DNA from: Prasinococcaceae sp. CCMP 1430
Lineage: Eukaryota; Plantae; Prasinodermophyta
Assembly (NCBI GenBank): GCA_013416795.1
Contig: RQSC01000026.1
Span: forward strand, 383,586-447,585
Reading direction: 5' to 3'
DNA length: 64,000 bases
How positions within the stretch are numbered: position 1 is the first letter of the stretch; every line of letters starts with the position of its first letter. The notes under the pieces were generated by a model. It was not told where the DNA came from, did not search any database, and saw only the letters and a program-made list of their open reading frames with translations. Positions 1 to 64,000 of this stretch are shown one piece after another. A program made the translations under genes and the position numbers.

Positions 1-3000
1 TCCCCGTTGGACACAGCACTGCCGTCAACCTCAGAAGGCGCGGCCTCTTCGGCAGGCGCGCTTGCGATGAGCTGCACGACCTTAACAGTCTTCTGGCCGC
101 GCCAAAGCGCCACCTTCGGCTCTGCCTCGGCAGCCTCATCTTGGCTGCCTTTGCTCTCGGCCTCGCTCCTCGAGAGGCCGAGCGCCTCGACGATGATCCC
201 GGCGACCAAGAGCGCCAGGCGCTTCGCCCGCTCGTGTGGCTCCTCGCCATCATTATCGTCACATGCCAGACTCTCGCAATCGACACCCGCGAATACCGCG
301 CCACCAGCGCATTCTTCGGTGCCCAGGCGCCAGCTGACGGCCTGCACGAGCACGTCCCGCCCCACGCTCCCCTCTGCAGGCACGTCGGGCAGCTCGGCCG
401 CCGGTGGCTTCGGGGAAGCACCTGCCTCCGACTGCGCCGCGACGTCCACACCGCCATCCTGGCTGCCTTGCTCCACGTCAGCGCCTCCTTCGGCGGCTGC
501 AGTCTCCGCTCTCTCTCTCTCTCTCGCCGCCGCACGCAGCGCCTCAAGGCAGCTGTCGACAGTGAGCACCCGCACCGAGTATTTTGCCGCGATAGACGAC
601 GCCACCTCGACAACTGTGTCGCGGTCATATCCGTACACGATCGCGTTGACCGGGTCGTCAGCCGGAAGCTCGGGGGAGGCAGGCTGCTCGAGCTCCCCGA
701 TGCCATCCGCGGCCTCCTCGGTCGCAGTGGCAGCTGGCTCGTCGCTCTCATCTCCACCGGCGGGCTCCTCAGTGGCGCCCTCGCCATCGGCCTTCGCCAC
801 GCCCTCCTCGCCCTCGCCATCCTCGGCACTGGCCTGTTCTGCAGCAAGCGCGGCAGCCGCAGCCTCCTCAGCAGCCTTGGCCTCTTCGGCAGCCTTGGCC
901 TCGGCCACTTTCTTCACCGAGTAAGCCTTGGCGATCTCATCCCAGAATGGCTGGCCAGGCTCGCGCGGTGGCAGGAGCATTTTGCCCTCCTGGTAGCCCT
1001 CCATACACCGCAGCATCTCCTCTTCCTCTAGGTACTGCTTGTCGGTGTCCAGGCAATACACCTCGATTGGCACGTCCAAGTCATTGCACAGGCGCAACTG
1101 CTGCTGGGCCGGCTCGGCGTCCGGGAGGATCGCCCCGATATCCAGCAAGGGCGGGTCGAAGCGCATGCCCAGAGAGAAGCTGGTGCCGCGGCAGGTGACC
1201 GCAACCATGCGCGGATTGTGGCTCACCTTGAATGGCACGCGCTGGAGGTAGCTCTCCCTGCCGGCCACCGGCTCAAATGCGAACTCCACATTGAGGCGCT
1301 CGCCCGGCTGCAGCGTGCCTTTGTTTGGCCTGGCCTGGAAGAAACTCCAGTCATTGGCGCTGTCCATGGGGCGCTTCACCGTCCACTTGCATGGCACCTC
1401 CTTCGGGTTGTGCAGCTGAAGGGTGACCACCTTGCACCGCCCAGCTTGCACCAAGCCAAAGTTGACAGCCTCGGTCGAGACTGTTAGGTCCGGCACGGTG
1501 ACGTTGGCACGCAGCGTGACCAGCACCGTCGGGCCGCCACGGATCTCGATGGGCAGCACGCACTCGATCTGACCAATGGGCAGGCTCGCGCCGGTAGTTT
1601 GCAGCGTGACCGTCATGTCGACACTCTCGTGGTCGGGCGCGCCGGGCAGGCGGAGCACGGCCTTGGGCTCAAGCGAGAAGCCGTACGACGCGAGCACGTG
1701 CTTCTCGATGTTCAATGTGACGGGGTGGAGCCCGGTGTTTGTCAGGCGGAAGCTGCGTTTCTTGTGCGTCCCCTTGATGACGTTTCCGAAGTCGAGGGTG
1801 TAGCGCGACAGCACCACGCGCTCCCGGGGCGGGTGGCGGATCTTGCGCGTCGCGGGCGGCGCCACGCGGCGGCCAGACGAGCGGCTAGGCGCAGATGCAA
1901 GCGTGCCCGACGACAATCCGCCGCGAACCTCTCGCTGCACCACCGACCTGCGGTCAGGCGCGCGGGCAGCCGCGCGCTGTTGCTCCTGCTTGAGCAAGAA
2001 GGCCTTCATGGCTAACCTATCAGCCTCGGCCTCAACCTCATACTGCGACGGCGTGTACGTGGGCTCCTCCGCCTCCTCCGCGGCCCCCTCCTCCGACACA
2101 AGAATCTCCGCGGGCCCGGCGTCGTCGAGCGAGGGCGACGTGGGCCCCACACGCTGTGGGGACAACGGGCGTATGCTGCTGCCTGTCTTTGACTCCCTGT
2201 CAACCACGCGCATCGGTGCGGGCACCTGGCGACGCGGGCCACCACCCTGCAGTAGCCGGTGCGCTTCGAGTAGCATCTCCGAGTACGCATCGTCGACGGT
2301 GCGGGCGAGCGAGAGCTCGATGGACGGGTAAATGGCCTCACCCTGCACCGTGACGCAGTGCGGGGCGAAGTGCGCCACCTCGATATGAAAGGTCTCCTCA
2401 ATGGCGTCGGGGACGCCCGGATTTATCTGGACGGCTAGCTTGGCCTTTCCGCCAGCTTCGAGGTGGCCCACGCTAGGGCTCACGTCCACCACCCCCGGGC
2501 GAGATAGCGACTTGAGGTTGACCGCCCAGTCGAACGCGACACGGCCGTTATTCGAAAGCACGAGCTCCTTGGTCACCGTCTTGTTGAAGGCCGCCACGCC
2601 GAATTCGATCGTGGACTTGTCAAGCGCGAATTTGACGTTGCTGCTCTCGGCCTCGAGCGCGACCTCGTACTCCGCCCCCCCCTCCACCTGGCAGACAGCA
2701 ACCGCTGAGCACTTTGAATTGGCGTGCGCGTAGTACGCAAATTCGACCACTTCAGATTCGCCCGGTTGCAGCACCGATCTGAGGGGCAGGATGTCGAAAA
2801 AATCGCTCGGCGGCATGACGGGCCCGCGTCCGCCGGTCTCGTCCTGGTCGTGGAAGGCCCAAGCGTACGTGGCGGGCACGCGCGACGTGTTGGTCAGGGT
2901 CAGCTCCTCCCGGCGCGTCGTGTCATTGAGAACACATCCGAATGCAATGCCAGCCTTGGACAGGCTCAGGTTGGGAAAGTTGATCTCGCCGGTCACGACA

Positions 3001-6000
3001 ATCGACTCGCGATGCGGGTTGTCCGAGTATACCACGTCGATCTTCGAGGTGTGAACGGTCGACTCACGGCCTTGGCTTCCGCCGGCGTCGAAACACACAT
3101 TCACGGTGGCAGCCTCCTGCGGCTCAAGTACCCAGTCGGGGCGGTCCACAGCGAAGGGCGCCGACGCCCGCAGCGCGAATTGCAGCGGCAGCTTCGACTG
3201 GTTGCGCAGCGTGAGCGGGCGCATGAGCGGTTGCACCGCCACGCCCGCCTCGTACGAGTACGCGAAGCCAAGCTCGGCTGAAGAGTACTCGAGCAGGGGC
3301 ATCGCCACGTCCGCCTTGAATTGCAGCGAGTAAATGGTCTTGGTGACCTTGCCGATGGTCGAGTGGCACTCGATTGCCTCAGACACCTGGGCAGGCACAG
3401 TGCCGTTGCCCATGAAGGTGAATACGGCGCTCTGCTTGGGCTTGATCGACGCGCGCTCGGGGTGAACACTGAAGATGATCTCCGACTCCTCGATAGCCGG
3501 TTCCCTTTTGCCGCTCTTGTCCCTCCTCCTCGACGAGCTCTTCTCCAACCTCTGCTGTTCCAGGGCTGTCATATTAAACCACTGCAACGTCTGCGCGCGC
3601 CTGCTGTTGTTCACGAGCACGAGCTCCTTCGAGAACGGCCTGTTCGTGAACTGCGCGCCCAAGTCGACTGTGTCGCCGCCGATCTCGCTGCAAGTGATCG
3701 TGCTGCCGGTGCCCATCGCCCCCAGAGCAATGGCACTGTCGGTGCCCTCCACCACCAGAACATTCAGGGTATCCTTGGCGCGTGTGGTGTCGTCGAGCGA
3801 CAGTGTCACAGTGATCGGCGCGGACTCGCCGGGCGCAAGATGCCCCTCGCGCAGGTCCACATCGAAGGCGGAGTCCTTGCCGCTGATGAAGGTCTTGAAC
3901 TCGGCGGGGATGAGCGAGTGGTTGGTCACCCACAGCACGCGCGAGTGCTCCTTCAGGACCTCGACCTTGCCAAAGTCCACATCGTTGCACGTGAGCTCGT
4001 CTTCGCGGTCCGCGGACATCTCGGACTCCTCCAGCGCGCGCGTAGGCTCCACGAGGCCAAAGTCAAGGATGGGCCCACGGCTGCACGCAGCAATGGTCAC
4101 CTCCAGCGGCTTGCCATCCATGCCGATGATGCGCACGTACATCGGCAGCTGGATGCCACCGCCGCGCTCGGTCACGAGCGTGACGTCGACCAACTGTTCA
4201 CCGTGCGCCGGGATGGTGCCTCGCTGCGCGCTCGCCGTGAAGACGGCCAGCCCCTTCGACTGCTCGTCCTGCGGCACGACCTCGAACTTGGCGGGCAGCA
4301 TGGACTCATTCGTGAGGCACAGCTGTAGCGTGTATGGGTGGCGCAGGAAGCAAGTGCCATAGTCGAGCTGGTCTGTGTGCATCGCGATGCGCGGCACCAG
4401 GCAGTTCGCATCAATGGGGACCTTGACGAGTCCCTCGCCCACGCCAGGCACGTCGAGCTGCATCTCGTAGCCCCCGTAGCGCTTCACGGTGCTCGGCACG
4501 AGCTCTACCGTCACGCACTGGCGCCCGCGCGGCGGAATGCTGCCCGAGGAGGGCTCGATGGTGATCTCGCCCTCGGTGTCCTTCGGGCAACGCAGCTCGA
4601 AGCGCATCGGGATCTCTGACGTGTTGAGAATGGACAGCGACTTCGTGTAGCTGAAGCCGCAGCTCACCGTCCCAAAGCACAGCTCGTGCTCGTCCAGCAC
4701 GAACGTGGGGCCAATTATCCGCCCCTTTAGGTCCAACGTGAGCATTTCCGACGCGCCCGTGATGGCCCAAAGAAAGTTCTCCGAGAACTCGCCGAGGCGA
4801 TCGCTTGCAAAGGTCACCTGAATGGTCTGCACCTCGGCAACGTCGAGGACGCCGCTCGACGGCTCGAAGGAGAACTTGGTGCCGAACTCCGTCTCGGGCG
4901 GTACGAGGCTGAATTCCGCCTCAATCTCGCCGCGATTTTGCAGCTCCACCTCGTACTGGTGTACCGAATTAATGAATGTATCACCCACGTCCAGCACGTC
5001 ATAGCTGAATATGGCCTTCGGGCCGACGCCCTGCGCCCTCACCGCCAGTGGCAGGCGCGCGGACACGCCCCCGACCTCGCAAAACGCTACTTGCTCGTAC
5101 ATGTGTGGTCCCACCGGATGGAACGTGACTGTCACCTCGGTACGCGAGTGTGGCCATACTTCGCCCTCCAGAGGCGACACGCTGAAGCCCTCGCTGTCAA
5201 AGAGCAGCTTGTCGGTATCGACTTCCACACGACACTGGCGATACTTCTCTTCCAGCTGGCTCCACGGATTGTTGAGCACCATGCATTCGTCTTCGTCCTC
5301 GTCCTCCACCTCGTCATCGACGCGACGCACGCCAGCGGCTTGGAGCTCGGCCCCCTCCACTTCCTCCGCCTCGTCGAGTTCCTCGAGGATCTGCGCCCGC
5401 GCGATCTCCTCCTCATTCGCGCTGGCGAATTGCCGAAAGCTGAAGCGCACGCGCTCGTCCGAGTCGTTCACAACGGTGAAGGTGCGCTGACTGGCCTTGT
5501 GAATAAATGTCGGCAGCAGTTGCAAGGCGGATGCGCTCAGCTGCACGTTGGTGTCCACCGCGCTGCCCACCAGCTCAGCCACCACGCGCTCGCCGTTGGT
5601 GAATGATACCTCGAGCTCGCCGACGTAGCTGCCCTTGGTCGGCGGCACAAGAGAGATTGTGACCCGTAGCGTTCCCCCCACTGCGAGCTCGCCGTAGCGC
5701 GGGCTGACCTCGAATGGCGCCGACGTGTCGAGGTCGAAGCGAGCCTCCGCCGTGCCAACGTTGCACACCAGGAGCTGCCGCGTGACGCGCTGCTTGCTGG
5801 CGCCCGCTGGGAGCTCGAGTCTGTCGGGAATATCGAGCGCGGGCTTGCAGCCACGTGCGCGCACGGGGACGACAAACTTCTCGCGCTCTGTGACCACCAC
5901 GAGGTCGCAGGCGTAGTCGCCAGCCCCGTCGGGGGTGAATTGGATCGTGTACGCGACGTCCATGCCCGCAGCAACCTTGCCCGTGCCCCCCAGCCGCTCC

Positions 6001-6592
6001 TGCGCCTTTATCCGGAAGTGCGCGGCGTTCTCCGGCGCGAGCACCTTCACGCGCCGTGCGCAGCTGTCCGAATTGCGCAGCAGCAGCACCGCCTCGTAGG
6101 TGCAGAACGGCGCGTGCGAGTGGAAGTCAACCTGCGCCGGCACGGGCTGGAAGAGCGGCACGTCCACGGGCACCGACGAGCGCGTCTGGTGCGTGTAGTC
6201 GGCCATGCTCAGGTACTCCAAAATCTGTGGATTGAGCGGCCCCGTGCGGACGGTAGCCGACGCCTCCGGCATCCTTATCTCGCGCAGCAGCGTGCTCGGC
6301 AGCTTGCGCTGGGCAGCCAGTGTCCACGGGGGGAGGGAGCGAGCAGCGGAGCGGGGCAAAGTCGCGTCAGCGCAGAGGACGACGTAGGCGGCGAGCACTG
6401 GCGTTCCCAGCCCCTTTCACATGCGAGCGAGCGAGTGAGCGCAGCCTGCTACAGCGTGCGCGGCACATGCGACCGCAGAGCCCGGTGCCATCTCACCGCT
6501 CGCTGCGCAGCGAACGGCGGCGGCGGCGCGTGCCCGTCTGGGCGCAGGTGCGAGCGGCGCCAGGCGCGGCGGAGCGCGCCAGACCGGGCCAT
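1..6592 (-). CDS. HYDIN: Hydin, axonemal central-pair protein (5' part; runs off the left edge of the window)
   Basis: Not in the ORF track because there is no stop in the window. Manual minus-strand translation gives about 2100 codons in one frame. It includes KLPSTLLREI..PQILEYLSMADYTHQ..PLFQPVPAQVDF, repeated ASH/PapD-like Ig repeats (LDFGNVIKG, VNFGLVQAG, IEFGVAAFN) and the EVYCLDTDKQYLEEEEML motif. Predicted exon 1 is 6592-6497 (GTGAGA donor), with an intron 6496-6309 (GCTGAC branch, CAG acceptor). Exon 1 is less certain than the rest. Confidence 0.93.
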
Positions 6593-7808
6593 GCCGCGCC
6601 AGACTGAGCCGAGCCAAGCTCGGCCAGGCGGAGCTCGGACGGGCCAGGCCGCGCGGCGCGGCCGCCGAAGTGGCCTAGCTTCCGCCGACTGGCCGTGCTG
6701 GGCGCGTGCTGCCGCTGACCGTGGAAGCAGCGACAGAAACGGAGCGCGGAGGTGCAGACGCGCCTGAATGGCAGGAGAAAAAAAAAAAACACGCGCGCGT
6801 GCGCACGCGCGCCTGCGTGCCCCCGGTGCCCCTCCCCCCGGCCTCGCCCCCGCCTCCCTCCACCGCGATGAGGCCTACAGCTCGTCACCGCCTCCGAGGA
6901 AGGGGTTTGAAGGTCGAGGCGACGCGGGGTCCGTGCTCGGGGACGAGGGGGCCGCAGGCGCGCGCGCTCGCTTGCGCTCGCGCGTGGGCATGAATCGCGC
7001 TGGCAGGTTCCGTTTCCGCCCGTTCCGCGATTCGATGCGCCCGCATCCGGCGGCGTCGCCGAAGCACAGGCCCGCCCCCTTCCCGCCCCGCCGCGCCGCA
7101 CCTTTTCGGGGCTGCCACCCTCGACGGCCGCCGTCCGCCCCGGCAGCGTCGCCGCTGCTGCGCCGCCGCCCGCGCCGCGCCCTCCGCGCAATAAGCTCAT
7201 CCACGGCGGTGTTGTCCCGAGCGCCTCCGGATCCGGCGCGGCCCCGCCCCGCCGGTCAAACGCCGCCGCATGCGCGCGAACCTACAATGCAGACCCTGAA
7301 GACACATCCGAATGTGACAAGACCCACAAAAGAGCAAAAACACCCAAATGCGCCGCTCGATCCGCACCCACCCGAAACCTCCCATCCCAACCCCCCCGGT
7401 CGGTGGATCGGGACCGCCACCGGCCACCCAGAAAAACCATACGCGTCGCGCGCGGCACAGCACGGCACACCCACTCTCCCTCCTGTTACCGTGCTTGGGT
7501 CTGGGGAGCCAAGCATTCAGGGTTTGCAGGAGAAGAGTTAGCGGTTCGGGGATCGCTCTAGCTACGAAGCTCAGAGACATCTCATACCGTAAAGACTTCA
7601 TTTACACCCGCCGACGGCGCCTCGCTGCAGCGGCGGGGGTGCGGAAAGTCTCTATGAGTAGCCTGGGTAAAACTGGGCGCCCTGGCGAAGCGGCGCGCGC
7701 TGGAACGATTTTTAGGCGGGCGTAAATCCGCCTGGCGAGGCGAACGATTTGAATGCTCACCTCTGTATGGCATCGTGTGAGGTCCAAGCTAATCATGGAT
7801 GGAATGAT

Positions 7809-10634
7809 ATGATGGGTGGGCGGAGAGGAAGCGGAGGAGCGCAGCGCGGCGGCCGGATCCGCGCCCCCCTCGTCTCCGGCGCGTCTCGGGGCCGCCGCGC
7901 CGCCGCCGGGGGNNNNNNNNNNNNNNNNNNNNNNNNNNNNNNNNNNNNNNNNNNNNNNNNNNNNNNNNNNNNNNNNNNNNNNNNNNNNNNNNNNNNNNNN
8001 NNNNNNNNNNNNNNNNNNNNNNNNNNNNNNNNNNNNCGCGCGGCGGCCGCGGGCGGCGGGGGCGGCGGCGATGGCGGCGGCGACCTGAGCGGCCTCGCAT
8101 CGGACCTAGGGCTAGGATCGTCGGGGCAGGAGCGCTTGGAGGGCCAGATGGACACGCCCACGCTCTCGCCGTCCAAGCACCGCCGAGCCAAGCCGCCAGC
8201 GCACGAGCGCAAGGACCGCTCGACGCCCTTCTACGGCCGCACGTTCCAGCCGTGGGCGGCGCCCGAGGCCAGGCTCGAGGTCACGCGCGAGGCGATGCCG
8301 CTAGAGGAGCTGGTGGCCGCCGCAGGGCTGGAAGTTGTGGCCCTCGAGGGCGACGCGCGTGTGCCGGTGACGGGCGTGTGCTCCGACAGCCGCGCGGCGC
8401 GCCCCGGGGAGCTCTTTGTGTGCGTGCGCGGCCTGCAGGTCGACGGCCACCGGTACGCGCGCGCGGCGCTCGACGGCGGCGCAGTCGCGCTGGTTGTGGA
8501 GGAGGGCGTCGAGGTGGAGGGAACGGCGCCCGCTCAGGCGGTGCTGCGCGTGAAGTCCACCGAGGACGCCGCGGGTGCGCTCGCGGCCGCGTTCTACGGC
8601 TTCCCTGGAGACAAGCTCGCCGTGGTGGGCATCACGGGCACCAACGGCAAGACCACCACCGCGACGCTCATCGCGGGCATGTACGAGCAGCTGCTCATGG
8701 GGTCGGCCAACCTGGGAACGGTGGGCATCAACGTGTGCGGCGAGATGTACCCGTCGACGCACACCACGCCCGACGCGATCACGATCCAGCAGGTGCTCGC
8801 GGCGGCGGCCGAGCGCGATGCGGCCGCGGCGGTCATGGAGGTGAGCAGCCACGCGCTCGCGCTCGGGCGCACGGACGAGGTCGACTTCGACGTGGCAATC
8901 TTCACCAACCTGACGCGCGACCACATGGACTTTCACGAGACCGAGGAGGACTACCTCAATGCCAAGCTCAAGCTCTTCCACGGCCTGGACGACCCGCAGC
9001 GCCAACGCGCCATCATCAACGTGGACGACCCGCACGCGCAGGCGTTCATGGACGCGGCCGCGCCCGTGCCCGTCATCCGCTTCTCCATGCGCGCGGCGGA
9101 CGCCGGCAGCAAGCACGCCGACGTCTACCCCAAGCGCGACGCCCCCAAGCAGCTGTTCGAGGAGGAGCTCGAGCTCGGCGCGGACGACCCGCGCCTGCAG
9201 GAGGTGGACTGGCAGGGCAATCCGCTGTACGAGTTCGTGCCCGCGAGCAGCAGAGGGGTGGCGCCGCCCAAGATGACCCCTGACGAGCTGCTTGACGACA
9301 TGGAGGAGTCGCTGGCGGCGCGAGAGACGCGCAAGGAGATCCTGCGCACGTACCCGCCAGGCTCGCCCGAGTACGAGGCGGTGCTCAAGGAGGACACTGA
9401 GGCCTTCAAAGCTTCAGAGAGGGAATTTCTCGCCATGCAGCTCGAGGGCGCCGCCATGGAAATGGACGAGACCGCCACCGACCCCAAGGCGCGCGCCAGC
9501 GAGTACTTGCGGTACAAGGCGATTGACTGCAAGCTCTTCGACACGCGCGTGGACATGTGGACTCCCTCGGGCGACGTGAGCGTGCTGAGCGGCCTGTTGG
9601 GGCGCACCAACGTGTACAACCTGCTGGCGGCAGTGGCCTTCGGCGAGGCGGTGGGGTTCAGCAAGGAGCAGATTGAGACTTCTATTGAGGCGATCGATGG
9701 CGTGCCGGGGCGCTTCGAGCTGGTGGACGTCGGCGAGGGCGAGCAGGACTTTGCGGTGATCGTTGACTACGCCCACACGCCCGACGCGCTGGAGCGCGTG
9801 CTCCAGTCCGTGCGCGAGATCGATGATTGCGGGCGCGTCATCACCGTGGTGGGTTGCGGCGGTGACCGCGACCGCGGCAAGCGCCCTGAGATGGGGCGCA
9901 TTGCGTGGGAGAACAGCGACATGGTCTTCTTCACCAGCGACAACCCGCGAACCGAGGAGCCGCAGTGGATTCTCGACGACATGATGATGGGGGTGCGTGC
10001 ACGCGCGCGCTCGCGCTTGCGCTTGGCGCGGCCGGCGCGATGGAGGGCAATCCCGGCCTTTCTGCCGGCGCGTTGCTGCGCTGCGCCGCTGACGCCGCGC
10101 TGTGCCAAATGCACCCGCACCCCGCTTCGCGCAGATCGACGTGGAGAAGTACGAGCCCGACTACGAAACCGATCCGTCGCAGTGGAAGGCGCAGAAGGGC
10201 AAGCACGCCGGGCACGTGTGCCAGTACTTCGACGTGGTTGACCGCGAGGACGCAATCCGGCTGGCGGTGCTCGCGGCGAGCACGCGGGACGTCGTCGTCA
10301 TTGCCGGTAAGGGCCACGAGGACTACATCGAAATTGGGACGACCAAGTTCCACTTCGATGACCGCGAAACAGCCGCCAACGCCATTCGCTTCGCGGAGGA
10401 AACCAAGGAGGTCATGCCGTGGCTGCGCGGCAAGTGGGAGTATCCCATGGTCTTCGACGGTGCGTTACGCCTCGCTCGCGCCGGGTCGTGCGACGGCGCG
10501 CACAACATTCCGCGGCCATTTTTGCTCGCTTGCTGCGCACGCCGCGCGCGTTGGCTGACGCTGCGCGCGCCTTGCTTTCCTCCACCAACGCGTCCCCTCC
10601 TCGTCAAGATATGGACGCGGTTGACGACGCGTAG
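7809..10634 (+). CDS. MURE: Plastid-type MurE (UDP-MurNAc-dipeptide:meso-DAP ligase family; PAP11/MurE-like), 3 exons
   Basis: Motifs [10 protein letters not shown] (P-loop), [53 protein letters not shown]. The Arg/Gly/Ala-rich N-terminus is transit-peptide-like and is interrupted by an N-gap. Introns 9993-10134 and 10460-10608 have GTGCGT donors and GCTGAC branch points. TGTAA at 10673. Confidence 0.93.
7913..8036. other. Assembly gap (N run) within the MurE 5' region
   Basis: Run of N. Confidence 1.
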
Positions 10635-10782
10635 AGCCCCAGCCGCCCGTGGCAGCGGGCTACGCGGCGAGCTGTAATCCGGCCTATTCGAGACGTGCAC
10701 AGCCCAACTCGTTCACACTTTACATGATCTGGCGCCCGCCCTCGGAGAGCGTGGGCCACCCGCTCGCCCGCCGCCGCCGCTG

Positions 10783-11802
10783 CTAGGCCTCGGCCAGCGT
10801 CAGGCGCAGTATCTCCCTCACATTGGACGCACCATCCGCCTTGCGCCATACCGTCGTGACGCGCAGGCCGGCCTTTGTGGCCGCCTCGGTGAAACCCCGC
10901 GAGCTGCCGCCCACCCCGAAATAGTGGCTCTTGCCCGCGATGAGCGCCTCGGCGGGCCGCGCGCCGTCGCGTGCAAGCACGCCGGCGATGGTGGTCGCTA
11001 ATGTGTCCATGGTGGCCTCGTTGTACCAGAGCTCGGCGCCTAGAACGAGGTCGTAGCCCTCGCGATGCAGCACCTCGGCCGGTGCGCCCTCCCCGCCGCG
11101 CATGCTCAGCACGGCTGATTCCCAGCTACCGGCAACGTATCGCACAGCCGCGTCGACGCTGCTGAAGGTTTGAGAGTTTGCCTCGATTGCGGGCGCCGTG
11201 ACGCCGACGAGCACCTCCGGGTTGAAGTCCTGCAGCGTGAGAGCCGACGCGCCATGGTGCGCTGCGACAAGCGCGGGCAGCGCGTGGCCGCAGCCGAGCT
11301 CCAGCACGCGGGCACTGCGCAGGGCGCCGCCGATCGCCCCGCCAGCGTCAGCGCCGCCTGCCTCGGCCTCGGCGCCGCTCTCCCTCGCGTGGAGGTACCT
11401 GGCGAGGTCCACCGAGCCCTCCCACAGCTTGTATCCACCCTCATAGACGCCGGGAACCAGATCTGCGCCGCGCTCCGCCGCCTCGGCGCCGCCGCCGCCA
11501 GCCTCGTGCGCATCCACGTCGTCGACGTTCGCCTTCCGCAGCAGCAGCTGGTCGCCAATCTCGACCGCCCCCTCGATGGGGTCGAGGTCGCTCAACAGGG
11601 AGGCAGCGGTCACATCGGCGGTAACGTCAGCCATGGGCGCCGCGGCTGCCTGCTCGCGCAGGCGGCGCTCGGCCTCCTCGCCCCCCTGCTGCTGCGGCTG
11701 GTCCCGCTGCTGCTCGCCGCCGCCGAGCGCAAAGCCGAAACAGAAGCCGCCGCCCTCGCCACCCTCGCCCCCGCTGCGCGCGCCGCCGCCGCCGGCACGC
11801 AT
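10783..11802 (-). CDS. METTL18: Histidine protein methyltransferase 1-like (METTL18/Hpm1 family) SAM-dependent methyltransferase
   Basis: Motifs DLVPGVYEGGYKLWEGSVDL, VLELGCGHALP, QDFNPEVL, YDLVLGAELWY, AGKSHYFGVGG, GASNVREIL. The start may be 11802 or the downstream MADVTAD Met. A minus-strand TGTAA is at 10720-10724. Confidence 0.85.
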   Translation of the reverse strand: MRAGGGGARSGGEGGEGGGFCFGFALGGGEQQRDQPQQQGGEEAERRLREQAAAAPMADVTADVTAASLLSDLDPIEGAVEIGDQLLLRKANVDDVDAHEAGGGGAEAAERGADLVPGVYEGGYKLWEGSVDLARYLHARESGAEAEAGGADAGGAIGGALRSARVLELGCGHALPALVAAHHGASALTLQDFNPEVLVGVTAPAIEANSQTFSSVDAAVRYVAGSWESAVLSMRGGEGAPAEVLHREGYDLVLGAELWYNEATMDTLATTIAGVLARDGARPAEALIAGKSHYFGVGGSSRGFTEAATKAGLRVTTVWRKADGASNVREILRLTLAEA

Positions 11803-11828
11803 TCCTGCTGCTGAATCGCGGCGCACAG

Positions 11829-12848
11829 GTGGACAAGGACACGCTCGACGCGCAGGTTGCCGCCAAGAAGGCCGCTGCAAAAGCCGAAAAGGAACTCAAT
11901 CAGCACTATGGCGCGGTTGCGCTGAGCTTCGACCAGCAGCTCACAATGCTCGAGCAGACGCGCATTGAGGCGAAGAAGGCCATGAACAAGGAGGTCGCCG
12001 CGTACCGCGCCGCCGAGCAGGGACGCCACCTGCGCCGCGAGTACGACCTGTCGGACCCCAAGACGCTGCTCAACGATCGCCCTGCGCGTGTGGGCGACGA
12101 CGACGCGCGCTGCGGCGCGTCGTCGATGCAGCGGTTTGACGGCGAGGACCTCGGCGCGAGCGCGCGAGAGGCTGCACAGATGCGCCAGCAGGCGGAGTGG
12201 GCGCTGCAGCAGATGAGGGAGAAGGAAGCTCGCGCGGCAGCCGAGAAGACCAGCCTGGACACGTACGGCAACCTGCTGCTCATGCAGGAAGCTGCGCAGG
12301 ACGAGTTCGCGGCGAGGGCGGCCGCGCAGCGCAAGGCCGCCGCCAAGGCGACCGCGGACTACGTCGCCGGTCAGATTGCGGAGAGGAAGGCGCGCAAGGA
12401 GGCGGAGCGCGCGGCAGAGCAGTCTGCTAACGCTGCGGAGCAAGAGAGCGTGTCCAACTCGCTCTTCATGACGGAGAACCCCATCACGGGAGTGTCGTCC
12501 CTCTCGGCGACGCGCGTGCGCACCGACCACTGGAAGGGTATGAACGCCGCGCAGATGGCCGACATCCGCGCAGCGCAGGACGCACAGCGCTCTGATCTCG
12601 CGGGGAGGCGCGAGGCGGAGCAGAACGCCGCTGCAGAGTACGCGTCCTACGCCCACTCGATCACCTCGCGGATGTCCATTGCGTCGCAGGAGGTGGAGAT
12701 GCGCAAGCGGCAGGCGCGGTTGGAGATCGCGGCGGCGCAGAGGCAACAGATCGAGGAGAAGAAGCAGCGAGACGAGCACCTCAAGCAGGTGTACACCAAC
12801 AAGCCCGACGACTCCTTCTTCGCACAATTCGGCACCACGCACAGGTAG
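11829..12848 (+). CDS. RIB43A: RIB43A ciliary protofilament-ribbon / microtubule inner protein (N-terminus not located)
   Basis: Motifs VDKDTLDAQV, REYDLSDP, CGASSMQRFDGEDL, TENP, RTDHWKGM and the C-terminal NKPDDSFFAQFGTTHR. The ORF is preceded by an acceptor-like GCTGAA...CACAG. TGTAA at 12909. Confidence 0.9.
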   Translation: MDKDTLDAQVAAKKAAAKAEKELNQHYGAVALSFDQQLTMLEQTRIEAKKAMNKEVAAYRAAEQGRHLRREYDLSDPKTLLNDRPARVGDDDARCGASSMQRFDGEDLGASAREAAQMRQQAEWALQQMREKEARAAAEKTSLDTYGNLLLMQEAAQDEFAARAAAQRKAAAKATADYVAGQIAERKARKEAERAAEQSANAAEQESVSNSLFMTENPITGVSSLSATRVRTDHWKGMNAAQMADIRAAQDAQRSDLAGRREAEQNAAAEYASYAHSITSRMSIASQEVEMRKRQARLEIAAAQRQQIEEKKQRDEHLKQVYTNKPDDSFFAQFGTTHR

Positions 12849-13088
12849 ACGCCTGCGTGCGCACTCTGGTGTGAGGCCTGGACCGACGGCGCGCCAACAG
12901 CCACCTCTTGTAAACAGATACGTAGTCCCCCCGTGCGGCGAGTGCATAGGAGCAGCCGTGGGCCCTCACTGACACGCACACACAGGCGCGTGCGTGCTTG
13001 TGACTCCGGGAGAGTTACACTATAGAATCGCGCGCGAGAGGCTGAATTCACTACGACGCATCGCGGGGTGCGCCGCTCCGCACCATGC

Positions 13089-14698
13089 TCAGATCTCGAG
13101 CAGTCTGACCTCGGCCATAGCCTCGTTGCGGACGGGCGACCACCACAACACCGCGCGCGCTGCGCCGCCTGGCACGACAGCGCAATCGAGTGCAAACGCA
13201 CCATCGATCACGCGGTCGCGGAGCGTGGGGCCGCCCGCGCGCCGGCTGCGCGCGGCCGCGCGCGAATCGAGCCCGACAGTGGCATCCGCACGCAGGCGCA
13301 GGGGTCCAACGAGCTGCTGTGTGGCGCTGAGCGCCAGCGCAGCGCTGCGGGCCCCCTTGGGTTTGGCGTCGACGCCAAGCGCGCTCGATCCGAGGTCCAG
13401 ACGCGCCTGCAGACTCGACCAGTCGCCAAAGAGGCGCTCGAAAGCGCCAAAGTGAGCGCGTACGCGTAGCGACGCGAGGCCCTTGGCGCACGCGGGAAGT
13501 GCGGTCTCGCCGGTACCGAAGTCGCCCAACGCCGGCGGCAGCACGCCCTCTGGCAGCGGCGCGCTCGCAACCGCACCGAGGGTCACCCCCGCCGTCACAC
13601 CTGACGGCGGCACGAGCACGCTGTACGGGACCCGCCTGCGCGCGGAGGGCTTGGGTAGAGAGGAAGGCGCTCTGACGGCGCTCTCAGTCGAGGAAGGGGG
13701 CAAGGCATCCGCCGCGCTCGCGGAGTCCCCCGCGTTGGCGAGCTTTCGCATTGCCTCTGTGTTGGCCTTTGTCTGCGCGGGTGCAGCGCTCGCCATCGCG
13801 GCGGCGCTGGCGCCGGCAGCGGCCTCGCGGGCGGCCTGTGTCTGCGAGGCCGCGCGCGGCTTCGCGCGCCAGAGAGCGGCGTCCGCGTCGCACGCGACCG
13901 CGGCCACCGCGCGCACACCGGGCGTCGCGGTCAGTGCAGACAGGGACGTCAGCCCGTTGCCCCGCGCGGCCGTACTGCCAGTCTCTCCGATCCCACGCAT
14001 CGCGACCACGCCTGCGCAGGCGCTCACCGGCCCCGTGCCTCGCCGCGTGGCCACGCCCGCGCTCAGCACGGCGCCAACGTCGGCGTAGCCACCGCAGCCG
14101 TCCAGCACGCGCATGTTTGACGCGCCCTCCGCATAGAGCTCAGCACGGCCGCCCCCAGCTGCGCGCCGCAGCGCCGCGTGCAGCCGCGGCGTCGGGCGCG
14201 GCGCCGACGACGGCCTGTCTCGCGCGATTGCTGACAGCTCACGCGGCAGCAGTGCCTCGAGAGCAGCGCGTGCGCCGCTCGGCAACCTCAGGCGCGGCAC
14301 GTCGTCGAGCGTCTGAGCCTCGGCAGTTGCGGTGAGGGTTGCACCGCCGGGCAGCGCCCCGCGCAGGCGTGCGGCAAGCGCATAGGCGCCCGAATCCGAG
14401 AGGGACGCGCCCAGCCGCTGCGAGGCGGAGCCTCCCGTGCGCCGCGCGCGGCGCACGACCCTCTGTGCGCGCGCGCGGCCCACGAGTGTCGCCCACCAGC
14501 CCTTCCTGCCCTTGGCGAGAAGGACGCGGTCGAGCACGACGCCCCCGTCGCCTCCGTCGCCGCCCGCGTAAGCGGGCAGGCACGGCAGCCGCGCGACTCC
14601 CTGCAGCAGTACGAGCTGCTGCGGCCTAGAGAGTCCCGACGGTCTGAGCGCCGGCGTGGGCGGCGGCGCCCCCGGCGCGAGGCGGCACGCGCCGCCGC
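13089..14698 (-). CDS. TGD4: TRIGALACTOSYLDIACYLGLYCEROL4-like plastid outer-envelope beta-barrel lipid transporter (start lies in the N-gap)
   Basis: Segments align by eye to plant TGD4: GLSRPQQL; GGVVLDRVLL..WWATLVGRARAQR; HFGAFERLFGDWSSLQARLD; QQLVGPLRLRAD; ARAVLWWSPVRNEAMAEVRLLEI. The frame stays open upstream of the listed ORF as far as the gap. A minus-strand TGTAA is at 13015-13019. Confidence 0.85.
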
Positions 14699-14932
14699 NN
14701 NNNNNNNNNNNNNNNNNNNNNNNNNNNNNNNNNNNNNNNNNNNNNNNNNNNNNNNNNNNNNNNNNNNNNNNNNNNNNNNNNNNNNNNNNNNNNNNNNNNN
14801 NNNNNNNNNNNNNNNNNNNNNNNNNNNNNNNNNNNNNNNNNNNNNNNNNNNNNNNNNNNNNNNNNNNNNNNNNNNNNNNNNNNNNNNNNNNNNNNNNNNN
14901 NNNNNNNNNNNNNNNNNNNNNNNNNNNNNNNN
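14699..14932. other. Assembly gap (N run) between the kinase and TGD4
   Basis: Run of 234 N. Confidence 1.
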
Positions 14933-16100
14933 GCGCGCGGACGCCCTCGCCGCCTCCGCCGCGCTGGGGGCGTCCGCGGACGTGCTGAGGTCGTCGGTGC
15001 GAGCGCTGATGGCGTCGGTGCGAGCGCCGGCGCCGCTGCCGGCGGCGACGCCGTCGGCGACGCTGCTGTCGCTGCTGCGGAGGACGTGGCCCTTCGACGC
15101 GCTGCTGCGCGCGATTGGCGACACCTCACTCTCCTCGATCGCCCGTGACAGGTGGAAATCGCAAATCTTGGCTTCGTGCGCCTCGGTCAGGAGCACGTTG
15201 GCAGGCTTCAGATCCCTGTGCAAGATGCTCTCGGGACTCTGCGCGTGCAGGTGGGTCATGCCGCTCGCCACGCCGGTGGCAATCTTGAGTCGCTCGCGGC
15301 GGGTGACGATGCGCCGCGTGTACTTGCAGAAATTCGCTCTGTCCCTGTGCAGCAATGTATGGAGATCCGTGTGACAATGCTCCCTGTTTGAGCATGCGCA
15401 AGGAGAGGCGGACCGAAGGCGCGAAGTCCTGTCAGCGCCGCGGACGCGAGTCACAGTTCAAAGGAGCGCGCGCGAGGCGGGAGAGTCGCGAGCAAAAGTG
15501 CAAGTCACTGCACGAGCGCCGTCGCAGCGCGTACAAACCGCCATTGAGTCGGGATGGGCGCGCTGCGAGGGGGCCCTGCCCGGCTCCTCATGACACGTAC
15601 ATCACCAACGCGACGTGGTTGTCCTCTTCGCGGTCGCCATCCTCGACGCAAACGCCCATCAGCAAGACGATGTTGGGGTGCCTCACTTGCATGAGGATAT
15701 TCATCTCGGCCTTGAACGCCGCTACCTCTCTTTCGCACTGCTTTCTTCGTTTCGCCACCTCATCGGGACGCCGCGGGCAATCGCCGGAGGCATCGTCGTC
15801 GGCCGCCCGCTGCCCCCACAGAATCGCTTCCATCGCCTTCAGGCGCTTGACTGCCACATCCGTCCCCTCAAAGCGGCCCGTATACACCTCTCCGACGGCG
15901 CCTTCGCCTAGCTTTTTCTTGCCCACGTCGACCTCGCTCCAGGGAATGGAGCGGCAGGGTACGCGATCGATGCCGTCGGATGCCAGCAGTGCCGCCCGGG
16001 CCCCCGTGGCGTCGCTGGTCGAGCCGCCCCCGCCGCCGTGCGGGGCGCCTTCGCCGTGACCACCGGGAGGAGGGCCGCCTGCGGTAGTGGGTTCGTGCAT
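14933..16100 (-). CDS. Tyrosine-kinase-like (Raf/TKL) protein kinase; C-lobe not visible (runs into N-gap)
   Basis: Motifs LGEGAVGEVY, VAVKRL, RHPNIVLLMG, HRDLKPANVLL, KICDFH. Intron 15600-15384 (GTACGT...CAG) restores LVM|EHC. Confidence 0.85.
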
Positions 16101-17880
16101 GCCGCTCGCGCCGCCGGGCGCGCGGCTGTGCGCGGGGCAGGTGTGCTGCCTGCTGTCGCGGCTGACGGGGCGGCCGCTCGAGATTCGCGAGTACGGCGAC
16201 GCGAAGCACGCGCTGGCCGAGGCGCCCGCGGGCTACGACGTGCTCGCGGGGGTCGCCGTGGTGCCCGCCGCCTCGCTCTTCGTGGTCGAAATCAGGAAGG
16301 ACGGCAACCTGGGCTTCCGGAGCGTGGGCGCAGCGGGGCGCATGCTGCAGGCGACCCCGCGCCGTGGCGAGTGCCACCGCGCCGCCAACCACAATTTCGG
16401 CGGCTGGGAGTCGTGGTTTGCCGCGGAAGACGGCACGCTCGTCAACGTCGCGCACCCGCACAAGCAGCTGGCCGCGACCGTGGCGCTCGTCCCGGGAGCG
16501 CTGACCCTGTCGGACCTGCGCGCGCTGGAGAACACGCACGCGCGCTTGGAGCGCGACGCGCGCCTGCGCCTCAAGGCCGTCGAGGACCGCTGCTCGGTCG
16601 AGCAGCGCCGCGTGCGCGAGCTCGAAACGCAGCTCGGCACGATGGGCGCCGAGGAGGATGCCAAGCGCGAAGAGCTGCGGGTTCGCGTGCGCGAGCTCGA
16701 GGCGGCACTCGCGGCGAGCGACAGGAAGCTCAACGACGCGAAGGCCGCGGCGCGCCATCGCGAGGCGAAGGCCGCCGCTGCGGCTGCGGATGCGGAGGAT
16801 GCGCGGTGCCTGCTTCACGAGGCGCAGCGGGAGGCCGCGGCACTGCGCGAGCAGGCCAGCGCCCTGACGGAGGAGCGCGAGGCGATGACCGCGTCGCTGA
16901 TCCACACCAAGGAGGCCGCCGTGCGGGCGCTGAGATGCATCTCAACCCCGAAGAAATCCTCGCCCAGTGCCCGCTCACCCGAGCGCGTCGCGCCGTCCAA
17001 GGGCAAAGGCACCGAGCGCCGCACGCCTTCGACGGTGCTTCTCGATGCCTTCAACTCGCCCGATTCGCCCGTCTCGCCGCCGCAATTGCTCCACACGCGG
17101 CGTGCGCTATCAGACTCGCAGGAACAACGCGAGGAGTACGACCACGACGCGACAGCTCGCGTCCTACTGGCGCCTGGTTCCCCCACGGCCGCGGCCAAGG
17201 CAGCGACGATGACGCGTGACTCTTCGGCGTCCACTCTTGTACCCGACTCCGAGGAGGGTGATAGCTCGCCCGTCGGAGGTAAGGGCAAGCCGAGTGCCGC
17301 CAAGTCTATCTTCGGCAAAAGTGTCTCCGATGTCGGACGCGCCGCTGTGGTGTCTGCCGCAGCAGCTGTCGCCACGGACGACTTTGGAACGCGCAGCGCC
17401 GCTGATGAAATCGCCCTCGCGAGGGCTATGGTCAGTGCCGGATCGTCGCAGCGCCGCCCCTCGCCGGCCGAGGCCGCTGCCGCGGACATTGCGCTCGCAA
17501 AAACGGCGCTGCCTGCCAGGCCAGTCAAACAGCTCAATGAGCTGTGCACGCACATGCTCACCGACCTGCGCGGAGCCACATGGGATGAGGACCCTCTTCT
17601 CGCCAGCTCAAAGTCATCGGACGGCAGCTTCGAGCGCACCCCCTCTGATGGGGATGCCAAAGCGAACGAGCGACGTGCGCCAAAGAAGGGGGCTACCGTT
17701 GCCGCAAAGCCGAGCAGCGCTGCCATCGACAAGCAAGGCGCGCCATCGGGTCGCGGCACCGGCGCGCCGGGCGGCGTCGGCCACGCACCCGCCTCCCGGG
17801 CTACGGCGCCGCAGCAGTCTACGGCGGATGCGCTCTGGGACGTCGATCCGGGCCAGTTCTGCTTCCATGTGTCTCGCTAG
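16099..17880 (+). CDS. Hypothetical protein: N-terminal fascin/beta-trefoil-like domain, coiled coil, Ser/Pro-rich disordered tail
   Basis: Long ORF with host-like codon usage. FVVEIRKDGNLGFRS..GRMLQA..NFGGWESW resembles a beta-trefoil repeat. It is followed by an E/R/A-rich heptad region. Confidence 0.65.
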   Translation: MPLAPPGARLCAGQVCCLLSRLTGRPLEIREYGDAKHALAEAPAGYDVLAGVAVVPAASLFVVEIRKDGNLGFRSVGAAGRMLQATPRRGECHRAANHNFGGWESWFAAEDGTLVNVAHPHKQLAATVALVPGALTLSDLRALENTHARLERDARLRLKAVEDRCSVEQRRVRELETQLGTMGAEEDAKREELRVRVRELEAALAASDRKLNDAKAAARHREAKAAAAAADAEDARCLLHEAQREAAALREQASALTEEREAMTASLIHTKEAAVRALRCISTPKKSSPSARSPERVAPSKGKGTERRTPSTVLLDAFNSPDSPVSPPQLLHTRRALSDSQEQREEYDHDATARVLLAPGSPTAAAKAATMTRDSSASTLVPDSEEGDSSPVGGKGKPSAAKSIFGKSVSDVGRAAVVSAAAAVATDDFGTRSAADEIALARAMVSAGSSQRRPSPAEAAAADIALAKTALPARPVKQLNELCTHMLTDLRGATWDEDPLLASSKSSDGSFERTPSDGDAKANERRAPKKGATVAAKPSSAAIDKQGAPSGRGTGAPGGVGHAPASRATAPQQSTADALWDVDPGQFCFHVSR

Positions 17881-17995
17881 ATAAATTCACTCCTACTCGC
17901 GCGCTCGTCTGTGGCGCCAAGCGCGCGATCAAGCGCGCAAGGCGTGCATCGAGCCGCTCCAAGTGCCTGCACACTCGCCCGCGGCATCTGATGCA

Positions 17996-19051
17996 TTACT
18001 GTGGCCGCACCTCGGCGAGGAACCTGGCAAAGGTGGGCGCGGCACAGAGCGCTGGCGCGTCCGTGAGCTCCCATAGCAGCTTGACCGGGGAGCTCCCGGG
18101 CCAATACCGGTGGCAGCGTACCCGGCCGAGGAAGTGGTACGGCTCTCCGGGCAGACGGCAGAAGAGGAGGGGGGCGGGAGCGGCGTAGCCGTCGTCGCTG
18201 CCGCCACTGCCGTCGCTCCTTTCCCCCGACGCCAGGAGGCGACGCACGAGCGCGGAGTCCTCCTTCACCTTGGACCCTGCGAACCATGTCATGCGGCAGC
18301 GGGTGCGTTCAACCGCGCCAACGTGCTTTGCACCTGCCTCACCGCTAATACCACCCTCAATTTCCTTGGCCTTGTCCGCATCACCCGCACCCTCCTCAGC
18401 CCCTGCGTAGAAGTCGAAGTTGTTGTCGTAGTTCTTCCACCCGCCATCGACGTTGACGAAGAGCGCGTCGACGTTCGTCCACTCCTGCACACCTGAGTAC
18501 TTGTTGAAGCGCACCGCACCGCCCGCGAGCAGCCGCATGACCGCGTCCTTCATCGCCGCTGTACCCTTGGCCGGCGGGATCTGGCGGCCGAGCCATGCGT
18601 CTACGTCGATAGATGCCTTCATAGCACGGCACGACCCTGGCGCTGGTGCAGGCCCTCGCTCTGGCTCGGTGGCGGCGGCGTGCGGCGGCGCCGACCCAGC
18701 GCCCTCCAGTGCCGGGTCGGCGCTCCACGAGGTGTCGGCGACGCGCGCGGGGGCTCGCGCGCGTGACCACTCGCCTCGACCGTCCTCATCGGGCAGCATA
18801 GCATCCATCTCGGCATACGACAGCGTCGGCATATTGGCGAGTCGGCCGCTGCGACGGGTGGGCTCCGCGCGCGGCTTCTTCTGCTTCGAGGCACGTGCTG
18901 CGGTGCTCTTGCGCTTCTTCGGCGCAGCCCCGAACGTGAGCGCACCACGCACTCCCAGCTCGGCCATGCGCTGCGCGTTGCGCTCCACATTGCGCCGCCG
19001 CGCGAGTTCGTACTCGGTCTCGACTCCGCCACCCGCGCCACTCGCCACCAT
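17996..19051 (-). CDS. Putative nuclear protein: CDCA7/B3-type N-terminal helix + NLS + DUF3427 (SRA/PUA-like) domain
   Basis: N-terminus YELARRRNVERNAQRMAELG..PKKRK..PTRRSGRL..SYAE. C-terminus LFVNV..NYDNNF..MTWFAGSK..LLFCR..YHFLG..PVKLLWEL follows the DUF3427 pattern. Confidence 0.7.
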   Translation of the reverse strand: MVASGAGGGVETEYELARRRNVERNAQRMAELGVRGALTFGAAPKKRKSTAARASKQKKPRAEPTRRSGRLANMPTLSYAEMDAMLPDEDGRGEWSRARAPARVADTSWSADPALEGAGSAPPHAAATEPERGPAPAPGSCRAMKASIDVDAWLGRQIPPAKGTAAMKDAVMRLLAGGAVRFNKYSGVQEWTNVDALFVNVDGGWKNYDNNFDFYAGAEEGAGDADKAKEIEGGISGEAGAKHVGAVERTRCRMTWFAGSKVKEDSALVRRLLASGERSDGSGGSDDGYAAPAPLLFCRLPGEPYHFLGRVRCHRYWPGSSPVKLLWELTDAPALCAAPTFARFLAEVRPQ

Positions 19052-19167
19052 CCCCGCTGCTCCTCAAGCTCCCCTTGCGCCCTTTCTCGCGCTGCGGGTG
19101 CTGGGGCGCCTCCGGCGCTGCGCGGGCCGCGGGTGTGCGCGCCCCACGCGCCCGCGTCGAAAGAGCG

Positions 19168-19169
19168 AT

Positions 19170-19224
<55 letters not shown>

Positions 19225-19833
19225 NTTGAACGAAGGGGTAATCGCGGGTCAGCCGTTCGAACCGCAGCGCTGCGCCGCGCCGCTGCCGCGCACGTGCGCG
19301 CCGCGTGGCGCAAGCAGCGCACACGAACGACCTGCGGCCCGGCGTCGCTCGCCGTGTGCCTGCGCGCGCTGGGCGACGCCGAGGCGACGGAGGAGCGAGT
19401 GCTGGCGACGGGTGACGCGGCGGGCGCTGTTGAGGAGGCTGCCGTCCTCAGGACTGGCGTGACGCTCGCGCAGGCGGCGGCGCTCGCACAGGCATCTGGC
19501 CTGGTCGTGCACGGCCACACGCACGCAGACAGCTTTGTGCGGGTGCAAGACGCCGCAGACGCCTTTCGCGCAGAGCTGGCGTTAGAGGGCCGAGCGGTAT
19601 GCTTGAATTACCACATGGGCGTCCTGGGGCAGTCCCCCAACCTACGCGGGCACCTGTCGCCGCTCGGCGGCCTGCACGAGAGCACGGCGTCGGCGTTGGT
19701 GCTGGACGTGTGGCTGGAGGAGACAGAGCCGGTGTGGGCGCCGCTGGAGGCGCTCGTGGCGAGCATGCAAGAGGTGGACGACGCCAGCGGAAAGCCAAGG
19801 GGGTGGCTGGTCCTGGGCATGGCAGATCAGTAG
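19168..19833 (+). CDS. Phytochelatin-synthase-like papain-fold protein, catalytic domain only
   Basis: KQRTRTTCGPASL (Gln, Cys), GHLSPLGG (His), LVLDV (Asp), PVWAPL, SGKPRGWLV. The N-terminus crosses a 51-nt poly-C run and an N, so it is uncertain. Confidence 0.85.
19174..19224. repeat. Poly-C homopolymer (51 nt) ending at a single N
   Basis: Seen directly. Confidence 0.95.
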
Positions 19834-19856
19834 GTAGTTCGAGCGAAAGCGCGCCC

Positions 19857-20912
19857 ATGACGCTCTCGCGCCGCGCGCTGGGCTGTGGCGCCGCTGCAGC
19901 ATCGGCGGCGGCTGCTCTCGTGGCGTTGTCACAGCCGCGCAGCGCGCGCGCAGCGATGCTCACACCTCAGCCGCTTGTGCTGGGCACGTGTTGCCCGTGC
20001 GAGTTGCGTGCCGGCACGGCCGACGAGTTGCTCGACTTGGACGACGACGCGCTGGACTCGTTCTTGCTCGGCGGTGACGGCGCGGTGCAGCCGGCCGTGT
20101 GCGATTTGACCTTCGCGCAGGTGCTGGCCGGCGCGCGAGCGGGTTTCACGGCGTTCGACACGGCAGTACACTACGAGAACGAGGAGTCTGTCGGTGCAGG
20201 CCTTCGCGCCGCGGCCGAGGAGGGCGCGCTGCGGCACGGCGCTGAGGTCATCAGCAAGGTGTGGGTGGACATGATGACGGCAGAGGGCGTGTTACAAAGC
20301 GTGGAGCGGTCCGCTGAGCGCGTCGGTGCAGGCAGCAACGGCGTCTCGCTCTCGATGCTTCTCCACTTCCCGGGCGATCCCCTGGCCTCAGTATCTGCGC
20401 CGGCAGCGAATAGGCGAGCCAGACTCGACGCCTGGCGCGGCATGGAAGAGTGTCTTGAGCGAGGTCTCGTGCAACGAATTGGCGTGGCCAACTTCTCAGA
20501 GCGTCACATGCACGAGCTGCTCGAAAACGCTTCCGTGCCGCCAGCGATCAATCAGGTTGAGTGCCACCCGTTCTGTGCGAACGACTCGCTTCTCAAGCTC
20601 TGCCAGGAGGCAGGCGTGGAGATGCAGGCAGCGTCGCCCTTCGCCCATGGCGATTTCGGCGTGCTGCGCGACAAGCGACTCTCTGAGATCGCTGCCTCGC
20701 GCGGCATCACGGTGGCGCAACTTGTGCTCGCGTGGCTTCTTGAGCGCGGCGTGCGCCCCGTGGTCGGCGCCTCGACTAAGGCTCACCAAGAGGAGGCGCT
20801 CCTGACAACTTCGGTGGCGCTCCCGCTCAAGCTCGATGCTGATGAGGCAGGGGTGATTAAATCTCTCGATCGCGGCGCGCACGTAGGCTTCGACCCACGC
20901 GACATCCCCTGA
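19857..20912 (+). CDS. Aldo-keto reductase with a twin-arginine-like N-terminal signal
   Basis: Catalytic tetrad motifs FDTAVHYENE, ISKVW, LLHFP; also IGVANFS, PAINQVECHP, TVAQLVLAW. The N-terminus reads SRRAL-hydrophobic-ARA. Confidence 0.9.
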   Translation: MTLSRRALGCGAAAASAAAALVALSQPRSARAAMLTPQPLVLGTCCPCELRAGTADELLDLDDDALDSFLLGGDGAVQPAVCDLTFAQVLAGARAGFTAFDTAVHYENEESVGAGLRAAAEEGALRHGAEVISKVWVDMMTAEGVLQSVERSAERVGAGSNGVSLSMLLHFPGDPLASVSAPAANRRARLDAWRGMEECLERGLVQRIGVANFSERHMHELLENASVPPAINQVECHPFCANDSLLKLCQEAGVEMQAASPFAHGDFGVLRDKRLSEIAASRGITVAQLVLAWLLERGVRPVVGASTKAHQEEALLTTSVALPLKLDADEAGVIKSLDRGAHVGFDPRDIP

Positions 20913-21032
20913 CGACGAGGCCGCGCGCTGCGCCTTAACTATCACATCGCTGCCGCCGCTGCTCTCTCTGATAGAGTGCCCTCGGCGCGGCCTCGCCGGC
21001 GATTACGCGTACCAGTATTTATCGTTTCTGTC

Positions 21033-22802
21033 TCAAACGCACGCACGCAGACCCTCAACGAAACTGCCCTCCAGTTCTTGCAGCAGGGCTCGGATGTCGT
21101 CCAGCGCCCCTCCGAACGAGACATCGCCCGCAAGCGAGAGCGAGTCCATAACATTCCCGAGGTCTTCATCAACCTCGCCACCCTCAGCACATGCCCACGA
21201 GGTCAGCAGTTTGTCTGAACGCACGATAGCCTCGCAGGCCTCCGCCGCACGCACGGCCGCGTCCGCCACTTCGGTACCCACGCTTGTGTTGCCCTCTTTG
21301 ACCGCCGCCACTACCACGCGAATGAGACTTCTTGTAAGCTCGAGAAACTCCGTGTTCGTCGCTCGGAGGTCGGCTTTGGCAGACTCCCTGTACTCGCCAA
21401 CAGCGAGCTCCGAGGTGCTCCGAGCACACTTCGTCAGGCGCTCCCATGCGCAGAGCACATCGTCGTCCGATTTGGCACCGAGCTTAGCGCGCAGGCGCTC
21501 GCGTTGTGCCTCACGCCTGGCCTCCGCATCTGCTGCGCGCGCTCGCATGGCAGCTCGAATGCCGTCAATCGTCTCTTGGTCTCGCACCAGCGCAGCCTCC
21601 TCGGCCTCCAGAGCGCGCCTTCGCTCCGCGAGCGCTGTAGCACGCGCATCCAGCGCGTGCTGCGCGCCGTCGTGCTCAGATAGCGAGGCAGCGAGCGCAG
21701 CGCGCGCCGCCGCGGACTGTGCGTCGAGACTATCAATTTCTGGCCACAGTGCTGCGCGCTGGTCGGCCAGCATCGTGCGTAGGCCACTCACGGCGTCGTC
21801 CCACGCGCCAAGCGAATGCTGCGCGGACTCAGCAGCGCCGTCGAATATGTGCATTCGCTCCTCGTGCGCGTGCCGCACACTCTCGCACATCTGGAGGAGC
21901 TCGTGCGCGTGGACACCTCCCGTGCCCGTAGAAGGCTTTTGCGTCTCGTCCGCGCGCTCCGCCTGCGCCTGCAGCATCATCCCCCGTACTCCACGCGCGG
22001 CCCTCGCCAACGAGTCCGCACGCGTGGAGTGCTTGAGGCCCCGCACGCAGTCGTGCACCAACGCGAGCGCATTCATCCCCTTCGATGCATTTGCGTCGGT
22101 CCGCACGCGGCCAAGGGTGATCCGGTCGAGCTCCGCCTTGGCAGCGTTGCTGCCATCGGCCGAGTCGCCCAGCCTCCCCAGGGCCTCCATGGCGTCGAGC
22201 AGCCGCACGTGTGAGTCTGCGCCGCCCGCGCCCGCCTTTGATACCAAGGTGACACTAAGAAGGGCCTCCAATGCATCTCGCTCCTCCTGCTCGCGTGGAG
22301 GGGCGTCCACAGCACCGCCTGCTCGCGCGTCTTGGAGGATGGCGGCGACGTGCGCTCGTGCGGCGCCCTCAACTGCGGCGCTGAGCAGCAGCACGTGGCG
22401 GAATGCAGGGACGTCCAGCGCGCGCAGCGTGCGCACAGCGACCTGTCGGCTCTCCGCCTGGCGTGGCAGACTTTCTGCGTCCGCGGCGCGCGGAGGAGGC
22501 GAGGAGCTGCCTTCCGGGCCGTCGTGGTGCTCCCTGTACTTTCTAAGCAGGGGCACGCCGGGCGCGAGCGTGCTCTCCCACTCGCTCACACTGGCGACAT
22601 GACCCTCTAGAGCGCGTACCCACAGCCTCGCAGCGCGCGCTCGCCGCGTTCCATCCGGCTGCGCGCCCGCCGCCTCTAGGAACGCCTCTGCCGAGAGCAG
22701 GTCGGCGTCTGCCACGAAGGCGAGCGCCTCCACGCCGGCCGAAGTGGCCTGCGCACGCTGCAGGCGGAGCGCAAGCGGCGGCCGCTGCGTGGCAGCGGCC
22801 AT
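21033..22802 (-). CDS. Hypothetical alpha-helical/coiled-coil protein
   Basis: About 590-codon ORF with coding-like composition and a coiled-coil C-terminal half. No family recognised. Confidence 0.6.
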   Translation of the reverse strand: MAAATQRPPLALRLQRAQATSAGVEALAFVADADLLSAEAFLEAAGAQPDGTRRARAARLWVRALEGHVASVSEWESTLAPGVPLLRKYREHHDGPEGSSSPPPRAADAESLPRQAESRQVAVRTLRALDVPAFRHVLLLSAAVEGAARAHVAAILQDARAGGAVDAPPREQEERDALEALLSVTLVSKAGAGGADSHVRLLDAMEALGRLGDSADGSNAAKAELDRITLGRVRTDANASKGMNALALVHDCVRGLKHSTRADSLARAARGVRGMMLQAQAERADETQKPSTGTGGVHAHELLQMCESVRHAHEERMHIFDGAAESAQHSLGAWDDAVSGLRTMLADQRAALWPEIDSLDAQSAAARAALAASLSEHDGAQHALDARATALAERRRALEAEEAALVRDQETIDGIRAAMRARAADAEARREAQRERLRAKLGAKSDDDVLCAWERLTKCARSTSELAVGEYRESAKADLRATNTEFLELTRSLIRVVVAAVKEGNTSVGTEVADAAVRAAEACEAIVRSDKLLTSWACAEGGEVDEDLGNVMDSLSLAGDVSFGGALDDIRALLQELEGSFVEGLRACV

Positions 22803-23388
22803 GGCCCCGCTGCTGCGTGCTCCTGGAGACACGGCCCCCCTCCCCCCCTCCTTTCCCCAAGCCCCCCCACCCCACCCCACCCTCCTCTCCCCCACCCCCT
22901 TCCCACCACCGACAGCACGCTGCCGACCGCGCGCCGTGTGCCGTGCGCTGCCGGTCCCCTGCCGCCGCCGCCGGCAGCGCCGGCGCCGCCGCCTCCGCCT
23001 CCGCCGCTGCTGTGTGCTCTCACCGCTGTTCCCCGAACGCGTCCGCTGCCTGCGCGGCCGTTCGAACGCCGCCCGGCGCTACTCTATCAGTCAGTCAGTC
23101 AATACGCATCGCCCCCCCCCCCCCCGCGGCCTCGCCCGTCGCCTCACGCAACCCCAACCCTCAACCCGAACGTAAATACCATCAACATGCATCGCTCATC
23201 CGCTCGGACACAAACCCTCTAAACGGCACTTTTTCGAGGGAAGTCAGCCGTGGGTAATGTTGAGGTATTTTGTTATGTGTGGAGTGTGCGTTCGCGCGCG
23301 CGCTCGAATTCGCGCGGCGTCGGGCGCGCGCGCGCGGGCGGCACGCAAGTGGACGCGGTGGCGTTTCCAGACGGCGTCGGCCGCGACG

Positions 23389-26385
23389 ATGGCGCCGTCG
23401 TCGCGCACGCGCGGCACGCACGGCGTTGCGCCAGTGATCGTGGCGCGCGTGCGGCCACAGGCGGGGGCTGCCGCAATAGGCGGCGCAGGGGGGGGCGCCA
23501 CGGCGCTCGCGGCGCGCTCCGACGTGGTCGCGAGCCGCAACCGGGTGACGCTCGTCAAGCCCGGGGCGACAACCGGACAGGGGTACGAGGAGCACGAGCT
23601 GGACTACTGCTACGGCCCTGAGGCCACATCCAACGACATCTACCGGCGCACGCTCGAACCCATTGTGCGGCGCGTCGTCGATGGTGTCAACGCCACCGTG
23701 CTCACGCTCGGTTCGACGGGCAGCGGCAAGACGCACACCCTTGAGGGCGCCCCCACCGCGGCGACCGGGGAGGAGGGCGTGATCGTGCGCGCAGTGAAGG
23801 GGCTCTTCGAGATGCTGCACACCAAGGCGCGAAGCGAGGGCGAGCGCACCTCGGCGTCGGGAACGCGCGTCGGCAGGGAGTACGAGTACGAGGTCGAGAC
23901 GCACTTCGTCGAGATTCTGGAGGAGAAATGCCGGGACCTGTACGCGCCGACCACGGACGGCTCGGGCGGCACCGGCGGCGCGGGGAGCCTGTCGGTGTCC
24001 GAGACCGCCGAGGACGGGTTCTACGTGGCCAACCTGAGCGCCCGCGAATGCAGCGACGCCACCTCATTCGCTGAGCATTTCGCCGAGGCGCGGCGGCGGC
24101 GCGACACCAGCGAGACCGACATGGGCCTCACGCAAGAGCGTACGGCGGCGCTGCTCACTGTTCGCGTCAGGCAGGTGCAACCGCCGGGTTCTGGCAGTCT
24201 CATGGACAAGCCCACGCGCCTGGTGAGCACGCTCACTTTCGTGGATACGCCGGGGAGCGAGAGGCTCGGCATGGACCCCGAAGTGCTGAGGCTCCGCGAG
24301 GGGCCCACCCTCAACAAGGGCCTCCTCGCCCTCGGCCGTTGCGTACGCTCGCTCTCCGATCCGTCGACCGTCGAGTTCGCCGACCCGAGCGAGTCGATCC
24401 TCACCAGCCTCCTCGGTGGCTTCCTGGGAGGAAACTCGCTCGCCGTGGTTGTCGCGACGCTACGCGGTGGTGACTACGGCAACAGCACCACGACTATGGG
24501 CTACGTGGAACGCCTGCGCCGCATGCGCACGTTCCCAGTGCGCAACGGCGATGAGGCACGCGGCCTCCTGCGCAAGCTGCGGGCGGCGCGCATGCACGTG
24601 CAGGAAGCCCGCCGCGCGGAGGCGCAGCGCCTCGAGGCCCTCGCCGCCGAGGGAATTCCGGGCGGGTTGTCGGCCCAGCTCGCGCGCGTCCACGACCTGG
24701 AGGGGCAGCTGCTCGCCGAGCGCGAATCAAACGCTACTTTGCAAGAGGAGCAAGCTGCGCTGCAAGGGCGCATCGCGCGCCTGCGTGAGCAGGGAGACAG
24801 CGCGCTTGGGTCCACCGAGGAGCTGCAGGCTGCGCTCGTTCGCTCTGAGGAAGGACGTCTCGAAGTGAGCAAAGTGCTCATCGAGCTTGAGATGGAGTAC
24901 ACGCGCTCCAAGGAGGAGGCTGACGGCAAGGCACACCGCCTTGAGGAGCGCGTGCTGCAGCTCGAAGCTGAGCAACTGGAGCGCGCGGTGCGCTCAGACG
25001 CCGACAGCGTCGCCCGCAACGAGCTTGAGACGCTGGCGTCTAGCCTCACCGCCGAGCGCGACGAAAAAGTCGCGGAGCTTGAGGCAGAGCGCCTCAAGCT
25101 GGCGGGCATGACGGAGGAACGCGAGGCAGCTGTGCGCATGCGCGACAAACTGAGCGCATCCACTGCGCGCGCAGAGCGTGAGGCGGCCGATCTGCGCCAG
25201 CGCCTCGCGGCCGACCAGGACGTCGTCAAGGCTGCCATCCGCGATCGCGAGCGGATCAAAGAGGAGGAGCGGATCAAAGAGGGACTGTTGCGCGAGAAGG
25301 CAGAGCTTGAGGCCCGCGCCGATGCTGCCACCAAGGAGGTGACGCTGTCGCGTGTGGCGCTTGATGACGCGCGTGGAGAGTTTCGCAGGCAGCTCATGCA
25401 GCTGCTCAACGACGTCGGGGAGCTCAGCAGAAACGTGCAGGGGGGCAGCGGGGACGGCAATGCGAGCGCGGGTGTGAACAACTTCCACTCGCTGGTCGAG
25501 TCGCTGGTGAGCGAGCTGAGCAAGCAGAGCGACGTATCGACGCGCAGGCACGACAATGAAATGGACGAGCGAGAGAAGGCGCTCGTTGAGGCGCGGAGGG
25601 CGGTGAGGGCGCTCAAGGGGGGATACCGGGATCTCAGGTACAGACTTGAGGACCTGGGAGCGGCGAACGCCGTGCCGCACGAAGACGAGGTGGCGCACAC
25701 GGTGGACAGCGGCGCTGGCGAGGCCGAGGAGGCCACCCGGCGAGGCGTGGCCGCCCTCCGCGAGCACTGTCGCTCCCTGGAGCAACAGCTCAACTCCTAC
25801 AGAATCGCCATGGTCACTGGCAAGCCGACGAAGGACATGCGCGGTGCCGACGTCGAGTCAGTCCTTTCCGCGACGCGCGACGCGAAGCAGCTCGCCGAAG
25901 AGAACGAGGCACTCCGCAAAGCTCTCGACCGCATGCGAACACACGGCGCACACACGGCTGCGGGCGCGGGCGTGCCCGCGCCCGCCGGGGCGATTGTGGC
26001 GGATCTCGAGGTGGAAAACAAGGTGCTCCAGCGCAAGCTCGACGTGCTGCTGCAAGAAGACCCAGCAAAGGTCTCACTTGCCGAACAGGTGGTCAAGCTG
26101 AAGGATGAGATCGCGAGGAAGGCCCGTGGGGGCGGCAACGCAGGAGATGGCGGAGACGGAGACGACCTGTCGTACGCGTCGCTGCGCAAGCAGATGAAGG
26201 AGTTCGTGATCAACACACAGGCGGACCTCGAACGTGACAAGGCGAAGCTGCAAGCGCGTTGTCTGTCTGCGGAGGGCCAGCTTGAGGAGCTCAACGAGTA
26301 CATGAAGAAGTCAACCATCTCGTATCAGACCGAGATCATGCGTCTCAGAACTATTCTTGCGAAGCACGACCCGAGCTTCGCGTGA
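23389..26385 (+). CDS. Divergent kinesin motor domain fused to a CCDC78-like coiled coil
   Basis: Kinesin motifs ARVRP, LDYCYG, GSTGSGKTHT, FVDTPGSE, NKGLLALG, LGGNS. CCDC78-like segments EEGRLEVSKVLIELEME and KQMKEFVINTQADLERDKAKLQARCLSAEGQLEELNEYM..YQTEIMRLR. Confidence 0.8.
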   Translation: MAPSSRTRGTHGVAPVIVARVRPQAGAAAIGGAGGGATALAARSDVVASRNRVTLVKPGATTGQGYEEHELDYCYGPEATSNDIYRRTLEPIVRRVVDGVNATVLTLGSTGSGKTHTLEGAPTAATGEEGVIVRAVKGLFEMLHTKARSEGERTSASGTRVGREYEYEVETHFVEILEEKCRDLYAPTTDGSGGTGGAGSLSVSETAEDGFYVANLSARECSDATSFAEHFAEARRRRDTSETDMGLTQERTAALLTVRVRQVQPPGSGSLMDKPTRLVSTLTFVDTPGSERLGMDPEVLRLREGPTLNKGLLALGRCVRSLSDPSTVEFADPSESILTSLLGGFLGGNSLAVVVATLRGGDYGNSTTTMGYVERLRRMRTFPVRNGDEARGLLRKLRAARMHVQEARRAEAQRLEALAAEGIPGGLSAQLARVHDLEGQLLAERESNATLQEEQAALQGRIARLREQGDSALGSTEELQAALVRSEEGRLEVSKVLIELEMEYTRSKEEADGKAHRLEERVLQLEAEQLERAVRSDADSVARNELETLASSLTAERDEKVAELEAERLKLAGMTEEREAAVRMRDKLSASTARAEREAADLRQRLAADQDVVKAAIRDRERIKEEERIKEGLLREKAELEARADAATKEVTLSRVALDDARGEFRRQLMQLLNDVGELSRNVQGGSGDGNASAGVNNFHSLVESLVSELSKQSDVSTRRHDNEMDEREKALVEARRAVRALKGGYRDLRYRLEDLGAANAVPHEDEVAHTVDSGAGEAEEATRRGVAALREHCRSLEQQLNSYRIAMVTGKPTKDMRGADVESVLSATRDAKQLAEENEALRKALDRMRTHGAHTAAGAGVPAPAGAIVADLEVENKVLQRKLDVLLQEDPAKVSLAEQVVKLKDEIARKARGGGNAGDGGDGDDLSYASLRKQMKEFVINTQADLERDKAKLQARCLSAEGQLEELNEYMKKSTISYQTEIMRLRTILAKHDPSFA

Positions 26386-26503
26386 CTCACAGTATTCTAA
26401 TCATCACAAATTCCGTTCGACCCTCGCACCTCGTCTGCTCGCCGTTTCGCTCGTTCCAGCTCGCTTGCCGCCTGTGCCACACCGTGCGGCGACAGCGCCG
26501 CTG

Positions 26504-27726
26504 ATGGCGCTGCCATTGCGGCGCCGTTCGCGCGCCAGGAAGCACGCAGTCGCTCTCGCCGCGGCGGTGGTGCTTCTCGCCTCCGTTGCTGCGTGCGCAG
26601 CATGGGCGTTTCGCGTGCGCTGGACCGGGGCGGCGCGCCTTCGCCCGCCAGGTGCGGCGCCGATGGGCGCGAGCAGGGGCGGGGTGGCGCGCTACGTTGG
26701 CGAGCGCCTGCGCGCGGTTGGTGCTGGCGCTAGTGCCAACGCACCGCTGTGCGCCGTGCTGGCCGACACCGAGCTTTCCGGGGCAGTGGTACAGTGGGGT
26801 GCCGGGACGCACTTGACCACGCCAGGCGCGTGCTGCACCGCGTGCCGCGAGAACGCAGGGTGCAACGTGTGGGTCCACGAGAACGGCGGAGGCGAGTGCT
26901 GGCTCAAGCACCGCGACAGCCCATGGACGGACGTGGACTTGCTACGCGGGCGCAGCTCGCGATGGTCGTCAGGTGTGCTGGCGGCGGCGTCTGACGAGCC
27001 GCCGCTCGCGGCTGGTGGCGGCACAGTGGGCGCGCCTGCTGCCCACGACGTCGTCATTGCAACGCGCTTGGGTGAGATACGCGTGAGGCTTCGTCGGCGA
27101 CATGCGCCGCTCGCGGCCGCCTTTGTGGACGCCGTCGTCGCAGAGAGCGCCGAGGAGGGCAAGGCTGCGGGCTTGCGCTTCTACAGAGCGGAACCAGTGC
27201 CGCCGACGTGGGGCTCGAGCGATTTGCCCGACACTTGGGATGGGGGACGCTGGGGGCCGCCCTACGCGCTCCTACAGGGCACGCTGAAACCGCAGGGTAG
27301 CACAGTAAAGGCGGCCAAGGCCGATGCGGGCGAGGGCGCGAGGCCAGTGGTGCGGCGCGGCATGCTGGCCTGGGCTGGCGGCGGCGGCGGACCCGATTTC
27401 TTCTGCGCGCTTGCCGATCATCCTGAGGTGCGACGCCCGCGCGCGAGCGCGCACATTGCGTCCACGCACGCTGCCGCGTGCCTTCTGTGCCCAATCGCTC
27501 ACTCGCAACGCTCCGCACGCGCGCGCCAATCCTGCTCCCGCCCTCGCCTTCTTTTCAGTGGGGCAACGGACATACCGTGTGGGGGGAGGTGCTGGACATG
27601 ACTGTGATCGACGAGATCATGCGACAGCCTCTCGTCGTGAAGAACTGGGGGAGCATCAACGCGACTGAGCTCGTGCAGCCAATGGAATTCACGTTGCGCG
27701 CGGGGCCACACGCGCAGAGGTCGTGA
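26504..27726 (+). CDS. Type II membrane protein with a PAN/Apple-like Cys domain and a cyclophilin-like PPIase domain, 2 exons
   Basis: N-terminal TM helix; ACCTACRENAGCNVW..CWLK (PAN/Apple); GEIRVRL, FYRAE, LLQG, PDFF, PE|WGNGHTVWGEV (cyclophilin fold). Intron 27428-27558. Confidence 0.8.
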
Positions 27727-27994
27727 ACATAAGAATTCCATGATTTACAGCTCCTCAGCCCCGAGTCCGAGTCTCTCCATAGACTAAGCACCGACTTGGC
27801 AAGGTTGAGCTTGGTCTGCATTACCTCGGCCTCTGCGAGCTGCGAGCTGCGTGCTGCGTGCTGGGTGCTGTGCACCCGCCTGCGTGGCGCACGCCGCGGA
27901 CAATGCAGCCTGCGCTGCGGGACGCGTGGCCTGCGCCGCAGGCTACGTGCGTACGCGCTACGCCAATGCTTTGCGTCTGAGGCCCGAGCTCAGC

Positions 27995-28717
27995 TCAGTC
28001 GCGCTTGGCGTTGCGTGCCGCGCCGCCACCAGCGAAGGGCGTCGCCGACGGCAGCAGGCGCGCGGAGACGAGCGCGAGCGAGATCACGTACGGAAGCTCG
28101 GGGCCCAGGAAACTGGGCAGATCGGGTGGAGAGAGCGGGCCCGCGGTGAACTCCATCAGCCAGTACTGGAAGATCGCATAGGACTTGCAGCCGACGAACA
28201 TCAGCACCGGCGTCCTCAGCGCGTCGAGGCGCAGGATGAACATGGCGAGCACCGCCACGTAGCCCCACACGAGGCCGTACGCCGACACGCACGTAGCGAC
28301 GCGCAGCCACTCCGGGCGGCTCAGGAAGAGAGGATTGGACGTCTCGGCATACTCGCGCGTGACCCGCACCATGTACGGCTCATGTGCAGATGCGGGCGTC
28401 AGTGGGCTCGAGCAGTAGTGCGTCTCGATCGCTGCGGACGAGCCGGTGAGAAGCAGGGCGCACAAGTCAGCGCTCACACTCGCACAGCAGAGCAGGCGAC
28501 GCCTGCACGCGCGCACATGAGCCCGGTGGGGGCAGTGTGGGGGCAGTTCGGGGGAGGGGCACGCCAGGTGGCAAAAAACGACCTGTAAGCCCACCCGCCT
28601 AGCGATCCGCGCCGCACCGCGCGCGCGCGCGCGTGCGCGCGGCGCACCGACGCAGCTGAACACGAAGAACGCGTTGAGTGCGATGATCAGGTAGTCCACG
28701 CCGCGCGAGGGCCCCAT
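27995..28717 (-). CDS. EXPERA-domain-like (TMEM97/EBP family) membrane protein, 2 exons
   Basis: Several TM helices; motifs IET, YAETSNPLFLSRPEW, ELPY. Intron 28647-28432 (GTGCGC, GCTGAC, CAG). Confidence 0.6.
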   Translation of the reverse strand: MGPSRGVDYLIIALNAFFVFSCVGAPRARARARGAARIARRVGLQVVFCHLACPSPELPPHCPHRAHVRACRRRLLCCASVSADLCALLLTGSSAAIETHYCSSPLTPASAHEPYMVRVTREYAETSNPLFLSRPEWLRVATCVSAYGLVWGYVAVLAMFILRLDALRTPVLMFVGCKSYAIFQYWLMEFTAGPLSPPDLPSFLGPELPYVISLALVSARLLPSATPFAGGGAARNAKRD

Positions 28718-28862
28718 CGGGACGCGCCTGCACCGCGGGCGGCGCGCGCGACCCACTGCGCCACTTCCGCTGAGTGGCAGCAACCGCGCTGCACGCAGCA
28801 CTGTGCGACTTTCAAGAAACGGTGCAGCCTGGGAAAGGCAGGGTATAGTGCCCACGAATTTA

Positions 28863-31800
28863 TTAGAGCGCTTGTGCTTGCGCGCCGGGTGCCGGCGCGG
28901 GCGACGCAGCAGAGGCCTCGAGCCGCGTCACGGGCACGACCTGGCCCTTGGCGGTGCAGAGCTGCAGGAGCCTCTCCGCGAGCGGCTCGGCGCGCAGCGT
29001 GTTTGCGTCGCCCACGAGGACAAGTTTTCTCTGGGCGCGGGTGAGCAGCACGTTGACGCGGCGCCAGTCGGAGAGGAGCCCCTTGGCCCTGCGATCGGGG
29101 TTGGAGCGCACGAAGCTCACGAGCACGCACGGACAGTCGCGGCCCTGGCTCCTATCGACAGTGATCACCTCAGCGGCGGACACTCCGTCAGATCCGCCAT
29201 CCGCCTCCGCTGAGCAGACGGCCAGCCGCTGAGCGATGCACTCCTCCTGCGCACGATACGGTGTGATGACCACAGCGTCGGTCATGCGCAGGCCCGCGGC
29301 GAGCAGTGCACTCAGCGACGAGGTCACCACCGAAACCTCGGCCGGGTTGAAGCGCTCGCCGCTGTTTCCGTCGCCCTTGCACCGCTCGTGCGCGGCGGCG
29401 CCTAGCGGCGAAGTATCCAGAAATACCACGCGCTTCGTCGCATCTGCCACGGCAGCCACCCACTCAGGCCGCGCCGGCGAGCTCGGCGCGAGCGGCTGCA
29501 GGTCCAGCATGCCACTCGCCACAGACTCGTTGCCGCACCGCAGGCGCCCATCGTACACCAGCGAATTCGACAGGTACATGATGTCCTCTGCCATACGATA
29601 CTGCAACGAGAGCGTCACCAAAGCCTGAGGCTGCGTTTTGGCGAGCCGTTCGAAGAGGCTCACGCCAAGTCCGCCCTCACGGGCTGCCTCCGATCTGACC
29701 AGCGGCGGCAGCTGGTTGAGGTCGCCCACCAGCACAAAGCGTCGCGCGAGCAGCAACGGGCCCAGAATAATGGGCAGCGAGAGCTGGCCCGCCTCATCGA
29801 CGATGCACACGTCGAAGCGCTGGTGCGCGAAGAAGTCCTGTGCCGACGCCAGGCACGTCGAGGCCACCACGCGCGCGCGCGTCACCTTAAGTGCGAGCTT
29901 AGCGGGGTCGCTTGACACGGAGGCGAGCGTGAAGGGCCGGACCTTGCCTGACACTTGCTCCTCGCGACCGATGCGCAGCACTGGCGCGTTTTCATCCGAG
30001 TCGATCAAGCGCTCGAGCAGGTTGTCGACTGCACTGTGCGTGTGGCAGGTGAGCAGCACACGCTTGCCTGCCATGGCGAGCGCACGGATGCAGGCGGCGA
30101 TGGTGGCGCTCTTGCCCGTGCCAGGCATGCCTTGAACGAGTGCGTACTCCTCGGTGCGCATCACGTGGCACACCGTATTGAGCTGGTCGGCATTCAGCCC
30201 ACGCGCCCACGGTTGCTGCGCGACCATCGCGACATTGAAAGACTTTGCATCCGCAAAGCGGGGCGGGCGGCCGTGGATGATGAGTTCGCGCAGGCGCTGC
30301 GCGGTGTCGCCGTCGGGCGTGCCGCCCGGCGCTGCCAGCCTGAGCACGTTGCCTCGCATTGTAGGGACGCCGACGGGCCCGTTGCTCTGACGATCGATGC
30401 GCCACTCCGTGGCCTCACGCGGAGGGCCTCCAGGCGCGGACACGAGCGCTCGACGAAGTGCCACGGTGATCTCAACGCCCGTTGGGCCGCCCTTGACCAG
30501 CCCTGCAGCCATCGGCACCGCCGGGCCGTGCGGTGGCACCGCGCTCACCATCACATAGTCGCCGTCGCGCAGGTTGCAACGCCTGGCCTTGGCTGACGCG
30601 TTGGACGCCTCCGACGCGCCGGAGCCACCGCTGGCCGGCGCGCCATCGCTTGAGGCATGCGCGCCAGGCTGGGCAAGCTGCCGCTCGCGGAACGAGTACA
30701 CGTAGCTCCCGCCGAGCATCCGGTCGCTGCCCTTGCGTCCATTGCCACTCTCCGTGGGCGGTACGAGCTCCAGGCCAGCCATCGAGCGCGGGCCGGGAGG
30801 CATCGTCCACGCCGGCATGGCGCGCGTGATGGCCTCCGCCGCCACGGAGGCGGCGCTCCTGCCTTCTTTGTCGGGGCGCACGTCCACAGCCTCGAGCTCG
30901 ATCAGGCGCAGCCAATTACGAACGAAGGCCTTCTCGTCGTCGACCAGATGACCGGCGTGCTGAGCGTAGTGCCCAGGGACACCGCTGCTCTGTTCCCCTC
31001 CGTTCTCGAGCGCGGCATGCGCGACCATGCACTCGGGCCGCGAGCGGCACCACTTGCAGTTGCTCTCGCTGCTTGCCATCGACGGCAGCGCCAGGGCACC
31101 ACCTGGCCGCAGCTTGGATGCGAGCAGGTTTCGGCGACACATGAGCGCCACCACGTCTGAGCGCGCTGGCCGTACGCCACGCATGGCCGCCGGCTTGGTA
31201 TACAGCAAAAGTCCGTCCGGCAAGTCCCTAGTTTGGTACCTGTCCTGCAGCATAAGAGAATATAGCATCACCTGCGCCTTGTGCTCGGCATCTTTTGGCT
31301 TGCCTGTCTTGAACTCCAGCGGCATCACCATGTCGCGTGTCGTTGGCTGTTGTGGCGCCCGGCTGCGCGCCATCGCACTCGGCGCGCACTCGACCTGCCC
31401 ATTGAGCGTCGCGTCAATCGCTCCCTTGAGCCCGAGCCGCGCCGAATGTATGGACTCCTCTATGTCCACCACGCGATCAAGCCGGAAGCGGTTTTCGTCA
31501 CGCGAGTTGAAATCTAGCGGGACGTGCTGTTTGTTGGGCCCCAGGAAGGTCTTCGCCCAATCAGAGATGGGGGCGTAGTGCTCCTGCATCTTGCCAAGCG
31601 CATCAGCGGTGGACACCCCGGCCGCGTGCAATTGCTCGTTGTTGCGCATCACAATCTCGGTGGCCTCCAGGGCGATCATGTCCAGATCAGCAGCATCGAC
31701 GCCCTCCTTAATGACGCCCTGAAATAGTTCGTGCAGCATGGTGCCCGTGAGGGCGGCCGTGCGGTCACCCTCGGCATACTTCACCGTCTCTTGCAGGACT

Positions 31801-33737
31801 GAACGCCGTGCGCAAGGAAATGACGCGCCAATCTTGCTACCGCTCAGCAGCACCTGAGGATGGGTCACTAGCAGGCCCTGAGCGCTGTCGATGATCAGCA
31901 CCGCCTGGCCTTCTGGACCGCGTTCAACGCGTGGCGAAAGGACGTGCAGGCAATCCCCGGGCTCGAGCATCGCGGCCGACTCGGCAAAGGCATCGCGCAC
32001 GATGCACGTATAGCCCACCCGGCCAGGCTCATCTGGCCGCTCGCTGCGCGCGCTGTGCGATTTGTGCTCCTCGGTGGTGTGGTGTACTTCTAGCTGCAAG
32101 TCGACCTGGCCAGTGACGGCCATGCCAATCACCATGAAACGCTCAGGCACGGAGCTCGAGCTGTCGAATGGCGCAGGCGTCAGCGCGGCCCCTGCGATGC
32201 CCTCCTGCTGGCGCGCCAGCGGTACTTGCTGCGGTAACTGCTGCTGCTGCTGCTGCTTTGGCTGCACTTGGACGGCTGCCACCGCCGCGGCCTGTTGCTT
32301 TTGCAGACGCTCCGCCTCGATGTCCGCGAGCATCTGCGCGAGCAGGTCCTCGCTGTCCTCGAACGGATCCGCATTCCTGGCGGCATCTTTCGCCGGCGTG
32401 GCGCCACGCACGCGCTCGAGTCGCCCCAGCGGCGATGAACGCGGGCCGTTCCGGGCATGGGCGCCTCCTTGCAGCGGCAAGCGGTGTGCGGACGAGGGCG
32501 GTTGCGCTTGCAAGCGACCTCCTGGAGGGCCCGACGCGGGGCCCTGGCTCCTGATCTGTGCTCCGGCAGGCCGCGCGCACTGGTCCGCAGCACCCTCCGC
32601 ACAATGCAAGTGTGCCTGCCGCGCAGTTGGCGTTATCTGCGACATGGTGGCCATCGGCCCACCCGGCCGGTCGGCCGTGGCAGCGGCCTCCTCCGCGTGC
32701 TCGGGGATCGACGGGAGCGCGCGATGGCGGCCAGCGTCTGACCCAGCGTGGTCGCCGTCCCGGGGCTGCGCATCCGGGTGCGCTTGCACAGTGCCCCTGG
32801 GCGACGCCGGCGCCCTCTGCCGCCCCGGCGCGAGACCCTCCAAGCTTTGCCGCCTGTCCATCACGCCTTCGAGCTCCTCCAGCAGGTCGAGGACGTGCTT
32901 GCGCCGCTGTTGCTTGGGCTGCCCCGAGGCCCCGAGGCTGCTGCGGCCCCTGCCGCTGCGACGGCCCGCGCCGCCGCTGCTGCGCCTGCGTGCTTTTGTG
33001 GCGCTGCGCTTGCGGCCCGAGCGCAGCGTCGCAGCGTCTTCAACCGCCGCCAGCGCCTCCGTGAGCAGGTCGACGTCATTGCCCGCGCCTGAACCCCCAG
33101 CGCTGCCGCGCCTCAGCCGCTCATCGGGACTCCACGCGCGCCGGGCAGCTCGCTCCCCCGACGCCCCGTCTGCCTGCTGCTGCTGCTGCTGCTGCTGCCG
33201 ATCCGGCGCCTGAGGCGCATCGTCGCGTGGCGCCCCCTGTGTGAGAAAAGGCATGCTCGGCATGCGCACAGGCGTGTGCTGCGCCTGCGCGCTCGCGCCG
33301 GCGGGCGGGCGGCGTTTCTCGGTGACCTTGCGCAGCAGCGCGGTGACGTTGCGTCCCGATCCCCTGCGCGCCTCGTCCACGCGCGCGAACGGGACGCGCG
33401 GGTGCTCGGTGGGGGACGTGCACCACACGATGTCATCGGCCTGCTGCTCGAAAGCCGCCGCGCTCGCACGCGGCAGCGGCGCGCGGCGCTGCCGACGCGG
33501 CGGCGGCCGCTCGGGCGCCAGCCGCTGCTGGCTGTGCTGACTGTCGCTGGGATTGTGCGGGGCCTGCGAAGCGGGCTGGCCCCCTCCGGCACCGGACGCG
33601 CCGTTGGACCCGCCGCCCTGGGCGGCGCTGCCCCCACTGCTGGCGAAGGGCCCGCGGCCGGGACCTGGCTGCGCCTGCGCCTGCGCCGGCTGCACCGAAG
33701 GCGCCCCGCGACCCGAGTGCGCTTCCCGATGGCGCAT
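28863..33737 (-). CDS. DNA2: DNA replication helicase/nuclease Dna2 (intronless)
   Basis: Nuclease and Fe-S motifs FPCARR, GTMLHELFQ, LKGAIDAT, LEFKTG, HKAQVMLY, CKWC..C. SF1 helicase motifs GMPGTGKS, DEAGQ, VGDLNQLPP, QYRM, TVDRSQG, NVLLTRA. Confidence 0.97.
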   Translation of the reverse strand: MRHREAHSGRGAPSVQPAQAQAQPGPGRGPFASSGGSAAQGGGSNGASGAGGGQPASQAPHNPSDSQHSQQRLAPERPPPRRQRRAPLPRASAAAFEQQADDIVWCTSPTEHPRVPFARVDEARRGSGRNVTALLRKVTEKRRPPAGASAQAQHTPVRMPSMPFLTQGAPRDDAPQAPDRQQQQQQQQADGASGERAARRAWSPDERLRRGSAGGSGAGNDVDLLTEALAAVEDAATLRSGRKRSATKARRRSSGGAGRRSGRGRSSLGASGQPKQQRRKHVLDLLEELEGVMDRRQSLEGLAPGRQRAPASPRGTVQAHPDAQPRDGDHAGSDAGRHRALPSIPEHAEEAAATADRPGGPMATMSQITPTARQAHLHCAEGAADQCARPAGAQIRSQGPASGPPGGRLQAQPPSSAHRLPLQGGAHARNGPRSSPLGRLERVRGATPAKDAARNADPFEDSEDLLAQMLADIEAERLQKQQAAAVAAVQVQPKQQQQQQLPQQVPLARQQEGIAGAALTPAPFDSSSSVPERFMVIGMAVTGQVDLQLEVHHTTEEHKSHSARSERPDEPGRVGYTCIVRDAFAESAAMLEPGDCLHVLSPRVERGPEGQAVLIIDSAQGLLVTHPQVLLSGSKIGASFPCARRSVLQETVKYAEGDRTAALTGTMLHELFQGVIKEGVDAADLDMIALEATEIVMRNNEQLHAAGVSTADALGKMQEHYAPISDWAKTFLGPNKQHVPLDFNSRDENRFRLDRVVDIEESIHSARLGLKGAIDATLNGQVECAPSAMARSRAPQQPTTRDMVMPLEFKTGKPKDAEHKAQVMLYSLMLQDRYQTRDLPDGLLLYTKPAAMRGVRPARSDVVALMCRRNLLASKLRPGGALALPSMASSESNCKWCRSRPECMVAHAALENGGEQSSGVPGHYAQHAGHLVDDEKAFVRNWLRLIELEAVDVRPDKEGRSAASVAAEAITRAMPAWTMPPGPRSMAGLELVPPTESGNGRKGSDRMLGGSYVYSFRERQLAQPGAHASSDGAPASGGSGASEASNASAKARRCNLRDGDYVMVSAVPPHGPAVPMAAGLVKGGPTGVEITVALRRALVSAPGGPPREATEWRIDRQSNGPVGVPTMRGNVLRLAAPGGTPDGDTAQRLRELIIHGRPPRFADAKSFNVAMVAQQPWARGLNADQLNTVCHVMRTEEYALVQGMPGTGKSATIAACIRALAMAGKRVLLTCHTHSAVDNLLERLIDSDENAPVLRIGREEQVSGKVRPFTLASVSSDPAKLALKVTRARVVASTCLASAQDFFAHQRFDVCIVDEAGQLSLPIILGPLLLARRFVLVGDLNQLPPLVRSEAAREGGLGVSLFERLAKTQPQALVTLSLQYRMAEDIMYLSNSLVYDGRLRCGNESVASGMLDLQPLAPSSPARPEWVAAVADATKRVVFLDTSPLGAAAHERCKGDGNSGERFNPAEVSVVTSSLSALLAAGLRMTDAVVITPYRAQEECIAQRLAVCSAEADGGSDGVSAAEVITVDRSQGRDCPCVLVSFVRSNPDRRAKGLLSDWRRVNVLLTRAQRKLVLVGDANTLRAEPLAERLLQLCTAKGQVVPVTRLEASAASPAPAPGAQAQAL

Positions 33738-34166
33738 ATTCTACTCGCGCGAATTCCGGTCGTCCCTACTGCGCCCACTGCAAGAGACCCGGCCACCGCG
33801 AGGCTACCTGCTGGGTCAAGCATCCTGAGAAGCGGCCTGCGGCTCATCATACTGAAGACGTTTCTGAGCTCCCACCGGGGTTCGCGTTTTGAATGTCTCT
33901 CCTCTGCACCTGCTGCTCACCGGCCACACGCGACACCATCGCCCACCGCCTTTGCGTCCCCGCGCGCGCCCCTCTGCGCGAATTCGAGCGCGCTTCCGGC
34001 GGCAGGCGGGCGAGGCCGCAGTCCTCATCAAAACGCATCGGAATCACCCCCTCCTCTCCGGGAGAGAGCCCCGGGTCTTCTGCCGATCCGGCTGTTTGGC
34101 CTCGGATTCGGATTGAGGAAGCACGACCTCGGATGCGGGTTGTGGTTTGCACACCGGGGTTGTCGG

Positions 34167-37100
34167 ATGTGGGTACCAGGGTCGCCGGGCGATGCCGGAC
34201 GCGCGCGCGGCGTTCGAAGGCGGCGGCCTCGCCTGCGTTTCGCGCGCGCTGCGGCGGCAAACGCAAACGCGCGCGCGGGGTGGGCGGCTGACGCCGGGGC
34301 GCAGGGCGGCGGCGCGGGCGCGGCCGCTGCGGAGCCGCTCACGTGGCGTGACTTCGCCCTGCTCGCCGACGACCTCGAGTACGACGACGACGCCGACGGC
34401 GAGTGGCTCGCGGACGCCGATGGACGCGAGACGCCCGCGCCGTTCGGCGAGGCGAGCGATGACGCGGGGAGCAGCGGAGCTGGGCGCAGCGACGCCGCCG
34501 CAGAGGCGTCGGCGGCGCACGTGCGCCCGCGCGCCGATACCGGCCGCGATGAGCTTGAGGGCAGGGCCAGCGTCGACGCGGCGTACGAGGAGGAGGACGC
34601 CCACTCGACCGACGAGGAGACCGAGGCCGTGAGCACCATCGCAGCGACGAGCACCCGCGCCGGTGTGTCTGCGCTCGGAGGCGTGTCCGCATCCGTGGGC
34701 GGCGGGACGCGCACGCAGATGACGGGCGCGACAGGTGTGACCGACGCGGACGACCTCGAGGAGCACGCCGCAGAAAACAACGCCATCTCGCGCCGCACGC
34801 GCTCGCGATATCGCATCGACGACGATGATCTCGACCGAATCATCGCCAACCTACCTGCCGAGGCGGACGACCGTCGCTTCTCCTTCAGCGACGAGGACAA
34901 CTACGCATTCTTCGTGCAAGACTTGCTCACCGGCGAGGACGACTTCGGCGCACTCTTCGACGACAGTGATGATAGCGCGGATGATGAGGACTATATGGCC
35001 GACCTCGATGGCTTCGACTTTGGCGTGGCGCAGCCGCCCGCGGGCTTCCAGTACGACACGCGCACGCGGCGCCGAGCCTCGCAGCAGAACACGCCGCTGA
35101 AAGCACCCGAGGGCGGAGGCCAGGCACAGCAGCAGGGCGCGGGTGGCGCGGGCGGAAGCAGAGGAACGAGTGCCCAGCACCACACAAAGCGGCGCAGGCG
35201 AGCCAAGAGTCTGAGGTTCGGCCAGCTTGGGCCGCACCAGCGAGGAGCTTTCGTGCAGCAACAGTTCGAGGCGCCTGAACAGCAGGGCCAGGCGGGGGGT
35301 GCGCAGCAATACCCCCCGCTGTATGCCGTGCCTCCCTTTGTGCCGTATGGCTACCCACCGCAGATGCAGATGCAGATGAGACACACGCAAATGGTAGCCC
35401 CCGGGGGCGTGCATATGCAGCACATGCCACACATGCAGCAGATGCCGCCGGGCATGATGCAGCCCATGCCGCAGATGCCGCATGTTGCTTCTCCGGCGCT
35501 CGCGCCCATGCCAACACCCCTCGCTGCCATTCGGCCGTCGCCGACCAAGGCCGCATCGAGGCAGACGCCATCGTACGCGGGCGCCGCCAAGCTTTCATCG
35601 GGCGGGGGCGGCGAGGGCGGCACCGTTAGCGACAAGGGCGACCGATTCCCACCTGTCCCGACTGGCGAGCAGCAGCAGGTTCCTCTCATTCCGGATGGTG
35701 TGATCACCCAGAAACAGATCGGGCAGCTGTACTGCCAGATGAGCGAGCATGTGCAACTGCTGTGTCAGACAGCCGTGCTAGCCAGGCGCGCGCCCTCATG
35801 GGACAGCCATCCGCAGGTCTTCGATGCCTGCGTGGCGATGCTCAAAGAGGCGGTGGCAACTCGTGAGGCATCGGTGCAGGCGTGCAGGGAAATGGGCCAT
35901 AAACCTCAGGTGGCGTGTTTCAACGCGCTCAACACGACGTCCGCGACGACGATTGCTACCGTAACATCGGCGGCGGGCGAAGCGCATGAGCGAAGTGCGC
36001 CCAATGGCGAGGCGGTGGCGGTGGCTTGGTCTGCGCCGGTTGTTCCTCCGACGAAATGCTCGATCGATGTGCCCGTGCTAGAGCACGTCCCTCGGTTGCT
36101 TTCTCAGCTCGAACACGGTGTGCCGAACGGCGGGCTGCGCGACAACGTTTCGTCGACGATCCCTGGCAAGAGAGACATGCACCCGAGCAAGCGCTTGCGG
36201 TATCTTGTCGAAAAGTTAGCGGAACGCATTGAGAAGGAGGCACAGTCGCCCGAGGTGGCGCGGCTGGTGCGTGGGCGAAGCCACGCGGGCCCGAGCTCCG
36301 ATCCGGAACCCGAGCACTGCTGTGGCCTCGATGTCGACCAGCAACGCGCAGCGCAGCTGCTCGGAATGGCTCGCCAATGCGACCGAGATGCATTCGCGCC
36401 CTCACTGCCGTACTTCAACCCTCAGCTGCTGCAGCTGCCCAACCCGCTGCTTGCGGAGCGCGATTTCGGCGCCGCGTTCACGCCCGCGGACGACGTGTGC
36501 CTTCTAATGGCGGTCAAACGATGCGGCCCGACAGCGAAGGCTATCCAGGGGCGCATGCTGCCGAACAAGTCCCTGCTGCAGATCAAGGAACGCCTCAAGT
36601 ACCTGAGGAAGATACCCACCGACACCCAAATAAAGCGCCAGCTCGCACTCAGGTTGACGCCGCTCAGCGCAGAAGAAGTGGTTGTTGCGGAGGAGGGCGT
36701 GCGGCAGTACGGGGCAGACTGGGAGAGCATCTCGATTAATTTGATGCCTCATCGTGATCCGCAGAGCATCAAGCTGAAGTTTGGTGAGGCCGCCGCGTCT
36801 GGCGACATCTGTGCGGACGTGGCGGCCTGGGCCGGCGTCAAGTGCAAACCCCGCGTTGCGCGGGGGGTCGAAAAGCCGCCTACGGCCGCGGACGTGGCGG
36901 GCGAGCCCACGGTGACTATTCGAAACGCATTCCTCGAAGACGACGCCCAGGGCGCGGCCGGCTTCACACAGAAGGACGACGCGCCAAATCGCGCGCACAA
37001 GACGCACGCTACCCGCCCCGCGGCAGTGAAGACGCCTGCATCTCTTGAAGCCGCCACCAAGATAGTGAGGGCCCAGGCCACCGCATACCTACAGGAGGCT

Positions 37101-38507
37101 GTGGTCAACGTCGCACCCACGAAGCGCGCCCTCGCCAAGAGGAAAGCGCTTCCACCGCCACCTGCACCACGGCCATCAAAAGTGCCCACAAAACGCAAGC
37201 CTGCCGCGAAGCCGAAGCCTGCCGCGAAGCCGAAGCGCCAGCCGAAGCCTCCGCCGCCGCCCTCGGAGCGCCAGCTTCTGCTGGAGCGCCTGCGCGAGTT
37301 GTCCGAGGAACACTATCAACGCGCGAGGGCGAACAAGCGCTCCATCAGGGACCTCAAAGTGAAAATCGCGGCCTGCGAGATGGCCGCCATGGGGCCGAAG
37401 CCCAAGCCCGACAAAGAGATTGTGTTGCCGCCGGTCGTTCAGCCCATCGCGATGCAGCCCATCGCGATGGAGCCCAAACCCACGGACACGGAGGCAGTTG
37501 CCAGGGGCGGATTCGTGCTCGCTTTCGAGCAAATGGAGACGGAGGTGCTAGCCTCGAGCGACGACGAGAGGGATGGCGAGGGCACTGACCCCGCTGCAAC
37601 TGGCGGGGCCGCTGCCGCCGCAGGAGCCACCGCGCAAGCGGGGATTGCAGCAACTGTTCGCGGTAGCGCGCCCAGCGGCGGTGCCGGTGGGCAGTCTGCT
37701 GTTCCTGTAGCTACGACGCAAGGCCACTTGGATGCCGACAGAGAGTGCGAGGAGCTGTCCGACTCAGACGACGACTACAAGGTTGGTGAGAGTGACAAGG
37801 AGTCCGAGGAACTCTCGGATACATTTTTCAGCGAAGACGGCGCCGATGCCGCAGGCACCGAGACCGGCGAGGTGCAGCAGCGCGTCGGCACGCAGCCGCC
37901 GGCACACACCGAGCAAACGATCGCCCCACCCCCGAGTCAGCCGAGCCTGGATGTGCTGCGGGAGGAGCAGACCCACACGCCTGGAGGCGACTTGGGCGGA
38001 GATGGGCCCGATCAGGCGCGCTCGGTCGAGTTCGCCGCTCCAGAACATGCGGAGCGCGCGGAGCACGCGCGAGAGGGGCAACAAGAAGCGCCGACGGCGC
38101 GGGAGGAGGCCCCGGCGAAGCAGGGCGGACAGTCCTCAGATGTTCCGGGCGGTCCGCGCATGGCTCCAGTGCAGCCCGCAGCTGGCAATCAGCCTGAACC
38201 CCCCACTCTGGCGAAGAGCCAAGCCCAGGACGCGCCGCAGCCTGAGCCAGCCGAGGCAGCCGAGGCGCCCGCGGGCGCGGCAGCCCAGGCGCCCACGAAC
38301 GCGGCGTTCACGCGCGAGCTCGACCTGCAGATAGTTGATCGCGCCGGCGAGTGGCAGGCGTTGGCCGCCGTGTGCGGTTGCACGCCCGCAGCCGTGGAGG
38401 CGCGCTTCCGCTCGATCGCGCTGCGCATTCTGTCGCCCGAGGCCGCCGACAGCTTGGTCAGGACGCTGTCCCCGCCTCTGCTCCAGATCATTCGGGGGTT
38501 CATCTAG
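34167..38507 (+). CDS. DUO POLLEN 3 / GON4L-like transcriptional coregulator with SANT/Myb-like repeats
   Basis: AISRRTRSRY..DEDNYAFFVQDL and TQKQIGQLYCQMSEHVQLLCQ (GON4L/YY1AP/DUO3 blocks); FTPADDVCLL..LPNKSLLQIK..GVRQYGADWESI (SANT). The start codon is inferred. TGTAA at 38517. Confidence 0.75.
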   Translation: MWVPGSPGDAGRARGVRRRRPRLRFARAAAANANARAGWAADAGAQGGGAGAAAAEPLTWRDFALLADDLEYDDDADGEWLADADGRETPAPFGEASDDAGSSGAGRSDAAAEASAAHVRPRADTGRDELEGRASVDAAYEEEDAHSTDEETEAVSTIAATSTRAGVSALGGVSASVGGGTRTQMTGATGVTDADDLEEHAAENNAISRRTRSRYRIDDDDLDRIIANLPAEADDRRFSFSDEDNYAFFVQDLLTGEDDFGALFDDSDDSADDEDYMADLDGFDFGVAQPPAGFQYDTRTRRRASQQNTPLKAPEGGGQAQQQGAGGAGGSRGTSAQHHTKRRRRAKSLRFGQLGPHQRGAFVQQQFEAPEQQGQAGGAQQYPPLYAVPPFVPYGYPPQMQMQMRHTQMVAPGGVHMQHMPHMQQMPPGMMQPMPQMPHVASPALAPMPTPLAAIRPSPTKAASRQTPSYAGAAKLSSGGGGEGGTVSDKGDRFPPVPTGEQQQVPLIPDGVITQKQIGQLYCQMSEHVQLLCQTAVLARRAPSWDSHPQVFDACVAMLKEAVATREASVQACREMGHKPQVACFNALNTTSATTIATVTSAAGEAHERSAPNGEAVAVAWSAPVVPPTKCSIDVPVLEHVPRLLSQLEHGVPNGGLRDNVSSTIPGKRDMHPSKRLRYLVEKLAERIEKEAQSPEVARLVRGRSHAGPSSDPEPEHCCGLDVDQQRAAQLLGMARQCDRDAFAPSLPYFNPQLLQLPNPLLAERDFGAAFTPADDVCLLMAVKRCGPTAKAIQGRMLPNKSLLQIKERLKYLRKIPTDTQIKRQLALRLTPLSAEEVVVAEEGVRQYGADWESISINLMPHRDPQSIKLKFGEAAASGDICADVAAWAGVKCKPRVARGVEKPPTAADVAGEPTVTIRNAFLEDDAQGAAGFTQKDDAPNRAHKTHATRPAAVKTPASLEAATKIVRAQATAYLQEAVVNVAPTKRALAKRKALPPPPAPRPSKVPTKRKPAAKPKPAAKPKRQPKPPPPPSERQLLLERLRELSEEHYQRARANKRSIRDLKVKIAACEMAAMGPKPKPDKEIVLPPVVQPIAMQPIAMEPKPTDTEAVARGGFVLAFEQMETEVLASSDDERDGEGTDPAATGGAAAAAGATAQAGIAATVRGSAPSGGAGGQSAVPVATTQGHLDADRECEELSDSDDDYKVGESDKESEELSDTFFSEDGADAAGTETGEVQQRVGTQPPAHTEQTIAPPPSQPSLDVLREEQTHTPGGDLGGDGPDQARSVEFAAPEHAERAEHAREGQQEAPTAREEAPAKQGGQSSDVPGGPRMAPVQPAAGNQPEPPTLAKSQAQDAPQPEPAEAAEAPAGAAAQAPTNAAFTRELDLQIVDRAGEWQALAAVCGCTPAAVEARFRSIALRILSPEAADSLVRTLSPPLLQIIRGFI

Positions 38508-38516
38508 CTAGCTGGT

Positions 38517-38544
38517 TGTAATACTACTGTACGGTATGTTTACA
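38517..38544. terminator. Back-to-back TGTAA poly(A) signals of the convergent DUO3-like (+) and INSIG-like (-) genes
   Basis: TGTAA at 38517-38521 (+) and TTACA at 38540-38544. UGUAA is the established chlorophyte near-upstream element. Confidence 0.6.
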
Positions 38545-38565
38545 ACAAGGGCGCGCCGCTGGCGC

Positions 38566-39442
38566 TCACTCGCGCAGCTCCTTCCTGACGAGTCTGCCGA
38601 CTGCGCCAACGGCGGGCGCACCCGCGGCGTACACCCTACGCGCGCGCGCACGGCGACCACGCCGGTCAGCGCGGGCAGGCCGCGCCCATGCGCGCGCAGG
38701 CGAGCGCGCGCACTCACCAGCAAATCCAGCTCGGTGTGTTGGCGAAGCCCTCGTCGGGCCAGGTGTACGCGTAGAGTCCGCCGAGGTTGATGAGCGCGAC
38801 CTCGATGAGCGGTCCGCAGACGGCGGTGAGCGCAGCAAGGAAGAGGCCGCCGCGCGTGCGGTCGAACGCCAGCCAGAGCACCACCGCGAGCGTCGCGAGG
38901 GGCGCATCGACCGAAGCCGTGTGCGGCCCGCCGACGGCGGCAGCGCGCGCGGCGAGCTCGCCTGAGAGCCAATAGTCGGCACTGAAGGCCGCCACCGCCG
39001 CCACGACCACCGATGGGCTCGGGGAGGCCACCTCGTCGGGCACGCTGCCGTCAGCGTCGTCGAGCAGCGGGTGGCCGACGCCGAGGATGACGCCGGCGAC
39101 GCCGAAGAGCAGGGGCACCCACCAGCACGTCTCGAGCGTGTACGCGCCGACGCGAAGCAGCGACGGATGAGCGTAATGAAGGACTCCATGCGCAGAGTGC
39201 GTGCCGTCTAGGACAGGCCCCAGCGCCGCGCCCGCGGCGAAGCTCGCCACCACCTGCGGCACGGGCCTCACCTCCGGCAGCGGCGCGCCCCGCGGCTGCC
39301 GCGCGCCCGCGACTAGCCGCTCCTCCCATGACAGGCCCGCTCGCGATGCGCCTACCTGCCCGCCCACCCCGCACGCGAGCGCAGCCGAACCCAGCCTATC
39401 CGTTTCCCCGTGTATTGGACAGCGCCGCACATCACACCGCAT
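38566..39442 (-). CDS. INSIG-domain-like membrane protein, 2 exons
   Basis: Motifs LGPVLDGTH, WWVPLLFGVAG, WLAFDRTRGG, GPLIE, YAYTWPD..PSWICW|VY. Intron 38717-38636. The start is inferred. A minus-strand TGTAA is at 38540-38544. Confidence 0.7.
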
Positions 39443-39666
39443 GCGCCTCGAAGCGTGGTTGTTGTGGTTGTGTGTGTTTGAGGGGGTTCTTTCAATTTGT
39501 ACGGGGGACCATGCCGGAGTTAGGGGTGGTGGCGGTCGGAATTGCACTGAATCGGGTCAGATAATTAGGGTTTATTGTATACGTTGTTTGGAACGCGAGC
39601 GCGGCGCGGTTCGCGAAGGCTCCTCGCGGTCGGCGGCGGGGCATGCCAAAAAAGCTTTTACTCTAC

Positions 39667-40030
39667 CTAGGTAACAGGGGGGCCGTGCGCGCCGCCCGGT
39701 GTCTTGCGGTAGAACACGCCCAGCAAGCGCTGCAGCTCCTCGACCATGACGTTCCACAGGGCTAGGGCACGGGCAAAGACCTTCTTGATGTCATTAGACA
39801 CGAGGTCGTCCGGCAGGGCCGGGCGCCCACAAACCTGGCAAACCCAGCTCACCGCGCGTCTGCTTCTCTTCTTGGACTTTCTCTCCCTCGGCTTGTAGGG
39901 CGGCGGATCCGGCGCATCGTGGACGGCGGCGAGCAGAGCAACCTCCGCCCGGAACACGGCTTGCAGCCGTTTATAACGAAGGTGAGTGTGCGCGGCGTGG
40001 GGTTGTCGAAGGAAGTCACATCTATTTCGT
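39667..40030 (-). other. Coding-like ORF fragment without a nearby ATG (possible pseudogene, or mobile-element or viral remnant)
   Basis: About 120 open codons with strong G/C at third positions, a basic KPRERKSKKRSRR stretch and CQVC. No family recognised. Confidence 0.3.
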
Positions 40031-40339
40031 CGAAATGACCATTTCTTGGTATCGCGCGCCGCACAATTCGCCGAGGGCGGCGAATCGGACGGCCTCCGTC
40101 GCCCGGAAAAATCCCGGCATTTCTTCCCCGCGCGTTCGCGCGCCGCGCGTGCCGCGCGCACCCCCGGAACGACGGCGAAACGCGCATTTCGGGCGCTCCT
40201 TCCGCGGCGCGCGCGCGCCACGCGCGCCAGGGGCGGAACAGATTTGATTGCGCGTGGCGCGCGCGCGCCTGCGCGGCCCCAAAAAAAAGAAACGTCGGAA
40301 TATTTTTTGAGGTTGGGCCGCGGACTGCCCTCGGGGCGG

Positions 40340-41512
40340 ATGTGGGGAAGGCGTCGCCCTGCGGAACGCGCCGCGGAATGCGCGCGCAGATTTTTTGCGA
40401 ACGGACCCCGGATTTTGCGAGCGCGCGCGCGCGCGCGCGGGCGCCGCCACTGCGCGCGCGCCTGCTCGCGGCCGCTGCTGCGGCGGCGCGTGGGGGACAG
40501 GGGCGAGGGCGTGGGAGAGGAGGGCGAGGGCGGTCGCGCGGCGCAGCAGCGCGGTCGCCAACGCGCCCCCGAGGGCGGCTCCGACGCCGCGCTCGCGGGC
40601 GTGCTCGCGATGGCGAGCGACGACGAGCTCGACGAGCTTCTGCAGGTGCTCTTCGAGCCCTCGCTGCTGTCGCCCGTGCTCAAGAGCTCCGACGTCGCCA
40701 GCGCGCGGCGCGCGTACCACTCGCTCCCGACGCGCGCCGAGCGCGAGCTCTACCTCGAAGACCGGCTGTTGTACCTCGCAGCCGGCGCGCTCGGCTCGCT
40801 GGTGACCGGAGACAGGCCGACGTACGCCGACGCGCTGCGCGCGCTCGGGGATGCGCTCGGCGTGACATGCGACGCCGCCCTGCGGCCCGAAGAGCTCGAA
40901 GCGGACCTTTTGCTCCACCTCATGGAGGCCGGTGGCGGGCTGGATGCCCTCGGCGCACCGGCAGGTGGGCGCGCTGCCTTGCCCGTGGCGACAGCGGCGA
41001 GCGGAGAGCCCGCGCACGCGGCCATGACGAGTGTCGCAGAGGCGCTCGCCGGCGCGCACGCGGGAGCTCCCAGCGCGGCGTTTCCCCTGCACGTGCACGT
41101 GCGCGACCTCGCACCGGCGGCCGCGAAAGGCTGCGCGGCTGCTGCGGTGACTGTCGCTGCGAGCAGGGCGGCGTGCGTGGTCGCCGGTGACCTGTCGGTG
41201 GGCGCGGCGGGCGCGGCGGCCGCGAGGGCGGCCGCGGTGAGGTCACTGTCCGGGGCCGCCGCGGCGCGCTGCGTGGCCTCGGCAGCAGCGCCCGCGCTGT
41301 GGCTACTGTTCAGCGTGGACGCCGTGCGCGCGGCCGCTGGCGTGGATGTGGCACGTCTCACGCGCGCGGTCGCGCTGCTCGCTCAGATTCGTCTGTTGCA
41401 TGCGGGCGGCTGGGTGGCGGCGGGCGACACGCCGGGCTACGACTTCGGCGTGGGCGTCTTCGACACCATCGACACCACAGCTCCGCGCCCCACCGGCAGC
41501 ACTGCCTTCTAA
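40340..41512 (+). CDS. YaaW-family protein (cyanobacterial type), probably plastid-targeted
   Basis: ASDDELDELLQVLF, LEDRLLYLAA, TYADAL, ELEADLLLHL, PALWLLF, LLAQIRL match the cyanobacterial YaaW pattern. Homology extends upstream of Met 40610, which favours the ATG at 40340. TGTAA at 41740. Confidence 0.75.
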   Translation: MWGRRRPAERAAECARRFFANGPRILRARARARGRRHCARACSRPLLRRRVGDRGEGVGEEGEGGRAAQQRGRQRAPEGGSDAALAGVLAMASDDELDELLQVLFEPSLLSPVLKSSDVASARRAYHSLPTRAERELYLEDRLLYLAAGALGSLVTGDRPTYADALRALGDALGVTCDAALRPEELEADLLLHLMEAGGGLDALGAPAGGRAALPVATAASGEPAHAAMTSVAEALAGAHAGAPSAAFPLHVHVRDLAPAAAKGCAAAAVTVAASRAACVVAGDLSVGAAGAAAARAAAVRSLSGAAAARCVASAAAPALWLLFSVDAVRAAAGVDVARLTRAVALLAQIRLLHAGGWVAAGDTPGYDFGVGVFDTIDTTAPRPTGSTAF

Positions 41513-41759
41513 GGGGCGTGCGGTGGTGTGGCCAGCACGCACTCACGCACGCACTGCTACGTTGCTCGTTGCACGCACTTCCTCACTGGACGACTGTACC
41601 AAAGTCAATTGCTCTGTACTTCCCGAGAACTGTACCCGTGTACCTACTATACCACCCGAGTGGCCGCCTCGGTGCCGAGCATCGCGCACGCATCTCGGAC
41701 GTGCGCGTGCACCTGCATTCGCCCACGCCACCTCACTTATGTAAATTGATACACAGATA

Positions 41760-43796
41760 TTATTGAGACGACGACAGACCGTCCGAGGCCTCGTGTCCGC
41801 TGCCCTGCGCAGCCTGTCCCCGCGCGCTCGCGCCACCGCCCGCGTCGCTCGAGAGACGGAGCGCCTCCTCGACCTTGTCTTCGACCTTCTCCACCACCTC
41901 CTCCACCACCTCCTCGCCGCGTTCGATTACCTTTTCCAGCTCGTCCAGGCCGGCCTTCGCGCTTCCTCCTCCGGCGCCTCTTCCTGCGGCCTGCTCCTCC
42001 TCCTGCGCCCTTTCGAGGACGCCGGCGATCTCCGCCGCGCGCTCGAGCTCGTTCTCCTTCGCGCGCTTGCGGTGCCGCGAGCTCACTAACGAGGCCTCGA
42101 GCTCAGCTAGCGATTCCGACCGGTCCGCATTCCCCAACTGCTGCTGCATCTGCGCGCTTTGGTCTCGTTGCTGTTTCCGCTCCTGCTCTCCCCCTCGCTG
42201 CTGCTGCTGCTGCTGCTCGTTTTGGTGGCCGTCCTCGCCGCCTTCTCCGGCACTGCCCGCGTCGGTAGCCTCGCCCCCGCCGCCGTCTCCTAGAGCCCCG
42301 CCCTTCACTGTCCCGAGTTCCCCCTTCGTGACCCGGTCCGCTAGCACCTTGGAGGTGTCGTGCCTGTGCATTTCTTTTGCGTATGCCACCACGATCTCCT
42401 CCTCGCCGTAAGATTGCAGGACGGTGCGCGTGCACGCACCCATTGCGATTAGACTACCCACCAGCAGCAGCTGTACCCCTCGCCGAGTGAGCGAATGCCA
42501 GCGCCGGCGCGCTCGGGCGCGGTGGTGCAGCCCCGGCAGCGGCTGGGCAGCCTCAGCGCCGCTGCAGAGGCGCAAGTAGAGTGTGCAGGGCAGTACCTGC
42601 CCCAAGAAGATGGACGCAGTGGCGCCCGTGAGGCCAATGACGTGCTGCAGGTCAGGCATGATGATGCCCGCCGCGCACGCCGCCAAGACTGTTAGGGCCG
42701 TCGAGCCAGAGACCTCACGCCGCCAGCACACCTCATCAGCCCCGCCCCCCCGCATGCGCCCCTTGGCCCCCGAGTCGGATCTGGCCATGTTTGGCCGCCT
42801 GCGCCTCCCGGCTCGTGCCGCGCGCCATCCTTCCGCCAGGCTGCCCCCGGCCGCGCGCAGCGGGATGACAATGAGTGGCGAGCCGAGCACGGCGAAAATT
42901 GCGTAGGCGAACTTGATAAGGCGCTCGAAGTCGCCGTCGCGGCCACGCCCATCAAAGTTGCGAAGTACGTCGCCAGCGGTGCGCGAGCCGAATGCGGAGT
43001 ACCCGCACAGCCCCACGAACAGGTACGCGCCTGCGGAAATGGCCATCGTGCGCTTGACGACGGACGTGATGCGCCCCAGGTTGCCCACGCGTAGCCCCGC
43101 ATAAATGGAGAAGAGCGACGAGTGCGCGTTCAGCGAGAATGCGAGCACTGGCAGCACCTGCATCTGGCGGCCTGCGCGCCAACTCTGGAGCACGGGTACG
43201 GAGGGCGCGGCGGGGTGCGGCATGCCACCCGGGCCGCGCTCGCCGTCGAGGCCGAGACGCACATCGGCTGCGACCGCCGCAACAGCGAACGCAAGCGCCG
43301 CCACTACCCCCACAGCCACCGCACTCGCCTTGGCAGCGCGCTCCGTCGTGCGCAGGACAACGCACATGGGCAGCACGACCAGCACGCCTACGCTCAGCAG
43401 CACGGCCTCGCGCCCGGGCTCGGCTCCCGCGGGCACGACCGAGGTGGCAACTCCTCCGAGCGCGTCGGCGGCGGTGTTCAGGCATGCCACCAACATGCCG
43501 AACTGCAGCAGCAGCACGGTGAGCTCGACCGAGCGACGCCCTGCAGGCCCAAGCGCAGCCTCTGCGACGCCCTCGTACGTCGCGCGACCGCACGCATGCG
43601 CCGTGCGCAGCAGAAGCTGCATCGAAGCTGCGGCGGCGAGCGCCACGGCGAGAGTGAGCGCTGCGGCTTGAGCGTACCCCGCTGCGGCGAACACGTACGG
43701 CATGCCGAGCACGCCCACGCCCAGCACCGACGCCACGAACGTCGCCACCGCCTCGGCCACGCTCGAGCCGCGCGCCGCAGCCGCGCCGCCGTCCAT
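41760..43796 (-). CDS. Amino-acid transporter, AAAP/SLC38 family, with a long acidic C-terminal tail (SLC38A10-like)
   Basis: Motifs VLGVGVLGMPY, TYEGVAEAALG, LPVLAFSLNAH, GYSAFG..GDVLRNF, GLTGATAS; about 10-11 TM helices. Confidence 0.9.
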   Translation of the reverse strand: MDGGAAAARGSSVAEAVATFVASVLGVGVLGMPYVFAAAGYAQAAALTLAVALAAAASMQLLLRTAHACGRATYEGVAEAALGPAGRRSVELTVLLLQFGMLVACLNTAADALGGVATSVVPAGAEPGREAVLLSVGVLVVLPMCVVLRTTERAAKASAVAVGVVAALAFAVAAVAADVRLGLDGERGPGGMPHPAAPSVPVLQSWRAGRQMQVLPVLAFSLNAHSSLFSIYAGLRVGNLGRITSVVKRTMAISAGAYLFVGLCGYSAFGSRTAGDVLRNFDGRGRDGDFERLIKFAYAIFAVLGSPLIVIPLRAAGGSLAEGWRAARAGRRRRPNMARSDSGAKGRMRGGGADEVCWRREVSGSTALTVLAACAAGIIMPDLQHVIGLTGATASIFLGQVLPCTLYLRLCSGAEAAQPLPGLHHRARARRRWHSLTRRGVQLLLVGSLIAMGACTRTVLQSYGEEEIVVAYAKEMHRHDTSKVLADRVTKGELGTVKGGALGDGGGGEATDAGSAGEGGEDGHQNEQQQQQQRGGEQERKQQRDQSAQMQQQLGNADRSESLAELEASLVSSRHRKRAKENELERAAEIAGVLERAQEEEQAAGRGAGGGSAKAGLDELEKVIERGEEVVEEVVEKVEDKVEEALRLSSDAGGGASARGQAAQGSGHEASDGLSSSQ

Positions 43797-44644
43797 CGCG
43801 CCCGCCTCCGCACTGCTGGCTCGGCGCCGCAGCGCGCGCGCGCGGCGCGCCCTGACGCGCGCCGCGTGAACTCGCCGGCTCGCAGGAGCGCGAGGATGCA
43901 CTCGACGCGGACTTGCCGATACGCCCGTACCCTCCCGCGTGGCTGTACGCTGCGCGCTCGCGCAACGGCGCGCAGGGGCTCTTTCGCGAGCTGGCGGCCG
44001 CAAGCGGCCTGGCGTTCGAGCGCGTGGCCGGGCGCGAGGGCGAGGTCGAGGTGTTCCGCGTAACACTTGTTAGATGAGATGGCGAGGGGGGAGGGGGTGG
44101 GTGGGGACGACGTGTGGCGCCTCCAGTACCTACCGGAACCATTTCCCCCCCCCGAAGTCAGAATCGCCCTGCCCGAAATAGAAAACGTCGTTTCGTCAAG
44201 TACAACACATTACGTTCAACCTTGCTCTAAAAACGCGGTTATCCCAACTTGAAAATACGAAATGTTGGAGGACGGCGAGCATGAGACCAAGTGAGAATGT
44301 GGTGGTTTTTTTTTTTTTTGAGCTGGGGGGAATCGATGCTGCAGACCGCGAGCAGTGCGTGCGCCACATCGCGCACGGACGCGCCGCGGCGACGCCTTGC
44401 TGCCGCGCGAGCGCACACCCCTTTCCCCCAACGCCTGCGCGCGGCGGAGTGCCCGCGCCATTCGCCTCACTCCCCCCTGGGGCTCGCGGTGCAACTGCGC
44501 GCGCGCACCGGCCGCGCGCGGCGGAGGGAGCTAGTAGCGCGAGCGCGCCTTGTCGGTGGACTTAGGGTTGGGCCCGCCGTGGCATAAGGGAAGGGGGGGG
44601 GGCAAGAGGGGGGGAGGCTAACGCTGCTGCACACACCTGCCGCC

Positions 44645-45093
44645 ATGGCGGAGCCCAGCTGGATCTACATGTCCGCAGCGCGCCAGATCCACGTCTCGTG
44701 CCACCGTGAGAACGCCAAGTTCCTCGAGTGCAAGCAGAAGGATCCCAATCCGCAGGCCTGCCTCGAAGCGGGCGCGGCGGTCACGTCGTGCGTCGACAAG
44801 GTGCGCGCGGCAGGTGTTGGCGACCGCCGAGAATGTCGCCAATCGGAACCCGCCAGCGCGCGCGCTGACCCCCGGCGCCAATCGCAACCCTCCACGCGCG
44901 CGTCACGCCCGCCACGGCGACCTGCGCACGCGCGCAACAGGTCCTTAAGGCGGTGCGCGCACATGCCCCCAAGCAGTTCGAGGACTACTGCAAGTGCATG
45001 GACTACAACAGCAACCGTGCGGACCGCTGCAGGGAGCAGCAGGCAGCCTTCGACCAAGCGTGCCCTGCGGACATCGCGCTCGACAATAAATGA
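44645..45093 (+). CDS. NDUFA8: Complex I subunit NDUFA8 (twin CX9C), 2 exons
   Basis: SAARQI..CHRENAKFLECK..PQACLEAGAAVTSC|VLK..FEDYCKCMDY..CREQQAAF. Intron 44801-44940. Confidence 0.92.
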
Positions 45094-45256
45094 TTCGCTC
45101 GCGGCGCTACGCCACCGCGTGCGCGGGCGCATCCCTGCCCACCGGCGATTTTTTTTGGCACGACTGTCGCATGTGCACACGCGCAGCACCGCGCAGCAGC
45201 GCGAAGACGCGGCACTCAAGGCCACGGCGTTATTATTTGTGTGTCGTGTGTGTGTT

Positions 45257-45283
45257 GGGGGGGGGGGGGGGGGGGGGGGGGGG
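45257..45283. repeat. Poly-G homopolymer near the single N at 45301
   Basis: Seen directly. Confidence 0.95.
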
Positions 45284-45406
45284 CGCTGGCGCGCGCGAGC
45301 NGGGGGGGGGTAGGGAGGAGACAGGGGGGCGCTTGGTCCTCACGCGGGCGCCACACGCAATCTCCTACCGCCGCAGCTAGTAAATGGCCTCGCGCGCACC
45401 CGAGCA

Positions 45407-45808
45407 CTATTCCTTGGGCGGGGCCACCGTGTCCAGCGCTTTGACGGCATCGAGGATGCTCGCGCGGTTTGTCTCAACGAGAGAGCCACCCATAACCATC
45501 TCTGTAGTGCGAGCACGAGAGACGAGCGCGCGTGCATGTCCATGGGCCACGGGTGCGCGCATCGGCGTGGAGTGCGGGTGGGTGGGTTGGGGGTGGCGTG
45601 GCGTCAAGGAGGGCAGCGGTTGGCGTCAGGGACTGCGCACGGCGTGCATGTGCCACAAGCATACATGCAAAGAGAGATGCAGGCGAGCGCAACCAGACTT
45701 CAACCGCGCGCGCTGCATCCGAATGCAAGCACACGTATGCACGCGTCCGCCTTCCCCCCCCCATACCCCCCCCAATCGATGTATCCGCCGATGAACCCCC
45801 TTCGATTC

Positions 45809-45852
<44 letters not shown>

Positions 45853-46341
45853 ACATGCGCGCTGTCGCGCAGCACGCACCGTCGAGGATCATGTGGGCCT
45901 TCTCAAGCTGGAACATGATGTCGAGCTCGCACACGTTGCCGAAGTACTTGTCCAGCGACTCTACGAGCGCGTGCACAAACTCGAGCACGGCCAGCTCATT
46001 CTCGTCGCCGTCTACGCCCACCAGGAAGAAGAGCGACGCGTATCGACGGTACACCACCTGTGCCGCGTGCGCCCCGTACATGCCCGCGCAGGTCAGCGCG
46101 CCGACTCAAACGCGCGGCGGAGGCGTGCGTGCTCACGCGGAACGCGTAGGCCTTGCGCGGCGCGCGGCCGCACCTTGTATCCGCGGTGCTCGACGAAGGA
46201 GCAGCTGCCGTCAGGCCGCGCGAGGCAGCGCCGCACCATCTCTGACTCGAGCACGCGTCGCTCGGTCGCGGGCAGGTCATCGTAGTACTGCGCGAGCCGC
46301 GTCTGTCCCTGCTTGTTTACGAGCAGCACGAAGCGCAGCAT
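45407..46341 (-). CDS. AP4S1: AP-4 adaptor complex sigma subunit, 3 exons
   Basis: [51 protein letters not shown]. Introns 46173-46058 and 45879-45502. Confidence 0.93.
45811..45850. repeat. Poly-C homopolymer (40 nt) in AP4S1 intron 2
   Basis: Seen directly. Confidence 0.95.
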
Positions 46342-47025
46342 GGCTGGCCGATGCGCCGGATCTCGGGCCTCAGGGCGTGCGTGCGCGTCTCCCCCTCACC
46401 CTCGAGCACCCGCTGCGCTCTCGCCCCCGCCCCCGCTCTCGCAGGATCTGCACGAGCGAGCACGCGAGAGCGCCCCGAGCCCGCTCGCCCGCCCGCCCGC
46501 CCGCCGCCGCGCCACGGCAGAACGGCGGGGTGGCAGGGGCGAGGGCGGGTGAGAAGAGCGCGCGCGCACGCCTGCGGGTGCGTCGCGCAACGTGCGCCGG
46601 AAGGAAGGGGCGCCTGCACGCAGAGCAAGGGCGGGCGCGCGCAGGTGCGGGTGTGGCGCCGCCCGGGCACAACGGCAAACACCCCACACCCCTGTGAACA
46701 AATCTGCTCCCACTGAAGCTCACGCGCGTTTGAAAGGTAGGTCAAAATGCATGCATGCGCGTATACGTTGCGAGGCATTGGTGTTGGTGATGGGAGCGCG
46801 GCAATGCGCTGCGTGTGCACTCGCAGTGGGGAGAGGGGGGGGCGGGGGGGGATCCCCACACCCTGCTCGCCGCGCGCGGGCGGGCCGACGCGCAAGCCCT
46901 GCCGCCCCGGGATCGAGGCACCCGCGAGCGCGCGGCGCCCCGCGAGCGTGGCGGCCGGCCGCCGCCTCGGCGGGGCTGAGGGACGCGGAGCGCGAGGGAG
47001 GGAGGCCGCCCGCCCGCCCGCGGCC

Positions 47026-48393
47026 ATGAAGGTCAAGTGCAAGATCCCCGCCGCGGGCGAGCCCGGCAGGGTGACCTTGACGCCCGAGTGCTCTGAGGAC
47101 ATGTGGCACTGCTACAATCTCGTCGCTGAGGGTGACAGGTGCGTGCGCACGCGCCGGCGCGCGCGCCGGCGCGACGACTGGAATTGCGGCCCGAAGACCT
47201 CCTTCGCTCGATGTTGTTGAAGCAAGCGACCCCCCTCCCGACGCTGACCGGAGCAATCGCGCGGCTCTTCCCATCTGTCGCGCGTGACGCGCAGCGCTCG
47301 CGCGACGACAGTGCGCAAGGTCGTGCGCGAGGACAACTCGGGCAAGACGAGCAGCGAGCGTGTCAAGATGCGCCTGGAGATAGGCATCGAAGAGATCGAC
47401 TACGATGCTGTGTCGGAGACGCTGCGGCTGCGCGGCAAGAATCGCACTGAGTGCGAGCACGTGCGGCTGGGCAGCTACCACACGCTCGAGGTGGAGCTGC
47501 AGCGCGAATTCAGCATATACAAAGACGAGTGGGACTCCATGGCCGTCGAGCGGCTGCGCTCCGCTCTGGACCCGGCAGCGGGCGCGGACCTTGCGGCGGT
47601 GATGATCACCGAAGGACTGGCCAACGTGTGCCTGGTGGGTGGCGCAGTGACCACGGTGCGCGCCAAAGTTGAGTCGTCGCTGCCGCGCAAGAAGGGTGCC
47701 GCAGGCGCCTTCGGCTACGACAGGGCGCTCGAGAAATTCCACCAGAAAGTGCTCGCCGCAGTGGTGAAGAACGTCGACTGGGGGACCATCAAGTGTCTCG
47801 TCGTCGCTGGCCCGGGCTTCGCGCGCGAGCAGTTCGTCGAGTACCTACACGCGGAGGCCGTGCGGCAGAACCTGCGACCGCTGATAGAAAACAAGGGCAA
47901 GATTGTGTCCGCGCACGCGTCGTCGGGCTTCGTGCACTCCCTCAAGGAGGTCCTCTCGGACGAGGCAATCGCATCCCGCATCAAGGACACGCAGGCCGCA
48001 CGCGAAACGCAGGCGCTCGGTGAGTTCATGGAGATGCTCGGGAACGACCCGGACCGCGCCTTCTACGGACCCATACATGTGGCGGCCGCGCATGCACAGG
48101 AGGCTATCAAGACACTGCTCGTGTCCGACGCGCTCTTCCGCGCGAAGGACATCGCTGAGCGCAAGCGCTACGTTGCGCTCGTCGAGGGCGTGCGCGAGGC
48201 CGGCGGCGAGGTGCTCATCTTCAGCAGCGCTCACGTGAGTGGCAAGCAGCTCACACAGCTGAGTGGCGTGGCCGCCGTGCTGCGCTTCCCGCTCCCTGAC
48301 ATCGACGAGCTTGACATGGAGGGTGACATCGTCGAGACGTTCCAGGAGGCGCTTAGGGAGCAGCAGGAGCAGAGCGCTCGGGGCAGGCGCTAG
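47026..48393 (+). CDS. PELO: Pelota/Dom34 ribosome-rescue factor, 2 exons
   Basis: EDMWHCYNL, TTVRKV, LRLRGKN, GSYHTLE, AAVMITEGLA, VVAGPGF, DRAFYG, LLVSDALFR, SGKQLTQLSGVAAVLRFP. Intron 47139-47294. Confidence 0.96.
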
Positions 48394-48670
48394 CCGCAGC
48401 GAGCGCGTGCACGAAACCGGTAATAACAGCTGCGCGCGTTCCCGTCAGGCTCGGCTGTCGCCATCATGCACGCGCGCCTGTCCCTGCATTGAGTAGTTAC
48501 CTTTTTTTTTACGTTGCAGCTGCGTGCTCGGCGCACCGCTCGCGCAACAGCGCGCGGGCGTGGTAGCGCCTCGCCAAAGACAGGTGTCCCCTCACGCGGG
48601 CGCCGCGGGGTGGCGCGCGCCTGGCGAGAACAGACGACCGCCGTCTGTACTACCCTCGATGAGAGGACGT

Positions 48671-49337
48671 TTAGACGATGCTGTTGGCGGCCGAGGCGAT
48701 GCGCGGCCAGAGGTCGGCGCACTCCTTGGCGACCGGGCCCGTGATGGCAGAGCCTGCGCGAAAACAAGGCGAGCGGGGGTGGGGGGTGGGGGGGGGTCAC
48801 GTCAGTGGGCTGCTCCATGTCGAGGTGGTGGGCTCGCCGAGAGGGAGGAGCACACACGCATGCGCTAGCGCTCAGATCCGAAAGATGGTATTTTGGTTTG
48901 TCACCACGGGCCGCTAGGGCCGTAAGGCTGAGTGGCCGGAGGCCATTCTCATCACCACGCCGCGCTGCGCGCCGCTGCGCGCTGCGCCCGGGCGTGCCGC
49001 GCGCACGCACCCTTCATCTCGCCCTTGGCGTTGACGATGACGCCGGCGTTGTCCTCGAAGTAGATGAAGGTGCCGTCCTTCCGGCGGAAGGGCTTGCGCT
49101 GGCGGATGATGACCGCCGGCATGACCTTCTTGCGGAGGTCGGGCTTGCCCTTCTTGACCGTCGCCATCACCATGTCGCCGGCCGAGCCGTGCGGCAGGCG
49201 GTTGAGGCGCGCGCCGGTGCCCGCGACCGCCATGATGTACAGGTTCTTGCCGCCCGAGTTGTCCGCGCAGTTCATGACGCCAGCCACGTTCATGGCCGAA
49301 GACATCTTGAACTTGTTGCCGGCGGCGCCGCCGCGTC
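48671..49337 (-). CDS. RPL23: 60S ribosomal protein uL14 (L23); the first micro-exon (MSKR) is missing at the N join
   Basis: [66 protein letters not shown]. Intron 49010-48754; an upstream acceptor ends at 49338. Confidence 0.97.
48868..48960 (-). ncRNA. Intronic C/D-box snoRNA, snR39B/SNORD2-like (guides LSU rRNA Gm805, yeast numbering)
   Basis: C box GTGATGA (48955-48949) and D box CTGA (48875-48872), with a terminal GCGT/GCGC stem. The guide TACCATCTTTCGG pairs over 13 bp with the conserved LSU rRNA CCGAAAGAUGGUG. The nucleotide 5 upstream of box D pairs with the G of CCG-AAAG. Confidence 0.85.
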
Positions 49338-49408
49338 CTGGGCGTGGCGCGCAGAGGTCGCAGGCGGGGGGAGCCGCGCGCGCGCGTCAGCGAGGCGCTC
49401 CGCGGTGN

Positions 49409-49727
49409 GTGTCCACGAGCACCGGAATCTTGCCGCCCTCCGACGCCGCCGCGATTGCCCTCTCTAGCTGCGAGCTCTTCTCGCCGGCGGCCTCGTTGTA
49501 GCCGCGCGAGTTGAAGAGCATGCCGCAGCAGAGCGAGCCCAGCCCCTCGGGGTACACCACTTCGTAGCCGGCCTTGCGCAGCAGCGAGTTCATGCGCTTG
49601 TGCACCGCGTCGCCGCCCGCGGCCTCGTCGCCGACCGCGGGGCCCATCGTGCGCGTCACGCACGTGGGCAGGTACACCACCTTCTTGCGTGCTGCGCCGT
49701 CGCCGGCGGCCGCCGGCCCCGCGACCA
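49409..49727 (-). pseudogene. Isolated fragment of an Fe-S/CCG-domain D-lactate dehydrogenase (FAD/Fe-S oxidoreductase)
   Basis: KKVVYLPTCVTRTMGP..LLRKAGYEVVYPEGLGSLCCGMLFNSRGY..PVLVDT. It is cut at the single N (49408). There is no ATG and the rest of the gene is not in the window. Confidence 0.7.
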
Positions 49728-50682
49728 AAAACGCAGAAACGACGCCCACTCAAATCCAACAAATCAAGTGCATTCGGACGTGAGAAAACAGATCGCCCGG
49801 TCGAAATGCGAGCAATCCGCGTTTTCGAAGGCGGCGGCGCGGATTTCGATGAGCGGGCGGGCGCGCCCGAACCCAAACTTCGTTCCCGCCGCACGCCGCG
49901 CATTCGGACGCATTTTGAGCTACGAATATTCAATAGGGTCTGTGATACGACGCGAAGAAATGCATATTATCATGGATCTCAATAGTATATTTAGGGTGAG
50001 ATGAGCAGGAGGGGGTGGGGCCAAAAAAAAAAAAAAAGGGGACAGGCGCGTCCGAAAGGCTTTCTAACGTTCGTATGTGTAAGAGGGTCTGCATCACAGC
50101 GCTCAGCTCAGCCCCGCAGTGACAATGATATGAAATAAATGCATTTTTGGTGGATTTTTTTTTGGCTGGAGCGCGGATGGTTGCGGTTTGACCTTAAAGT
50201 TTCCCTCGCTGCTCGAATTTGCTCCTGGTCGCGTCGTGCACCGGATCGGGTGGCAGCGAGTGCGCGCGCGCGCGTGGGGGGGCGCGGGAAGAGGAGCGCC
50301 GGGCCGCGCACGGGGAGGCGCGCGGAGACGCGCGGGTCCCCTCGGCGAGTGGTTTAGAAACTCTCGCAGGCAGGCCACACCGCACGCGGCGCACGCCGGG
50401 GAGTCCGCGCCGGGGCCCGCTCGCGCCCGCCCGTCGCGCGCGCGCGCGTGCGTAGCGGCCCGAGCGCGGGGCACGCCCGTGCGCGGCGCCGGCGGTGCCC
50501 GCGGCCGCGAGGCCCGCGTGGCGCGAGCGTATCGCAAAGAGGAAAGAGTTTGGGTGGTCGAGAAGGGCGTCTCAAGTCCGCGCCGCTTTCCGGCGCCGGC
50601 CTCGAGCCCGCGTCGCTGCAACGGGGGGCGCGTTCCGCGCGTTTCCGCGCGCAGCAGAGGGGGAACACACAGAGGCGCGGCG

Positions 50683-51888
50683 ATGACGCCCGCCGTGTCG
50701 GACGGGGCGGACTACTACGCCGCGTTGGGTCTCACACGTTCGGCCACCGCCGACGCGGTGAGCAACGCGTACCGCACTGCCGCCCTCAAGCATCACCCGG
50801 ACAAGAACGACGGTGACGACAAGGATGTGGAAACAAAGGTGGCCGCTGCCGAGAACTTCGCGTCGGTCGCTGAGGCGTACTACGTGCTGTCCAAGCCCAA
50901 GCTCAAAGCCGTCTACGATCTCAAGGGCGAGGAAGGGCTCAAGGACGCCGGGTTGCTCAGCGATGTAAGTGCCAGCGCCAGCTGCAAACTGTGCGCGCTC
51001 GGGCGTGCGCGTGCGCACGCGCGCGCCCCTCAAGCGCGCCGCGTCGCGCTACGTCTCGCCGCGTTGACGCGCTCCGCCGGCGCGCTCGCTGGCATGCGCT
51101 GACGAACTCGCGCCTGCCCGCATCCGCAGTGGGATGGTGACGCCATGAGTGTGTTCGAGCGCTTCTTCGGTACGGACAACCCCTTTGCAGCGCTCGAAGA
51201 GATCTCCGATGCGATGGAGTCGATGGCGGCCACCCGCAGCGGCATCCGCACCAAGACGGGCAAGGCCAAGGTGTACGCCGTCGAGGCCACCTTCGAGGAG
51301 TGCTTCGCCGGCTGTACCAAGCGCGCGCTACACAAGCGCAAGGTGGTCAAGGAGAACGGTGCGGCCGCGGTGGAGGACGCCGTGCTTACCATCGAAATCA
51401 AGCCCGGCGCGGCGCCCGGCACGCGCTACGTGTTCGAGGGCGCAGGCAACCGCGCTCCCGGCATGGAGCCCGGCCCGGTGGTGTACGTGCTCAAGGCGAC
51501 GCCGCACGCGTCGTTCACGCGCAAGGGTGACGACCTGGTGCACACGGCACGGTTGCCGCTGTACAAGGCGCTCGCGGGTGCCACTCTTGAGCTGTCGGGC
51601 ATCGACGGCGCGGCGCTGTGCGTCTCGGTGGGTGGCGTGGTGAAGCCCGGCGACTGCCAGACGCTGCGTGGCGCGGGGATGCCCACGGCAGGGGGAGGCC
51701 GCGGCGACCTGCACGTGATTTTCGAGGTGGTGTACCCCTCAAGCCTCTCAGTGATCCAGAAGGAGCTGCTCAAGGCGGCCTTCTTCCTGCCCGAAAAAGC
51801 GACTCCCGCGCAGACGGCCGCCGTCGACGCCTTCCTGGGAGCCTTCGCGGACTACAACGCAGGCTGGGCGGGAGGCTTCAAGATGTGA
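50683..51888 (+). CDS. DNAJB13: Radial-spoke HSP40 (RSP16/DNAJB13), 2 exons
   Basis: J domain with HPD; VFERFFGTDNPF, KVYAVEATFEECFAGC.K...HKRKV, EGAGN...EPGPVVYVL, QKELLKAAFFLP, as in Chlamydomonas RSP16. Intron 50965-51129. TGTAA at 51923. Confidence 0.88.
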
Positions 51889-52252
51889 GGCAACGTAGAC
51901 GCGTACGGCACGCGACGGCCCTTGTAAAGAACGACAGAAACTGCCTTCAATACGACTGCGAGACTCGCGCGAGGGCCGCGCAGGCCCACGGCTGTCGGCG
52001 TCGGAGAGCATACAATCCAATCTGGTCTTAATGAGTACATACAGAGGATGAGTCTATGACCGTCGGGCTGTTGCGACGACAGCGTGGGGGCGCCAGACCG
52101 GCGTTGGCGCGCTCCCAAATGTGCTATAATCGTACAATGGGCGCGTTGTGCGCGCGCTTGCGCTGCAATGTGGCGCGGCCGATGCACCGCGGCTGTCAGC
52201 CAGCGGGTGCCCGCGCAAACACCTCCGAGGTGCGGTTGCGCGCTGCCGGCGC

Positions 52253-53610
52253 TCACAGTGTGTGCTCGATGGCCTCCATCGCCGCGCCCAGTGCCTGGGT
52301 CACGGTCGCAGCCACCACGCTGCCGCTGGAGGCGTCGCCGTCGTACGAGAGCGCCACGAAGCAGCTGGCCACCGACGTCGCGAAGAGCCACGCCCACGCC
52401 GGTGCGGGCAGCGCGTCGGAAGCGGCGTCGAAGCCGCGCGGACGCCAGTCGGCGCGCAGAACGCCGCTCGCGGACCGCCTCTCCCAACGCTTGAGGCGCT
52501 CGGCCTCCGACTTGTAGATTCGGCGTCCCTCGGCATCAAACCATCGCCCACGGCGCGCCCACGCGCCGAGAATGGCGCCGGCGATGCGGAAGGGGGTGAG
52601 GTAGGCGATGTGCGACGACGGCGCGCGCGCCTCGCGGATGCGCGGCACGAGCGCGCGCGCCACCGTCTCGGGCTGTTCGCAGATGACGTTGAACGCCTGC
52701 CGCATCTCGGGCGTTGTGTCGCGAAGCAGGAGGTCGGTGAGCACCATGCCCGGGCTCACCGAGTGGATGCCCACGCGCTCGGCCAGCCCCGCGGCGTGGA
52801 TCTCGTTCACCAGTGTCTTTTTCAGCTGCATCATTCCCGCCTTGGTCGCGCCGTACGCGGCCGTGCCTGGGCTGGCGGAGCCGTCGCCGCCGCGCCCCGT
52901 CAGGTTGAAGACGTGGCCGCCGCCGCCCTCCTGATCCCGCATGAGCTCCGCTGCCGCCTTAGTGCACAGCATTGCGCCCAGGAGGTTGGTCCCGGAGACG
53001 CCCGCCAGCTCTTTCCCCGTGCATTGGAGCAGCGGCTTGTTGCCCGGATTGAAGCCGGCGTTGTTGACCCACACGTCCACACGACGGACGCGCGCCTTGA
53101 CGGCGCGCGCGAGCGCTTCCACGTCGGTGGGGTTCGCCACGTCGCAGCACAGGCCGTAGATGGCGCCCGCGTCGACGTCCTCGAGCGCGCGCAGCTCGGC
53201 CACGGCGGCCTTGAGCGACTCGCGCGTGCGCGAGACGATGACGACGGTGTCGCCCCGCAGCGCGAACTCGCGCGCGAGCGCCTTGCCGAGCCCGCGCGAC
53301 GCGCCGGTCACGACCACGCTCAGCCCGCCTGCCGGCTGCTGCGCGAGGCGCGAGGTGCCATCGGCGAGCCACGCGAGCGCGTGCGCCACGACCAGCGCGC
53401 CGCCCAGTCCGTACCCACCCCAGAACGTCTCTGTGACGCCGAGCAGCGCGCCGCCCGCGCACAGCGTCGTCGCCGCCTGGGCCAGCTTCTGCGTGCTCTC
53501 GCGCCGGCGCTCCCTCGCATACTCCTCGATCGCGCCGCCGTGGTCGGCGCCCGCCTCGCTCGCGGCCCGCCCGGCTCCCGCGCGCCTCGCGACGTGGCCG
53601 GGGCGCGCCG
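52253..53610 (-). CDS. NYC1: Chlorophyll(ide) b reductase NYC1-like SDR (start in or near the N-gap)
   Basis: VTGASRGLG, VWVNNAG, GHVFNL.G.G.DG, YGATK, SPGMVLTDLLL, CEQPETVA, YLTPFR, and the NYC1-type RWFDAEGRRIYKSEAERL followed by a TM tail. Confidence 0.88.
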
Positions 53611-53811
53611 NNNNNNNNNNNNNNNNNNNNNNNNNNNNNNNNNNNNNNNNNNNNNNNNNNNNNNNNNNNNNNNNNNNNNNNNNNNNNNNNNNNNNNNNNN
53701 NNNNNNNNNNNNNNNNNNNNNNNNNNNNNNNNNNNNNNNNNNNNNNNNNNNNNNNNNNNNNNNNNNNNNNNNNNNNNNNNNNNNNNNNNNNNNNNNNNNN
53801 NNNNNNNNNNN
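53611..53811. other. Assembly gap (N run) at the NYC1 5' end
   Basis: Run of N. Confidence 1.
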
Positions 53812-54187
53812 CGGCGCGCGCCTCCCCCCCCGCCCCCGAAACGCACCCCGAACCCGCAACCCTTCCCACATCTGAATGCAAATCAAACAGAGACCCTACA
53901 TTTGTAAAACCCCAAATACGAGCCGCCTCGCGGGCGCGCGCGCGCGAAAACGCCCCCGCACCGGGAAAAGCGCGCGCCCAGCGTTCGCGCGCGCGCGCGC
54001 GCTTTTTGCCCCATGGGGACACGCAAACAGCCAAACACGCGCACGCGCGTGACGTGGAGTTTTCGGACTGGCAAATTTCAAAAATCGAATCGCAAACCTG
54101 AACCCGAAGCGCGCGCGCGCGCGCCCCGACGGCGCGGCGCTCCGCGCGTCCGAACCATCTGAAACGCCGACACGCGTCCCGCGTGTG

Positions 54188-54625
54188 AAACCCTATGACA
54201 CGAATAACCCCAATTGCGTCGGAGGGAGCGATGGCGGGTGGCGGGGCGAAGGGGCACGCACTCACAGACAGCGGCGCGGGGGTGCCGCTGTTCGAGGCGG
54301 GGGGCGCAGGGAGGTGCCGCCGAGCGGCAGTGAGGGGCCGAGTTGATCGACGTGGCGCGCGCTGGGGCCGCCGCCTGCGCCCGCGCCGCGGCACGGCGCT
54401 GACGAGGCCCGGAGCTCCGCGAGGCGAGGTGTCAAGGCGCGTGCCGCGGGGCGGTGACGGTGGCGCTGTCGTGCGATTGACGTGCGTTTTTTTGACGTCA
54501 GGCAGCGTCAGACAGAGAGGGCTCAGGCGGGCGTGTGACCGTGACGTGACGACAGTCTGTGACGCGCATTTGGGGTTGTTGTGATGGTACAGTACGCGGC
54601 ACCATCTGATGGTAGGATAGGGTTT
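54188..54625. promoter_or_regulatory. Telo-box motifs (AAACCCTA/TAGGGTTT) and a TGAC-motif cluster between NYC1 and TBCA
   Basis: AAACCCTA at 54188-54195, TAGGGTTT at 54618-54625, and repeated TGACG/TGACC at 54477-54566. Confidence 0.35.
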
Positions 54626-54963
54626 CGTATATCGGTCATTTGATCTGAGTTTGAATGGAATTCTACGCGGTGTGGTTCGGGTTTGGTTTTGGGAACGCGC
54701 GGGGCCGGGCCGGCGCGCCAGATTCGGATGCGTCCGCGGCGGCGAGGCGGGAGCGCGAAAGAGCCAGTCTTTTTCCCGGTCAACGCGAACGTAGGAACGA
54801 AAGAAGGAGAGCCGATGTCAGTTCGGACTCGGGAATTAGTGCCGGGTGGGGGCGGACGCGTGTTTTCGAAGCGAGGCCGGGCGCCAGCCGGCCAACCAGC
54901 GCCGAGTGCCACACCGCGCGCGGCGACGAGAGCGATCGGCCGGTGGGTGGGGTGGCTCAGCGA

Positions 54964-54985
54964 GGGGGGGGGGGGGGGGGGGGGG
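54964..54985. repeat. Poly-G homopolymer upstream of TBCA
   Basis: Seen directly. Confidence 0.95.
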
Positions 54986-55081
54986 CGCAGACGTTCGGGC
55001 GGAGGCGGCGGCTGCGGAGGCGGTCGGTGCGGGCGAGGCGGCCGGCAGGGGCGTGCGGGCGAGCGGGCGGTGGCGGCGGCC

Positions 55082-55801
55082 ATGGCGGACGCCGCCAAGG
55101 CGCTGCGCATCGTGGCGGGGTCGCTCAAGCGCACCACCAAGGAGCTCGCGGCGTACCACAAGGAGAAGGTGAGTGCTCGCTTGAGGGAGATGGGGTCGCG
55201 CGTGGAGCGCGCGAGCGCGACGAGCGCAGCAGCCGGACACCGCTGGAGCGTGTGCGCACGCCAACGGGAGGAGGTGTGCGGCGCATTGCTGCGGCGACCA
55301 CGCGCGCTCTGACGGCGCCCGCCCGCCCGCCCGCCCGTCGCGCGCGCGCGCGCGCAGGCCGCAGAGGAGGAGAAGATCGAGAGCATGAAGGCCGCTGGCG
55401 CCGACGCGCACGACATCAAGCAGCAGCAGAACGTGCTCGGCGAGACTCTCATGATGATCCCTGACTGCACCACTCGGCTGAGGGGCACGCTCGAGCACAC
55501 TGAGGACACCATCGTGCGTGCGCGCCTCGCGGCTGCCGCATCGGGGCCGTGCTGGAGCGCGGGAGCGCGAGCGCGCCGGCGGCGCCGCCGCGCGCTGCGT
55601 TCGCACGACGGCTGACTCGACGCGCGCGCGCGCGCCCCCGCTCTCGTGCGCGCTCGCCCGCGGCGCCTCGTCGCTCGCCTGGCGATCGGCGACCCGCAGG
55701 CCGAGCACGAAGGCGACGTCGATGCTGAGAGCGAGGAGCTCGCCGCCGCAAAGGAGGCCGTCGAAGCTGCCAAGGCCGCCCTAGGGGACGAGGAGGAGTA
55801 G
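55082..55801 (+). CDS. TBCA: Tubulin-folding cofactor A, 3 exons
   Basis: LRIVAGSLKRTTKELAAYHKE, DAHDIKQQQNVLGETLMMIPDC..RL. Introns 55169-55357 and 55514-55699. Confidence 0.93.
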
Positions 55802-55983
55802 TGGACGCGGCGGCGCGAGCGAGCGACCGCCGCGCGAGCTCGGGCAAAATCCGTTTCCGAACATTTTCGCCGCAAGAGCGCTCACGCATGCTGGGGAGCG
55901 CGTTGGAGGGGGTGCGCGCAGGCTGGCCGCGCGCGCGGCCCCGCGCGCCGAGCGAGCACGTTCTCGTCCAGGTCGTGTGTTTC

Positions 55984-57140
55984 TTACGACGATGGATGTC
56001 GCCTCTGCGGCCTTTCTGGCACGGGCACGATGCTGTCCGCGTTGCTGTCCTCGCCGGTTATGATGTTGAACGCCTGGCAGCTCTTCTTCTCGTACAGGTT
56101 GCGGGCGCGCATGGCGCCGCGGTAGCGCACGCAGTCATCCTGGAACTTGAGCTCCGCGCCCTCGGTGGTGTCGTTGTAGCGTAGTGTGATGGGGTTGTAG
56201 TCCACGCTCGACGTGTTGTTTCTGGCGACGTTGCGCTCCTGCAGCCTTCTCGCAGCATCAGCGTCCCGTCTGGCCTCGTCCTGCGGCGCGAGCGCGTGCA
56301 CGGCGGGCGCGCGCTCGAGTCAGTACCGCTGCTCCCTCTGACAGGCTGCCACTTTCGTAATCGCCGTAAAAGGCGCGCGCACACACACGTGCGTGCGCGC
56401 ACACCGAGCAGCCGCAGCGATGCCGCGGACGACCCGTGGGCGAGCCGCCGAGTGCGTGCGGCGCGCGCGAGCACGGAGTGGGAGAGCCCGCGCATCGACC
56501 TCAAGGCCGCGGACGAAATCGCACGCGTTCGCACCCCGCATCCTCCTCACCTGCCGCGCTTGATAGCGTGCCTGCTCTCTGTTGTAAGTGTCTTGACGCT
56601 TGCGCGCGTACTTGATCTGTCTGTCGAGCATGCGGCCGATGTTCTCGGCGTGCTCGACCTTGGCCATGTCCCGCGTGAAGCGCTCGCGATCGTCCATGTA
56701 CGACAGCGACTCCTCATCAGGCCTCACGGGATCCTGGTGCACCTCGGCGCGCCAGTGTGATTCTCGCCGCGATGCGAGGCGCGTCTGCGGGTGGGGTGGG
56801 AAGAGGGAGTGCGCATGCAGCCGGTCAAGAAGCGCCAGGGGTGGGACGCGGGTCAGCGAGTCGGTGTTGCAAACACCAGTTGTGCGGGTGAAGCCGGGAG
56901 GCGCGATGCGTGTCGCGTCGCGAGCATGGGTGCCAGGGCGGACGTGACTACGGGCGGGCGCACCTTCTCAAGTGAGTCCTTGTTCGCTGGCCGCTTGAAC
57001 GACTCGCGTGTGCGCTCAATGGGCTGGGTGCCGACGAACGGGTAGCCAAACGGCGGCGGTGGAGGGCGCTGCCGCCGCTGCGGCAGGAAGTCACCGTGCG
57101 GACTCGATGACCGCTCCGAGGGCGCACCCCGGCGGCTCAT
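55984..57140 (-). CDS. Hypothetical protein with YNPITL/FNIITGE motifs, 3 exons
   Basis: Exons 57140-56964, ~56734-56551 and 56280-55984, joined by GTGCGC/GTGAGG..AG introns. Coiled coil followed by DYNPITLRY and AFNIITGE. The exon 2 acceptor is uncertain. Confidence 0.65.
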
Positions 57141-57343
57141 GGCGCCACCGCACGCTGCCGCCGCCGCCTCTGCCTCTGCCACGCGCCGTGCGTGCTGGCA
57201 CTCCCGCGGCGCCGCGGCGTCGCGGCGCTGCTGCGCGCAGCGCGAGGCGCGAGGCGCAGAGTGCCAGGCAGTCCCCAGCCCCCCCCCCCTCCCCCTGCTA
57301 GAGCGCGCCTCTCTCGCACGTGCGCGTTCTGCCGCGCGCCCAG

Positions 57344-57389
57344 CCAACCGACCAACCACCCAACCAACCAACCAACAAACCAACCAACC
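57344..57389. repeat. Imperfect (CCAA)n microsatellite
   Basis: ccaaccgaccaaccacccaaccaaccaaccaacaaaccaaccaacc. Confidence 0.85.
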
Positions 57390-57745
57390 TCACCCTCGCT
57401 CTCACCCCGCCGCAACTCTCCACCCCCTTCACCCCCTAGCTGCCCGCCTGCCCACGCCCACGCGCGCGCGTGTGTGCCCGCGCACACACCCACGCACGCG
57501 TGCGTGCGCGCGCTCTGGTTCATACCCGCGTCAGCCTGCTGACACCACCCCGCGCATCGCATGCTCCGCGCTGCCAGCCGCATCGGCTTGTATCGATGCT
57601 TGCATGTGCACGTACAGTACAGTCCCCAACCCCAACCCCGGACACCGCCGCGAGCACTGAATACCACGTCATCACGACGTCGTATGTAAACCCTCATACT
57701 TACCTCAATACAGCCGCACACGCAGCAAAGCACGGCACAGGAGAG

Positions 57746-58130
57746 GGCCGTTGGGAGGGACCGGGCAGCGCCGGCTGCCCGCGCGCGCCCACGGGCGACA
57801 ATTTTTTCCGGATTCCGTACAAAGCGCGCATTCCCAGATAATTCCATGGAATCCGTGGAATCCATGACGTCAGAACGCAACTGAGGACGGGAGCCGCCGT
57901 CCGTGGGTGGTCGCGGAGCGGCAGTCGTCGCGCTCCGCTCCGCGCGATTTTTGTCTCTTTTTTTTTCCCATCGCTTCCAGGCATGGCCGAAGAAGTGCGT
58001 CGCCGGCCTCACCGACCGCCTTTTTTTTTTTTTTTTTGGCGCCGCGCCCGCAGCGGCGCGCGCATGTTTTTTTCGCGCGCGCCGCGCGCGCGACATTTTC
58101 CGCGTACAATTTTGTATTCCGACCGTTGGT
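57746..58130. promoter_or_regulatory. Two MSA-like (YCYAACGGYY) elements upstream of NUF2
   Basis: Minus-strand CCCAACGGCC at 57746-57755 and ACCAACGGTC at 58121-58130, upstream of a mitotic gene. Confidence 0.4.
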
Positions 58131-58413
58131 TGGTTGGTCGGGGGCATCGCGCGCGTCGGAGGTCAAACAATATGTGGTGCGCGCGCCCGCCGCGGGCCGA
58201 ACCGACGGACAGGCGCGCATTTCGGTGCGCGCGCGCCGCAGGGTGGGGCGCGCAGAGGGAGCGTGTTTGAAAGCGTCGCCCGGGCGGACGCGCGCCACCC
58301 GGGGGGGCGAACGCGTGGGTGGGGTGGGGGTGGGGGTGGGGGCGGCACACCGCGCGCGGCGCAGCGACGCGGTGGCGCGGCGCGCGTGCGCGAGCGCCGC
58401 AGCGAGCGCCGCG

Positions 58414-59772
58414 ATGACGCCCAGCGCCGCGTACTCCTTTCCGGTGCTCTCCAACGCGGAGATCCTTGCCTGCCTGGCGGAGCTGGATGTGCCCGCCGAT
58501 GAGGCCGCGCTGACCAGGCCCACGGCCGAGACGGTGCGCCCCATGATGGAGGCGCTCGTGCACCTGCTCGCGGGCACGTCTCGCGAGGAGCTCGCGACGC
58601 CCAGCGCGGACGCTATGGACGTCCTCGAGTTCCCCGAGTTGCACGAAGACAGTATCCCGCGCCAGGCGTTCTCGCGCGCGCTTCTGAGCCTCATGCGCGC
58701 TGCGGGCGTGCCGGACTTCTCGGTACGCGAGCTGGTGAAGCCAGACTACCAGCGGCTGCGCCGTTCACTCTCGGCGGTCATCAACTTCGCGAAGTTTCGC
58801 GAGGAGTCGCTCGCCTCGTATCAGGAGCTGCAGGAGAGCAGCGAAGGCGTCGAGCAGCGCCGCGCCCAGCTGCGCGCCGAGGCGGAGGCGCTGGCAGAGC
58901 GCCGCCGCGCGCAGCTCGACGCGCGGAGGGCCGAGGAGGCCGACGTCGAGGCGGTCCAGGCCCAGTGCGATGAGCTGGCGGCCAAGGTGGCCGCGATGAA
59001 CAAGGCGCAGGCCAAGCTGCAGGGGGAGGTGCGCGCGCTCAAGGCGCAGGGAGTGGACGCGGCGGACAGGCTGAAGGCGGACAAGGCTGCGTTGGAGGAG
59101 GCCGCCAGCACCCAGAGTGAGCTCGAGTCCCAGATTGTGACGAGCCCTGAGAAGCTGAAGGCGGAGCTGGAGAAGCTCGCGCAGAAGGCCGACGAGGAGC
59201 GTGCGGGGACGGCAGAAGCGCATGAGCGCGCCAAGGCGCTTCACCTGCAGCTCGAAGCCCTCTCGCGGGCCGAGGAGGACATCGCCAAGGCGGTGCAGGC
59301 CATGGACGAGGCGCAGGCGGAGGTGAGCCGCCACAAGGGCGTGGCGCGCCAGGTGAAGGACGTCAAAGCTGCCCTCAAGGTCGCGGAGGACGAGAGCTGG
59401 GAGCTTGAGGCGGAGGAGCAGCAGCTTGGCCGTCAGCACGCCAGCACCACCGACAAACTGCAGCGCCTGGAGAATGCTGCGAGCGTGAAGCGTGACCAGG
59501 CAGCGGCGTACGTCGTGTCCATGGAGGAGGCCAAGGCGGCTGCGGAGGCGAGCATCGCCAAGGACAAGGCGCGCGTGGCCGCCGCCGAGCAGGCCGCAGT
59601 CGAGGCGCGCCACGCGGCCGCGCAACTGGTCGCCGAGCACGCGGAGGACATGGAGGCCATCGTGGCCAAGTATGACACGCTGCGTGGCCAGGTCGACGCC
59701 TACCACGCCAGCCTCGCCGAGGCCATGCGCAGCGCGCCCGTGGCTGCGACGCCCGCGTCGGTTGGCGCGTAG
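58414..59772 (+). CDS. NUF2: Kinetochore protein Nuf2
   Basis: YSFPVLSNAEILACL, LEFPELHEDSI, DFSVRELVKP, LSAVINFAKFREE, then a long coiled coil. Confidence 0.95.
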   Translation: MTPSAAYSFPVLSNAEILACLAELDVPADEAALTRPTAETVRPMMEALVHLLAGTSREELATPSADAMDVLEFPELHEDSIPRQAFSRALLSLMRAAGVPDFSVRELVKPDYQRLRRSLSAVINFAKFREESLASYQELQESSEGVEQRRAQLRAEAEALAERRRAQLDARRAEEADVEAVQAQCDELAAKVAAMNKAQAKLQGEVRALKAQGVDAADRLKADKAALEEAASTQSELESQIVTSPEKLKAELEKLAQKADEERAGTAEAHERAKALHLQLEALSRAEEDIAKAVQAMDEAQAEVSRHKGVARQVKDVKAALKVAEDESWELEAEEQQLGRQHASTTDKLQRLENAASVKRDQAAAYVVSMEEAKAAAEASIAKDKARVAAAEQAAVEARHAAAQLVAEHAEDMEAIVAKYDTLRGQVDAYHASLAEAMRSAPVAATPASVGA

Positions 59773-59888
59773 GAAGGAGGCGCCTGCTCGCAGAGTAGAA
59801 GACAGCGTGCGCAGTGGCCGAAAAGCCCACCGCCACCCCTGCGTTACTGATACTGCACCGTAGCAGACGTAAGGCCATCTGTGACATA

Positions 59889-61546
59889 TCAACAAGGGGG
59901 TGCGCCCGCAGCAGGCGGGTGCTCGCGGTCGAGCGGCGCTGCGCTCAGAACGGTCTGCTCGCCCGGCCGGAAGCCTACTGGGACCGCCTCACCGTGCAGG
60001 TACGGCCGTGTCCCGCTCGCACACCTCCAAGCGTCGCGATAGAGCTTCGGCCACAGCCCCTGTGGGAATGCAGTCGCGCGGGGTCGCGCGTGTTAGTAAG
60101 AGCTTGCACGTCGCACTGTGTGCGCCCCTGCACGTCCGCGCGCGTAGAGCCGGAGCATTGAGCGAGGAGGTGATGGAGGGCACCGGAAGGCAGCGACGGC
60201 GCGCAGCGACCGGCATTGCGCACCTCGGAAGAGTGGCCACCGTGCGCAATGCCCTCACCGCCCGCGAGAAACTCCTCCGCTGACATCCAACGCGCGCCCT
60301 CGAGCTCCGTTTCGCATGGCGAGACAGGCGGCGGCGCCAGCGCGCTGCCCGCGGCACTTGGCTCGGGCTGGGCCCTTAGTACGCACAGAAAGAACATGTC
60401 GTCCTTTTGCGCGACATGCGTGCCCAGCGCACGGCGCATCGCCACCACGCCCTCGAAATGCGCGCGCACCCCTGTCTCCTCAAACACCTCGCGCGCAGCC
60501 GCTGCATCGACCTCCTCGTTGAGCTTTGCGCGTGCGCATGCGTCAGGGACAGGCGTGACGACGCACGCGCGGAGGGCGGGCGTGGCATGTACAGGCGGGC
60601 GAGCGCTCCCGCACCTCGGCGAGACCCGTCACCAGCTTCCAGCCACGACCGGCCGCTGGACCACGCCGCTCGCGAACGACGAGCACGCTGTCCTCGCACA
60701 CGACCAGCGCGCCCACGCCCACGTGCGAGCTGGCGGCGGGCGGGAGCGTGTTGACCTCGCCCTCGGGCAGCCAGCGCGACATCATGACAAAGTCTGCAGT
60801 CGTGTCGGGCGCAAAGTTGCCGTAGGTTCCCGTTGCTTGCGCGTCAGTACAGCTTCCTCGCGGGTGCAAGCGAGACAGGTGGGCAACACGAGCAAGCGCT
60901 AGCTAGACGAGCGCGAGCTGCGCAATTTGGTCGCACGTGTCGTGTCTCCGCAGGCGTGCGCGCGCACGCACCGCGCTCAGCGTGGTGGAAGGCGAAGGCG
61001 CGCTCAGCGGCGACAGGCACGAGCGCGGCGTGCTCGAGGCCAATGCGAAGCCACGCACCGCGCACAGCCTCGCGCTTCCACGCGCTCAGGCTAGCGTCGA
61101 GCGCCGCGCCGAAGGTCGCAGCGTCGGCAGCCAGCGCGCCTGCAGCGGATACATCCACCGTCACGCCGCCATACGCGTCGGCTGTCGCTGGCAGCTCGGA
61201 GCCCTGCGTTGGTGCAGCAGATTGAGTTGCTGCAGAACCGAGGTGGTGATTGTGTTGCGCGACGGGGTCGAGTCAGAGAAAGGGGGCGAGGGAGCGAGCG
61301 GCGTGCACGATGTGCGTAGAGTGCGGTCTCCGCGTGCTTGCATGCGTGCACATTCGCACCAGTTGCTGCGCGCGCGAGCGCACCCGCACCAGCACCTGCG
61401 CCCACCGCCGCCACCGCAACCACGCCGCCGCCGCCGCCGCCGCTGCCCATCGCCGCTGCTGCCGCTGCGCCGCTCGCGCGCCCCCCCCCGCCACGCCGCC
61501 CTGTTGCCCCCGCTGCCGCGCGCCCCAGAGCGCGTGCGAGGAGCAT
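59889..61546 (-). CDS. NUDT6-like Nudix hydrolase, 5 exons, probably organelle-targeted
   Basis: DAYGGVTVD, GAWLRI, FHHAER|DFVMMSRWL, SHVGVGA, WKLVTGLAE|..AAAREVFEETG. Introns 61359-61230, 60971-60794, 60614-60524 and 60223-60060. The start and last exon are less certain. Confidence 0.85.
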
Positions 61547-62010
61547 GCGCCCGTCCGTCACCACGCGCCGCGCTCGCACTGTGGGGCGCGCACTCTCGCG
61601 CATGTGTGTGGTCCACGCGCGCACACGCGCGCCCACCGCGAGTGGATCGAATGACCAGGTTACCCCAAGCATGTACCCGAAATTGGAAATCTGTTTTCCC
61701 CGGTGATTCTGCGTTTCAGACCCGGTCTGCGCTTGTTGTGAATTGACGGTTGTGTCGGGGCGTTGAGGCGAACGGACTTGTGGCCACCAACATCAACAGC
61801 TGCCACGCGTGCACAGGGCAGGGGCGGCACAGGCGCAGGGCACGCGAGCGCAGTAGGCACGAGGGCAGCGGGTACGGGCGCACGCCGGAGCGTTGATGCA
61901 TTGTGTTTACGATACATGCTGTAGGCAATGCCAAAATGAATAGAGTGCGCGCGGGTGGGGGAGGAGAACCGCCTCCTGAGCCGAGCCGGCTCGGCGTTGC
62001 GGCGCTCCAC

Positions 62011-64000
62011 TCAAGCCGCCACCGCCGCGAGTTGCGGCTCCGCGCCGATCGCCTGCTGCGCCTGCGCCGCCCCGCGCTGCCGCGCTCTCCGCACGACGAC
62101 CGCCAGCGGCGCAACGAGCGCGTCGCACACGCTGCTCAAAACGAGGCGTGCGCCGAGCAAGCCCAGCCGTAGCAGCCGCACTGCACCCGCCGGCGTGCTC
62201 ATCAGCCGGCGTAGGTGCCCCCAAAGCAGCACGCGCGCCACGCGCTTCACCCAATAGGGGCGAATGCGCGGATTGCCGCCGAGCTGGTAAATTTGCCGCC
62301 CCTGCTCGTCGTACTGCACCTCTGAGCTGCCACCGGAGCCACCGCTCGCATCAGCCTGCGCGTTGCCTGCCTCATGCACGCTGGCCGACCCGCCTTTCGT
62401 GTTGGCGCCCGCGCCATCCCGCCGCCGCAGGCCGAGCGCGCAGAGCACCGCCCTACACATCCCCTCCATGGCCCGCTGCACCACCTGCTGCGGCCGGGTG
62501 CGGAAGAGCGCCACGAGCAGCTCATTGGGCGGCGCGAGCACTGTGTCGGCGAGCGAGGCCGAGTTGGCGTCGTAAATGATACGCCTCAGGGCCTTGCCCT
62601 CCCGCGCGCTCAGCAACTCGGCGCCGAGGTCACCCGCCCAGCCGCTCGCGGCGTCGAGGCTCGCCTCTGCCGTGTCGGTGTCATAATTCGACAGGGCAAC
62701 CGCTGGAGCGTCCGCAGCGTCGGCGCCCCGCCCCGCCACGACCACCTCCTGCGTCGCGGGGGCTTCCACGGCCATTGCGAGCAGGCGCTCCCACTGAACG
62801 CGCCCGTTGTCGTCCACCAGCACCTTGCGCAGGACTTCGCGCCCGCTCGGCGTGCGCGGGCTGAGCGCGCGCCGCAGCGCGTGGGGGAATCCGGCCTCGT
62901 ACATGTTGCACGGTGGGTCCAGCCGCTGCGCGAAGCCGTCGAGCGTCGTCAACGACCGAATGATGAGCACGAGGTAAGGCGGGAGCGCCACCCGGTACTT
63001 CAGCGCCAGGTTGGCCAGCGCGTCGACAATATCGCTGAACGCCGACATGCCCGCGCCGCCAGTTTTCGCGAGCATCTCCTTTTCGAACGCCTCGAGGTAC
63101 TCTGGGAAGGGGATCTCCTTCCACTTGCCCGGCCCCAGCCCAGTCGTAGCGCCCCCGTTGTCGTCGACCCAAATGGCCGGCTTCTCGAGCAGCTCTAGCT
63201 CGCGGAAGTCCTCGATGAGCGCGCGCCAGTTCTCCGCCAGCACGTGCAGGATGCTGTTGGCGATGGCCTCCTGCTTGGTGTCGTCGACTAGGCTGATGAG
63301 CCCGAAATCGAGCAGCGCGAGCCTGCCGTCCGGGGTGAAGAGCATGTTGCCCTCGTGCGGGTCGGCGTGGATGACGCCAGTGCGCATGAGCTGCGCTGCC
63401 GAGCAGTCTACGCCCATGCGGATCATGGTGGCCTGGTCCTGCGAGGGGATCTCAGCCAGTTTGCGCCCGTCGATCCACTGCGACGTGAGCACCTTGCGCG
63501 TACTCAGCGAGTCAACGGCGAGCGGCACGCACACGAACGGCTGGAAGGCGTGCAGCTCGGCGAACAGCGCCGCGTTGGCCGCCTCCTGTCGGTAGTCCAG
63601 CTCACGGAAGAGGCCGCTGCCGACCTCGTCCGCGATCAGCTTCATGTCTGTCTCTGCCTTCCAGTAACTCTGGAGCCACCTCAGAAACTCGCGCAGGATG
63701 TGCATGTCTAGCGCGATTTGGTACGTCACGCCCGGGCGCTGCACTTTGACGGCGACGTCCTGCCCGTCGGCGGTCACGCCGCGGTAGACCTGCCCAAGCG
63801 ACGCAGCCGCGATGGGCTCCTCCGCGAGCTCGCGGAACGGCGCGCCGGTCCCTGCCGCGCCCGCGATGGGCGCACCAGGCGAGAGGCCGAGCTCGTCGCG
63901 CAGCGTCGCGCGCGCGACGTCGCTCGGGAAGGGCGTCATCGCGTCCTGCAGAACCGCCAGCGCCTCGGCGGCCTCCTCGCCGACGAGGTCTGGCCGCCCA
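62011..64000 (-). CDS. ABC1K/COQ8-family atypical kinase (5' end outside the window)
   Basis: LQDAMTPF, PIAAASLGQVY, VAVKVQRP, ELDYRQEAAN, IHADPHEGN, LLDFGL. Confidence 0.93.
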   Translation of the reverse strand, partial: GRPDLVGEEAAEALAVLQDAMTPFPSDVARATLRDELGLSPGAPIAGAAGTGAPFRELAEEPIAAASLGQVYRGVTADGQDVAVKVQRPGVTYQIALDMHILREFLRWLQSYWKAETDMKLIADEVGSGLFRELDYRQEAANAALFAELHAFQPFVCVPLAVDSLSTRKVLTSQWIDGRKLAEIPSQDQATMIRMGVDCSAAQLMRTGVIHADPHEGNMLFTPDGRLALLDFGLISLVDDTKQEAIANSILHVLAENWRALIEDFRELELLEKPAIWVDDNGGATTGLGPGKWKEIPFPEYLEAFEKEMLAKTGGAGMSAFSDIVDALANLALKYRVALPPYLVLIIRSLTTLDGFAQRLDPPCNMYEAGFPHALRRALSPRTPSGREVLRKVLVDDNGRVQWERLLAMAVEAPATQEVVVAGRGADAADAPAVALSNYDTDTAEASLDAASGWAGDLGAELLSAREGKALRRIIYDANSASLADTVLAPPNELLVALFRTRPQQVVQRAMEGMCRAVLCALGLRRRDGAGANTKGGSASVHEAGNAQADASGGSGGSSEVQYDEQGRQIYQLGGNPRIRPYWVKRVARVLLWGHLRRLMSTPAGAVRLLRLGLLGARLVLSSVCDALVAPLAVVVRRARQRGAAQAQQAIGAEPQLAAVAA

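What the first reader, a model, noticed from the sequence alone, without database searches (positions are those of the whole stretch)
17996..19051. Candidate new methyl-DNA reader: a CDCA7-like helix fused to a bacterial-type DUF3427/SRA domain
Seen: an N-terminal helix YELARRRNVERNAQRMAELG, an NLS (PKKRK) and RRSGRL..SYAE, which is the N-terminal layout of CDCA7 and some plant B3 proteins. It is followed by a domain with the DUF3427 signature (LFVNV, Y.N.F, TWF, LLFCR, Y.FLG, P...WEL). Established: DUF3427 is the SRA-like modified-cytosine-binding domain of type IV restriction enzymes such as SauUSI. CDCA7 uses an N-terminal helix to recruit the HELLS/DDM1 remodeller and a zinc finger to read hemimethylated CpG. 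Inference: a domain-swapped adaptor in which a restriction-system-derived reader replaces the zinc finger and links 5mC to a remodeller, in a CpG-rich algal genome. This is the best candidate here for an undescribed system.
Basis: partly seen in the sequence, partly recalled or inferred. Interest (0 to 1): 0.75.

Follow-up and report, generated by a model that had tools for sequence, protein, structure and literature searches.

The report
Algal SRA-type reader with HELLS-binding-type helix
This small algal gene joins a bacterial restriction-enzyme-type domain for sensing methylated DNA to the same N-terminal module that CDCA7 uses to bind the HELLS/DDM1 chromatin remodeller, so it is a testable candidate for a second, undescribed methyl-DNA adaptor, found mainly in algal lineages reported to lack CDCA7.

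Summary

C-terminal domain (residues 137-351):
- It folds confidently (pLDDT 83) into an SRA-type fold.
- The best solved match is the SauUSI target-recognition domain (Z 11.3, rmsd 2.1 Å). The next 14 matches are all SRA-type modified-cytosine readers.
- The nearest named ESM Atlas clusters carry DUF3427.
- By sequence, membership is marginal. Only 1 of 23 relatives reaches PF11907, at 27.0 bits against a cut-off of 27.7.

N-terminal module (helix YExxRxxN[IV]xRNxxxLxxLG, a KR-rich stretch, then RRSxR):
- A profile of it finds 1,950 proteins.
- Partner domains include the CDCA7 zinc finger, WDR76-type WD40, HRDC, B3, PHD and HMG-box.
- It is therefore the CDCA7 HELLS-binding-helix module, but it is not specific to CDCA7.

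The fusion is fixed in about 40 eukaryotic proteins from green algae, haptophytes, stramenopiles and a fungus.

Most likely function (inferred, confidence about 0.5): a modified-cytosine reader that recruits HELLS/DDM1. Diatoms and haptophytes are reported to have HELLS and DNMTs but neither CDCA7 nor UHRF1.

DNA binding and remodeller binding are both untested. The scan's earlier notes returned no previous finding of this family.

The parts
17996..19051 (-). Complete single-exon ORF of 351 aa (stop codon at 17996-17998)
   Evidence: In-frame stop 4 codons upstream of the ATG. Homologues align end to end. The identical protein P0017 is on record.
18953..19012 (-). HLBH-type amphipathic helix motif, residues 14-33 (YELARRRNVERNAQRMAELG)
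   Evidence: AF2 helix 13-31 with pLDDT above 80. Y, E, R and N are invariant across four architectures including CDCA7-type proteins. Profile search.
18869..18922 (-). Lysine/arginine-rich stretch, residues 44-61 (PKKRKSTAARASKQKKPR); probable nuclear localisation signal
   Evidence: Read from the sequence. A KRxR-rich stretch is present at this place in most family members. The NLS function is inferred.
18839..18856 (-). RRSGRL motif, residues 66-71; the invariant R-R-S-x-R of the module and a possible HMGN-like arginine anchor for the nucleosome acidic patch
   Evidence: Invariant. Weak Pfam HMG14_17 hit over residues 46-80 (E 0.07). The function is inferred.
18644..18808 (-). Disordered, poorly conserved linker, residues 82-136
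   Evidence: pLDDT below 50. Variable in length and sequence. Carries strain polymorphisms.
17999..18643 (-). SRA-like domain of the DUF3427/SauUSI type, residues 137-351
   Evidence: Domain model pLDDT 83.3, pTM 0.82. VIA Z 11.3 to SauUSI 803-953, followed by 14 SRA domains. Atlas structure neighbours carry PF11907. Language-model feature neighbours are DUF3427, SRA_ScoMcrA and AspBHI_N.
18317..18397 (-). Lineage-specific low-confidence insertion loop, residues 219-245, between the Y.N.F strand and the MTWF strand
   Evidence: pLDDT below 50. Absent or different in most homologues. Carries the I235N and V247G polymorphisms.
18810..19145 (.). Span covered by two seawater metatranscriptome contigs (18810-19030 and 18920-19145, 97-98% identical); covers the 5' coding end and about 94 nt upstream of the ATG
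   Evidence: This is weak evidence of transcription, because contigs from RNA libraries can contain DNA.

Best explanation
The gene encodes a small nuclear adaptor made of two conserved modules joined by a disordered linker.

C-terminal domain (137-351): an SRA-type beta-barrel of the bacterial DUF3427/SauUSI kind. It most likely binds DNA and flips a modified cytosine (5mC or 5hmC) into an aromatic pocket.

N-terminal module: the one found in CDCA7. Its helix (14-33) is of the 'HELLS-binding helix' type and most likely docks on the N-terminal coiled-coil (CC2/C7BH) of the DDM1/HELLS remodeller. The following RRSGRL motif may anchor on the nucleosome acidic patch.

Together they would bring or activate DDM1/HELLS at methylated chromatin so that DNA methyltransferases can reach nucleosomal DNA. 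That makes the protein a functional analogue of CDCA7 with a different reader.

Shown here: the fold class, the homology of the N-terminal module, and the fixed fusion across eukaryotic lineages.

Inferred: the DNA ligand, base flipping, the HELLS/DDM1 contact and the acidic-patch contact.
For: Fold:
- VIA-align ranks SauUSI 7clg_B residues 803-953 first (Z 11.4 and 11.3, rmsd 2.2 and 2.1 Å over 114 residues).
- The next 14 hits are SUVH5, SUVH6, KYP, ScoMcrA, AspBHI, LpnPI, TagI, UHRF1, MspJI, SUVH9, AbaSI and PvuRts1I (Z 9.7 to 7.2). Z then drops to about 5.
- Foldseek ranks SauUSI first, with probability 1.00.
- In the Atlas structure search, 7 of 10 neighbour cluster types carry PF11907.
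- In the language-model feature search, the top hit is a DUF3427 cluster (0.90, 176 shared features) and all listed hits are restriction-type SRA families.
- Homologue P0004 hits PF11907 at E 3e-6.
- Literature: the SauUSI TRD is an SRA fold that discriminates 5mC (PMC7913695). DUF3427 fusion proteins bind 5mC/5hmC DNA (PMC6765204).

N-terminal module:
- The profile search gives 1,950 hits.
- Partner domains include zf-4CXXC_R1, WD40 proteins that a source names WDR76, and HRDC.
- The Y-E-x-x-R...N...L-G...R-R-S-x-R signature is invariant across these architectures.
- Literature: the CDCA7 N-terminal helix is required for HELLS binding, and a fragment containing it retains robust binding (PMC11343034). 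AF3 places the plant CDCA7 helix on DDM1 CC2 (PMC12718391). The WDR76-LSH/MUS-30/Irc5 interaction is conserved (PMC4714748).

Fusion:
- 20 of 32 C-terminal-family proteins carry the module. Those without it are mostly short fragments or have incomplete or divergent N-termini.
- Eight more representatives among the module hits carry the SRA-like domain.

Selection: strain polymorphisms fall only in low-confidence or disordered segments, outside the helix, the RRSxR motif and the conserved domain positions.

Context:
- Earlier notes say this genome has CMT-like and DRM-type DNMTs (not re-tested here).
- Diatoms and Emiliania are listed with HELLS, DNMTs and 5mC, but with CDCA7 and UHRF1 'ND'.
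Against: - No binding data exist for any member of this family.
- The window protein has no Pfam hit to DUF3427 or SAD_SRA. Only 1 of 23 relatives reaches PF11907, and that hit is below the gathering score (27.0 vs 27.7 bits).
- Profile searches of PDB sequences do not find SauUSI or any SRA domain.
- A residue-level superposition on the SauUSI or SUVH5 pocket could not be made. By spacing alone, the position of the base-contacting Asp858 of SauUSI may be an invariant Asn (N210). That could mean a different ligand.
- The module is not CDCA7-specific. It is commoner on HRDC and WD40 proteins.
- An Ectocarpus WDR76-type protein keeps the module, although Ectocarpus is listed with HELLS 'ND'. The module may therefore have a HELLS-independent role.
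- The DDM1/HELLS gene of this genome was not examined.
- Evidence of transcription is thin.
Confidence: 0.5

Rival explanations
1. A reader of modified or damaged DNA in a genome-stability pathway that does not act through DDM1/HELLS. The N-terminal module would be a general chromatin or nucleosome tether (helix plus an RRSxR arginine anchor). The SRA-like domain would target the protein to lesions or to another modified base such as 5hmU, 5hmC or 6mA.
For: - The module's commonest partners are HRDC and WDR76/Cmr1-type proteins. These are linked to replication stress and repair (PMC4714748).
- WDR76 and HELLS are both listed as acidic-patch interactors.
- RRSGRL resembles the HMGN nucleosome-binding core, and there is a weak HMG14_17 hit.
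- Ectocarpus keeps the module although HELLS is listed 'ND'.
- A green-algal cluster of 3'-5' exonuclease-domain proteins is a close structural neighbour of this domain (row 3).
- N210 may replace the cytosine-contacting Asp of SRA domains (by spacing only).
Against: - The only experimentally defined role of this helix type is HELLS binding (PMC11343034).
- WDR76 itself is a conserved LSH/DDM1-family partner, so its presence supports the HELLS reading as much as this one.
- Characterised DUF3427 and SRA domains read 5mC/5hmC.
Confidence: 0.25
2. A domesticated defence sensor. The bacterial-type reader recognises foreign, differently modified DNA, for example from giant viruses with methylated genomes, and marks or silences it.
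For: - The closest structural and feature relatives are restriction-enzyme reader domains.
- DUF3427 fusion proteins restrict T4gt, a phage with 5hmC DNA (PMC6765204).
- The taxonomic distribution among eukaryotes is patchy.
Against: - There is no nuclease, helicase or other effector domain.
- No PADLOC model matches.
- The domain is fused to a chromatin-type module shared with CDCA7 and WDR76.
- The architecture is conserved across distant eukaryotic lineages, unlike a fast-evolving defence gene.
- The flanking genes are housekeeping genes.
Confidence: 0.1
3. The SRA-like barrel has lost nucleic-acid base-flipping and serves as a protein-binding or unmodified-DNA-binding domain. The resemblance would be a matter of fold only.
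For: - Sequence similarity to any characterised SRA or DUF3427 domain is marginal.
- The tool itself cautions that Z of 8-11 is not overwhelming.
- A shared fold does not show a shared function.
Against: - The near-invariant aromatic and polar residues (Y185, N200, N210, F212, W256, R271, R299, Y305) lie in the strands that build the pocket face in SRA domains.
- All 15 top structural matches are modified-base readers.
Confidence: 0.12
4. Not a functional gene: a chance ORF in GC-rich DNA, or a pseudogene.
For: - GC-rich DNA produces many long spurious ORFs (one search lists 35 overlapping ORFs).
- An assembly gap and a poly-G run lie about 110 nt upstream.
Against: - Full-length homologues exist in several phyla.
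- The predicted fold is confident.
- Polymorphisms avoid the conserved parts.
- A homologue is present in the Phaeomonas parva transcriptome.
- Metatranscriptome contigs overlap the 5' end.
Confidence: 0.02

Closest known systems
CDCA7 (class I zf-4CXXC_R1 proteins; the HELLS/DDM1 adaptor mutated in ICF syndrome)
   Same: - Same N-terminal module: HLBH-type helix, basic stretch and RRSxR. CDCA7-type proteins P0065 and P0095 match the profile at E 1.6e-11 and 1.1e-9.
- Same overall logic: a small protein with a remodeller-binding helix, a disordered linker and a C-terminal methyl-DNA reader.
   Different: - There is no zf-4CXXC_R1 zinc finger. CDCA7 reads hemimethylated CpG in the major groove (PMC11343034).
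- It is not an orthologue of CDCA7.
SauUSI target-recognition domain and the DUF3427 (PF11907) family of type IV restriction systems (McaZI, BwiMMI, EfaL9I, YenY4I)
   Same: - Best structural match (Z 11.3, rmsd 2.1 Å).
- Nearest Atlas clusters by structure and by sequence features.
- Sub-threshold PF11907 hit in a homologue.
   Different: - Eukaryotic.
- No PLD or PD-(D/E)XK nuclease and no helicase.
- About 10-15% sequence identity.
- Below Pfam's cut-off.
- Fused to a chromatin module instead of an effector.
Eukaryotic SRA/SAD domains (UHRF1, SUVH5/6/9, KRYPTONITE)
   Same: Same fold (Z 8.0-9.7) and the same expected role of reading 5mC in chromatin.
   Different: - No PF02182 match.
- Structurally nearer to the bacterial branch.
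- No SET, RING, PHD or Tudor partners.
WDR76/Cmr1 family
   Same: - Shares the N-terminal module.
- WDR76 is a conserved partner of LSH/DDM1-family remodellers (PMC4714748).
- WDR76 is a reported acidic-patch interactor.
   Different: The partner domain is a WD40 propeller, not a DNA-base reader.
HMGN nucleosome-binding domain (RRSARLSA core; recalled from my own knowledge)
   Same: RRSGRL preceded by a PKKRK-type stretch. Weak Pfam HMG14_17 hit over residues 46-80 (E 0.07).
   Different: The hit is below threshold (14.5 vs 23.5 bits). This is a resemblance only, and acidic-patch binding is untested.

Membership tests
DUF3427 (Pfam PF11907) | Match to the PF11907 profile at or above its gathering score (27.7 bits) | tested here: not met
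   The window protein has no hit at E<=1. Of 23 family members, only P0004 matches, at 27.0 bits and E 3.2e-6, over profile positions 136-246 of 280.
DUF3427 (Pfam PF11907) | SRA-like fold of the SauUSI TRD type | tested here: met
   7clg_B residues 803-953 rank first, at Z 11.4 and 11.3 with rmsd 2.2 and 2.1 Å over 114 residues. Foldseek ranks SauUSI first with probability 1.00.
DUF3427 (Pfam PF11907) | Nearest predicted-structure and sequence-feature neighbours are DUF3427 proteins | tested here: met
   Atlas rows 2 and 5-10 carry PF11907, with TM 0.54-0.57 by query and 0.80 by target for row 2. The top feature hit is a DUF3427 cluster at 0.90.
DUF3427 (Pfam PF11907) | Binding of 5mC/5hmC DNA through an aromatic pocket with a base-contacting acidic residue (SauUSI Y831, F841, I842, W868, D858) | not testable with these tools
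   No residue-level superposition was available. By spacing only, Y185, F198/V199, N210 and W256 are candidate equivalents, with Asn in place of Asp858.
SAD/SRA (Pfam PF02182; UHRF1, SUVH) | Match to the PF02182 profile | tested here: not met
   No hit in any of the 23 members at E<=1.
SAD/SRA (Pfam PF02182; UHRF1, SUVH) | SRA beta-barrel fold | tested here: met
   SUVH5 Z 9.7, SUVH6 9.3, KYP 9.2, UHRF1 8.0-8.5, SUVH9 7.7.
CDCA7 | zf-4CXXC_R1 hemimethylated-CpG zinc finger (PF10497) | tested here: not met
   No PF10497 hit, and no cysteine cluster in the sequence.
CDCA7 | N-terminal HELLS-binding helix (HLBH) module | tested here: met
   The profile of the module hits zf-4CXXC_R1 proteins P0065 (60.4 bits) and P0095 (54.6 bits), with the motif directly N-terminal of the finger.
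CDCA7 | Physical binding and activation of HELLS/DDM1 | not testable with these tools
   No complex prediction or assay was available. The claim is inferred from PMC11343034 and PMC12718391.
HMGN nucleosome-binding domain (PF01101) | Match to the HMG14_17 profile, or the RRSARLSA core | tested here: inconclusive
   E 0.07, 14.5 bits against a cut-off of 23.5, over residues 46-80. The motif present is RRSGRL.
Anti-phage defence systems (PADLOC-DB) | Match to any PADLOC model | tested here: not met
   0 of 23 members match at E<=1.

The most novel reading that the evidence does not exclude
This family is the missing methyl-cytosine sensor for HELLS in stramenopiles and haptophytes, and an extra one in some green algae and early fungi. 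These lineages keep HELLS, DNMT5/DNMT6-type methyltransferases and 5mC, but are reported to lack both CDCA7 and UHRF1. A reader of bacterial restriction-enzyme ancestry, attached to the ancient HELLS-binding module, would do CDCA7's job there. That would be a non-orthologous replacement at the centre of methylation maintenance. As a corollary, the shared helix + RRSxR module would be a general 'HELLS/DDM1 and nucleosome docking' cassette, used by at least four reader types: the zinc finger, the SRA-like domain, the WDR76 propeller and HRDC.
Probability: 0.3. Interest if true: 0.85.

Novelty: new variant of a known kind. Interest (0 to 1): 0.72.

Why it matters
CDCA7-HELLS is described as the only remodelling complex whose loss abolishes maintenance of DNA methylation. 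CDCA7 is thought to be the sensor that tells HELLS/DDM1 where hemimethylated DNA is.

Two questions are open:
- How is DDM1/HELLS guided in lineages that have HELLS and DNMTs but no CDCA7 or UHRF1, such as diatoms and haptophytes?
- Which 'additional methylation readers' account for the CDCA7-independent part of DDM1 function in plants (PMC12718391)?

A conserved eukaryotic family that couples the same HELLS-binding-type module to an SRA-type reader gives a concrete candidate. It can be tested in tractable diatoms.

It would also be a clear case of a restriction-enzyme sensing domain recruited into eukaryotic chromatin biology. And it defines a portable N-terminal module shared by CDCA7 and WDR76, two independently known HELLS-family partners. 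No description of that sharing was found in the searched literature.

Tried and rejected
- Pfam, NCBIfam and PADLOC scans of the window protein gave nothing useful.
- Single-sequence and profile searches of PDB sequences with the whole protein, the domain (7- and 26-sequence profiles) and the N-terminal module gave only chance hits: enkurin, eL24, IgA protease and a light-harvesting protein.
- A word search restricted to residues 1-90 found only the protein itself.
- A feature search of the N-terminal 90 residues in the Atlas gave no usable hit.
- I tried to fetch bacterial DUF3427 relatives for a profile-profile bridge and residue mapping onto SauUSI. The genome contigs pattern scan found 14 pattern matches but no relatives. 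tblastn against plasmids gave only chance hits at E>=1. Residue-level pocket mapping was therefore not possible.
- I tested whether the HRDC-type carriers of the module hide the SRA-like domain. They do not (hhalign probability 0.15).
- A first attempt to cluster the module hits by BLAST failed for a scripting reason and was dropped.
- I looked for DDM1/HELLS or CDCA7 in earlier notes on this genome. None was noted.
- The chance-ORF and pseudogene reading was rejected on conservation.
Full report
OBSERVATION. The window is GC-rich (62-72% in 2-kb bins). It holds a 351-aa ORF at 17996-19051 on the minus strand. The ORF is bounded upstream by an in-frame stop 4 codons before the ATG. About 110 nt upstream lies a long poly-G run with an N, which is an assembly gap. 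The flanking genes are a phytochelatin-synthase-like gene and an aldo/keto reductase, which are unrelated housekeeping genes. Earlier notes of this scan identify the genome as the marine green alga Prasinoderma (coloniale). They also record chromomethylase-like and DRM-type DNA methyltransferases elsewhere in it. I did not re-test those notes.

THE PROTEIN IS REAL AND BELONGS TO A CONSERVED EUKARYOTIC FAMILY. The word search found the identical or near-identical protein in 18 sequences, plus eight more distant relatives. A profile of the C-terminal domain found 28 proteins. Among them are Prymnesium parvum (haptophyte), Ochromonadaceae sp. CCMP2298 and a Phaeomonas parva transcript (stramenopiles), and Hyaloraphidium curvatum (an early-diverging fungus). 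In the 23-sequence alignment the same layout recurs: helix motif, KR-rich stretch, RRSxR, variable linker, then the conserved domain. A local HMM check shows that 20 of 32 C-terminal-family proteins carry the N-terminal module. Those without it are mostly short fragments or have incomplete or divergent N-termini. Conversely, eight further representatives among the module hits carry the C-terminal domain at E 1e-41 to 1e-62. So the fusion is fixed in this family. Strain variants of the window protein differ only at residues 8, 9, 85, 104, 128, 235, 247, 278 and 279. All of these lie in low-confidence or disordered segments, outside the helix, the RRSxR motif and the conserved domain positions. 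Two seawater metatranscriptome contigs, 97-98% identical, overlap the 5' end of the gene and reach about 94 nt upstream of the ATG. That is only weak evidence of transcription.

THE C-TERMINAL DOMAIN IS AN SRA FOLD OF THE BACTERIAL DUF3427/SauUSI KIND.
- By sequence, the link is marginal. The window protein has no Pfam hit. One homologue, P0004, hits PF11907 at E 3e-6 but at 27.0 bits against a gathering score of 27.7. It is the only one of 23 that does. Profile searches of PDB sequences find nothing.
- By structure, the result is clear. The full-length model and a domain-only model built on 26 sequences (pLDDT 83.3, pTM 0.82) both rank the SauUSI target-recognition domain first (7clg_B residues 803-953; Z 11.4 and 11.3, rmsd 2.2 and 2.1 Å over 114 residues). 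The next 14 matches are all SRA-type readers of modified cytosine: SUVH5, SUVH6, KRYPTONITE, ScoMcrA, AspBHI, LpnPI, TagI, UHRF1, MspJI, SUVH9, AbaSI and PvuRts1I (Z 9.7 to 7.2). Z then drops to about 5. Foldseek also puts SauUSI first (E 1.8e-3, probability 1.00).
- In the ESM Atlas, the nearest cluster is a 265-member eukaryotic family, commonest in diatoms (TM 0.69, rmsd 2.0 Å over 163 residues). Seven of the ten neighbour cluster types are bacterial and carry PF11907. One is a green-algal family of 3'-5' exonuclease-domain proteins.
- An independent language-model feature search gives a DUF3427 cluster as best hit (0.90, 176 shared features). Every listed hit belongs to the restriction-type SRA families DUF3427, SRA_ScoMcrA, RE_AspBHI_N or SRA.
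- The literature confirms the background. The SauUSI TRD (806-953) is an SRA fold whose modelled pocket (Y831, F841, I842, W868, D858, with M829 inserting) reads 5mC, and the enzyme discriminates methylated DNA (PMC7913695). DUF3427 fusion proteins bind 5mC/5hmC DNA (PMC6765204).
- I file the domain as a divergent relative of DUF3427, not a Pfam-defined member.

THE N-TERMINAL MODULE IS THE CDCA7 'HELLS-BINDING HELIX' MODULE, BUT IT IS NOT EXCLUSIVE TO CDCA7. AF2 predicts a confident helix at residues 13-31. A 78-position profile of helix + basic stretch + RRSxR, run against 1.84 billion representative proteins, gave 1,950 hits at E<=1e-3 and 21 at E<=1e-10.

Pfam scans of the best hits show the module on several partner domains:
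- HRDC: 18 of 82 hits.
- WD40 propellers: about 12 of 82 hits. One cluster contains a protein that a source names WD repeat-containing protein 76.
- zf-4CXXC_R1, the CDCA7 finger: P0065 at 60.4 bits and P0095 at 54.6 bits.
- B3, PHD and HMG-box: single cases.

Across these architectures Y, E, R, N, L-G and R-R-S-x-R are invariant or nearly so. The HRDC carriers do not contain the SRA-like domain.

Literature on the module and its partners:
- Wassing et al. showed that the conserved N-terminal helix of CDCA7 (HLBH) is required for HELLS binding, and that a fragment containing it retains robust binding. The helix pairs with the CC2/C7BH helix of HELLS/DDM1 (PMC11343034).
- AF3 places the Arabidopsis CDCA7 helix on DDM1 CC2. 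The same paper notes that DDM1 may 'depend on additional methylation readers' (PMC12718391).
- A HELLS structure paper proposes that the helix relieves coiled-coil autoinhibition (PMC12885070).
- WDR76/Cmr1 is a conserved partner of LSH/MUS-30/Irc5 (PMC4714748).

Two independently known HELLS-family partners therefore share this module. That is the main argument that the module docks on HELLS/DDM1. The RRSGRL motif resembles the HMGN nucleosome-binding core (my own knowledge; weak Pfam hit). WDR76 and HELLS are both reported acidic-patch interactors. An arginine-anchor role is therefore a reasonable but untested addition.

MECHANISM PROPOSED. The protein reads modified cytosine through the SRA-like barrel and brings or activates DDM1/HELLS through the helix, possibly stabilised on the nucleosome by RRSGRL. 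Shown: the fold class, the module homology, the fixed fusion and purifying selection on both modules. Inferred: the ligand, base flipping, the remodeller contact and the acidic-patch contact. I put about 0.5 on this whole chain.

WHERE IT MIGHT MATTER MOST. Funabiki and colleagues report that CDCA7 is absent from all SAR genomes except Tribonema. In their source table, Phaeodactylum, Thalassiosira, Fragilariopsis and Emiliania have HELLS, DNMT5/DNMT6 (with DNMT3 and/or DNMT4 in some) and reported 5mC. CDCA7 and UHRF1 are both 'ND' in all four. The family described here is represented in exactly those groups. I have not confirmed that the diatom Atlas cluster itself carries the N-terminal module.

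CAVEATS.
1. No biochemical data exist for any member.
2. Residue-level mapping of the pocket could not be done. By spacing alone, the invariant N210 may sit where SRA domains have the cytosine-contacting Asp, so the ligand could differ.
3. An Ectocarpus WDR76-type protein retains the module, although Ectocarpus is listed with HELLS and DNMTs 'ND'. The module may therefore have a HELLS-independent role.
4. The DDM1/HELLS and CDCA7 genes of this alga were not examined.
5. The VIA-align notes caution that Z of 8-11 is not by itself overwhelming. The case rests on the homogeneity of the 15 top matches and on agreement between three independent methods.

NOVELTY. The searched literature holds six papers that mention DUF3427, and none concerns eukaryotes. 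The phrase 'HELLS-binding helix' occurs only in CDCA7 papers. Neither this family nor the sharing of the module between CDCA7, WDR76, HRDC and SRA-like proteins was found described. I rate it a new variant of a known kind: a CDCA7-like adaptor with a different, restriction-type reader.

Noticed in passing
Proteins P0054-P0201 (hits); module alignment A8: The helix + RRSxR module is shared by CDCA7-type, WDR76-type WD40, HRDC ('ribonuclease D'-annotated), B3, PHD and HMG-box proteins, with 1,950 hits in all. CDCA7 and WDR76 are both known HELLS-family partners, so this may be a general HELLS/DDM1-and-nucleosome docking cassette. I found no description of it as a shared module.
   Followed up: partly
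ESM Atlas cluster, row 3 (no locus): A green-algal (Chlorophyta) cluster of about 500-aa proteins carrying the 3'-5' exonuclease domain DNA_pol_A_exo1 is a close structural neighbour of this domain (TM 0.63, rmsd 3.3 Å over 163 residues). That suggests a nuclease-linked eukaryotic version of the same reader.
   Followed up: no
P0116 / P0223 (Ectocarpus): Ectocarpus keeps a WDR76-type protein with the module, although the Funabiki table lists HELLS and DNMTs as not detected in that genus. Either the module has another partner or a HELLS orthologue was missed.
   Followed up: no
P0095 (Lonicera macranthoides KAM7470715.1): This gene model holds two copies of the module. The first precedes a CDCA7 zinc finger and the second precedes an HMG box. 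It probably merges two neighbouring genes, and it suggests a module + HMG-box architecture in plants.
   Followed up: no
window 19164-19230: A run of about 60 G (poly-C on the plus strand) with one N lies about 110 nt upstream of the ATG. It is an assembly gap or homopolymer, and reads appear cut there.
   Followed up: no
The Pfam hits confirm both identities.
   Followed up: partly
window 16087-17880 (+): A 597-aa ORF downstream of the gene has no Pfam hit. By eye, its middle part is rich in Ala, Glu and Arg and looks like a coiled coil.
   Followed up: no
P0007 (alignment columns 245-310): This homologue carries an insertion of about 65 aa of unrelated sequence inside the conserved FSKY motif region. 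It is most likely an unspliced intron in the gene call, so some family members have introns.
   Followed up: no
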